Virus record (IMG/VR): IMGVR_UViG_3300025287_000004
Location: 1 to 42,218 of that record
Strand: one strand, 5' to 3'
Source: a virus
Lineage: Duplodnaviria > Caudoviricetes
DNA length: 42,218 bases
This document shows, in pieces, positions 1-42,218 of the stretch. Under the pieces are notes generated by a model. It was given only the letters and a program-made list of their open reading frames with translations, did no database searches and was not told the origin of the DNA. The translations under genes and the position numbers were made by a program. Positions within the stretch are counted from its first letter, which is position 1, and every line of letters starts with the position of its first letter.

Positions 1-127
1 CCTCGCCAGAATGCTCATGGTCGCGCTTGTCACGCCACTCTGTCGGCTGGCGGTTCTTCAGCCAGAAGATGGCTGCCGTCGTGTCTGGTGCGACTTTCTC
101 GCGGTACTCGGCATAAACCGGCGCGTC
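1..127. repeat. Terminal direct repeat copy 1 (circular assembly overlap)
   Basis: Identical to 42092-42218; terS reads in frame across the join. Confidence 0.95.
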
Positions 128-391
128 GGCCCCTGCCGGCATGAAGATCTTGACCGCGTCCTGCTCGTAGCCGACCGCCTTTTGGTAGAGGCTATTGACC
201 ACCCGCTCGTCCGCTTTGGCCTTCCCCGTGTTTAGGGCCTGACAAAACTCCTCGTGGGTGTGCTTCCAGCGATAGATGGTTCGCACGTCAACCTTGAAGA
301 AGTCGGCCACCTCAATGTCCGTCGCTCCAAGCGCCGCAAGCTTGCTGGCCTGCTCCGCGAACTCGTCCCTGTAATCTGTCGGCCTTGCCAT
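1..391 (-). CDS. terS: Terminase small subunit, 5' part (continues across the circular junction to stop at 42045)
   Basis: Manual translation MARPTDYRDEFAEQASKLAALGATDIEVADFFKVDVRTIYRWK...PDTTAAIFWLKNRQPTEWRDK; HTH plus typical TerS motif; directly upstream of terL. Missed by the ORF track. Confidence 0.9.
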   Translation of the reverse strand, partial: MARPTDYRDEFAEQASKLAALGATDIEVADFFKVDVRTIYRWKHTHEEFCQALNTGKAKADERVVNSLYQKAVGYEQDAVKIFMPAGADAPVYAEYREKVAPDTTAAIFWLKNRQPTEWRDKRDHEHSGE

Positions 392-433
392 GATCATTTA
401 GTCCTTCCCGGTCTGAGCGGGATGGTTTCGGGG

Positions 434-634
434 TTACGCCTCGTCCATATGCTTGCGGCACTCGACGCGAGAGACGGTCCAGCCTGGGCGGTCGCCAGCC
501 CATTCCGCGGCGGACATCTGCGACTGCATCATGCAGGACAGCATCGAGAGCGGCGTTGGGATGATGTGGCGCTCGCATTCTGTCGGGGCCGCTGCGAGGC
601 AAGCAATGACGATGAGGTCGGAGAGCGCGATCAT
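434..634 (-). CDS. Small hypothetical protein with hydrophobic N-terminus and Cys residues
   Basis: MIALSDLIVIACLAAAPTEC...; ATGA overlap with the upstream small ORF. Confidence 0.6.
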   Translation of the reverse strand: MIALSDLIVIACLAAAPTECERHIIPTPLSMLSCMMQSQMSAAEWAGDRPGWTVSRVECRKHMDEA

Positions 635-720
635 CGATGGCCTCGGAGGTGCGGCCACAGCAGCCACGTTATCGCGGCCAGCAGGACCAAGTAGACGGCG
701 AGGACAGCCAGAGCACCCAT
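631..720 (-). CDS. 29-aa single-TM peptide
   Basis: MGALAVLAVYLVLLAAITWLLWPHLRGHR; tightly packed between neighbours. Confidence 0.5.
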   Translation of the reverse strand: MGALAVLAVYLVLLAAITWLLWPHLRGHR

Positions 721-722
721 GA

Positions 723-821
723 TCAGAGCCCCTTGCGGATAGCCGAGCGGATGAGAAGGCGGGCGAGGATGTTGCCGATGCGGTTGAGCAAGCGGGAGCG
801 AAGGCGGAACCGTGTCGCCAT
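723..821 (-). CDS. 32-aa basic peptide, first ORF after the late leader
   Basis: AGGAG RBS then MATRFRLRSRLLNRIGNILARLLIRSAIRKGL. Confidence 0.55.
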   Translation of the reverse strand: MATRFRLRSRLLNRIGNILARLLIRSAIRKGL

Positions 822-851
822 CTACGCTCTCCTGTGCTGTGCTAGGGGGTG

Positions 852-1322
852 AGAGGCGGGCGGGACCTGATCCCCGCTTCAGCCTTGCGGCCTACCGTGC
901 GTTCGCACAGCCTTTCCAGCATTCGCGCTGCCGCCTCTGTCTGTGTCCCTGGTGGGGAGTGAAAGGGAGCGGGTGGGACTTTAGCCCAGACGGTCGACTA
1001 ACGCCTGACCGATGCCTTGAGCGATCCCCGCTCCCTACTCGTGCGAGAGGCTTGCTCTCGGGTATGCTCAGGACGGACAGAACACTGAGGGAGCGACCCT
1101 CGCCTCCTACTCCACCGAAGTGGACACATCTGCCGAAAGGCGAAACCGACTTGCGCCGCGCCCTGATCTTCGTGCGAGAGGCTTGCTCTCGGATGCTTGA
1201 GGCGGGCCGCCTGCCTAGATGATTCACGGGTGGTCTAGCCACCGTATTCGGCAGGCGTCCGAAAGACGGGCTGCGCTGCCCCGCCTCTCCCTTGCGGGAT
1301 ATTGAATCAATAAAGGCGGGGC
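852..1322 (-). ncRNA. Highly structured late-leader RNA with four multibranch domains
   Basis: 8-10 bp closing stems at 1199-1287, 1068-1166, 964-1036 and 852-938; GCAA/UUCG tetraloops and G-U pairs fit the minus strand. Confidence 0.65.
1039..1192. repeat. 23-nt exact direct repeat (1039-1061 and 1170-1192) containing a hairpin
   Basis: TCGTGCGAGAGGCTTGCTCTCGG twice, each followed closely by ATGCT. Confidence 0.9.
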
Positions 1323-1352
1323 CGCTCCACAGCACACCTCGCCTACTAGCAC

Positions 1353-1382
1353 ATGCGTGCCATAACCCGGAGGTTATGTCAA
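1353..1382 (-). promoter_or_regulatory. Putative late promoter (pR'-like position)
   Basis: TTGACA at the end of the putative late regulator gene, followed by inverted repeat ATAACC-N4-GGTTAT; -10 element poor. Confidence 0.4.
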
Positions 1383-2006
1383 CACCTTCGCAGGCTCCTC
1401 GCCCGTCGTGATGCCGTAATGCTTGGCGACCGCTGCCAGACCGCGCTTGACGTGGCCTACCATCGTCGGCGTCCAGTTCTCGGCATCCTCGTCAAGGATA
1501 ACCAAACGCCGCAATAGCTCGCGCACCGGGCGCCCCTGCTGGTCGACGCAGCCGATGACCGTTTCCAGCTTCATCATCTTGTTCGATGCCGCCGTGATGG
1601 CCTCCTGTCGCGGCTCGCCACCCAAGCCGTGGACGCGGTTCGGGTCCATGGCGCGGGGAGATGGCGACGGCAGGCCGGTGAGCGCGTAATAGCGGCTCAC
1701 GTCCTCGTGCATCATGTTGCCCGCCTTCAGTTCCACGTCGGTGATCTTCTTGTGGTGCCGCAGGCGACCGAGCGCGTAGCCGACCATCTGGCCTTTGGCT
1801 TCCGCCTCGCTGACGCCGTACTGCCGCACTCGTGCCCCTGTGACCGTTGCCATCGTCTGCCCCTGCGTTTCCATTGCTCGGTAGTCGATGCGTCCGTTGG
1901 GATAGCGTATCACGTCATCCCGGCGAGGTCGCCCGCCGTTGTCGTTGTGTGCAGCCGACCGCCGCCGCGCTTGCTTGGCCCGCTTCTTTGCCCCGACGCT
2001 TGCCAT
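1374..2006 (-). CDS. Putative late transcription regulator (Q-position protein)
   Basis: Last gene of the early operon before the late leader; basic N-terminus and C-terminal 'GLAAVAKHYG' helix resembling such regulators. Confidence 0.6.
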   Translation of the reverse strand: MASVGAKKRAKQARRRSAAHNDNGGRPRRDDVIRYPNGRIDYRAMETQGQTMATVTGARVRQYGVSEAEAKGQMVGYALGRLRHHKKITDVELKAGNMMHEDVSRYYALTGLPSPSPRAMDPNRVHGLGGEPRQEAITAASNKMMKLETVIGCVDQQGRPVRELLRRLVILDEDAENWTPTMVGHVKRGLAAVAKHYGITTGEEPAKVLT

Positions 2007-2284
2007 CAGTTGGTCTCCTTCAGTGCCGCATCCGCCATGATCCGCCAGCCGTCACCCCAATTCAGGTCCTGCTTGCCTATCCAGTCTGCGTGGGCGACGG
2101 CGATCTTCATCGCCCCTGTCGGCTCGCGCATTGCCTTGATGGCAGCGCGGGCGTACCCGCCCCAGCGGTTCCGCTCGTAGTCGCTCAGTTCAGGCCATGC
2201 TGGGATCGCGCCGAATTCGATTGCACTGCCCTCTTGAGCTTCGAACATCGCCCGCGCCACTCGCTCGATCACGGTCTCGCCCAT
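2006..2284 (-). CDS. Hypothetical phage protein
   Basis: 'IERVARAM...ARAAIKAMREPT' phage-type motif; stop/start overlaps on both sides. Confidence 0.75.
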   Translation of the reverse strand: MGETVIERVARAMFEAQEGSAIEFGAIPAWPELSDYERNRWGGYARAAIKAMREPTGAMKIAVAHADWIGKQDLNWGDGWRIMADAALKETN

Positions 2285-2688
2285 CAGTTGCCCCTTTTGC
2301 CTGTGTCCAGAGGGCGAGCCCGCCCCATGACGCCGTTTGCCCTTTGCGGCAGCGGCTCAACCTCGATGCCCATGCGGGCCGCCGTCTCCGGCCACTCGCG
2401 AATGGCATGGAGCACTGTCGTATGGTGGATGCCGTCGAAGAAGTTTCCGATCATCCGCAGCGACATATGCGGGCACTGCCGGGCGATCTCGTACATGGCA
2501 TGACGCCGTGCCGCTGCGTGCCGGCGGCTGTTGCGGGTCGAGCGCAGCCACGAAACCGTCACCCCGTGATCCGCAGCGACCTCCTGGACGATCCATGAGG
2601 CTGTCGGCTGCATCACCGCATCGGCGCGACGGTGTGCCTTGTCGTACCATCCGCGGAAGACGTGCGGCTGTTCGGTGTGTGTCTGCAT
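2284..2688 (-). CDS. DnaA C-terminal (domain IV)-like HTH protein
   Basis: 'ARRHAMYEI...SLRMIGNFFDGIHHTTVLHAIR' matches the DnaA domain IV signature (DHTTVxHA). Confidence 0.85.
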   Translation of the reverse strand: MQTHTEQPHVFRGWYDKAHRRADAVMQPTASWIVQEVAADHGVTVSWLRSTRNSRRHAAARRHAMYEIARQCPHMSLRMIGNFFDGIHHTTVLHAIREWPETAARMGIEVEPLPQRANGVMGRARPLDTGKRGN

Positions 2689-3197
2689 CAGCGGCGGGCC
2701 TCCTCTTCCTTGATCATTCTGGAGCTGCGGAAGAACCGTTCCAGCGCGGCCTTGGCTTCCTCGCCAGTCGGCGTGCGGGCGGTCTTCGCTTCCTCGATGG
2801 CGGCGGCGTTCTCGGCGGCGAGCCGGCGCATCCGGGCGGCGTTCTCTTCACGCTGGCGTGCCCAATCGGCGAGCCGACGCACCTCCTGTGCGAACTCGTC
2901 GGACTTCGGCACCCAGCCAACGCGGCTCTTGTGACGGTCCACCAGACCGTCGAGAAAGCGCGTCACGGCCTGTTCGATCGCCCACGCCGGCTCCTTCGTC
3001 AGAGGCCGCACGTAGACCGCCATGGCCTCCTTGCGCTCCTGTTCGCCGCGCGCTGTGTCCTCGAACTTCCGGTCGCTCGCGAGATTGCGGAACAGCGGGC
3101 CGAGAAGGCGAAGCGCCTCCTTCGGATCACACGGCGTCAGGTCCGTCGAGAGCGCGGGGCTAGTGATGCGTGCTGTGGTCGAGGGCAAAGAGCCCAT
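2688..3197 (-). CDS. Hypothetical replication-associated protein (helicase loader position)
   Basis: Follows the initiator-like gene; coupled reading frames. Confidence 0.6.
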   Translation of the reverse strand: MGSLPSTTARITSPALSTDLTPCDPKEALRLLGPLFRNLASDRKFEDTARGEQERKEAMAVYVRPLTKEPAWAIEQAVTRFLDGLVDRHKSRVGWVPKSDEFAQEVRRLADWARQREENAARMRRLAAENAAAIEEAKTARTPTGEEAKAALERFFRSSRMIKEEEARR

Positions 3198-3501
3198 AAG
3201 CCTCTCCGTCGAGCATGCTGATCATCTCGTCCTGAGCGTCAGCGAGGTTGCGGGCGAAGTGTTTGGACGGGCCGGACGGGGCTTCCACCTCGTCCTCCCA
3301 GCGCCAGCCGCGAAGCCACGTGGCCGGGTACGGCAGGAACTGCTTGTCCTTCGCAGCCATCACCGGGAGTTGCCGGCGCAGCCCATCCAGGATGGTCGAG
3401 GGCTGGATGCCTTCCTTGATGACCTGCCGCCATGCCTTCTCGGCATCCTTGCGGGCGATGTGGCGGGGGTAGAGGGCGTAGAAGTCGGCGAAGTTGGTCA
3501 T
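3160..3501 (-). CDS. Stand-alone C-terminal domain of a phage replication initiator
   Basis: 'FADFYALYPRHIARKDAEKAW...FLPYPATWLRGWRWEDE'; ATG at 3501 overlaps the upstream stop (TGATG). Confidence 0.75.
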   Translation of the reverse strand: MTNFADFYALYPRHIARKDAEKAWRQVIKEGIQPSTILDGLRRQLPVMAAKDKQFLPYPATWLRGWRWEDEVEAPSGPSKHFARNLADAQDEMISMLDGEAYGLFALDHSTHH

Positions 3502-3932
3502 CAGAAATCCCCCGGCGCGACTTGGCAGCAGACGATCCCATGCGAACGCCACATCTCGACCATGCTCTTGCGGTCTTCGAACACGAGGTCGGGCTTGCGG
3601 TTGATCTCTTCCATCCATTCCGCCTTGACGACGGTATCGGGGCGGTGGTCGCCAGCCTTCCGCGTCCTGATGGGGAGATGGCCTAAGCCGTTCGCACCGA
3701 GCCACGCGGTGGTCTTCTCGGCCACCTCGTCAGACCTGCCAGACCATATCTCCACACGCTCGCCGACCGCGTCGAATGCGAGCGCGGTCTTGATGATCGG
3801 ATGGCAGGGGCGATCCTCGTCGCAGGCTGCATAGAACCCTCGCCAGTCCTTTTCCGCTGACGGGCGGTTGAGGAAGTGCGATCGGTGATCCGTGAGGGCC
3901 AGTGTGCCGTCGAGGTCAAAGATGATCAGCAT
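3501..3932 (-). CDS. HAD-family phosphatase (PNKP 3'-phosphatase-like)
   Basis: DxDGT motif (IFDLDGTLA), WSGR, K and FEDR motifs; ends 'QVAPGDF'. Confidence 0.85.
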   Translation of the reverse strand: MLIIFDLDGTLALTDHRSHFLNRPSAEKDWRGFYAACDEDRPCHPIIKTALAFDAVGERVEIWSGRSDEVAEKTTAWLGANGLGHLPIRTRKAGDHRPDTVVKAEWMEEINRKPDLVFEDRKSMVEMWRSHGIVCCQVAPGDF

Positions 3933-4177
3933 CACTTCGCCTCCCCGAGCGCGCCCATGTACAGGTCGACCAGAGCCTCGCGCTCGCTGCGTTCGCCTGC
4001 ATCCATCTTGCGGAGGCGGATGGTCTCCTTCAGGGCCTTCTTGTCGAAGCCGGCGCCGGCTGCCTCGTTGTAGATGCCGGTCTTGTCGGCGTTGAACTCG
4101 TCGATGAATTCCTGGACTTTCTCGATCCGCTCGCAGAACGCCCGCAACTGACCGCCGGCCACTTGTTCGGTGCTCAT
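3932..4177 (-). CDS. gapR: GapR/DUF2312 family DNA-binding protein
   Basis: 'QLRAFCERIE...IYNEAAGAGFDKKALKETIRLRKMD...EREALVDLYMGALG'. Confidence 0.85.
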   Translation of the reverse strand: MSTEQVAGGQLRAFCERIEKVQEFIDEFNADKTGIYNEAAGAGFDKKALKETIRLRKMDAGERSEREALVDLYMGALGEAK

Positions 4178-4395
4178 AGACTTGCCTCCTTCTCAGCGGG
4201 CGCGGACAACTTTCCTTCCTCGCCCATCTTCCAAACCTCACACAGCCCAGCGAGGCGGATCGCCCCTGCGCGCGTGACGCACTGCTCAGGCATCATGTCG
4301 ATGTCGTAGAGAAGCGAGACGAGCATCGGCCGCGCATTGATGAACTTCGCGTACTTGCCGACGATCTCGTCGGCGCCTTCTTCCCTGTCACTCAT
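4174..4395 (-). CDS. Hypothetical protein
   Basis: AAAGGA RBS, ATGA overlaps with neighbours. Confidence 0.65.
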   Translation of the reverse strand: MSDREEGADEIVGKYAKFINARPMLVSLLYDIDMMPEQCVTRAGAIRLAGLCEVWKMGEEGKLSAPAEKEASL

Positions 4396-4796
4396 TGGCT
4401 CGATCCTTTCGTTGGAAATCGTTCGTCGCTGAGGAAATCCCGCGCGTCCTCGATGCTGCGTGCGGTGCAATGAGGCACGCCCATCGAGATGCACCAGTCG
4501 CGGAATGCCTTCTGCTCCGGTGAAAGCCTGCCGCCCTCTGCCTTGACCTCGATGAAGGCGATGCGGCCAGCGGGGCGCAGCACCAGCAAGTCCGGTGCGC
4601 CGGCCATCATGCCCATGCGCTTCAGCTTGGCGCCGGTGATTGCCGACCTCGGCGCATTTGGAATGTGCAGCACCTTGTGGGTGTCGGGCAGAACTTCGCG
4701 GAGATAGGTCAGGATCGAGACATGGATCGCCGTCTCGTCCACCATGGATCGCGCCTGCTTTGCCGCCCGAATGAGACGTTTGCCAGCCGTCGTCAT
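4392..4796 (-). CDS. VRR-NUC domain nuclease
   Basis: 'GAPDLLVL...FIEVKAEGGRLSPEQKAF' PD-(D/E)xK motif. Confidence 0.88.
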   Translation of the reverse strand: MTTAGKRLIRAAKQARSMVDETAIHVSILTYLREVLPDTHKVLHIPNAPRSAITGAKLKRMGMMAGAPDLLVLRPAGRIAFIEVKAEGGRLSPEQKAFRDWCISMGVPHCTARSIEDARDFLSDERFPTKGSSQ

Positions 4797-4945
4797 TTGA
4801 GTGCTCCCGGCCACATCTCCGTCACGCGGACCTTCGAGCCCTCCTGCAGCTCCGGCATTCGCTCAACAGCAGTCTTCAGAGCCTCGCGGGTGATGGGCTT
4901 GTCGCCGGGGGTGGTGATCAGGATCTCGTAGGATTGCTGGGTCAT
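4793..4945 (-). CDS. 50-aa hypothetical protein
   Basis: MTQQSYEILITTPGDKPITREALK...; ATGA overlaps at both ends. Confidence 0.55.
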   Translation of the reverse strand: MTQQSYEILITTPGDKPITREALKTAVERMPELQEGSKVRVTEMWPGALK

Positions 4946-5775
4946 GCAGCGCTCCCGAAGAGAGGCATCCGCACCGCATCGAGGCGCTCGGAAGCCTGCG
5001 GATTGATCCAGAGCACTTCCGTCCGCTTTGCAGCTCCGTCAGCGAGAGCGGCACGCTCGACACGACGCCAGCCGGACAGGGCTTCATCGTATTGCTCGCA
5101 GGGATAGCCGGAGAGAGCGACCATGCCGGACAGGCCGCGCAGGGTCACCAGAAGCGCGCCGTGTGCCTCGTCGTCCATCTCGTGCGCGTAGTCATGCCCG
5201 GCATCAGAGCGGGTGGACATGACGTAAGGCGGGTCGACATAGAACAGCGTGTCGGCGCCGTCGTGCTGCACCATCAATGCCGTTGCATCGCGGCTTTCGA
5301 TCACCACGCCGCGCAGCCTTTCGATGATCGCGCTCAGCGCATCGGGGTAATTCGTCCAGTCATGTGCTGGCGTTGTGCCGCTGCGGTTGCTGTTCGACCG
5401 GAACCCGGTTGCCTTGTTGTGGCCGTTCGAGCCGAACCCCATGAAGGAGCGAATAATCAGCCTCCGCGCACGCTCGACCGCATCAGCGGTCTCCTGATAA
5501 GCCTCGACAAACTCTTCGCGGGCGAACGGCGTGGCCTTCAGCAGCGCAACTAGACGGTCTGCATCATCCGAACGCAGGACGCGGAACAGGTTGACGACCT
5601 CGCCATCGAGATCGTTCCAGACCTCGGCATAGGACCGCGGCTTGCGGATCAGCACGGATCCTGCGCCGCCGAAAGGCTCCACGTAGACGCGATGCGGCGG
5701 CAGATGGCTGATGATCCACGGCGCCAGCATCCACTTGCCGCCATGCCATCGCAGCGCGGGACGGGTAGCGCTCAC
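4942..5775 (-). CDS. DNA adenine methyltransferase (Dam/D12 class)
   Basis: 'RWHGGKW', 'YVEPFGGAGSV', 'NDLD' and 'YVDPPY' motifs. Confidence 0.92.
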   Translation of the reverse strand: MSATRPALRWHGGKWMLAPWIISHLPPHRVYVEPFGGAGSVLIRKPRSYAEVWNDLDGEVVNLFRVLRSDDADRLVALLKATPFAREEFVEAYQETADAVERARRLIIRSFMGFGSNGHNKATGFRSNSNRSGTTPAHDWTNYPDALSAIIERLRGVVIESRDATALMVQHDGADTLFYVDPPYVMSTRSDAGHDYAHEMDDEAHGALLVTLRGLSGMVALSGYPCEQYDEALSGWRRVERAALADGAAKRTEVLWINPQASERLDAVRMPLFGSAA

Positions 5776-6260
5776 GCCGCCACCTCCAGAACCCGCACAC
5801 CGGCAGAGAGGGAGACGGGAGCAAACGCGCTTTCGCCCACATGCTCGTACTCGGTCGAGGGAACAACGCGGATGACGAGGTCGTGGAAGATGACCTCAGT
5901 CTTGGCCGATCGCGCGGGTGCGGCCCGCGGCTCATCTACCGTCAGCCCCATCTTCATCATGGCATCGCGGTACGTGCTGGCATCGTAGCTCGTGCCCGCT
6001 TCGCTGTTGACGATGCGCGCCGCCCTCGCCAGCGTATGCCCCTCGCTGCGCAGTTCGGCGAACCGCTTGACCAGTTCCGGCGTGCCCTCTGCGAGGCCCT
6101 TTGGAGGCCGAGCCATACCCGCCTTCGTGACGTACAGATGCACTGTCGCGCGGCAGCGTCCGGTCTTCTTGGCGACCTGGCCCTGCGACATGCCGTCTGC
6201 ATAGTAGGCAAGGATCGCGGTAACCTCGTCGGCGCTCAGCGGGGTAATGGATCTACGCAT
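5772..6260 (-). CDS. HTH DNA-binding protein
   Basis: 'GMSQGQVAKKTGRCRATVHLYV' HTH. Confidence 0.75.
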   Translation of the reverse strand: MRRSITPLSADEVTAILAYYADGMSQGQVAKKTGRCRATVHLYVTKAGMARPPKGLAEGTPELVKRFAELRSEGHTLARAARIVNSEAGTSYDASTYRDAMMKMGLTVDEPRAAPARSAKTEVIFHDLVIRVVPSTEYEHVGESAFAPVSLSAGVRVLEVAA

Positions 6261-6400
6261 CAGTCGTCCTCCTTGGTTTCAGGCGCGATCCAGACAGCGA
6301 TGGCCGCACCGATCTTGCGCGAGCGCTCAGCCCATCTGAGCCGCCTCAAGAGCGACACGAAGCGCCGCCACCCGCGCGGTTTCTGCCAAATATTCGGCAT
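6260..6400 (-). CDS. 46-aa hypothetical protein
   Basis: GAGG RBS, MPNIWQKPRGWRRF...; stop overlaps the next ATG. Confidence 0.5.
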   Translation of the reverse strand: MPNIWQKPRGWRRFVSLLRRLRWAERSRKIGAAIAVWIAPETKEDD

Positions 6401-6680
6401 GATCTTTCCTCGCCTTTTGAAGCTCGGCGACCTTCGCCATCTCGAGCATCTCGTCCCATTCGATGCGGCGGGCTTCGCCCTGCCAGACGGCGCGAACCCT
6501 GCGGCGGGTCCATCGATCATTGACGCGGTGCAGCGCATTGAAGGCGCGCTCCCACAGAACCTTGACGGGCTCGTCATGCCCGCGCGGCCCGGCGCACTGC
6601 CGGATGAGCTGGGGGGCCAGAGCGTCAGCGTGCATCTTCTCGTTCCGATCCAAGTTCTTGGACCATCGATCCACGGTCAT
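6327..6680 (-). CDS. Hypothetical regulator (possibly CII-like)
   Basis: GGGAG RBS; 'WTRRRVRAVWQGEARRIEWDEM' helix motif; early operon position. Confidence 0.55.
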   Translation of the reverse strand: MTVDRWSKNLDRNEKMHADALAPQLIRQCAGPRGHDEPVKVLWERAFNALHRVNDRWTRRRVRAVWQGEARRIEWDEMLEMAKVAELQKARKDHAEYLAETARVAALRVALEAAQMG

Positions 6681-6897
6681 CGGGATCTCCCATGCCAATT
6701 ATTCGGGCATGGAGAACACGGCCCAACCAGACCTGTTTGACCTGCAAGACCGCCCCGGCAAGGGCGGCACCAACGCGCTGGACGGCAATCCGCGCGAGAC
6801 CGGGAAGGCCGGCAAGCCGAGCCCGGACGAATTCAGCGACTACCTGGAGGCGCGCAAATGCAGCAGCCGCAGGAACCGCGCACGTATCGAGAAACTG

Positions 6898-7118
6898 TCC
6901 CAGCCTTTCATTGGCCCCGTGGCTGGGAACGGGGTGAACAGCGCGGCTCAGGAGACCGCCGGGGTGAAAGGACAAGAAGCCCCCGGCAATCGATCCTGCT
7001 GCGCCCCAATCTGCAATCTTGCCAGCACCTGCCCCGATGCTGGCGAGGTCGCCAGCGGTGGCGGGGAGGAACGCCACCGCTGGCTTATCGATCGCGTGGG
7101 AGGGGGGAACGCGACCGA
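6898..7118 (-). ncRNA. Tandem hairpin array with pyrimidine-rich anti-SD loops (cuckoo-like sRNA candidate)
   Basis: Five stems of 8-13 bp; loops include UCCCCCCUCCC, UUCCUCCC and UCCUUUC; G-U pairs favour the minus strand. Confidence 0.55.
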
Positions 7119-7149
7119 ATGGGATGCAAATTTTCCGTTCCAGACCCTG

Positions 7150-7178
7150 TTGACACGTAGGGCCATTGGTCCTATGTT
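7150..7178 (+). promoter_or_regulatory. sigma70 promoter with internal palindromic operator
   Basis: TTGACA-N17-TATGTT; TAGGGCCA-T-TGGTCCTA at 7158-7174. Confidence 0.8.
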
Positions 7179-7206
7179 GTTGGGTATCGGAACACGGAGA
7201 AACACG

Positions 7207-7464
7207 ATGACCAACGCAACCGCCGCCATCGAAATGACCTTCGCCAAGCTCCCCATCGTCCCCGTCTGGACGGTTGGCCGCAGCGACTTCTTCGCAGCGC
7301 TCGCCAGCATCCGGCAGGCCAAGGACGGAGCCTTTGACGTTCATGCCGAGAAGGTTGCCGTCGAGAAGTTCCCCGAAGCAGCCGACTTCGCCATGACGGG
7401 CTTCCGCACGCTGGAAGCCGCTAAAGGCTGGTGCGAGGAAGTCTTCGCGGATCTGTACGCATGA
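7207..7464 (+). CDS. 85-aa hypothetical protein, first gene of a reverse-oriented cassette
   Basis: Own promoter, GGAG RBS, ATGA overlap with the HTH gene. Confidence 0.75.
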   Translation: MTNATAAIEMTFAKLPIVPVWTVGRSDFFAALASIRQAKDGAFDVHAEKVAVEKFPEAADFAMTGFRTLEAAKGWCEEVFADLYA

Positions 7465-7646
7465 CCCCCGCCGAACTGGAAGCCCGTGCCACAGCCCTTT
7501 ACGGCTCCGAATGGCAGTCTCCCCTTGCCCGCCGTGTTCGCGTTGATGCGCGCACGGTGCGGCGATGGAAGGCTGGCGAGCGGTCTCTGCCAGATTGGCT
7601 GGAATGGGCGCTTGGAGTTTTGGAGCGCCATGAAGACGAGAGATGA
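7461..7646 (+). CDS. Small XRE-like HTH protein
   Basis: 'WQSPLARRVRVDARTVRRWKAGERSLP'. Confidence 0.8.
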   Translation: MTPAELEARATALYGSEWQSPLARRVRVDARTVRRWKAGERSLPDWLEWALGVLERHEDER

Positions 7647-7653
7647 AGGCCAT

Positions 7654-8451
7654 CTATGCGGCCTCCGACTTGATGGACGCAGCGATGGCGTTGACGTGCT
7701 CGATCCGCTGGCCGATCCAGCGCATGACGTTGCAGGCCATGCTGTTGCCCAGCGCCTTGTAGCGGGGGCCATCGGCAGCGGGTTTGCCGTTGCGGGTGAT
7801 GGCCGTGTAGCCGACCGCCTTGGGCTCGGGCGCGGCGACGAACATATCGGGCTGCGCGTATGCCTTGCGGATGCGCTCGCAGGCCGCGTCGAAGTAGGGT
7901 TCGTGAAGCTCAATTCCGGTGAACGACATCCCGCGCTTGGCGCACGCAACGCCGGTCGTGCCGCTGCCCATGAACGGGTCGAGGACCGTGCCGCAGCCTT
8001 TCGCGATGCCGATGCACCACTCCATAAGCTCTACTGGCTTCTGGGTCGGGTGCTCTTTGGCATAAGATGTTACCGACTGCCGCCACATCTTTGCCGGCTG
8101 GGATCGGGACGCCCATGCCATTTCGCACATCGCCAAAGAGAAATTCTCTGGCTGCTTTTTGTCCCACACCAGAAAGCACTGGCTGGCCGGGAGACCGAAA
8201 TAGTTCCCTCCCCAGATGATCTGTTCGCGGCTATGTTGAAGCAGCATCTTGAAGATGGCCGCAGATGGCGGGGCGTCGTCCCAGTTCTGTCGATCGTGCG
8301 CCTGACGCACAGGATTGCTGGATATCTTCAGCCCATACGGCGGGTCTGTGAGGCACACATCAAACACGCCCAGCGTCGGGACGATCTCGCTCATGTCGGC
8401 CAGCAGCAGCCGGCAATCGCCGATGACGACTTCGCGCTTGATCGGGCTCAT
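7654..8451 (-). CDS. N4/N6 DNA methyltransferase (beta class) with a C5-MTase-like C-terminal tail
   Basis: TDPPY precedes HPTQKP and 'LDPFMGSGTT'; tail 'DGPRYKALGNSMA..VMRWIG.RI'. Confidence 0.88.
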   Translation of the reverse strand: MSPIKREVVIGDCRLLLADMSEIVPTLGVFDVCLTDPPYGLKISSNPVRQAHDRQNWDDAPPSAAIFKMLLQHSREQIIWGGNYFGLPASQCFLVWDKKQPENFSLAMCEMAWASRSQPAKMWRQSVTSYAKEHPTQKPVELMEWCIGIAKGCGTVLDPFMGSGTTGVACAKRGMSFTGIELHEPYFDAACERIRKAYAQPDMFVAAPEPKAVGYTAITRNGKPAADGPRYKALGNSMACNVMRWIGQRIEHVNAIAASIKSEAA

Positions 8452-8603
8452 GCCTGCACCCGCTGGCCGACGATGCCGAACACCATCAGGACGGCGATGT
8501 ACGCGGAGAACAGGCCGAGCCCGATGTTCGCGATGGCGAAGCTCGCCGCAATGCCTGCGATGGAAACTGCCAGCAGAAGCCAGCCAAGCTGTTCAGCGGT
8601 CAT
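8448..8603 (-). CDS. Small membrane protein (2 TM)
   Basis: MTAEQLGWLLLAVSIAGIAASFAIANIGLGLFSAYIAVLMVFGIVGQRVQA; ATGA overlap with the MTase. Confidence 0.6.
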   Translation of the reverse strand: MTAEQLGWLLLAVSIAGIAASFAIANIGLGLFSAYIAVLMVFGIVGQRVQA

Positions 8604-8712
8604 GACGTTCTCCCATTCCGAAGGCGATGAACCGGCCCATGAACAGGCCGCAGAGGCAGGAGATCGCGGTCCAGGCGGCCATGATCTCGGCTATGGTGTG
8701 GAGCGTGGTCAC
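8593..8712 (-). CDS. 39-aa hydrophobic peptide
   Basis: GTGA overlap with the upstream gene; single TM-like segment. Confidence 0.5.
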   Translation of the reverse strand: MTTLHTIAEIMAAWTAISCLCGLFMGRFIAFGMGERHDR

Positions 8713-9164
8713 ACCAGCCGGCCAGTTACGGCGTCGTACAACTCATCAAGGACCGTGGCCTCTGCGAGCGTTTCTTCGCCCTTCTGGCGCTTGAACTTGC
8801 GGGCTTCATCGAGGAAGTCGGGGTGCGCCACCAGAAAGCCGACCGACATGTGCTGCTGGAGCGTCGGGACGTAATGGCTCAAGCTTTGGAGTTTGCCGGC
8901 AATGTCCGCGAACTCGGGCGAAATATCGTAGAAGTCGGCCTGCCCAATCGCGGGGAGATCGGCGTGTCGCTTGAGATAGTTGGTGACAAACGCAACGACG
9001 CCATCGCGAAGCATCTTGTCCGCGCCCTCGCGTTCCGCCGCATCGGCAGTATCGGGGAATGCGTTGGTGATGACGCGATCCGCAATGCGCGGGGCGCTGG
9101 TGCCCACGTCCTGCATCGCTTCGTGAACGCTTTCGTAGAATAGGCGCAGCTTGTCAGTGAGCAT
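8709..9164 (-). CDS. Hypothetical protein
   Basis: GGAG RBS before ATG 9164; operon packing. Confidence 0.75.
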   Translation of the reverse strand: MLTDKLRLFYESVHEAMQDVGTSAPRIADRVITNAFPDTADAAEREGADKMLRDGVVAFVTNYLKRHADLPAIGQADFYDISPEFADIAGKLQSLSHYVPTLQQHMSVGFLVAHPDFLDEARKFKRQKGEETLAEATVLDELYDAVTGRLV

Positions 9165-9924
9165 CAAGGTTCTCCGCAAATTCATTGAGAAGGGCTGCCG
9201 CCTTCTGGACGGCATGGATGTTCGCGACTTGGCTGTCGTCGCGTTCGCGCAACCCTTGGGCGGCGCGGTTCATGTTCTCGTCGGTCGCCCATTCCGCGAA
9301 GGCGCGGCAGACGCCGTAGAGGTGCGTCCAAGCCTTTCCGGCCTCGGTCGGGGCGCGATACATCGGGTTCTTGTTCGATGGCGCTGGCGAGCCTGTACGG
9401 CCCTGCAATCCCATCTTCGAAGCTTCGATGATCTCGCGTCGGAGGGCGGCCTTTGTCGGCTCTGCCCCGCGTTCCAGCATCCCATCGAGAGCGCGGCGTG
9501 TGATGCCGGGATCGGCTACTTCCGCATCCCGAAATTGGCGAGCTTGGTGCACTTCCTTGGAGGTGAGCCCAATATCCGCAACAGTCGAAGAAGTATTCCC
9601 GTCGGGAAGACTTTTCGGGCGGCCAGAGGAAACCTCGCCGCGCTCTTGCGCCGCGTCGTATTCATCCGCCAACCGGCGCTGAGCCTGAGCGATGATCTCG
9701 TTCGCATCGGCCTGCGCCCGGAGAGCTGCCGCCGTCACCGTGTCGTGTGCGCCCTTGGCGTCCGCCAGACGGCGAGCCCGCTTGGCTTCGTCGTAGACGA
9801 TCTCAGCGGAGACTTTGGCTTCGAGGATTTCAGCCGCCGTGGTCGCGTTAGCGAGGCGGTTGGAAGCCTGCTGGAGCATTGCCGGAAGGCTTGCCGACTG
9901 TTCGATGGGGGCCATCAGGTTCAT
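9154..9924 (-). CDS. Hypothetical protein downstream of cro
   Basis: GAGGTG RBS; helical N-terminal region 'RRLADEYDAAQERGEV'. Confidence 0.75.
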   Translation of the reverse strand: MNLMAPIEQSASLPAMLQQASNRLANATTAAEILEAKVSAEIVYDEAKRARRLADAKGAHDTVTAAALRAQADANEIIAQAQRRLADEYDAAQERGEVSSGRPKSLPDGNTSSTVADIGLTSKEVHQARQFRDAEVADPGITRRALDGMLERGAEPTKAALRREIIEASKMGLQGRTGSPAPSNKNPMYRAPTEAGKAWTHLYGVCRAFAEWATDENMNRAAQGLRERDDSQVANIHAVQKAAALLNEFAENLDAH

Positions 9925-10124
9925 GCCGCCACCTCAGGCTTTTCGCCGAAGATGTCCGGGCGAATGTCGTGCCGCGAGATCCCTGTGATCCGCTCCATGT
10001 CGAGGACACGGCTCGCCGGCACCTTCTTCCAGGAATGCAGGCTGGGATGTTCGATGCCGAGTTCACGTGCGAGCGCTACTACGCCCCCCGCCTTCTCCGC
10101 TGCCTGTTTGACGATGGTGATCAT
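9921..10124 (-). CDS. cro: Cro-like repressor (YdaS family)
   Basis: 'GGVVALARELGI...SW..VP...ITGISRHDIRPDIF'; divergent from cI. Confidence 0.88.
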   Translation of the reverse strand: MITIVKQAAEKAGGVVALARELGIEHPSLHSWKKVPASRVLDMERITGISRHDIRPDIFGEKPEVAA

Positions 10125-10132
10125 GGATTACA

Positions 10133-10200
10133 GTAGTAGGCGAGCCCTACCTACGTCGTCAAGCAAAAAAGTAGGTGTGGATAAAGTAGGGATTCCCTAC
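10133..10200. promoter_or_regulatory. Right operator/promoter region
   Basis: GTAGG-N5-CCTAC at 10136-10150 and 10186-10200; minus-strand TTGACG (10157-10162) ahead of cro. Confidence 0.8.
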
Positions 10201-10208
10201 AAGGCACC

Positions 10209-10901
10209 ATGAGCACGATTGGCCAGAGAATTCTCCGGGCGCGAATGCGCAAAGGGCTTACGCAACAGAACGTTGCCAAGCACTTCGGCATCAATCGCGT
10301 CTCCGTCGCCAACTGGGAAAGCGGCGCGACCAAGCCGGCAATTGATAAGCTAGAAGGACTATCCAACCTGCTCGGCGGTGATGCAGACTGGTATCTCCAC
10401 GGGAAGGGAACGCCTCCTTCCGACGAAATGCCAGCGATCCCGAGCGAACATACGGCACCTGCGGCGGTGTCCAATGCTCAGATAGGAGAAAGGGTTACAC
10501 AGGTCGGGTTTCGAGTTCCGGTCTACGGACAGGCTGTCGGCGGGGCAGATGGAGAGTTTGTCTTGAACGGAAACCACTTGTACGACCTGATGGCGCCGCC
10601 TTCGATTGCCCCGAGTTCAGGTGCCTATGCTGTAACTGTATCCGGCGAGTCTATGGCTCCTCGATATGAGGACGGCGAGATCGCCTTCGTTGACCCCCGC
10701 CGCCGGCCACGCCGAGGCAGTTATGTCGTCGCCCAGATCCAGCTTGAGGAACACGGCCCCATCTTGGCCTTCGTGAAGCGCTTCGTCCGGCACAATGCGG
10801 ATGGCCTCGTCCTGGAGCAGTTCAACCCGGCGAAGGAACTGCGCTTCGATCACCAATGCGTCCGTTCGGTGCACTGCATTGTGATGGCCGGCGAAAGCTG
10901 A
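10209..10901 (+). CDS. cI: CI-like repressor (XRE HTH + S24 peptidase)
   Basis: HTH 'LTQQNVAKHFGINRVSVANWESG'; catalytic Ser 'GESM' and Lys 'VKRF'. Confidence 0.93.
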   Translation: MSTIGQRILRARMRKGLTQQNVAKHFGINRVSVANWESGATKPAIDKLEGLSNLLGGDADWYLHGKGTPPSDEMPAIPSEHTAPAAVSNAQIGERVTQVGFRVPVYGQAVGGADGEFVLNGNHLYDLMAPPSIAPSSGAYAVTVSGESMAPRYEDGEIAFVDPRRRPRRGSYVVAQIQLEEHGPILAFVKRFVRHNADGLVLEQFNPAKELRFDHQCVRSVHCIVMAGES

Positions 10902-10992
10902 TTTCGGCGCGCGCTTCTCTGCATATCCTTCTCTGTTAGAGCCTTCGTTTCCTAAGCCCTGAACCAGAGTAAGGGAGGGAGCGGAGGCAAAG

Positions 10993-11187
10993 CCCCCCCT
11001 ACCCCCATGGGCCGAAGCTCATGAAGGCAGAGGGACGTTTGCCATGCTGGCCTGAACCGTCGTTCGGTCGGTCGCATACGGCAGGGCGCCTCATCGGTTG
11101 GCCCGTCCTTAGTTTCCGGTAGCACCTTAGGACTTTCGACCCCGCGCCTCGCGCTCAGCCGGCGGGATTTGCACCCGTCTGCGCGAA
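10993..11187 (-). ncRNA. Putative repressor-controlled structured RNA ending in a G5-UA-G7 tract
   Basis: Promoter TTGACC-N17-TAGGTA; T-loop-like hairpin 11163-11177; 15-bp stem capped by C(UUCG)G at 10995-11034. Confidence 0.55.
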
Positions 11188-11192
11188 GCACC

Positions 11193-11265
11193 TACCTACG
11201 CCGCCGCAAGAAGTAGGTCAAGGCTACTTTTCCGCTTGACATGCAGCGTAGGGGTGGCCTACATT
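11193..11265. promoter_or_regulatory. Left operator region with back-to-back promoters
   Basis: Operators GTAGG-N5-GCTAC (11213-11227) and GTAGG-N5-CCTAC (11248-11262); plus TTGACA-N18-TACATT; minus TTGACC-N17-TAGGTA. Confidence 0.8.
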
Positions 11266-11324
11266 CCAACTCACAGGGGCACCCGCCCCCGCCAATCGAA
11301 ACGCACCGAACCCGGAGCCAACAG

Positions 11325-11453
11325 ATGACCGCAGTCGAGCAGCACGCCAACGTTTGGATGATCGTCCGCCGCAACAGCGAAGGCGTCGTCAGTGTCATCC
11401 GCTCCTTCCGCACCGAGCGCGCCGCGTTGAACGCGATGGGGCGGCTGTCGTGA
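11325..11453 (+). CDS. 42-aa hypothetical protein, first gene of the plus-strand early operon
   Basis: GGAG RBS; GTGA overlap with the next gene. Confidence 0.6.
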   Translation: MTAVEQHANVWMIVRRNSEGVVSVIRSFRTERAALNAMGRLS

Positions 11454-11728
11454 GCCCTGATGCAAAAATCGCCTGCTACCAGATCGCATGTGACGCAGCG
11501 GTGGAGGCTTACGTCATTTCACGACTGCGCGACGAAGCCAAGGCAATCTTGCTTGGCGAGATGAAGCCGAAGGAATCGCCGTCTGCGGTCGGCATGCTGG
11601 AAGAGTTCGGGCTGATCATTCCGAAATACCCAGATGAGCGGCCATTCGTGTGGGTGTTTGCCCGTACTCCGCTCGGCAAGCGCGTCAGGGACCGACTGCG
11701 CGAAGAATTAGCGGACGTAGCCGCCTGA
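11450..11728 (+). CDS. Hypothetical protein
   Basis: GTG start overlapping the upstream stop. Confidence 0.65.
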   Translation: MSPDAKIACYQIACDAAVEAYVISRLRDEAKAILLGEMKPKESPSAVGMLEEFGLIIPKYPDERPFVWVFARTPLGKRVRDRLREELADVAA

Positions 11729-11786
11729 ACCCCTCGGGGCCAAGTGCCCCGCCCCTCCCCATAGAACGCCATACGGAGAGACGAAG

Positions 11787-12185
11787 ATGGACCACAAGCA
11801 AATTCAGACCGTAACGAACCGCCTTGCAAAGGCGATGACCGCGAAGGGGCTCCGGGAGCCTTCAGCAGAGGTTCAGATCGAAAGCCACGCAGAGATGACC
11901 ATCGTCATGCGATGGAAAGACGCTCGCGTCGAGACCTACATCTCGGACAGCAAATACAAGTTCATTCGAGGCGGCGATCTCAAAGAGATGATCGCAGAAG
12001 CTGACGCCTACATCGCAGAGCTTCCCAGCGCCGAAGAAACTCGGATGAACGAGTTCATGGGCGCCCTCGGGAAGGTCATCGATCTTGGCCGGAAGAACGG
12101 CGTCGAAGCCGACTACCTGAACCCGCTGGTCGCTTCGATGAAGAAGCTCTCCGAGAACATCATCACGCACGACCGCGCGGCCTGA
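11787..12185 (+). CDS. Hypothetical protein
   Basis: GGAG RBS, 132-aa ORF. Confidence 0.8.
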   Translation: MDHKQIQTVTNRLAKAMTAKGLREPSAEVQIESHAEMTIVMRWKDARVETYISDSKYKFIRGGDLKEMIAEADAYIAELPSAEETRMNEFMGALGKVIDLGRKNGVEADYLNPLVASMKKLSENIITHDRAA

Positions 12186-12235
12186 CCCCAACCCCCACCC
12201 CCAGCAGCCAAGCGCTGCCAACCGGAGGACAGAGC

Positions 12236-12592
12236 ATGACGACGGAAGCAAAGCACACGCCGGGACCTTGGACTGCTGTCAAAGGCGACCACGGGGAGAG
12301 TTGGGGCGGGTACTGGCAGATCGATGCAGAATTTGACGCCGTAGCCTGCAACCAATTCTGCCACGCCGGCGCAAGGGATCAAGCCGTCTCTGAAGCGAAT
12401 GCCCACCTGATCGCCGCCGCGCCCAATCTGCTATCCGCGCTGGAGCGCCTCGACGCCGACTGGACCAAGACATTCCCGGACGGGCCTGAAGGTTCGCTGG
12501 ACTACTACGGCATCGGCAAGATGGCCGACGAAACCGTGAGCATCTGGCGAGACATCCGCGCTGCTCTGGCAAAAGCGCGGGGGCAGTCATGA
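12236..12592 (+). CDS. Phage early protein (KHTPGPW...ANAxLIAAAP type)
   Basis: GGAGG RBS and characteristic motifs. Confidence 0.8.
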   Translation: MTTEAKHTPGPWTAVKGDHGESWGGYWQIDAEFDAVACNQFCHAGARDQAVSEANAHLIAAAPNLLSALERLDADWTKTFPDGPEGSLDYYGIGKMADETVSIWRDIRAALAKARGQS

Positions 12593-12735
12593 CCTCCCGC
12601 ACCGAACACCGCGCCATGGCTGTCGTAGCCCTTCTGATCCCGCTCGTAGCCGGATGGATCTACGACCGCACCATCGAGGCGCGCGCTGACGCAGCGACAT
12701 CCGCCTTCGCCAGCATCCGATCAATCGAGCACTGA
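12589..12735 (+). CDS. 48-aa single-TM protein
   Basis: MTSRTEHRAMAVVALLIPLVAGWIYD...; ATGA overlap. Confidence 0.55.
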   Translation: MTSRTEHRAMAVVALLIPLVAGWIYDRTIEARADAATSAFASIRSIEH

Positions 12736-12745
12736 GGACAAGACG

Positions 12746-13603
12746 ATGGCCGACGCGAAGACGCAGATAGTTCCAATCGAGCCGACCCGTGAGATGCTGT
12801 CCCGGATGGAGGGAATGACGGATTTCGTACTGCCGGAGGGTCTCGAAAACACAAAGCAAGCCCGAATGGCCGAGATGCGGTTTGCTTGGGGTGAAGCCCT
12901 TTCCGCCGCCCCCCAGCCCGCCGCATCCGACGTGCCCCATGACGTGGTGGAGCAGGCAGCGCGAGCCTCATACGAATACGAGGGCGACCGCAAGGGCATC
13001 GACTACGCCGGCTGGGACCTCGAACCCGAGAACGTCAAGCGTCAGTGGCGCGCAAGCGTGACTGTCCCGATCTCGATCGCCCTCGCCACCCCCGCCCCAT
13101 CCACCTCGACAGCGACGCCGGACTTGGATGCTTGGGCTTACGCCTTCGCGAATTGGCGGCAGGGACAGCGTTCAACGCCAAGCTGCGAGGCGCCGGGAGC
13201 GGCTGACATTCGCACCTGCCGCGATCTCATCAAGGGGATGCTTGCGTGCCGTCCTTCCGCCCCATCCACCTCGACAGAGGAAGCGCTGAGGCAAGCGACG
13301 AGCTTAGCGACCGCGCTGTTCAATCTGCATTACCGCTTCGATGAAGACTACGCGAGTGGGCGGGTGAAGTGGAAGCCTCTGTCGGATCTCTGCGGCGTCA
13401 TCGGCCAAATAGACAACATGACAACTGGCTTGGTGCGTGCCCCCTCAGAGGAAGCGCTGAGGGCAGAGAACGCGCGGCTGAAGCAGGCCCTGAGCGCCAT
13501 CGCCCACACGTTCGTCGAAGACAGCCACGGCGGCATGAAGGACATGCCCTCGTCTTGGCATCGCGAGCAGGCCCGCACCGCCCTTTCCGCCCTATCCCGC
13601 TGA
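12746..13603 (+). CDS. Modular hypothetical early protein
   Basis: GAGGA RBS; internal DNA repeats encode APSTST and EEALR linkers. Confidence 0.75.
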   Translation: MADAKTQIVPIEPTREMLSRMEGMTDFVLPEGLENTKQARMAEMRFAWGEALSAAPQPAASDVPHDVVEQAARASYEYEGDRKGIDYAGWDLEPENVKRQWRASVTVPISIALATPAPSTSTATPDLDAWAYAFANWRQGQRSTPSCEAPGAADIRTCRDLIKGMLACRPSAPSTSTEEALRQATSLATALFNLHYRFDEDYASGRVKWKPLSDLCGVIGQIDNMTTGLVRAPSEEALRAENARLKQALSAIAHTFVEDSHGGMKDMPSSWHREQARTALSALSR

Positions 13604-13626
13604 ACGCCAGAGGAAGGAATCCGACC

Positions 13627-13968
13627 ATGGCACATGACCCGCGTAAAGCCCTCGATACCGCGTTCGTCGATATGATCCAGGCGCTCCAGTTCGCCCATGC
13701 CGACAGCAAGCAGGCGATCTTCCTCAGCGACCTGTCGCACGGCGAGAAGCACGCCAACCAGCGCGTCATTGCGCCGATGACGGCGGAGCTGGTCCAGAGC
13801 TTCGGCAAGCTCGTCAAGGCGCTGTCCGAGGCCGGCTGCGACGACTTCGTGAGCCTTCTCGACATCATCCACCCGCTGACGGACGGCATATCCGACGCCC
13901 GCGATGGCCTGTGGATGCAGACCGAAGACATGGCGCTGTCCGAGATGCGCGAACGGAGGGCAGCGTAA
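13627..13968 (+). CDS. Hypothetical protein
   Basis: AAGGA RBS; TAATG coupling with the next gene. Confidence 0.7.
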   Translation: MAHDPRKALDTAFVDMIQALQFAHADSKQAIFLSDLSHGEKHANQRVIAPMTAELVQSFGKLVKALSEAGCDDFVSLLDIIHPLTDGISDARDGLWMQTEDMALSEMRERRAA

Positions 13969-14336
13969 TGGACGTCGACGATCTCGCGAACGAAATCCGC
14001 ATGGTCCCCGGCTGGCGCGACCTTGGCGCCGGAGAGCTTGCCGAGCAGTTGTTGCCGGCGATCCTCCGCGAAGCCGCCTCTCGCCTCCAGGCACCGGCAG
14101 TAGCCGAGGTGGAGGTGAAGCCGATGGAGTGGGGCAGTTACGGCGCCGATACGCCGTTCGGGTCCTACACCGTGTCTGAGAACTTCGACGACAAGTGGGA
14201 GTGGACGTTCCACTGCTACCCGTACGGCTCGCCCGACGACACGGTTTACGACACAGAGGCCGAAGCGCGACAAGCCGCGCAAGCCGACTACGAGCGCCGC
14301 ATCCGTTCCGCTCTCCGCACTGGAGGCTCCGAATGA
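13968..14336 (+). CDS. Hypothetical protein
   Basis: GGAGG RBS; 'VEVKPMEW...AQADYERRIRSAL' phage-type motif. Confidence 0.75.
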   Translation: MDVDDLANEIRMVPGWRDLGAGELAEQLLPAILREAASRLQAPAVAEVEVKPMEWGSYGADTPFGSYTVSENFDDKWEWTFHCYPYGSPDDTVYDTEAEARQAAQADYERRIRSALRTGGSE

Positions 14337-14584
14337 GCGCCGAGGACATCAGCCTCGCCGAACAGCGCGACGAGCTGAGCGACCGGGAGATCAGAATTCT
14401 CCGCTGCGTCCAGATCATGCAGACCGCGGATGACGCATTCCCGCGAGACATGCCGCGTCTGGAGCGGCTGGGGCTGGTGTGCCTGTCCCTACATGCAGCC
14501 GCGCAAGGCCCCGCTGCGGGCCGGCGCATTCGCCATCTCACCAACGCCGGAACCGCCATCGTGGAGGCAGTCTACAATGTCTAA
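14333..14584 (+). CDS. Hypothetical protein
   Basis: GGAGG RBS, ATGA overlap. Confidence 0.65.
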   Translation: MSAEDISLAEQRDELSDREIRILRCVQIMQTADDAFPRDMPRLERLGLVCLSLHAAAQGPAAGRRIRHLTNAGTAIVEAVYNV

Positions 14585-15335
14585 CGCAGCAATCGCAACC
14601 ATCGGCCACAACCGGCCGCCCGAGGCCATCGACGAAGAGCCGACGCCGTTCGACCTGTCCCGGCAGGAGATCGAGGCCCTCTACGAAGAGGCCACGCACT
14701 GGCTGGATGGCGAGCCCATCGAGAGCCAGGAGGTCGCCGACAAGGTCGCCAAGCTGATGTCCGACATCCGGGCAGCGGCTAAGACGGCAGACGAGCGGCG
14801 CAAGGTGGAGAACGAGCCCTTCGACAAGGGCAAGGCAGAGGTTCAGGCGCGGTACAACCCGCTGATCCAGAAAGAACGGGGCAAGGCGGACCTAGCGCTT
14901 TCGACCTGCAAGAAGGCGCTCGCCCCGTTCCTCCAGAAGCAGGAAGACGAGAAACGCCGCGTCGAGGCGGCAGCACGGGCCGAGGCTGACCGCCTTCGCA
15001 AGGAGGCCGAGGATAAGATCCGCGCCGCGTCCGGCTCCGACCTCGCCAAGAAGGCAGAAGCAGAGGCCGCACTGAGCCTCGCCAAGTCGGCTGACAAGGT
15101 GGCGAACCGCGCCGCCAAGGATCACGCCGGCGCCTTCGGTGGCGCACGCGCTGCCAGCCTGCGGACCCGCTACCGAGCCGAGATCACCGACATGCGGGAG
15201 TTCGCCCGGTTCGTCTGGGTGAACCACAAGACCGAGCTTGAGGAATTCCTCCAGCGCATCGCGCAGCAGCGGGTGGACGGCAAGAGCCGCGACATTCCCG
15301 GCGTGACCATCCACGAAGAGAAGGTAGCAGTCTGA
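14577..15335 (+). CDS. Coiled-coil protein of the recombination module
   Basis: GGAGG RBS; 'IGHNRPP' start, long helical body, 'IPGVTIHEE' end. Confidence 0.75.
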   Translation: MSNAAIATIGHNRPPEAIDEEPTPFDLSRQEIEALYEEATHWLDGEPIESQEVADKVAKLMSDIRAAAKTADERRKVENEPFDKGKAEVQARYNPLIQKERGKADLALSTCKKALAPFLQKQEDEKRRVEAAARAEADRLRKEAEDKIRAASGSDLAKKAEAEAALSLAKSADKVANRAAKDHAGAFGGARAASLRTRYRAEITDMREFARFVWVNHKTELEEFLQRIAQQRVDGKSRDIPGVTIHEEKVAV

Positions 15336-16276
15336 TGAAAACGAAGACCATCAAAGCGATCCTCCGCAAGAAGGTCGATGCGTGGCTGGAGTCCATCGAG
15401 GACGAAACCGTTCGCGATCTCGCTGCCAAGGGCACCATGATAACCGGCGGGGCAATCGCGTCGATGCTCCTGAACGAGGATGTCAACGACTTCGACATCT
15501 ACTTCCGGGACCACGCCACGACGCTGGCCGTCGCCGACTACTACGTCAAGCGGTTCCACACCAAGAACAAGGCCGGCATTCCTTGCGCCATCTACGTCGA
15601 CGATACAGAGGGCCGCGTGAAGGTCGTCATCAAATCGGCGGGCGTTGCGAGCGAAGACGGCGCGAAGACCGAGTACCAGTATTTCGAGAGCCGCCCGGCG
15701 GATGACGCGCAGGGATACGTCGGCGAGGTCATGGGTGACGCTGGCGAAATCCAGGAAGCCTACGAGAAGACCGAAGAGATGGCGCTTGCCGTCGAGGACG
15801 ATGGCAAGCCAGCGTTCCGTCCGGTCTTCATGTCGACGAACGCGATCACCCTCAGCGGCAAAATCCAGATCGTCCTGCGGTTCTACGGCGAGCCCGACAC
15901 GATCCACGAGAACTACGATTTCGTCCACTGCACGAATTACTGGACCAGCCGGGACAACAACCTCGTCCTGCGACAGCCCGCATTGGAAGCCCTCCTGGCG
16001 CGCGAGCTTCGGTATGTGGGCTCGAAGTATCCGGTCTGTTCGGTGATCCGTCTCCGCAAGTTCATCAAGCGCGGCTGGTCCATCAATGCGGGCCAGATCC
16101 TCAAGATGATGATGCAGATCAGCGCGCTGGACCTGACCGATCCGGCGGTCCTTGAGGACCAGCTTACCGGCGTCGACAGCGCCTACTTCATCCAACTGAT
16201 GACGAAGATCCGCGAGAAGGACCCCGAGAAGGTCAACACCGCGTACCTCGTCGAAATCATTGACAGGATGTTCTGA
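15335..16276 (+). CDS. Pol-beta superfamily nucleotidyltransferase-like protein
   Basis: 'MITGGAIASMLLNEDVNDFDIYF' = GG...DxD signature; later 'YDFVHC'. Confidence 0.7.
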   Translation: MKTKTIKAILRKKVDAWLESIEDETVRDLAAKGTMITGGAIASMLLNEDVNDFDIYFRDHATTLAVADYYVKRFHTKNKAGIPCAIYVDDTEGRVKVVIKSAGVASEDGAKTEYQYFESRPADDAQGYVGEVMGDAGEIQEAYEKTEEMALAVEDDGKPAFRPVFMSTNAITLSGKIQIVLRFYGEPDTIHENYDFVHCTNYWTSRDNNLVLRQPALEALLARELRYVGSKYPVCSVIRLRKFIKRGWSINAGQILKMMMQISALDLTDPAVLEDQLTGVDSAYFIQLMTKIREKDPEKVNTAYLVEIIDRMF

Positions 16277-17043
16277 TGTTGACCGACACGCAAAAGAACG
16301 CGCTACGGGAGAAGCTGGACCCGACGCACGTCAAGACCCGCGAGCAGGCGGGGCAGACCCTCTCCTACATCGAAGCATGGCGCGTGATCGACGTAGCCAA
16401 CAGCATCTTCGGCTTCGATGGGTGGACCCGCGAGACCGTCGAGATGCAGGAGGTCCGCCCCGCTGAGTTCATCAAGCAGGAGAAGACCGGGCGCAACGGC
16501 CCATACACCGTCGAGCAATGGCGCGTCGGCTTCATGGCGAAGGTCCGCATCGTCGTCGGGACGGTCGTGCGCGAGGGGACCGGCTTCGGGTCGGGTATCT
16601 CGAAGCAGCTTGAGGACGCCTACGAGAGCGCCGTCAAGGAGGCTGAGAGCGACGCGATGAAGCGCGCCATGATGACGTTCGGCAATCCCTTCGGCCTCGC
16701 TCTCTACGACAAGACGCAGGCGAATGTCGGTGTAGATGAGCCCGCGCCAGAGAAGGCCCCCGCACGCGCCACGCCGCCGGCCAATGCCAACAGCGGCCCC
16801 CTGACCCCGGCGGGTCGTCAACGCCGAGCCGGTGAGCGCCTGACGGATGCGAACGACGTGCAGACCATCATGGAAGCGTTGCTCGCCAACGTGACCAAGA
16901 AGGGCGATCCCGACGCCCTCAAGAAGTGGGCGACCGGACAGCGCGCGCAGATCGCATCGCTTCCCGACAATGCCTTCGATGAGTTCATGGATGCCTACGA
17001 GCGCGAGATGGATGAGCTGGTCGCCGGGCGGGTCTTCGCATGA
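16276..17043 (+). CDS. sak: Rad52/22-like single-strand annealing protein (Sak)
   Basis: 'LSYIE...ANSIFGFDGW', 'REGTGFG', 'KEAESDAMKRA...FGNPFGLALYDK'. Confidence 0.9.
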   Translation: MLTDTQKNALREKLDPTHVKTREQAGQTLSYIEAWRVIDVANSIFGFDGWTRETVEMQEVRPAEFIKQEKTGRNGPYTVEQWRVGFMAKVRIVVGTVVREGTGFGSGISKQLEDAYESAVKEAESDAMKRAMMTFGNPFGLALYDKTQANVGVDEPAPEKAPARATPPANANSGPLTPAGRQRRAGERLTDANDVQTIMEALLANVTKKGDPDALKKWATGQRAQIASLPDNAFDEFMDAYEREMDELVAGRVFA

Positions 17044-17468
17044 CCCGGCGCACGCGTGAAACAGCCGGCTGCATCGTCGCCAAGACGCCGAAGGGCATCG
17101 CCCCCGTCAGCGGCTTCGATCAGGAGCAGTTGATGGGCTTCCCCATCGGCGCCGAGTTCAAGCTGGTGCGGATGAACAAGCGGTCGATCCCGCACCACCG
17201 GGCATACTGGAAAGCCCTCTCGCTGGTCTGTGAGAGCACGAACCAGTGGCCGACGCACGAACACCTGCACGACGCCCTCAAGCGCGCCTGCGGCTACGTC
17301 ACGGTCAACCACGACATGAGCGGCAGGCCTTTCGTCACCACCGACAGCACCGCCTTCGACGCGATGACCCAGGACGAGTTCAAGGCCTACTTCGACAAGG
17401 CCATGGCGAAGCTCGCCGAGGCTGTTGGCTTCGATCCCCTCGCCTTCCTTGAGGAGAATGCCGCATGA
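17040..17468 (+). CDS. DUF1367/NinB-like protein
   Basis: 'RSIPHHRAYW...STAFDAMTQDEFKAYFD'. Confidence 0.7.
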   Translation: MTRRTRETAGCIVAKTPKGIAPVSGFDQEQLMGFPIGAEFKLVRMNKRSIPHHRAYWKALSLVCESTNQWPTHEHLHDALKRACGYVTVNHDMSGRPFVTTDSTAFDAMTQDEFKAYFDKAMAKLAEAVGFDPLAFLEENAA

Positions 17469-17671
17469 CGCTTTGGCAAGACATCGGGACCGCGCCCAAG
17501 GACGGCACCATCATTGACCTCTGGCACCCCGCCTATGGCCGGATGACCGACTGCTGGTGGGACGACGGCGAGTGGGCAGCATTCGTCACCGAGGGCTTCA
17601 CGCACTGGAGCCGCCCGACCAAGCCCGATGGCACCCCCTGCATCATCATGTGTGAGGACGAGCCCGCATGA
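17465..17671 (+). CDS. DUF551-like protein
   Basis: 'WQDIGTAPKDGT...THW'. Confidence 0.7.
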   Translation: MTLWQDIGTAPKDGTIIDLWHPAYGRMTDCWWDDGEWAAFVTEGFTHWSRPTKPDGTPCIIMCEDEPA

Positions 17672-17856
17672 CCCTTACCAACTTCGCGATCATCCCCGAG
17701 CCTCAGCCCAAGCGCGCGATCCGCCGCCCGCTGAAGATGGCCGCAGACAACCTGTGCCGGATCAAGGCCGAGCAGCTTGCACGCGAACTGCGGGCGAAGG
17801 CGGAAGCCGCCGGCAAGTCCGAGGCGTGGAATGAAGGAGACGAGGCAAATGGCTAG
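17668..17856 (+). CDS. Hypothetical protein
   Basis: ATGA overlap; operon packing. Confidence 0.55.
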   Translation: MTLTNFAIIPEPQPKRAIRRPLKMAADNLCRIKAEQLARELRAKAEAAGKSEAWNEGDEANG

Positions 17857-18241
17857 AACCGTCCCCGAATGGCGCGGCAAGACCGACAACTCCATGCCCG
17901 GCAAGCTCGCCTCGCTGCGCATATGGGAGCGCTGCAAGGGCCGCTGCGCCCACTGCGACAAGAAGATCATGCCGGGCGATAAGCCTGCCCGCGATCACAT
18001 CGTCGCCCTGGCAGACGGCGGGGCGAACGTCGAGAGCAATTTCCAAATCCTGTGCGGCCAGTGCCACGAGGCGAAAACGTCGGCTGAGAACACCGACCGC
18101 GCCAAGGTTCGCAGCATGAAAGCGAAGCACCTCGGCATCCGCAAGCCGTCCACCTTCCCCGGTGGCCGCAACAGCCGTTTCAAGCGCACAATGTCCGGCA
18201 AGGTCGTGGACCGCCAGACAGGAATGGAGGTCGGACGATAA
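17849..18241 (+). CDS. HNH endonuclease
   Basis: CxxC, 'DHIVAL..GG.N..SN...LCGQCH..KT'. Confidence 0.88.
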   Translation: MARTVPEWRGKTDNSMPGKLASLRIWERCKGRCAHCDKKIMPGDKPARDHIVALADGGANVESNFQILCGQCHEAKTSAENTDRAKVRSMKAKHLGIRKPSTFPGGRNSRFKRTMSGKVVDRQTGMEVGR

Positions 18242-18699
18242 TGCTTGATCGTGCCATGTCCCTCGACGACGCCGCCCGTGTGCTGGGCATTGACGAGGAG
18301 AGCGAGAACCCGTCGCGCTATGTCCGCGATCTCATCCGACGCTATGGCGTCCCCTTCACGCGCGTTGGCCGGTCTGTAAAGCTGCGCCCTGATCAGTTAC
18401 GCCTTCTCGGCGAGAGGATGGTAGAATGCCCCTCACACTCGAACCCGACAAGAAGTCCGGCATCTACCAGATCCGCGGAACCGTCACCGTCTGGACGGGT
18501 GGTCAGCCTCGCAGCATTGAAGTCCGACGCTCAACGCGCACCCGCAACCGAAAAGAAGCCGACGCCATCCGCCGGCAAATCGAAGGTGAGGTCTCGGAGC
18601 GCAGCATCACCGGTCGCGAACCCGCTATCACGTTCGAAGAGGCGGCCCGTCTCTATCAGCGGAAGGGCGGAGAAGCCCGCTTCCTCGCCAAGCCGTTAG
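18241..18699 (+). CDS. xis: Excisionase-like HTH protein
   Basis: 'MSLDDAARVLG...FTRVGRSVKL' winged HTH directly before int. Confidence 0.7.
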   Translation: MLDRAMSLDDAARVLGIDEESENPSRYVRDLIRRYGVPFTRVGRSVKLRPDQLRLLGERMVECPSHSNPTRSPASTRSAEPSPSGRVVSLAALKSDAQRAPATEKKPTPSAGKSKVRSRSAASPVANPLSRSKRRPVSISGRAEKPASSPSR

Positions 18700-19493
18700 C
18701 CCACCTCGGCGATCACCGCATTGACGAGATCGGCCAGCCGGAGATCGACGACGCTGCGCTGAAGGCATACCCCGCCGCGAAGCCGGCCACAGTGCGCCGC
18801 CAGTTCTACGCGCCCACCCTCGCCGTTCTTCGAGCCAATGGGCAGAACCCGTTTGTGAAGCGCCCTGACGATAGCGCCAAACGGACATATTTCTTCTTGC
18901 CTGCGAAGGCAGATGCGCTGATCGAGGCGGTCGTGGGCGGGAGGTGGCCTAACCCTTGGTCCCCTGCTCTCGTCACATTCCTGTTCGGCCAAGGAGCGCG
19001 CATCTCGGAGGCGCTGGCGATCGACGGTCGCGACGATGTTTCTCTTGAGCATCGCTATGTCATTCTGCGCGATCCGAAGAACGGGCTGCAACGGACGGTC
19101 AATCTGATCCCCCGCGTCGTGGCCGCGCTCTCTGCGATCCCGAACATCGGCCAGCCGGGGCCGCTCTTCCTGCGCTATGATGGCCGGCCCTATGCCAGCC
19201 GAGCGAACAGCGGGAACCCATTGCGGTTCTGGGGCGCGGCGTGCGGTCGCATCGGCCTTGATGAACACCTCTACACCCCGCACACCGCTCGGCACTCATG
19301 GGCAACATGGTTCCACGCGCAGACGCATGACGTGGTGCGCCTCAAGGACGAAGGCGGGTGGCAGTCGAACGAGTGGCAGCGATACGTGAAGCTCGGCACA
19401 CCGGAGCTTGGCGCCGACGCCTGGAAGCGCGGATGGCGCTTTGTGAACGAGACCGGAACAGACTCTGCGGATTTCTTGCGGAAACGAGGCTGA
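18426..19493 (+). CDS. int: Tyrosine integrase
   Basis: 'GARISEAL', 'PKNG', 'HTARHSWAT', 'GGW', 'RYV' catalytic motifs; adjacent to att. Confidence 0.93.
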   Translation: MPLTLEPDKKSGIYQIRGTVTVWTGGQPRSIEVRRSTRTRNRKEADAIRRQIEGEVSERSITGREPAITFEEAARLYQRKGGEARFLAKPLAHLGDHRIDEIGQPEIDDAALKAYPAAKPATVRRQFYAPTLAVLRANGQNPFVKRPDDSAKRTYFFLPAKADALIEAVVGGRWPNPWSPALVTFLFGQGARISEALAIDGRDDVSLEHRYVILRDPKNGLQRTVNLIPRVVAALSAIPNIGQPGPLFLRYDGRPYASRANSGNPLRFWGAACGRIGLDEHLYTPHTARHSWATWFHAQTHDVVRLKDEGGWQSNEWQRYVKLGTPELGADAWKRGWRFVNETGTDSADFLRKRG

Positions 19494-19577
19494 AAACCGC
19501 GCATGTTCGCGTCTGTTCTCGTAATGCCCCGTCACTTCGGATAGGATGGAAAGATGCCAGAAACGTCGCAAGGCCCC

Positions 19578-19606
19578 TTGAACAATAGGCTTCCGGCAGA
19601 TAGGAA
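19578..19606 (+). promoter_or_regulatory. Promoter for the reconstituted tRNA-Ser
   Basis: TTGAAC-N17-TAGGAA, then GC-rich CCGTCCCC, then the tRNA 5' end. Confidence 0.6.
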
Positions 19607-19614
19607 CCGTCCCC

Positions 19615-19657
19615 GGAGAGGTGGCCGAGTGGTCGAAGGCGCTCCCCTGCTAAGGGA
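19615..19657 (+). other. attP: attP core region: 5' half of tRNA-Ser(GCT)
   Basis: GGAGAGGTGGCCGAGTGGTCGAAGGCGCTCCC-CTGCTAA-GGGA; similarity stops in the anticodon stem, no T arm follows. Confidence 0.88.
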
Positions 19658-19768
19658 TGCGAGCCGACCAGCCGCCATACCGAAACTCTCATATTTCCCA
19701 AGCCGTTGGCCTTCGTTGTCGCGAAGCCGTTTTTGGCACTTTGCGGATTTCTTGCAGGGTTCGCTTTT

Positions 19769-19789
19769 GTTCGTGCTGCGTTCTACACT
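19769..19789 (+). promoter_or_regulatory. Alphaproteobacterial LexA box abutting a -10 element
   Basis: GTTC-N7-GTTC (19769-19783) followed by TACACT. Confidence 0.55.
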
Positions 19790-19830
19790 CCCCACCCCGC
19801 AGTCTGGGAATGGATAGAGAGGGCGAGAGA

Positions 19831-20079
19831 ATGCACATCCGATACGGTGACGGGACGACAGAGTACGGCCCCGGCGTAACGATCGAACTGTCCGGCGATG
19901 AAGTTGCCCTCGCTATCAGTGCATGGCTGGTTGCTCATGGCGTTCATATCCAAGGGCCTCGGACGATCACAGTGAACGACGAACTCTGCGAGGCTGGCGA
20001 AGTTTACGTCGACCCGAGCGGCCTCGTCGTTTCAAACGGGACGCTTTTCTCTGGCCGAGGATTGGACAAAGCGGGATAG
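19831..20079 (+). CDS. 82-aa hypothetical protein next to att
   Basis: GAGG RBS; MHIRYGDGTTEYGPGVTIEL... Confidence 0.7.
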   Translation: MHIRYGDGTTEYGPGVTIELSGDEVALAISAWLVAHGVHIQGPRTITVNDELCEAGEVYVDPSGLVVSNGTLFSGRGLDKAG

Positions 20080-20087
20080 GGCGAACG

Positions 20088-20125
20088 CAACGAAACCCGC
20101 CGCGCTCAATCAAGAGCACGACGGG
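20088..20125 (-). terminator. Intrinsic terminator ending the late operon
   Basis: CCCGTCGTGCTC-N6-GAGCGCGGCGGG then TTTCGTT. Confidence 0.7.
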
Positions 20126-20151
20126 CTGGGTATATCGGCAGTGAGTGACGG

Positions 20152-20475
20152 CTAGGCCGGCAGGACGAGACCGCCTTTGAACGCGAAGGTCACGACGCCG
20201 GCCAGGAGCGACCCGGCGATGGCCCAGCCCACACGGTTGACGACGCCTTGCAACGATTCCAGCCGCTTCTCGATGGCATGGAACTGGCGATTGATGCCGC
20301 TGAACTTCTCGTCCAGATGCTCGCGCTCCTGCGCCCGAATATCCTGCATGAAGCCCCGTTCCTGACGGCTAAGCTCCTTCAAGGCTTCATGGGCGGATTG
20401 GAGCGTATCGATCCGACGAGTCATATCGGAGATCGAGCCCTCGACGCGGGCGACGCGGGATTCCACATCTGGCAT
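20152..20475 (-). CDS. Coiled-coil protein with C-terminal TM (holin candidate)
   Basis: Last gene of the lysis cassette; start could instead be GTG 20508. Confidence 0.6.
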   Translation of the reverse strand: MPDVESRVARVEGSISDMTRRIDTLQSAHEALKELSRQERGFMQDIRAQEREHLDEKFSGINRQFHAIEKRLESLQGVVNRVGWAIAGSLLAGVVTFAFKGGLVLPA

Positions 20476-20625
20476 CCTATCACACGCTTCCGTCAAGCCG
20501 GCCGTCACAGTGTTTGCTGTTCATCATTCGTCAACCACCGGGCTTGATGCTGAACGCAGCCGGCGCCCTCTCATTAGGGTTTCGGTCAGGCTCGTCGCTG
20601 GGGCGCAATCCCAACGGCGGGCCGC

Positions 20626-20871
20626 TTATCGCTGCACGGAGTTGTGCCGCGCGCATTCCTGGGGCCTGTAGAGCCCGATGGCGCAGCCGCCGGCTACCGT
20701 GTCGTCGATCGCCGTTTGATCCGCTGGAGTCGCACCACGCGAACCGGGAAGGGCCGTCCCGAGCGCACGGCGCAGATCAGTCGACGCTGACACAGAGGCC
20801 ACGTTCGAAGTCCCAACGCAGCCCCCGAGCGACACAAGCAGCGCGGTCAAGACGAGCGGTTTCACCAGCAT
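20626..20871 (-). CDS. o-spanin (Rz1-like lipoprotein)
   Basis: Signal peptide with lipobox LGG-C; AGGAGG RBS; overlaps the i-spanin. Confidence 0.78.
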   Translation of the reverse strand: MLVKPLVLTALLVSLGGCVGTSNVASVSASTDLRRALGTALPGSRGATPADQTAIDDTVAGGCAIGLYRPQECARHNSVQR

Positions 20872-21022
20872 TGCCGGCCTCCTGATTTTGTCGGATGGTT
20901 TCGAGGGTCGCGCCGAGTTCGCCGGACTGCTTCGCCGTCCACATGGCATAGCCGAAGACGAACAGGCCGGCGGCGACGAGAGCGCCAATGAACAGCACGC
21001 GCGGAGTGAGGAAGCCGAACAT
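20777..21022 (-). CDS. i-spanin (Rz-like)
   Basis: N-terminal TM, helical periplasmic part with Cys; follows the endolysin. Confidence 0.75.
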   Translation of the reverse strand: MFGFLTPRVLFIGALVAAGLFVFGYAMWTAKQSGELGATLETIRQNQEAGNAGETARLDRAACVARGLRWDFERGLCVSVD

Positions 21023-21786
21023 CACTCGCTCCGAACGCGCTTGACGACGAAGTAGACGCCCACCAGGACGGCCACGACCATCAGGAAGGCGAGTGCCCAC
21101 TGGATCGGGCCGGTGCCGCTGGCGATGGCCGCAAAGCCCGACAGGACGCCGCCAATCGGCCCCCATGCTTCCGGCTTCTTGAGGATGTCGGTGACGGCCT
21201 TGTCGGACTGAGGCGCCTTGGCAGTCTCGGTCGGCGTCAGGCCGGGATTGGCGGTCGGCTTCGCGCCGGCTGCCATCTTGAGCGCGGCGGCGCGAACCTC
21301 CGCTACACGGCGCGACCAGCCCTTGCCGAACGCGCTCCACGTCTTGAGCGAGCGCATGAAGGCCAGCCGGCGGTCGCAGTAGGCATTGATCAGGGCGCTG
21401 GTGCCGCCCTTGTACGAGTGGACCGCCGCCAGCGTCTTGTCGCCGATGATGCCGTCCATCGCCACGCCGACGATGCGCTGCAATTCCTTGACCGCCCGCG
21501 ACGGCCCGGAGTTCACCGAGAAGTCGAACACCGCATAGTCGAGGCCGACAGCGAGGCGGTCGGCGCCGGCCTGATGCCAGTAGTTCTTGCGGTAGATCTG
21601 CTCGGCTTCGGAAAGCGTCAGCGCCTTCACATCGTCGGCAGTCGTTGCACGGCGGCGATGGGCGCGCAGCGTGGCGAGGGTGACGCCGTATTTGGTCGGG
21701 CCTCCCGGATCGCGTGGGTGATTGGAGTAGCCGCCCTCATGGCCGAACATCAGCGAGAGCGCGACCGAAAGCGTTTCGGCAGCCAT
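21022..21786 (-). CDS. Endolysin, glycoside hydrolase family 108, with two C-terminal TM helices
   Basis: 'HEGGYSNHPRDPGGPTKYGVT', 'FDFSVNSG', 'DGIIG', 'FGKGWSRRV'. Confidence 0.92.
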   Translation of the reverse strand: MAAETLSVALSLMFGHEGGYSNHPRDPGGPTKYGVTLATLRAHRRRATTADDVKALTLSEAEQIYRKNYWHQAGADRLAVGLDYAVFDFSVNSGPSRAVKELQRIVGVAMDGIIGDKTLAAVHSYKGGTSALINAYCDRRLAFMRSLKTWSAFGKGWSRRVAEVRAAALKMAAGAKPTANPGLTPTETAKAPQSDKAVTDILKKPEAWGPIGGVLSGFAAIASGTGPIQWALAFLMVVAVLVGVYFVVKRVRSE

Positions 21787-21880
21787 GGTGGTTCTCCGGG
21801 TTGTGGAAGATTTTGCTTGGGGATCAGCGGATGTTGTCGCTACGGTAAGACGTACTGCCAAAACCGGAGGGACGTGCAGA

Positions 21881-23032
21881 ATGGGTATGGGACATATCGA
21901 GGTCGAGCTGCTGATCCACGAGCACGCGCACAAGCCGATCAAGGGCGAAGTGCTTGCGGTCGGGCGACAGCACATCGCGCCGAATGCCGAAGAGGTTCGC
22001 GATATGCTGGACCGCTATGGGGTGAAGCGCAGGACGACCAGCTTCGAGGTGGACACGCTGAACACCCACAACCACAACGGCCAGGAGACCATCCTGGACA
22101 GTTCGCTGTTCCAGTCCTTCACCGATGCAAAATACTACGTCGCGGACATCAGCCCGTATGAAGGCGCCGACTTCATCTTCGACGTCTGCGGCGAGGTGCC
22201 GGAAGAGCTGATCGGCCGGTTCGATTTCATCATCGACGGCGGTTCGCTCGACAACGTGTTCGACCCGCTCTCGATGGTCCGCAACATGACGAAGATGCTC
22301 AAGCCGGGCGGTCGCATGTTCATCTATGCGTGGTCGAACGGCTTCCCATCGGCCTATGTGAAGATCACGCCCGACTGGATCATGGACTATTGCCTGGTGA
22401 ACGAATTCGCCGACGCCAAGGTCTATGCTTCGCGCTGCGATATGCCTTTCGGTGATCCCGAGCTTGGCGGATGCGTGGACCTGTACCACTGCCGCCCGAC
22501 AGCGGAGACACCCCATGGCGAGATCGCCGAGGCCTCATACGTGCGGGTGCAGGGATACGGGTCGACCTACTGCATAGCAGAGAAGGGCGAGAACTCGACC
22601 TCTGACCGGATGGCAGTCCAGAAGCATTATCGCGGAGAGAACGTCGAGCCGTACCTGACATCGGCCAAGCGCTTCGCTTCTTCCGAGCACCCTGCTTTCG
22701 CCCTGCCCGGTCAGGAACTTCCTGACATGCCAGTCATCAGCGATCAGCCGACAGTGGTTCCAGTCGCCCGCTTTGGCACGCCGCGCGAGGTCACGACGGA
22801 AGAGATGATCATCCGGCGGCTCGACCAGATCGCCACCGGCAACCATCTGATCGCTACACAGGTAGAAGCTGGTCTCGGCACGCTCTGGAACCGCGTTTAC
22901 CAGCAGGGGCAGGAAGCGTCGAAGCAGATCTACGACACAGGGCAATCGGTCAAGGCTCTTGAGAGGGCAATACCAGAGCAGGCTCAAAAGCCTGCGGAGC
23001 CGCTGCGCCGCAGGCTATTCAGCAGAGGCTGA
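21881..23032 (+). CDS. Class I SAM-dependent methyltransferase-like moron
   Basis: 'ADISPYEGADFIFD...FDFIIDGGSLDNVFD...MLKPGGR'; GGAGG RBS; opposite to the late genes. Confidence 0.78.
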   Translation: MGMGHIEVELLIHEHAHKPIKGEVLAVGRQHIAPNAEEVRDMLDRYGVKRRTTSFEVDTLNTHNHNGQETILDSSLFQSFTDAKYYVADISPYEGADFIFDVCGEVPEELIGRFDFIIDGGSLDNVFDPLSMVRNMTKMLKPGGRMFIYAWSNGFPSAYVKITPDWIMDYCLVNEFADAKVYASRCDMPFGDPELGGCVDLYHCRPTAETPHGEIAEASYVRVQGYGSTYCIAEKGENSTSDRMAVQKHYRGENVEPYLTSAKRFASSEHPAFALPGQELPDMPVISDQPTVVPVARFGTPREVTTEEMIIRRLDQIATGNHLIATQVEAGLGTLWNRVYQQGQEASKQIYDTGQSVKALERAIPEQAQKPAEPLRRRLFSRG

Positions 23033-23038
23033 TGCAGG

Positions 23039-25447
23039 TCACGCCGCCGTTCGTCCGGTCTCAATCCAGAGATCGTTGTCGACATCGCAGCGGAAATGAA
23101 TCCAACTCCCGGCGGCGGCTACGAAATTCGCAGCCCCGTTAAGACGGAGATTGCCGCCACCGGAATGCTGAACCGTCAGGCCGCTGTCTAAACGCAGGCT
23201 CACAGTTCGGTCGCGGTGCATACTCTGCACGGCGATGTTGCCCACGGTTGTCGTGCCCGAAATATGGAACATTTCACAGCCTAGCGGAAGAACGACGGTC
23301 GTTGCGGATGCCACAGTCGGCATCCGCAAGCCGACATCCATGAGGCCGACTGTCACCTCGTCCCGCATTGCAGCAGCCATCTGCACGCCTGTTGCGACAT
23401 TGCGAAGCCGACCGCCGCCGATTTGAACGTCAGTGCCAGCACGAACGTCAATGCCAGCCGTACCATCGGAGGCGAAATCGTTCTTCCGGCATACGAAATT
23501 GTCTACGATGATCCCGTTCGGCCCGGTGCCACCGTTGCCGATGATCATGTAGTAGTGATTGTTCCCATCGGCGTTAATATTGATGTCAATGGCGGAGCAG
23601 TCCGTGAACATGATGTCCTCACCGCCCTCAACCAGAATGCCATTGCCGACCAACTGACGGAAGTCGTAGCTGTCAAACTTGACGTTGTTTGGCGCCGTCC
23701 CGCTGATATAGACGCAAGCGTTGGACCCGTTGAGAGCCTGCCCGCCCGAGAAGTGCAGCGTGTTCAGGTTGCTCGCTTGGCTGGATACGATCGACACGGC
23801 GTAGGACGCGCCGCCGTTGATGGCTTCCCAGGTATCGCCGTTCGAGAAGAAGTTGTATCCGTCCTGGCCATTCGACGTGATTGACAGACAAGCCTGCTCA
23901 CATCCCCAGACGTGGTTTGCCGTCATGTGGACCTGATCGAAGCCATCCAGAACAAACCCATTCTGGATGCCGACGCCGCCGCCGCGGTTGTCGGTGACAT
24001 GGTAGGTGTGGCAGAGGCCCGTAGTAACTGCCGGATCCGTGTCCGCGACGCCCTGGAGGTACAGCAGGAAGCTGCCCGCTATTGCAGGCGTGCTGTTCGA
24101 CGCGATGAACGAGTTCCCGCGGATGGCATGGACCATCGGCCCTTCGCAGGAAAAGCAGTGGATCGCCCGGTAGATATTGTCGAAATGGTTGTCGGCGATG
24201 ATGTGTTGCTGGACGTAGGACAGCTTGAGGATTGTCCCGGCTGCCGGCTGGCTGTTGCTGTTGTCGCCACTCAGGCGAAGACCGGTCATCTCGAAGCCGT
24301 AAGAGGCTTTCGATCCGTCGATATTGCCGACCACGTCGAACATCGTGATCGAGCCGTTACCGTAGATGCGTGACAGCCAATACCCGCGCCCGCGCAGCTT
24401 GCAGGCACGGAAGTCGATTGTAGCGGATGACGACAGGCCATAGTCACCCTGTTCGAACTGGAGGATGCCACCAGTCGAACCGGATATTGCCCGCTGCTTG
24501 AGGAAGGCCAAGGCAGCCAGAATGCCCGTGGTGCAATCACCGACCGGATTGGCGCCCCACCATTCGGCCCACGCAGAGCCGTCCGGGAGGCGTGGCGACC
24601 CGGTGATGGTTCCGCCCAGACTTGTGTCAAAGATCTGCGTCGCCCTGGAGATGATTTCTGACGTGATGAGAATGGATATGCCGCTCGCGGGCTTCAGCTT
24701 ACCTCCTGCAAACTTGACCGGCACCGTGAGTGTCAGCGCCGAACTGATTAGGAAAGTGCCCGGTTCGATCAGAAGACCGGCACCGGCCGCCGCGGCCGCT
24801 GCATTGGCATTGAACAAGGCCGTACGGTCGTCCGTTGACCCATCGCCCGTCGCGCTGAAGGCGTAGACCGAGAAGTATGGGGCGTGATCGTCGATGCCTG
24901 TATGATTGGCGCGGTCAAATGCATCGGTTCCGATCCCTTGCGGATCGTAGGCGCTGGACAGCATGTCGCCGGAGCCCGAGGCAGTGGCCGACCACGCCAC
25001 GTCGTAGTTTGTGGAGCTGGACTTGACCAGAACCTGCCCGGCATTGCCGGCAATCGGGAGTGCTGCCGCGGCGGGCGCATAGTCACTTGATGCCGTTGCC
25101 GCTGCCGTCCCGAGCGTCGGCGTTCCGCTGAGGTCCGAATAGGCCCCGGTGGTCGCGACAGTGGCGAGATCGCCCGGCTGGACCGCAGAATTCGCCAGCG
25201 CACCTTGGGCCACGGAGGCGTAGAGCGTTGCACCAATGGCAGCGATCGCCTGCTTGGTCGTCAGCGGATTCATGGCGACAGTCGCCGAAGTGCCCGCCTC
25301 GGCCTCGATCTGCGACGCGAATGGGCGCCCCGCTGCGGCGATGGCGGACAGCGTAGCCTTGCGGGTAGTGGTGCCGTCGATCGCCACCACGTCGGTCGCG
25401 GACGGGGTTGCGTCGTTGGTAAGCGCAGTGATGCGGATATTCGCCAT
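23039..25447 (-). CDS. Tailspike / receptor-binding protein with right-handed beta-helix
   Basis: 'FSATGDGSTDDRTAL' pectate-lyase-3-like start, N/G/S/D-rich body, fibre-like N-terminus. Confidence 0.85.
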   Translation of the reverse strand: MANIRITALTNDATPSATDVVAIDGTTTRKATLSAIAAAGRPFASQIEAEAGTSATVAMNPLTTKQAIAAIGATLYASVAQGALANSAVQPGDLATVATTGAYSDLSGTPTLGTAAATASSDYAPAAAALPIAGNAGQVLVKSSSTNYDVAWSATASGSGDMLSSAYDPQGIGTDAFDRANHTGIDDHAPYFSVYAFSATGDGSTDDRTALFNANAAAAAAGAGLLIEPGTFLISSALTLTVPVKFAGGKLKPASGISILITSEIISRATQIFDTSLGGTITGSPRLPDGSAWAEWWGANPVGDCTTGILAALAFLKQRAISGSTGGILQFEQGDYGLSSSATIDFRACKLRGRGYWLSRIYGNGSITMFDVVGNIDGSKASYGFEMTGLRLSGDNSNSQPAAGTILKLSYVQQHIIADNHFDNIYRAIHCFSCEGPMVHAIRGNSFIASNSTPAIAGSFLLYLQGVADTDPAVTTGLCHTYHVTDNRGGGVGIQNGFVLDGFDQVHMTANHVWGCEQACLSITSNGQDGYNFFSNGDTWEAINGGASYAVSIVSSQASNLNTLHFSGGQALNGSNACVYISGTAPNNVKFDSYDFRQLVGNGILVEGGEDIMFTDCSAIDININADGNNHYYMIIGNGGTGPNGIIVDNFVCRKNDFASDGTAGIDVRAGTDVQIGGGRLRNVATGVQMAAAMRDEVTVGLMDVGLRMPTVASATTVVLPLGCEMFHISGTTTVGNIAVQSMHRDRTVSLRLDSGLTVQHSGGGNLRLNGAANFVAAAGSWIHFRCDVDNDLWIETGRTAA

Positions 25448-25452
25448 GACGA

Positions 25453-26244
25453 TCAGACCTTGATGATTTTGTTGAGGGCCATCGTCGGCTGCACGTTGCT
25501 GTGCGCCGCTCCGCTACCGCCGGAGGGGATGGTGATGCCGGAGACGACAGCGCCGCTGGTCGCCACGTCTGCTTGCCCAGCCCAAAGGCCGGTGACGCCC
25601 GAGCCGGATTGCGCAGAGGTCAGGCCGGAAAAGCGCAGGTATGTGTGGGTGTGGCTCGACGCCGAACCGCCGGACAGCGTGTAGCTGGGCAACTGCGCCT
25701 GGCTGATTGCCACCGTTTCGACGCCACCGACGCCGCCGTAGGTGCCGGCGCCAGTCATTGTCGCGGCCGATAGACGCCCCGCCGCCGTGCCCCCCATACT
25801 ATCGGCGCCAGCCAGCACCCGACCGCGAAGATCCGGCAGGTTGAAAGTTGTCGACCCGTCACCCGAGCCAAAGCGGGTGCCGATGACCGAGAACAGAGTT
25901 GGATAGGCGGAGCGCGAGACAGCTTGGCCGTAGCAGAGAAGCCACCCATCGGGGGCTGCCGGTGCCGCATAGTCCCAGATCGTGCCGACCGGGATCAGGG
26001 CGTCGAGCTGGCCCTTGGTGACGGCGTCGGTTGCGAGCGTCCCGGCAGCCATGCCCGTGATCTTGAAGCCGCCCATCGGGAAGTCGGCGAGCATCTGCGA
26101 TGTGCCATTGCGCGCGAACGACCCGGTGATGGCGGACGCCAGATCCTCCAGCGGCGGGTTGTGCTGGCTGGCAAGCACCTTCTGGCCCGTTACCGCCCGA
26201 TAGCCGGACGGAAGCGTGTAGGCGCCATTCGAGTCGCGTGGCAT
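25453..26244 (-). CDS. Tail fibre protein with collar domain
   Basis: 'PVGTI..YA...APDGWLLCYGQAVSRSAYPTLFSVIGT..GDGSTTFNLPDLRGR'. Confidence 0.88.
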   Translation of the reverse strand: MPRDSNGAYTLPSGYRAVTGQKVLASQHNPPLEDLASAITGSFARNGTSQMLADFPMGGFKITGMAAGTLATDAVTKGQLDALIPVGTIWDYAAPAAPDGWLLCYGQAVSRSAYPTLFSVIGTRFGSGDGSTTFNLPDLRGRVLAGADSMGGTAAGRLSAATMTGAGTYGGVGGVETVAISQAQLPSYTLSGGSASSHTHTYLRFSGLTSAQSGSGVTGLWAGQADVATSGAVVSGITIPSGGSGAAHSNVQPTMALNKIIKV

Positions 26245-26257
26245 ATCGCCTCCATAG

Positions 26258-26285
26258 AAAAAGGCGCCTCACGAGGAAGCGCCTT
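26258..26285 (-). terminator. Intrinsic terminator inside the late operon
   Basis: AAGGCGCTTC-N5-GAGGCGCCTT followed by a T run. Confidence 0.7.
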
Positions 26286-26320
26286 GCTGGACTGTCGGGA
26301 TTGTGGAAGAGTGCTCGGCT

Positions 26321-26620
26321 ATGCGAGCAATCCTGTATGTCGTCTATTTCGCCGCCTGGGGCTGCATGGGGTGGGTGTTCTACCTTGGCAGCGTCGAATT
26401 AGTCGCGAGTCAGGGGCCGCTAACGGTCATCGGAGTGGCCGTTGGTGTCATTGCCGCGGGCGCATCGCTTGGGTTCCTGTTTGATAAGCGGGTAGCCCGA
26501 GAGCGAGCGATCCTCCACGAGATAGAGCGCGCGCAATCTCCTCATTTCGAGCGGATCGACCACCGATATACTGAAGGTCTGAAAGCACGCGCTGTGCATC
26601 GGCTCCGCGACGGGTCGTGA
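26321..26620 (+). CDS. Small two-TM membrane protein moron
   Basis: Two hydrophobic helices; reverse orientation; overlaps the ejection gene 3' end. Confidence 0.55.
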   Translation: MRAILYVVYFAAWGCMGWVFYLGSVELVASQGPLTVIGVAVGVIAAGASLGFLFDKRVARERAILHEIERAQSPHFERIDHRYTEGLKARAVHRLRDGS

Positions 26621-28622
26621 GCGCCTGCACGATCTCCTGATAGGTCTTGTCGGCCATCGCCGTCTTGGCCTCTGGCGTGCGGCCTGACAGCGCCTGAGCG
26701 ATGCGCTGAGTGGCACCGATGGGCTTGCCTTCGAGAAGCGCGCCGACAGCGCCACCATCCTGCTGTGCAGTGATCGTGTCGTCCATCGAGAGACGGGCGA
26801 ACGTCTTGGAGTTCTGCTGCACGCCAGCCCGAAGATCCAGCGCCATGGTCGCGCGGTCGAGGTCGGCAAAGAGCGTCTTCGCCTTCTCTGCACCGATCGC
26901 GGCCTCGATCTTCTCCCGGCTGGCACGGCTGGAGAAGTCCTTGATGGCCTTGACGGCTTCGCGCGCATCCATGTTGCCGTCTGTGACGGCGCGGGACACG
27001 TTCGCCATCTTCTCTTCGATGTCGTAGCGCAGGCCCTGCGCCAGCGCCGCGCGCTCTGCCTCTGACGCATCCGCCACCGCGTCGAGAACCTGTTCGCGCG
27101 TGGTGTTCGGGCGGAGGATCTTGCGGCCCAGGTCGAGCGCCTGATCCTCTGCGATCTTGTCGCCGCCGAGCTTGACTGCTGCGGCGTACTCAGGAACCGC
27201 GTCGCTGGTGGCATTCTTGACATCGCGGGCAAGCATCTTGGCCCGCGCACCGGCTGCGGTCGGGCGGCCGAACTGGTCTACCTCGTTCGCACCGATCTCG
27301 CCGAGCGCCTTCTTGATCTCGTCGAGCTGCTGGACGTTCGGCATCTCACGGAAAACCACCGTGCCGTCGTCGGCGATGTCGGCGAGGATCTGCTTGTTCG
27401 TCGTGCCGGCGACCTGCATTGCCTCGTTGGCGGTGTCGACGGCCTGCTTCATGATGCGGCTGGGAACGCGCTTCAGAGTGGCCTCGATGTTCCGCCCAGC
27501 ATCCGATGCGTAGTCGATCGGCAGGTTGTAGGCGCGGTCGTAGGCCTCACGAAGCGCGGGGCGGGCGTTCGCCGCAATGCCGCGTGCGGATGCACCGATA
27601 CCCTGCGGGGCGCCGAGGGTGGCGTCCATCGTGTCCCTGATGGCAACGCCTGCTCCAGACGCCCGCTGTTCGATTGCCCGCTGCGCCTGCACCCCTGCCG
27701 GGCCACTGCGCTGGATGGCTGTGTCGAGAAGGGTGCGCGCGTTCGGTCCTGCGTCGGCGAGCATACCATCCGGGCCGGCGCGCGCGATATTGGCCGCGCC
27801 AGAGCCGCCGAACGAGCCATCCGCATCAAGGCCGCGGGAGAGGATGGACGCGGACGGCTTCGAAAGCCCGACCTCGGCGGCGCGGCGACTGGACGTGAGG
27901 GCGTCGGCGATCTTGTTGATGACCGGCTTTGCGCCCGCTGCGATTGCAGGCATGGCGATACCGGCGCCGGCCCCCATCACAGCGCCGAGTTTGCCGCGCG
28001 ACTGCGCATTCTCCACGCGGCTTTCGCTGTCAGTGCCGCTGCCATAGCCCGAGACTGCGCCCTCGACGCCGCCGCCAATCATGCCGGTTGCGCCGCCCGC
28101 GAGAACCTGCCCGCCGAGCGATGCCGGGACCATGCCCGCGGCCAACGGAGCGGCTGCGGCTGCCATCGGGACTGTCCCGGCGATGCCGCCAGCGGTGCGC
28201 AGCGCCATGGACGTGCCGGGGTTGTCCTGCTCGAACGTCGACTGGTCCGCACGCATCCTGTCGCGCGCTTCGGGTCCATTAATGGCACCGATGGCCTCGT
28301 CCGCATATTCGCCAACAAACGGAAGCCCGCCGATGAACTGGCCGGCCACGTCACCCACAGTGCCCGTCGCGCCGCTCTGTGTGCGACGGATGCGGGCCAT
28401 ATCCTGATCGGGCGTCGGAGTGCCCGCGGGAAGCTCTGGCCGAATGCCGGCCTCTGCATTGGCCCGGCCTCGCGCCAGCCCCTGCATCTGCGCACTGTCG
28501 AGCTTCGGCTGGGCCGCGCTGCCGTAGTGGCCCTGCATTGCGCTGGAAATCACATCGCCGGGCGTTCCTGCCGGGAACGAGAATGTCGATCCATCTGGCC
28601 CGGTGATTCGGATTTCCGCCAT
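26448..28622 (-). CDS. Internal virion/ejection protein
   Basis: 724 aa, Ala/Gly-rich helical; podovirus synteny. Confidence 0.75.
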   Translation of the reverse strand: MAEIRITGPDGSTFSFPAGTPGDVISSAMQGHYGSAAQPKLDSAQMQGLARGRANAEAGIRPELPAGTPTPDQDMARIRRTQSGATGTVGDVAGQFIGGLPFVGEYADEAIGAINGPEARDRMRADQSTFEQDNPGTSMALRTAGGIAGTVPMAAAAAPLAAGMVPASLGGQVLAGGATGMIGGGVEGAVSGYGSGTDSESRVENAQSRGKLGAVMGAGAGIAMPAIAAGAKPVINKIADALTSSRRAAEVGLSKPSASILSRGLDADGSFGGSGAANIARAGPDGMLADAGPNARTLLDTAIQRSGPAGVQAQRAIEQRASGAGVAIRDTMDATLGAPQGIGASARGIAANARPALREAYDRAYNLPIDYASDAGRNIEATLKRVPSRIMKQAVDTANEAMQVAGTTNKQILADIADDGTVVFREMPNVQQLDEIKKALGEIGANEVDQFGRPTAAGARAKMLARDVKNATSDAVPEYAAAVKLGGDKIAEDQALDLGRKILRPNTTREQVLDAVADASEAERAALAQGLRYDIEEKMANVSRAVTDGNMDAREAVKAIKDFSSRASREKIEAAIGAEKAKTLFADLDRATMALDLRAGVQQNSKTFARLSMDDTITAQQDGGAVGALLEGKPIGATQRIAQALSGRTPEAKTAMADKTYQEIVQALTTRRGADAQRVLSDLQYIGGRSARNEEIARALSRGGSLALGLPAYQTGTQAMRPRQ

Positions 28623-30619
28623 TACATCGGCTCCACCTGGTTCGTCTCAGGGTTCCAGCGATAGTTGCCGGGTTCCGGTGCGGCCTGTGGCTGACCAGAG
28701 CCGCCACCCTGCCCTCGCAACTGAGCCAGCGGGTTCGGCAGGCTACGGATCGCTTCACGCGCCTGTGCGGGCGTCATCGCGCGGTCTGCGACGGCGTCGG
28801 CGATCTGGCCCATCTCGATCTGGTACTGCGTGATGCCCCGCATGGTGTCGAGGATCTGCTTGTTGCCGCCCGGCTGGTTGACGAGACGCGGCAGCGACTG
28901 CTTGAACAAGGCAAGATCGGCGTCGGACATCGGGCCGGAGCCCGGCTGACGCTGCTGCGGGACAAGCTCGTTGATGAGCGCCTGCGCCGCCTGGATATCG
29001 CTGAGGCCCTCGGTGTTGATGCCGTATTCGCCAGCGGCCTGCTTCAGCACTGCGGCGGCCCCCTGTGGCGCACTGTTCAGCAAGCCTTCGAGCCGGTCGA
29101 TCTGGGCCAGCTTCGACTGTCCCGTCACGCCAGCTTCCGAGAGGCCGCTGAAGATCTTGGCATTGCCTGCATCGAGCGTCTCGTAGAACTTGTTGCCCTC
29201 GCCGACGTTGATATTGGTCTCTGCCTTTCCGGCCGCTCGCAGTTCCATCTGCTGCGACAGCGCTTCCGGCGACAGCGTGTCCGGCTTGGTCGGCGCCGTA
29301 TACACCGGCTGCCGAGTCTTCGGATCGAACACCGTCGTTCCCGCCGGCACGTTGGTCAGCTTCTGCTCTTCGCGGTCCAGCTTCTCGCGGTCGAACTCCA
29401 GACGCGCTGCGTCCGCCGGGTCCATGCGCGGGTTCTGCAACAGCTCGGTCTCGATCTGGAGCTTGCGCATCTGCACCTGCTCCAGCGGAGACATGGGCTG
29501 ATTGGCCGACATCTGCTGCTTGAGAAGCGCGCCGAGAACCTGCCGCTGGCCGTCCGACATATACGGGTCGGACAGTGCCTGGATGAGACGCGGGTCCGGT
29601 CCACCGCCACCCTGCTGCGGCATGGCCTGTGCGACGCGCTGGACGGGCCGCGGCTGTGCGGTGGGCTCACGCATACCCTGCCAAGCGTCCTGCTGCTGTG
29701 CGGCCTGCTGTGGCATCGCCTGAGCCACCAGCGCGCGTGGGTCTTGTGCCTGTGCTGCTGGCATGAAGGACGGATCGGCGGATGCGACCTGCTGAGGCTG
29801 CGCCATGGCATTGACCGCTTCGGTTGCCCCGCCCTGCCCTGCGCCGCCGAACAGCGCCATGGCCTTCGCACGATGGCCGGCCATCTGCTGTTCGACCTTG
29901 TCGCGGACGCTTCCGGGTGCGCCGCCATTGTTCGCATCGCTGCGGTCATATCGGCCGACGCCGCCGGCATTGATGGCGCTGTACACGTCGAGGAGACCCA
30001 TGCCGGGCTTGACGCCCGTATCGCGAAGATAGTTCGCTACGGCACCGTTTGCGCCAAGCTGAGAGCCCACCGGGTCATCCCAATTGACGCCGTACTTCTG
30101 CGCCTGCGGCTCGCCGAACTGGATCAGGCCGCGGTGCTGGCCCCACTGCGTCGTCGGGCCTTTCTTGGTCGGATCGAACGTGCCGCCGGTCTCGTAGGAG
30201 ATGGCCGTTGCAAGGTCGACGGGGTCGATGCCAAGGGCTGACGCCGTTTCCTCGATGCCGCCCCGCAGGCCCTGAGCACTGGCCGGGAGCGTATCGAAGC
30301 CGGAACCCGCTGTCTGTGCCGAGGGCGCAATGGTTGCAGCCGGCTGCTCTGCCCCACCAGAGGCGCCGCCACCCATGCCGCCCATGATGCTGCCGAACAG
30401 GCTGGACGCTTTCTCCTTGCCGCTCGCCTCGGCCTTGTTCAGGCGCGAGTTCTCGAAGCGGTAGGCCAGCGCGTTGCCGACAGCCGCCAGCCCCTCGCCG
30501 ACGTTCTGCGGCGCGGACAGGCTGCGCCCGGCAATGGCCTCGGCGATCTTCCGGCGACGCTGCAAATCCTCGTAGGAGATATTCGTATCCCCGCCGAAGA
30601 TGAAGGACGGAACTGCCAT
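28622..30619 (-). CDS. Internal virion/ejection protein with lysozyme-like domain
   Basis: 'DPVDLATAISYETGGTFDP...GLIQFG'; Gln/Ala-rich. Confidence 0.75.
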   Translation of the reverse strand: MAVPSFIFGGDTNISYEDLQRRRKIAEAIAGRSLSAPQNVGEGLAAVGNALAYRFENSRLNKAEASGKEKASSLFGSIMGGMGGGASGGAEQPAATIAPSAQTAGSGFDTLPASAQGLRGGIEETASALGIDPVDLATAISYETGGTFDPTKKGPTTQWGQHRGLIQFGEPQAQKYGVNWDDPVGSQLGANGAVANYLRDTGVKPGMGLLDVYSAINAGGVGRYDRSDANNGGAPGSVRDKVEQQMAGHRAKAMALFGGAGQGGATEAVNAMAQPQQVASADPSFMPAAQAQDPRALVAQAMPQQAAQQQDAWQGMREPTAQPRPVQRVAQAMPQQGGGGPDPRLIQALSDPYMSDGQRQVLGALLKQQMSANQPMSPLEQVQMRKLQIETELLQNPRMDPADAARLEFDREKLDREEQKLTNVPAGTTVFDPKTRQPVYTAPTKPDTLSPEALSQQMELRAAGKAETNINVGEGNKFYETLDAGNAKIFSGLSEAGVTGQSKLAQIDRLEGLLNSAPQGAAAVLKQAAGEYGINTEGLSDIQAAQALINELVPQQRQPGSGPMSDADLALFKQSLPRLVNQPGGNKQILDTMRGITQYQIEMGQIADAVADRAMTPAQAREAIRSLPNPLAQLRGQGGGSGQPQAAPEPGNYRWNPETNQVEPM

Positions 30620-31624
30620 TTACGCCGCTCCCAGACCGAAGACCTTGCCGTAATCGACCGCCTTGTGACCATCGGCCATCGTCAGGACGGCGTCGGGCTG
30701 CTTCTTCTCGATGTCCTGCGCCATCACGCCGAGGCGCATCGGGCCGCCGGCCTTGTAGCGGTAGCGGTAGACCTTCTCGCCATCGACCTCGCCGACCTTC
30801 TTGATGTCGGTCTTGAGGCGTCGATCGGATGCCATGATGAGCGAGCTGCCCAGGCCGAACATGCCGCCCAGGAGCGACTGCCGCTGCGCGTTCTTCTGCT
30901 GGTAGGCGCCCATCTCATTCTGGAAGCCCTGCTGGATCAGCCCGGCGTTGTCGGTCGTCGGGATCTGCGGCATCTGCGCATTGACGAAGCTCGGCTGAGA
31001 CACCTGCGAACCGGACAGGAGCGCAGAGATTTCGTTGATCGGCTGATTGCGTTCCGTCAGCGCTTCCTGCGTTGCCTGCCCGCGCCCCGTCAGGAGAAGC
31101 TGGTTGTAGGCGTCGTTCTTCGACTGGCCGAAGTTGTTGTAGGCCGCGTCATAGGCCGCCGAGCCCTCTTGGATGCCCTGATTGGCAAGGCGGGTCCGCA
31201 GGGCCTCATCCTCGCGCGCAAACCGCGGATCGAGCCGCTTGGAGCCCAACTCGAACAGTCGCGCCTCGGTCGCCTCGTTGTTGAGATCGACGGGCTTGCT
31301 CAGATAGTCGTTGAGGAACGCGGACTGGTTGTTGCCAATGGACGCGAGGTTGAACTGCGCCTGCTGGTTCTGGTCGTTCGTCGCCTGCTGCTGCGGCGAT
31401 AGCGTCTGCGTGGCCGTGAACTTAGGGATGTCGTAGGACTGGCCGGTATAGGGGTCGGTGTATTTGTAGGTGCCGGTCTGGTCGTAGTTCAGGGTGCCAT
31501 CGGGCGTGACCTGATCGACGTTGCCCATGAAGGCGTTCGAGATCGCCGTGCCGATATTCGTCCCGGTCTGCGCCGCACTGGTCTCGCGCGGATCGGGGGC
31601 CTTCGGGGCCTTTGGCTTGGACAT
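30620..31624 (-). CDS. Virion (DNA transfer-like) protein with C-terminal peptidase S74 chaperone domain
   Basis: 'SDRRLKTDIK...YRYK...GVMAQD...VDY'. Confidence 0.75.
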   Translation of the reverse strand: MSKPKAPKAPDPRETSAAQTGTNIGTAISNAFMGNVDQVTPDGTLNYDQTGTYKYTDPYTGQSYDIPKFTATQTLSPQQQATNDQNQQAQFNLASIGNNQSAFLNDYLSKPVDLNNEATEARLFELGSKRLDPRFAREDEALRTRLANQGIQEGSAAYDAAYNNFGQSKNDAYNQLLLTGRGQATQEALTERNQPINEISALLSGSQVSQPSFVNAQMPQIPTTDNAGLIQQGFQNEMGAYQQKNAQRQSLLGGMFGLGSSLIMASDRRLKTDIKKVGEVDGEKVYRYRYKAGGPMRLGVMAQDIEKKQPDAVLTMADGHKAVDYGKVFGLGAA

Positions 31625-32082
31625 TATGCGGCCCTTTCGAGCGTGGCGATATTGCGGAGGTTCTTCGGGTGCGCGGCCCACTGGTCATCGGTGAAGGTGA
31701 AGACGATACCGTCTTCGTCGCGCCCCTTCATGCGGGGGATCAGGTGCTCGCTATATCCCCATCGGCGAAGGATGGCGTTCAGGTGCTCGTTCTTCACCGA
31801 GTTGCGCTGGACGATCATCTGGCATCCGCAGGTCAGGAACGGATAATCGAACATCACCTGATAGATATGCCGGGTGAACCAGCGAGGCGTTGTCGAGGCG
31901 CCGGAGATTTCGATGATGCCGGCTTCCGGTTCCCAGTTGTGATAGACGAGGCCCGCCACGAGCTGGCCGTCTTTGTCGATGACGCCGATCGACTGGTTCT
32001 CGCCAAATCCCCGTTCGAGCCCCGGAATGAGATCCGCAACGAAACGGGAGACCGTCGCGCTATGCCCGAACAGCGGTGTCAT
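31624..32082 (-). CDS. GNAT-like protein of the podovirus morphogenesis module
   Basis: 'LVAGLVYHNW...MFDYPF...N.HL..ILRRWGY.E'; position after the nozzle. Confidence 0.7.
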   Translation of the reverse strand: MTPLFGHSATVSRFVADLIPGLERGFGENQSIGVIDKDGQLVAGLVYHNWEPEAGIIEISGASTTPRWFTRHIYQVMFDYPFLTCGCQMIVQRNSVKNEHLNAILRRWGYSEHLIPRMKGRDEDGIVFTFTDDQWAAHPKNLRNIATLERAA

Positions 32083-33749
32083 GTGACGATATCCGCCGTG
32101 GAGAAGGTGACATCGACGCGGACGATCTCGGCATCCAGCGGGACGTTGGCGCCGCTCGTCACCTGCACAGCCGGCGCCAGGGTGTAGCCGGACCCGCCGA
32201 CCGACCGCCAGGATTCCTGCGTGGTCGGTGTGGTGGTCTCGCCCCAGACGCTCTCGCCCCATGTCGCATCGCCCCATGTCGAAGACGAGAGCACCAGCGT
32301 GGCATCCGGCGGCGTCGGCAGTTGCGTCTGATAATCGAACTGCACCGACACCTGATCGCGAACCGGGATGGATGAGCGAATGGTGGCGCGGGCAAGATCG
32401 GCGATCTTGAGCGACCCCGGCGATTTCAGATCGTCGAAGAGCGGCAGATAGCGGGCGGTATAGGCCGCACCCTCGTCAAGGCCGGTGATGTTGGCCTCGA
32501 CCACGCGGCCATCCTGCGAGCCGAAGAACATGCGCTCCTTGAAGACCTCAAGGCAGGTCGCATCCCATCCCGTGTATTTTGCCCATGCGCCGGTTCGGGA
32601 ATTGGCGACGTAGACCTCTGCGGATGTCTCGGCGACGGTTGGCGGGGCGACCACGACCATCTGGTTCGTCGGCCACACCTCGCACTTCCACTCAGCGCCC
32701 GAGCGACGTGCGACAGCGTCATTCCATGCCGTTTCGATCGGGAAGGATACGGCAGCCGGGGAGAGCGCCGCATAGTCGCGCTGGATGGCCTGTGAGAGCG
32801 GAACGAAGCCCACGTCGGTCGCAATGACCAGATCGCCGCCGGCTCGAATGTGCGCGCTCTTTCCGAGCGGGCGACCAACGCGATAGACGCCGACAATCTG
32901 CCAGTTCGCCGCGTCGGTCGGGTCGTCGCCATTGTAAACGGCGACCTCGCCCTCTGTCGTGACCATGATGCACTTCGCGGCCAGACCATCGCCGGCCTCG
33001 ATCGACCACGATGCGCCGAACAGAAGCGAGCCGCCGCGATTGAACACCGCACCCATCGGGAATACGGCGGCCTCGCCACCGATGGAATCCACCGGCAGGT
33101 AATAGGCGTCGAGGCTTTCGGCCTTGATGAACCACAGGCGGTTCTTGTGCGACCAGACGTAGGATAACTCGTCCGCCGTCGTCGTGTCGCCGACCGCGAA
33201 TGTGATGGCCGGCGTGGTGTCGAAAGTCGTGCCGTCATAGACGAAAGGCGTGTCGGCGCCATTGACGCCCCGCAGGAACACCCCGCCGCCGTTGGAGAAC
33301 TGCGTCACGATCCATTCGCCGCCCGACAACCCCGTCATGACCTCAAGGCCAACCGTCGAGCTTTCGCCGAAATTGTCGCCGCCATCCGTGACGAGAAGAT
33401 CGTCCTCGTCCGTCGCGAGCGCGTAGTTGAACGGCGTGAGGATGACGCTGATGTCGTAGATCGCGCTGGCCGTGCTGGAGAACAGCGTCTCGACCGCGCC
33501 GTTCTTGTAGGAGAAGATCGACGTGACCGGCAGGGACTCATCGCCAAGCGTGGCATAGAGCCCGCTGCCGCGGCGCATGATGGCGCCTGTCGCGGTCGGA
33601 AACCAGTTCTCCAGCACCGCCGCGCCCGGGGGCGCCTGATTGGCGTTCGGCTGGGCCAGATTGCGGTTGGCCGTCCAGCCGCCGATGGGCGCGGGGAACG
33701 AGAACAGACGTGACGTGCGCGGCTTTGGCCGATTGACCGGCGTCCTCAT
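32079..33749 (-). CDS. Tail nozzle / DNA stabilisation protein
   Basis: 556 aa, beta-rich; follows the adaptor. Confidence 0.75.
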   Translation of the reverse strand: MRTPVNRPKPRTSRLFSFPAPIGGWTANRNLAQPNANQAPPGAAVLENWFPTATGAIMRRGSGLYATLGDESLPVTSIFSYKNGAVETLFSSTASAIYDISVILTPFNYALATDEDDLLVTDGGDNFGESSTVGLEVMTGLSGGEWIVTQFSNGGGVFLRGVNGADTPFVYDGTTFDTTPAITFAVGDTTTADELSYVWSHKNRLWFIKAESLDAYYLPVDSIGGEAAVFPMGAVFNRGGSLLFGASWSIEAGDGLAAKCIMVTTEGEVAVYNGDDPTDAANWQIVGVYRVGRPLGKSAHIRAGGDLVIATDVGFVPLSQAIQRDYAALSPAAVSFPIETAWNDAVARRSGAEWKCEVWPTNQMVVVAPPTVAETSAEVYVANSRTGAWAKYTGWDATCLEVFKERMFFGSQDGRVVEANITGLDEGAAYTARYLPLFDDLKSPGSLKIADLARATIRSSIPVRDQVSVQFDYQTQLPTPPDATLVLSSSTWGDATWGESVWGETTTPTTQESWRSVGGSGYTLAPAVQVTSGANVPLDAEIVRVDVTFSTADIVT

Positions 33750-34441
33750 TGGCCGAGAACCCCAGGATAGGCGACGCTGACACCAGCCGGAATGCGCGGG
33801 GCACCTTCGGCGATGATCTGCGAGCCCTTGTCGGACGCGATCTCCTGCGACAGCGCCAACTCATAGTTCCGCATGTCCTCGGCGTATTCGAGGCCCTTCC
33901 ATGCACGCCAGCGCCAGATGACGCCCAACGTCAGGACGCGCTCGTTGAGCCGGAACGTGTCGGTGTCGCTGGTGAATTCCTCCTTGGCCGCGCCGGCTTC
34001 GGAGAGCACCACATTCTTGCTCTGGTAGTAGAACTGGACGTTCGTCCCGGTCGGAACGGTCGGCCATATCTGCATCTGACCACCGAGCAAGATCCACCAG
34101 CCGGGCGCGCCGGACGTGGAGAACTGCTGGAGGTCGTACCATTCGTTGAGCGTCTTGGCGGGGCTGTAGAACATGCCGGGCCAAGAGGTCGACCACACAC
34201 GAATGGCGCGCGGCAGCCGGTCGAAGTCGGTCGGCAGGTCGAAGGCCACGCCATCGTAGCCAATGAGCGTGCCGAGCGTCGTCAGCGCACGCCAGTCATG
34301 CCCGCCGACGATGTCCTTCACCACGTCGTTCGCGAGGGTCGTCAGTTCGACCTCGATCCCGTCCGTTGCGGAGAAGAACGTCGTCGGCTTCTGCCCGACA
34401 AGGCGGACAGTGGCAGACTGGAGTGCGCTGAGCAGGGTCAT
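33746..34441 (-). CDS. Head-tail adaptor protein
   Basis: 'FDLPTDFDR', 'QIWP.VP', 'KGLEY'; synteny. Confidence 0.72.
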   Translation of the reverse strand: MTLLSALQSATVRLVGQKPTTFFSATDGIEVELTTLANDVVKDIVGGHDWRALTTLGTLIGYDGVAFDLPTDFDRLPRAIRVWSTSWPGMFYSPAKTLNEWYDLQQFSTSGAPGWWILLGGQMQIWPTVPTGTNVQFYYQSKNVVLSEAGAAKEEFTSDTDTFRLNERVLTLGVIWRWRAWKGLEYAEDMRNYELALSQEIASDKGSQIIAEGAPRIPAGVSVAYPGVLGQ

Positions 34442-35175
34442 CAGGCGGCCTCGTCAGGCTTCTTGGCGAGCTTGGCGTTGATTTCGTCCGCCATGCCGAC
34501 CAGCGTGTCCTTGTTCGGATTGCCGCGCGGGCGCTCGCCGGTCGCTTCCTCGATCCAGTTCTTGATGTCGTCCTTCTCCATGTCGTCGAAGGGCGATGCC
34601 GCGCGCTCGTCGGCCTTCTTGTCCTTGGCCTGCGAAGCGTTCTTGGCGTCCTGCTTCATCTCCTCGACGAGCTGGCGCAGCTTCTCGTTCTCGCTGGCAA
34701 GGCGGGTCGTGTCGGCCGACGCCGCGGCGTTGTCGAGATAGGCTTGGGCCATGTTCTTCAGCTCGCGCCCGCCCATGCCGAGGTTCTTCAGCGGCTGGCC
34801 GTCGAGCGAGGCGAGGGTTTCGGCGGTGTGGATGTTCAGCGCCTTCAGTTCGAGGCGCTTGCCCTGCGTCAGGAACGGCAGCTCCTCGACGGGCGTGCCG
34901 GTCTGCGACTGCGAGCTGTTGGCCTTGAACCGCTTGTACTGCTCGTTGAAGCGCATGGCGTAGGTAACGGGTTCGCGCATGCCATTCGGCTGGTCGACCC
35001 ACTTCCAGACCGCGTGCGCGGGGAAGACGCCTGTCGTCTGCTTGTTGGCGGCGAGCTTGATCTCGACGATCTCCAGATCCGTGTAGATCGGACGGCCTTC
35101 CTTGGCGGTGGCTGTCTTGTCGATCTTGGAGTGGACCTTGAAAATCGGCACTACGAGGTTTTCGGGTTCGGCCAT
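34441..35175 (-). CDS. Hypothetical protein of the head module
   Basis: AAGGA RBS; HhH-like 'LKALNIHTAETLASL' and charged tail. Confidence 0.7.
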   Translation of the reverse strand: MAEPENLVVPIFKVHSKIDKTATAKEGRPIYTDLEIVEIKLAANKQTTGVFPAHAVWKWVDQPNGMREPVTYAMRFNEQYKRFKANSSQSQTGTPVEELPFLTQGKRLELKALNIHTAETLASLDGQPLKNLGMGGRELKNMAQAYLDNAAASADTTRLASENEKLRQLVEEMKQDAKNASQAKDKKADERAASPFDDMEKDDIKNWIEEATGERPRGNPNKDTLVGMADEINAKLAKKPDEAA

Positions 35176-35208
35176 CGGCTCGGTTCCTTGTCTGAGAAGG
35201 GCGCAAAG

Positions 35209-35232
35209 AAAAAGGCGGCCCGGAAGCCGCCC
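35209..35232 (-). terminator. Intrinsic terminator after the capsid/decoration genes
   Basis: GGGCGGC-TTCCGG-GCCGCC-TTTTT. Confidence 0.8.
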
Positions 35233-35252
35233 CTCATGTCATGCCTGCGGGA

Positions 35253-35549
35253 TTAGATGGCTGTTCGCTTCAGCCATGCGTATTCCCCGGAGGGAACACC
35301 CCCGGTAATCGTCGGCGAGGTCCATGCCCCCGCGCCAGTGGCGAAGGTCATCGCCGGCTCGGTCAGGATGACGACAGCGCCGGAGGCGACCGCCGCAGAG
35401 GAAACCGCGAACACGTAGTCGTGGCCGTCATCTGCCTTGACGACAGTGCCGATAGCCGGCGTCGCCGTGGCCGAATTGGCGTCGTAGTAGGGCTTGGGAC
35501 CGACATAGGTGAGGTCGATGCCAAGCGAGGGGGTGATATGCTTGACCAT
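35253..35549 (-). CDS. Putative capsid decoration protein
   Basis: 98 aa, small-residue-rich, directly after the capsid gene; GGAG RBS. Confidence 0.65.
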   Translation of the reverse strand: MVKHITPSLGIDLTYVGPKPYYDANSATATPAIGTVVKADDGHDYVFAVSSAAVASGAVVILTEPAMTFATGAGAWTSPTITGGVPSGEYAWLKRTAI

Positions 35550-35607
35550 TGGTCATTCTCCATGATGGGGACGAAGGGATGGAAGAGCGGGCCGGAGCCC
35601 GCCCCTG

Positions 35608-36627
35608 TTAGGTCGCCGGGTCGCTGTCGTAGAAGCGCCAGGTGAAGAGCGGATTGACCATGGTCAGCTCGCCCATGAAGCCGATGTACTGGACGACTGC
35701 GTCCTGATTGATCGGCTTCATCCCCTCGCCTTCGAACAGCTTGGAGAAGTTGCGGCTCGGGTTGTACCGCATCCGCAAGCTGCTGGTGTCGAGGCCGTAG
35801 GTCGTGTTCGCCGGCATGGACGAACCGATGCCGCCGGCCTGGACGATGTCCGCGGTGCGCCCGGCGCCGTAGTACTTCAGCGACTGGAAGCCCAGCTTGC
35901 CCATCGAGTTTTCATCGTTGATGCGCTGGATCGCCACGGTGGCGGCGTCGTAGGCGGCGTAATGCTCCGGCGACATGAGCAGGAGATCGGCACCGCTGCG
36001 ATTGCGGGACCGCTGCGTCATGATCTGGTTGAGCATCGGGCGGATGGTGGTCGAACTGACCTGCGTGCCGATGGCCGGGAAGTCCGTATCGGCGTCGAAG
36101 GTCGAGGTGCGCCAGATGCTGTTGTCGGCACGCGAGATGCCGCCGTAGGTGCCGGCGTCTTCGACGATCGGAACCGCCAGCGCGAGGCCGCCGAGTTCCT
36201 TGCCACCGAAGCCGGTGCCATCGGAGTGGATCGCTTCCTCCATGGTGTCCATCAGCGAACGCTCGGCGGCGTCGATGTAGGACTCCATGACATCCATGAT
36301 CTGGTTGGTGCCCTGGTTGTTCAGGATCTCCTCGTAGGAGAGCGTGATGGGCGTCGCCACCATCTTCGGCGTGAAGTAGGCGTCGTTGAACAGCTCGATG
36401 GGAGCGTTCGCCAGGAGATCATATCCGGCGTACCACTGGCCGTCCGGCTTGGCGATCTGGAGCGTCTCGCGGATGCGCGGGCCGGAATATTCCTTCCAGA
36501 GGCCCTTGCGCTTCAGAATGGCGAGAAGCGGGTTGGAGTTCGAAACGAGGTCCTGATAGCCGCTGGAGCGATCCTCCAGAGCCATCGACAGCACCTGCTG
36601 GTAGTGCGTGATCGGGTTGATGGGCAT
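35608..36627 (-). CDS. Major capsid protein
   Basis: 339 aa after the scaffold; AGGA RBS; 'TYGGISR...WR' and 'GELT..N' motifs. Confidence 0.85.
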   Translation of the reverse strand: MPINPITHYQQVLSMALEDRSSGYQDLVSNSNPLLAILKRKGLWKEYSGPRIRETLQIAKPDGQWYAGYDLLANAPIELFNDAYFTPKMVATPITLSYEEILNNQGTNQIMDVMESYIDAAERSLMDTMEEAIHSDGTGFGGKELGGLALAVPIVEDAGTYGGISRADNSIWRTSTFDADTDFPAIGTQVSSTTIRPMLNQIMTQRSRNRSGADLLLMSPEHYAAYDAATVAIQRINDENSMGKLGFQSLKYYGAGRTADIVQAGGIGSSMPANTTYGLDTSSLRMRYNPSRNFSKLFEGEGMKPINQDAVVQYIGFMGELTMVNPLFTWRFYDSDPAT

Positions 36628-36649
36628 TGTGACTCTTTCCTAAGAGAAG

Positions 36650-37831
36650 TCAGCTCGCCTGCGCCGCAGCGCGTTTCAGAGCTTCCTTGATGGATGACGA
36701 CGGCTGCGCGTTCGGTCGGGATGCCCCGTTCGAAGGTGCGCCGCTGACTGACTTTGATCCCTTGAGGGTATGAGCCTCGGGCGTCGGTTCGGGCTGGGTC
36801 TGAGCCAGTGCCGGTTGTGGGGCAGGAGCCGGGTTGAGCCGTTCGGCCAACTCGTAGGCTTCCTGCAAATCCTGTGTGCGACCGCTGTTCAGGAAGAACG
36901 CGATGTCTTCCGCCAGTTCGTCGAAGCGCGGCTTGTCCGCGGCGAAACGCTCGATCTGTTGCAGCGTCTCTTTTTCCTGAGATGTCTGCATTGAGGTCGT
37001 CACGCCGCCGAGCTGCTGTTTCAGGCCCGCGATTTCCTGACGCAGTTCGCGAAGCGTCGTTTCCTGCTGGACCGCGCCCTGTTCCGGCGTCTGGCCCATC
37101 AGTTGCGCGGCGAACTCGCGCGGGTTGATGCCGGCGTAGTCGAAGACCTGCTGGAGCCCCGCGAACTTCTCGTTCTGGTCGTGGCTGCCCAGCATCTTCT
37201 CAAGGCCGGTATAGCGGTCGAGCGCGTCCTTGACGGACGTGCCGTGCTGCTTGGCGAGATCCGCATAGGGCTTGATGGGCTCGTATTCCGCCCGGTACTT
37301 CTCGATCCCGCCTTCCAGCTCGCGCATGGCGCGGTGGACTTCGGCCTTGACCGGATCGGGCGCCGTCTCCCATGCAGCCTTGGCATCCTCGGAGAACCGC
37401 TTGGGTGGGTCACGGAAAGGAGAGGCCTGCTTGTCGGGTGCGTCGGTCGCCTTCGCCGTCTCGGTCGCGTCCTTGGGCTTCTCCTGCCCCTCGGCGGACT
37501 CTTTGGCCGCGAACTTCCCGGTCTCGTCGCGCTGCCGGGCTTCGGTCTCGACCGGCTTGGCCTTGTCCTTCGCCTCGGGCTTGTCGGTCTCCGGCTTTTC
37601 GGCCTTCTCGCGCAGGTCGGCCTCGGCCTTCTTCAGCGCATCGGAGACAGACCGCTTCGGCGCGGGCTCCTTGTCCTGGCCCTTCTCGTCGGCCTTCGGT
37701 TCGGGCTTGGCTTCCGGCTCCTTGACAGGAAGCTCGGCCTCGACCGGGTTGGGCGTCTGAACCGGCGTCTGTTCAACAGGCGCGTTCGAGGGCTCGGCGG
37801 CGGCGGGTGCCGCGTCGATGGTGTCGGACAT
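36650..37831 (-). CDS. Scaffolding protein
   Basis: Acidic Pro-rich N-terminus, 'RDETGKFA', coiled coils; between portal and capsid. Confidence 0.78.
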   Translation of the reverse strand: MSDTIDAAPAAAEPSNAPVEQTPVQTPNPVEAELPVKEPEAKPEPKADEKGQDKEPAPKRSVSDALKKAEADLREKAEKPETDKPEAKDKAKPVETEARQRDETGKFAAKESAEGQEKPKDATETAKATDAPDKQASPFRDPPKRFSEDAKAAWETAPDPVKAEVHRAMRELEGGIEKYRAEYEPIKPYADLAKQHGTSVKDALDRYTGLEKMLGSHDQNEKFAGLQQVFDYAGINPREFAAQLMGQTPEQGAVQQETTLRELRQEIAGLKQQLGGVTTSMQTSQEKETLQQIERFAADKPRFDELAEDIAFFLNSGRTQDLQEAYELAERLNPAPAPQPALAQTQPEPTPEAHTLKGSKSVSGAPSNGASRPNAQPSSSIKEALKRAAAQAS

Positions 37832-37855
37832 ATGAAGCTCCGTCTGAGGGATTGC

Positions 37856-38164
37856 TTACGAGACTTGCGCTACAGCCTTCTGAAGCGATTGGCGGATGCC
37901 CTGCCGGTCGGGCGCGGGCTTTGCCGCGGGCCGGCTGCGGGCCGGGTCGTTGCCGACCTCGACCATGCCGGCGGCGCGGTAGGTCTCCCGCAGCCGGCTC
38001 TTGCTGTCGTACATGCGGCCATCCAGCATCGACTGGACCGGCTCCATGCAGTCGCTGGCGATCATCGGTGCGGGAATGGACGAGCGGGCTGGGGTTGGCC
38101 GCTGGTATTCGTCAGCGGGCACGACGCGCTCTTGGCGCGCATCCCAGATGAAGCGTTCGCCCAT
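37856..38164 (-). CDS. Hypothetical protein
   Basis: 'SMLDGRMYDSKSRLR...VEVGND'; TGATG coupling. Confidence 0.75.
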   Translation of the reverse strand: MGERFIWDARQERVVPADEYQRPTPARSSIPAPMIASDCMEPVQSMLDGRMYDSKSRLRETYRAAGMVEVGNDPARSRPAAKPAPDRQGIRQSLQKAVAQVS

Positions 38165-38385
38165 CAGGCGGCCTCGTCTGCAATCGGCTGCTGCTTCGGA
38201 TTGAGCCGATACCCATCACAGCGCTGATACCGCATGGCCCCGTCATTCGGTCTGGTGCCGGTGCATATCCATTCGTGGCTGTAAAACGAGCCATGATCAT
38301 CCGCGAACAGGCGCCCGACCCGGCGAGTTGCAGGAGCGAAGCCATCACGGAAAACGATGGTGCCAATGGCGCAGTTGGTGTTCAT
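38164..38385 (-). CDS. Hypothetical protein
   Basis: GGAGG RBS, stop/start overlaps on both sides. Confidence 0.6.
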   Translation of the reverse strand: MNTNCAIGTIVFRDGFAPATRRVGRLFADDHGSFYSHEWICTGTRPNDGAMRYQRCDGYRLNPKQQPIADEAA

Positions 38386-40688
38386 TCCGCTGCCTCCGAC
38401 TGCTTGGCCTGCCGTTCCTTCAGCGCCGCACCGCGCTCGTTGAGATCGGCCTGCTGTTCAGCGCTCTCTGCCTGGATCTCGGCTGCCTGCGCCTGAGCGC
38501 CGGTCTGCACCTGCAAGCGCTGGATCTCGACGCGGAGCTTTTCGATCTCCAGCGCGCCCTTCTCCATGTCCTGCATGTGCTTCTGCTGGCCGGCTTCCAT
38601 GGTCGCGGTCATCTGCTGGAGCTTCGCCGCGGTCTCCGCCTGCTTGGCTTCGGCATCCACGCTCTTCATCTGCATGTCGGCCTGCATCTTCTGCATGTCG
38701 GCCTCGGCCTTGGTCTGAGCTTCCTGCTGGCGCATCTGGAGTTCGGCCTGCTTGGCTTCCATCTCCATCTTCAGGCGCTGCTGCTCGGTCGCCATCTCGG
38801 CCTGTGCCGCTGCCGCCGCAGGGTCTTCCTGCTGCTGGCCGCCAGCGTTCTTCATGGTCTCCACGAAATCGTCGATCGCACCATCAAGCTCACGGCCAGC
38901 ACGGAACGGCGCAACGGAGAACTTCAGCACCTCGCCGGCAAATGGCGCCATGGCCGGGTTCTGCTGAACTGCCGGACCCATCTGAGCCAGAAGCCCGGTG
39001 AGAACCTGCGTGAACTCGGTGCGCCGCTGCTTCTCGGCGTCCTCGTTCGGCTGGATGGTAGAGTCCGTCTCGATGTCGAGGACGAACGGACGCAGCCGCT
39101 GCTCGCGAAGGAGCGCCATCACCTTCTCGATGGTCGGCGTCTCGGCGAGTTCCTGCACCTGCTTCTGGATGGCCTGCAAGCGCCCCTGCGCCTGCTGCAT
39201 GATCTCCTGCGCCTTCTCCGGGTTCTGCTGAACCATCTGCTGGATTTCGGGGTCGGACTGCGCCTGCTGTAGCTGCGCCTCGATGCCCTGGCCCTCTTGC
39301 GTCAGGCCGGCGATCTGCTTCTTGATGTCCGCGTCGTTGGCAATATCCGACTGCGTCATCTCCAGCAGCGTCTTCTTGGAGAAGTTCTCGGCGATGATCT
39401 CCGCTGCGATGCGGCAGACATCACGCGCAACGCGGATCAGCTCGTTCTGCTTGTCGCGAATGCGCACGGAGCCGTACTGGCTCTTGAGTTCCTGCGCTCC
39501 CAGCGTCTCGTTGGCGTCGGTCGAGCCGCGCATGATGTCTGACAGGCCGGTGATCTGGTACACGTCGTCGATCAACTGCTTGCGAAGCTCGATGAGCTGG
39601 GCAATCGTCGAAACGATCATGTCGATTGGCAGCCAGACGATGGTGTCCTTGGCCGAGCCACCGCCGAACGCTGCGAAATTGGAGATCGGCACCAGAATAC
39701 GCCGGTTGTCGGTGTTGTGGATGGCCGCCTCGATGGCGTCGCCGATCTCGCCAGCACCAGCCGGATAGAAGCCCTTGACTTTGACACCCTCGGCCAGTGC
39801 CGAAATGCGGGCCGTCAGCTCGTTCACCTCTTCCAACTGGTCCTTGTAGAAGACCATGTCGGGGACGGGAATGAGCGAGCCACGCTGCACGGTGGCATAG
39901 GCAGGACGCGGGCACGGGTAGAAGCCTTCGAGCGACAGATGCGGCGCGCCCTCGTCGAGGACGATGTCGATGCCCTCGGTGACCCAGACGACCTTGTCCT
40001 CGTCCTTCGACCAGATCTCCCACACCGCGACCTTCTGGCGGTCATCGGCAGCACCGCGCTCTTTGGCGTCAGTCTGGACCTCGTAGGCAGCTTCCTTCAG
40101 TTTATCCTTGGGCACGTCCTTGAAGCGATCTTCCATTGCCTCATGGTCGAGCCATGCACGACGGGCAACCCAGCCCACTTCCTTCCACTTGCGCGCTGGC
40201 TCATGCAGGAAGTCGCGGCGATCGACATGCTCGATGCATACGCGCTCGCCCTTCTTGGTCTCATAGCGCACCCAGGGCACGCCACGGGCTGCGATGTTCA
40301 CGTCATCGCGGACCATCCGCATGACCTGGTCGATGTCCTCCATCTCGAACACGACATGCGAGGCGCGTTCGAGGAGTTCGGATGCGGCACCCGGCACCGG
40401 CTTGCGATCCTTGAACCGCGGCACGACGACAGGCACGGGAGGCCGGCTGTAGATCGACGGGCCGAGAACCTGGATATTCGCCCAGAACAGCGCAAACTCG
40501 CGATCACGCGCCGGGTTGGCCTTCATCGACAGGTCAGCATAGAGCTTGTCGATCTTGTCGGCCTTCTCCTGGTAATCGCGGAAGGTCTTCTCGGCCTGCG
40601 TGATCATGTCGAGCCACGGCTTGGACTTGCCGGCCTCGATCTGCTCTGCGCGCTCTTCCTCCTCCAGAGGTGTGTTGTCGTCGGTCAC
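38382..40688 (-). CDS. Portal protein
   Basis: 768 aa after terL; 'YQITGLSDIMRG...ETLGAQ'; Gln-rich C-terminal coiled coil. Confidence 0.87.
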   Translation of the reverse strand: MTDDNTPLEEEERAEQIEAGKSKPWLDMITQAEKTFRDYQEKADKIDKLYADLSMKANPARDREFALFWANIQVLGPSIYSRPPVPVVVPRFKDRKPVPGAASELLERASHVVFEMEDIDQVMRMVRDDVNIAARGVPWVRYETKKGERVCIEHVDRRDFLHEPARKWKEVGWVARRAWLDHEAMEDRFKDVPKDKLKEAAYEVQTDAKERGAADDRQKVAVWEIWSKDEDKVVWVTEGIDIVLDEGAPHLSLEGFYPCPRPAYATVQRGSLIPVPDMVFYKDQLEEVNELTARISALAEGVKVKGFYPAGAGEIGDAIEAAIHNTDNRRILVPISNFAAFGGGSAKDTIVWLPIDMIVSTIAQLIELRKQLIDDVYQITGLSDIMRGSTDANETLGAQELKSQYGSVRIRDKQNELIRVARDVCRIAAEIIAENFSKKTLLEMTQSDIANDADIKKQIAGLTQEGQGIEAQLQQAQSDPEIQQMVQQNPEKAQEIMQQAQGRLQAIQKQVQELAETPTIEKVMALLREQRLRPFVLDIETDSTIQPNEDAEKQRRTEFTQVLTGLLAQMGPAVQQNPAMAPFAGEVLKFSVAPFRAGRELDGAIDDFVETMKNAGGQQQEDPAAAAAQAEMATEQQRLKMEMEAKQAELQMRQQEAQTKAEADMQKMQADMQMKSVDAEAKQAETAAKLQQMTATMEAGQQKHMQDMEKGALEIEKLRVEIQRLQVQTGAQAQAAEIQAESAEQQADLNERGAALKERQAKQSEAAE

Positions 40689-42064
40689 AGGCGAATCCTT
40701 GTCCCACTGGCGGGCGACGGAGGCGGCGGGGGGATGACGTAGCCACGGGGCGGTTCGGCAACGGGCGCGGGCTTCTTCACCGGAGGCGCTATTCCCGCGT
40801 TGACCGCGAACTCTCCGAAGGCGTCCGCCCCGTGACTGTTCTCGTCATGCAGCGGGCCGAGATACGTGCCGAGCTGCTCGTTGAACTTGCGGGAGTAGCG
40901 ACGAAGCCGGGAGAGCCCGAGCATCACGCGCTTGGTCTGATGAAACTCGCAGATCGGCAGAAGCCGGCGGCTGGCGTTGATCCGCTCTTCCGGGTTCTGC
41001 GCCACACCGCGAGACATGGCATCGAGCGGGATGCCGAGAGCGTTGAGCGTCTGGATGCGCGTCCTGGCGCCAGCGCCCCACTCACGGTTGCCGATGTCAT
41101 GCGGCAGGAAGTGCTTGGCGTAGCGATAGGCCTTGGGCCGGCCCATCTCGACCAACTGCGATACGCGGTCCTGAAGATCCTCTGTGTATTCCGGCAGCGC
41201 CTCCGCGACGATGTCGTCTGCACCGAGGCCGCTCGCCTCGTAGTAGTCGATGACCCGCACGCGCTGGTCGATGATCTGGAGAAACCAGATGCAGGTGTAA
41301 TCGTCCACGCCCAGATCCCAGCCGGTGTAGACGGGATAGTTCGGATCGTATGGGTAGTACCCGACGCGCCCTGCCTTCTCGGCCGCCGCGATGTGCTTGG
41401 CGTAATAGGCGCCCTCGGTGATGATCTCGTAGCCGCCACCCCAGACGTGCTCTGCCATTTCGGGGTCGCTGGCGTAGTCCTGGTCCTTTTCGTCCACCAG
41501 CACCGAGGGAAACCAAGGATTGTCGTACCAGTTGACCGGGCAGACGACCGCGTTGTGCGGCTTCTCGCCACCGCGGAAGAACTTGTCGACAGCATCGGTG
41601 TCATGGCGCGGGTTCCACGAGAACCAGATTTCCGAGCCGTCCTTACGAATGGTCGGGCGCAACAGCCGCAGCGACTTGGCTGAGAAGGTCTGTGCCTCCT
41701 CCACCCAGGCGATGTCGAAATCCTCCAGCGACTTGATGTTCTCTGCGTTGTAGGACTGCATGCCCTTGAAGACGATCAGCGAGCCGTTCTTGCCCCTGAT
41801 CTCGCCTTCCAGCGCATCGAAGAACTCGCCCAGCCCCATCTTCTGGATCTTGTCGACGAGGAGCTGGCGAACCGATTCCTTCAGGCTGTTCTGCACCTCA
41901 CGAATGCAGACGGCGCGTGTCTTCTGGGCATAGCAGCGGATGATGATCTGCTCGGCGAAGAAGTGCGACTTCGCCCCGCCTCGCCCGCCATGCGCTCCCT
42001 TGTATCGAGCCGGTTGCAGAAGCGGTGCGAGCGCACGAGGAACATCAACGCTTAGGGTCGACAA
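40685..42064 (-). CDS. terL: Terminase large subunit (PBSX-like)
   Basis: Walker A 'GGRGGAKS', Walker B 'WVEEA', nuclease 'WDLG...SHGADAF'; probable TTG start at 42064 (frame open to 42124). Confidence 0.93.
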   Translation of the reverse strand: MSTLSVDVPRALAPLLQPARYKGAHGGRGGAKSHFFAEQIIIRCYAQKTRAVCIREVQNSLKESVRQLLVDKIQKMGLGEFFDALEGEIRGKNGSLIVFKGMQSYNAENIKSLEDFDIAWVEEAQTFSAKSLRLLRPTIRKDGSEIWFSWNPRHDTDAVDKFFRGGEKPHNAVVCPVNWYDNPWFPSVLVDEKDQDYASDPEMAEHVWGGGYEIITEGAYYAKHIAAAEKAGRVGYYPYDPNYPVYTGWDLGVDDYTCIWFLQIIDQRVRVIDYYEASGLGADDIVAEALPEYTEDLQDRVSQLVEMGRPKAYRYAKHFLPHDIGNREWGAGARTRIQTLNALGIPLDAMSRGVAQNPEERINASRRLLPICEFHQTKRVMLGLSRLRRYSRKFNEQLGTYLGPLHDENSHGADAFGEFAVNAGIAPPVKKPAPVAEPPRGYVIPPPPPSPASGTRIRL

Positions 42065-42218
42065 TTCGCTGCTCGATGCGCTCAAACCTGACCTCGCCAG
42101 AATGCTCATGGTCGCGCTTGTCACGCCACTCTGTCGGCTGGCGGTTCTTCAGCCAGAAGATGGCTGCCGTCGTGTCTGGTGCGACTTTCTCGCGGTACTC
42201 GGCATAAACCGGCGCGTC
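42045..42218 (-). CDS. terS: Terminase small subunit, 3' part
   Basis: In-frame continuation of 1-391; ends ...RIEQRIVDPKR*, overlapping the terL start. Confidence 0.88.
   Translation of the reverse strand, partial: DAPVYAEYREKVAPDTTAAIFWLKNRQPTEWRDKRDHEHSGEVRFERIEQRIVDPKR
42092..42218. repeat. Terminal direct repeat copy 2
   Basis: Identical to 1-127. Confidence 0.95.

Follow-up and report, generated by a model that had tools for sequence, protein, structure and literature searches.

Among the 42,218 bases analysed here (the window, i.e., the complete virus record IMGVR_UViG_3300025287_000004, with terminal repeats; Duplodnaviria, Caudoviricetes), positions 11186-10958 on the minus strand encode a member of a real, uncatalogued family of structured RNAs of about 230 nt, which we found in 42 distinct copies. 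From the comparison of related phages, we think it rather probable that this conserved non-coding element is a replication origin, which is opened by its own transcript in place of the iteron-binding domain of an initiator protein. What sister phages carry at the same site is the main argument for this reading.

The window, whose sequence is present in marine or aquatic metagenome DNA runs, has a lambdoid early region with cro (9921-10124, minus strand), a cI-type repressor gene (10209-10901, plus strand) that is convergent with the RNA, a PL-type early promoter TTGACA-N18-TACATT (11236-11265, plus strand) and an integrase gene (18426-19493). In the following, "slot" denotes the site divergent from PL that holds the RNA in the window and other elements in relatives. 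The predicted promoter of the RNA, TTGACC-N17-TAGGTA (11193-11221, minus strand; -35 at 11221-11216, -10 at 11198-11193), lies back to back with PL and was found where a preliminary description of this DNA had placed it. A simple sigma-70 scan does not list it and has PL at 11236 as its sole entry; TTGAC-like hexamers are seen upstream of many homologues. No RNA run occurs among 20 runs listed for the window, which says nothing for or against expression, and four DNA runs compared to the region yielded partial homologues only. As also described before, the TTGACC hexamer falls inside an operator-like palindrome, GTAGS-N5-SCTAC, at 11213-11227. This motif has four matches in the window (at 10136, 10186, 11213 and 11248, with 0.03 expected), which are restricted to cro/cI (10136-10150, 10186-10200) and to the promoter pair of PL (11248-11262) and the RNA. 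Similar palindromes adjoin the -35 in two phages with related repressors (L010, L026), and we infer that the repressor binds at these sites.

Two further regions of the window were noted. A long non-coding stretch (860-1373) follows the late-control gene and carries a TTGACA promoter candidate as well as two exact copies (1039-1061, 1170-1192) of a 23-nt self-complementary unit; it is possibly a late-leader antitermination RNA. Positions 2284-2688 encode a stand-alone DnaA domain IV-like helix-turn-helix protein (PF08299), which is common in these phages.

Distribution of the RNA family

A search with a 19-base pattern returned 37 viral and 29 genome loci. Before counting, 8 of the viral and 15 of the genome loci as well as G214 were excluded as seed-only matches, and a profile search recognised 29 viral and 14 genome loci among the pattern matches as full-length homologues. 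A sample of 401 Hyphomicrobiales genomes gave 11 matches, 10 of which were confirmed. The total of 76 loci reduces to 42 distinct copies, with duplicated contigs counted a single time. All 14 named genomes with the RNA are from genera of the Hyphomicrobiales, with Pseudochrobactrum so placed by its recorded lineage; other named carriers are Mesorhizobium sp. J18, Kaistia adipata DSM 17808 and Aliihoeflea sp. 2WW. The RNA and the cro operon have the same orientation, and lambdoid layouts place the RNA back to back with PL; L021 and L030 have layouts unlike the lambdoid arrangement.

Two family members are found in records deposited as Synechococcus phages (L053, OM868082.1; L015, PP438429.1). 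The RNA is otherwise seen in Hyphomicrobiales genomes only, and the host label of these two records is perhaps worth checking. At three loci (L062, L253, L254) the element persists in apparent prophage remnants, in which one or two phage-like genes are succeeded by host genes.

Rfam 15 gave no match at E<=5 for window positions 9800-12400, and none at gathering score for six loci with slot elements or related sequences (L049, L174, L183, L170, L173, L156); no tRNA or tmRNA was found at the element. Likenesses to a hammerhead, to group II intron domains V/VI and to RNase P had no backing from Rfam or the covariation pattern and were dismissed. A coding explanation was rejected as well, i.e., the 79-aa minus-strand ORF at 10952-11191 is without family and homologues show frame-breaking indels. 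No small plasmid among 72,556 records has the element; the plasmid matches are prophage loci in large Pseudochrobactrum replicons only. Among the matches listed by full-text literature searches, none describes a phage element of this kind. For a phage structured-RNA catalogue (PMC10690425), seven supplementary files were searched for the motif without a match; its files 1 and 2 may bear on novelty.

Fold and internal repeats

On the minus strand, the 5' domain (11149-11186) is made up of helix P1 around a hairpin of T-loop type (11177-11163), together with the PK2 pseudoknot's 5' strand (11162-11159). It is followed by a pseudoknotted core (11105-11148) that covaries in the alignment and comprises helix P2 (11148-11144 with 11125-11121), strand X1 (11143-11138), helix P3 (11133-11126 with 11112-11105) and the 3' strand of PK2 (11119-11116), and then by hairpin P4 (11084-11104) with a GNRA-type loop in most homologues. 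Segment R1 (11049-11083), with W1 (11083-11080) and Y1 (11058-11051), precedes the terminal hairpin (10986-11043). The latter holds W' (11043-11040), X' (11036-11029), the UUCG loop (11017-11012) and, in its 3' part, the G5-UA-G7 tract with X2 (11006-10992) and W2 (10989-10986). Segment R2 (10958-10989), which ends in Y2 (10965-10958), would be a target of the RNA or an opening site. Between R2 and the cI stop codon lies a purine- and AT-enriched tract (10905-10957, minus strand), a weak candidate for an unwinding element: its AT fraction is 0.47 vs. 0.37 in the window, and the family mean of 0.56 downstream vs. 0.42 for the locus is barely above the promoter-side flank (0.52). GC/AT skew at the locus is confounded with the transcription switch.

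The hairpins named in the preliminary description were recovered, i.e., the T-loop hairpin and the long stem capped by C(UUCG)G, the latter with 15-16 bp including 4-5 G-U pairs. Its G5-UA-G7 tract is likewise present (11006-10993), but the proposal that the RNA ends there finds no support, since conservation extends about 35 nt beyond it, to 10958.

Folded alone, the window copy is no better than shuffles (z of -0.75), and the structure is therefore established by its homologues, for which a mean z of -2.5 was obtained (20 of the 40 aligned copies). The alignment (A6) covers 40 copies; L021 and L035, which have a divergent middle, were omitted. Mutual information over these copies indicates two pseudoknots. 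A 40-pair model (P1, T-loop arm, PK2, P2, P3, GNRA hairpin, W1:W', X1:X') has 88.9% of its cells paired, which compares to 42-51% for slid controls, with kinship ignored. The covariation check that had been suggested earlier finds the fold kept in homologues, with changes on both sides in 25 of the 40 pairs, a count that 0 of 500 shuffles reached (kinship again ignored); P2 is 100% paired (pair 79-96: 100% paired, 12 double changes).

The alternative terminal hairpin (X':X2) is 83.3% paired and shows changes on both sides in 9/15 pairs, again with kinship ignored; the folding energy of the terminal hairpin is -37.5 kcal/mol. X1 equals X2 in 38 of 40 copies with seven sequence variants, the window being among the two exceptions. 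Since X' is able to pair with either X1 or X2, the strands make up a two-state switch between the mutually exclusive hairpins X1:X' and X':X2; W' can similarly pair with W1 or W2. If the transcript is cut before the G-tract and folded, X1 lands on X'. Two G-runs of three or more are present in the transcript and non-template strand of 40/42 copies. The G-tract is also one arm of the covarying hairpin, and no G-C flips were observed in its stem across copies.

The 35 nt that follow the G-tract (R2) recur in R1 as a gapped direct copy, and the two covary. R1 scores 29.0 against its own R2 and 22.3 against the R2 of other copies (0/20,000 permutations as high), and the reverse-complement control is flat (18.0 vs. 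17.4). The W end of this repeat has a partner within the RNA. For the Y end, with a mean of 6.8 nt and 30 distinct cores, no such partner was found, i.e., none was better than in other homologues (4.25 vs. 4.40 nt, 36 copies). As far as the sequences tell, the Y1/Y2 copy fits both an RNA paired to the template strand and a pair of sites for a protein, and the covariation of R1 as a copy of R2 hints at RNA-template pairing. RNA-RNA pairing would by itself also account for the X and W repeats and for the G-tract. Wobble asymmetry was discarded as proof of RNA-DNA pairing, given that composition, i.e., the G-poor R2, confounds the G-to-A bias among R1/R2 mismatches (67 vs. 3; G-to-T 74 vs. 4). 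We claim the tail-vs-body repeat for this RNA family only, since for the other non-coding slot elements introduced below (families B, C and D) most of the 13 sequences compared do not exceed shuffles.

Replication genes and exchange of the slot

The window initiator is reduced to a C-terminal domain of 113 aa (3160-3501, minus strand), which matches phrog_270 at positions 178-258 only; the earlier claim that it is without a DNA-binding domain thus holds. The DNA upstream encodes a PNKP-type phosphatase. The adjoining gene (2688-3197, minus strand, 169 aa), for which an own profile was built from phrog_18745-like proteins, likely encodes a helicase loader, as judged from its position. An iteron array, also noted as missing before, is indeed not found near 3160-3501 among 17 repeat families. 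With a model of the initiator C-domain, Foldseek returned no match at E<=0.001, and the best VIA-align scores were Z 4.7 (SPP1 G39P) and 4.4 (DnaD-like domain).

To compare the replication genes of carriers, genes were called, cluster representatives were scanned against Pfam and PHROGs, incomplete loci were extended, and all reading frames were profile-scored. Carriers in which the replication region is out of view or gone (L030, L059, L067, L078, L248/L307, L062, L253, L254) are not among the 43 evaluable ones. Of these 43, 24 have DnaB alone, 5 a primase plus helicase, 12 only the initiator C-domain and 2 a full initiator, i.e., 41/43 carriers are without an N-domain initiator. The 12 C-domain-only carriers span three unrelated C-domain families. 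Both full-initiator carriers (L252, L289) belong to one lineage with a DUF1376 initiator. We discarded the idea of RNA decay in this lineage: L252 differs at 3/71 conserved columns, the same as the window.

An N-domain initiator is thus found in 2/43 RNA carriers and in 0/13 carriers of other slot elements, compared to 15/28 phages with an empty slot, where 5 of the 15 were found via an initiator search and bias this number. With repressor-only sampling, the counts are 0/12 (any slot element) vs. 10/17 (empty; Fisher p 0.0012, rows related), or 0/6 vs. 10/17 for the 11186-10958 family only (p 0.019, rows related). Adding three odd-layout controls changes the p-values to 0.0044 and 0.053, respectively. 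This repressor-anchored set excludes L223, L234 and loci that were short or duplicates, and gives the clade without replication genes a single count. A slot element is not required by the lack of an initiator, since 13/28 empty-slot phages are also without an N-domain initiator, seven of them forming one clade without visible replication genes. Furthermore, control proteins were the source of the N-domain profiles and many carrier proteins are without family, such that an unrecognised initiator is possible. Among 31 loci found with a DUF1376 initiator, one has the RNA, with the slot visible in only about seven.

Some related loci are of interest in their own right. Among 80 loci with relatives of the initiator C-domain (L084-L163), many are from lower-GC phages; the domain is stand-alone in 41/80, and none of the 80 has the 11186-10958 RNA, which speaks against the origin reading. 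One of them (L156, 9480-10000) carries a G5-TA-G6 tract in a non-coding stretch, 166 nt upstream of the C-domain, and is a candidate for a further family. Another (L115) has a full-length initiator gene with an antisense G-TA-G tract in the linker, about 40 nt before the C-domain. A large prophage-like clade (L189-L222) has cI, cro, the DnaA-domain-IV-like gene and the late-control gene with an empty slot and no replication genes seen; it is possibly non-replicating or domesticated.

We retrieved sister phages by a search with a carrier's DnaB. The DnaB proteins of L170, L171 and L172 are identical to rounding, that of L173 is 97% identical, and those of L174 and L175 are 82% identical to each other. 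These phages share the genes on either side of the slot. The slot itself holds family B in L170, the gene of a 96-aa protein in L171, the 11186-10958 RNA in L172, family C in L173 and L174, and the gene of a 116-aa protein in L175. That is, at 97-100% DnaB identity the slot contains either the RNA, one of two unrelated non-coding elements or a 96-aa mini-initiator.

The 96-aa protein of L171 matches phrog_270 positions 35-107 (E 1.3e-9) as well as O-like initiator families, i.e., it represents the half that is missing from the window initiator. Its gene is followed by two 18-nt direct repeats and then by DNA of AT 0.64, and L175 and L204 have the same layout. The slot proteins of the latter two gave no direct match (L175 against Pfam and PHROG; L204 none either). 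For L204, PF13730 is found in 2/8 homologues, and a model of the protein family is a winged helix (pLDDT 88.8) with CodY as best match (E 7e-4) and the initiator structures 4pt7 and 5kbj among the weaker rows. Each of these three loci (L171:3740-4160, L175:185-665, L204:10680-11168) combines a stand-alone winged-helix mini-initiator of 96-116 aa with two direct repeats and an AT-rich stretch, lies divergent from PL and apparently represents a split lambda-O-type origin.

Lambda O-type modules combine initiator gene, iterons and AT tract into an origin. The slot is likely an origin too, since the element replaces such an arrangement of initiator gene, iterons and AT tract in place, in phages without another initiator.

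Three further conserved non-coding elements occupy the slot. Family B (about 430 nt) is unrelated to the RNA and was found at L170:3602-4029 and L176:1946-2375 and in L257, L259, L262 and L203; in its carriers, either DnaB stands alone or the initiator is C-domain-only, and L170 has no Rfam match. Family C (L173:4021-4520 and L174:2611-3102, 72% alike over 358 nt) occurs in DnaB-only phages, also without Rfam match. Family D was observed in L183 (10786-11240), L184, L218, L236, L308 and L311, with a C-domain-only initiator in 6/6 evaluated carriers. L203 and L262 are composite, with a 5' part resembling D and a 3' part resembling B.

Proposed mechanism, alternatives and known systems

We consider origin function of the slot element probable, rate the chance that a persistent R-loop is its means as about even, and regard service of the RNA as a primer as unlikely. 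The preliminary proposal of an RNA-based origin has strong comparative support from the slot exchange and from carriers nearly always without a DNA-binding initiator. Its more specific form of a G-tract-stabilised primer fares less well: the G-tract is a hairpin arm, and five carriers encode their own primase, which is why we favour origin opening over priming. Absence of a primase, on which that proposal had drawn, is normal in lambdoid phages.

Upon induction, the repressor would leave the operator and host RNA polymerase would transcribe the RNA. Pairing of X1 with X' during synthesis may delay the terminal hairpin such that the G-tract stays hybridised to the C-rich template, and R1, as gapped copy of R2, would likely extend or anchor this hybrid immediately beyond the G-tract. 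The helicase could then load at the displaced strand and the AT-enriched tract, either via initiator C-domain and loader, as in the window, or via a phage DnaB, as in most relatives. Closure of the terminal hairpin would free the RNA and turn the origin off. A bolder version, which we hold to be possible but doubtful, treats the RNA as the initiator itself. Here, the pseudoknotted 5' domain would recruit the truncated initiator, the loader or the phage DnaB, and R1, as a built-in guide, would base-pair to the template strand of R2 and thereby open the duplex. The RNA would then be a 1:1 substitute for winged helix plus iterons and belong to a set of four or more unrelated RNA families that are swapped with a protein initiator at one slot.

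The elaborate fold also invites a different reading, i.e., an early lytic RNA acting in trans as protein scaffold, sponge or ribozyme, with the link to initiator loss due to shared ancestry and the origin located elsewhere, e.g., in the non-coding DNA that follows the late-control gene. T-loop, GNRA loop and two pseudoknots exceed the needs of a plain R-loop, the RNA and a full initiator coexist in one lineage, and the window does hold another long non-coding stretch with a 23-nt repeat (1039-1192). We still deem this improbable, since it explains neither why the slot is filled by a winged-helix gene, iterons and an AT tract in sisters with the same DnaB, nor the association across three C-domain families and two helicase modules. 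The latter initiator pattern is also left unaccounted for if the element is a terminator/antiterminator leader, i.e., an attenuator, of the accessory gene that often lies between element and cI. The alternate pairing of X' with X1 or X2 would suit such a leader, as would the same-strand gene that follows 21/42 copies (e.g., DUF5131 or DUF488). In the other 21/42, however, including the window, the following gene is convergent; conservation continues for about 35 nt beyond the stem; a terminator scan does not list the terminal hairpin; and there is no U-tract, with at most 4 T in the 8 nt after the stem in 34/38 scored copies. This makes attenuation quite improbable.

Similarly low is our estimate for an origin that acts as DNA, where transcription merely activates it and a phage or host protein, e.g., the 2284-2688 product, binds at R1/R2 (Y1/Y2) as its two sites. 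Transcriptional activation is known at lambda ori, covarying direct repeats could act like iterons, and PF08299 proteins are common in these phages. On the other hand, the strand-specific G-U pairs, the GNRA, UUCG and T-loops and the pseudoknot covariation indicate an RNA, many DnaB-only carriers are without PF08299 in their gene lists, and the clade without RNA or replication genes has such a protein. Finally, antisense or read-through control of the convergent cI, which the preliminary description had named as its alternative, appears very improbable. A gap of 57 nt separates the element from the cI stop codon in the window, and a repressor gene is the first convergent neighbour in about 11/42 copies; yet in about 31/42 copies other genes intervene, over up to several kb, and the conserved part has no complementarity to cI.

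Lambdoid phages are thought to begin replication with an iteron-binding protein, and a group of temperate phages of the Hyphomicrobiales appears to have repeatedly traded the iteron-binding domain for structured RNAs with the same helicase kept. If true, this explains prophages with a helicase but without an initiator and provides a natural protein-vs-RNA swap at one locus. An RNA origin would also supply a small, repressor-switchable, cis-acting replicon for rhizobia. Furthermore, it makes testable how a folding RNA chooses to form a persistent hybrid, a decision that a review calls still speculative even for ColE1 (PMC5043065).

By analogy, the RNA likely works like ColE1 RNA II or T4 oriF but belongs to neither. 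With ColE1, it would share an initiator-free origin and a folded non-coding transcript whose alternative pairings decide on hybrid formation (PMC5043065, PMC5703827). Both do without a replicon-encoded DNA-binding initiator, as is the case for the window (C-domain only) and for 41/43 carriers. In contrast, the RNA has no sequence or Rfam match to RNA II/RNA I, is found in prophages only and is linked to a DnaB, loader or initiator C-domain that the phage encodes. A promoter for an antisense RNA I was not seen, i.e., a consensus scan gave no plus-strand promoter within the element (the same scan misses the element's own predicted promoter), and control is predicted via the phage repressor instead. 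It is also shorter, with about 230 nt vs. about 550 nt for RNA II.

Mitochondrial CSB II resembles the element in its two short G-runs in transcript and non-template strand (here in 40/42 copies). The spelling G5AG7, given for it in the preliminary description, was not found in the text of PMC3488243, where the hybrid G-quadruplex is described as pulling the primer off the template rather than as a simple priming aid. The analogy is loose, since the quadruplex there removes the primer from the template; moreover, the G-tract is here normally one arm of an RNA hairpin.

T4 oriF/oriG combine a phage promoter with a downstream unwinding region and load the helicase onto the displaced strand, which would be alike here, and T4 R-loop formation is independent of specific sequence (PMC3016281). 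Unlike there, a pseudoknotted fold and internal repeats are conserved in the RNA family, and the phages are temperate and would use host polymerases.

Within the lambda O/P module, the initiator N-domain binds iterons, next to which an AT-rich region, the loader and DnaB take part. The phages studied here keep the loader/helicase side and the initiator C-domain and would likewise be under repressor control via transcription. The DNA-binding N-domain and the iteron array, in contrast, are absent from their cro operon, and origin function has apparently moved to the slot divergent from PL, in the form of either an RNA or a stand-alone N-domain with iterons.
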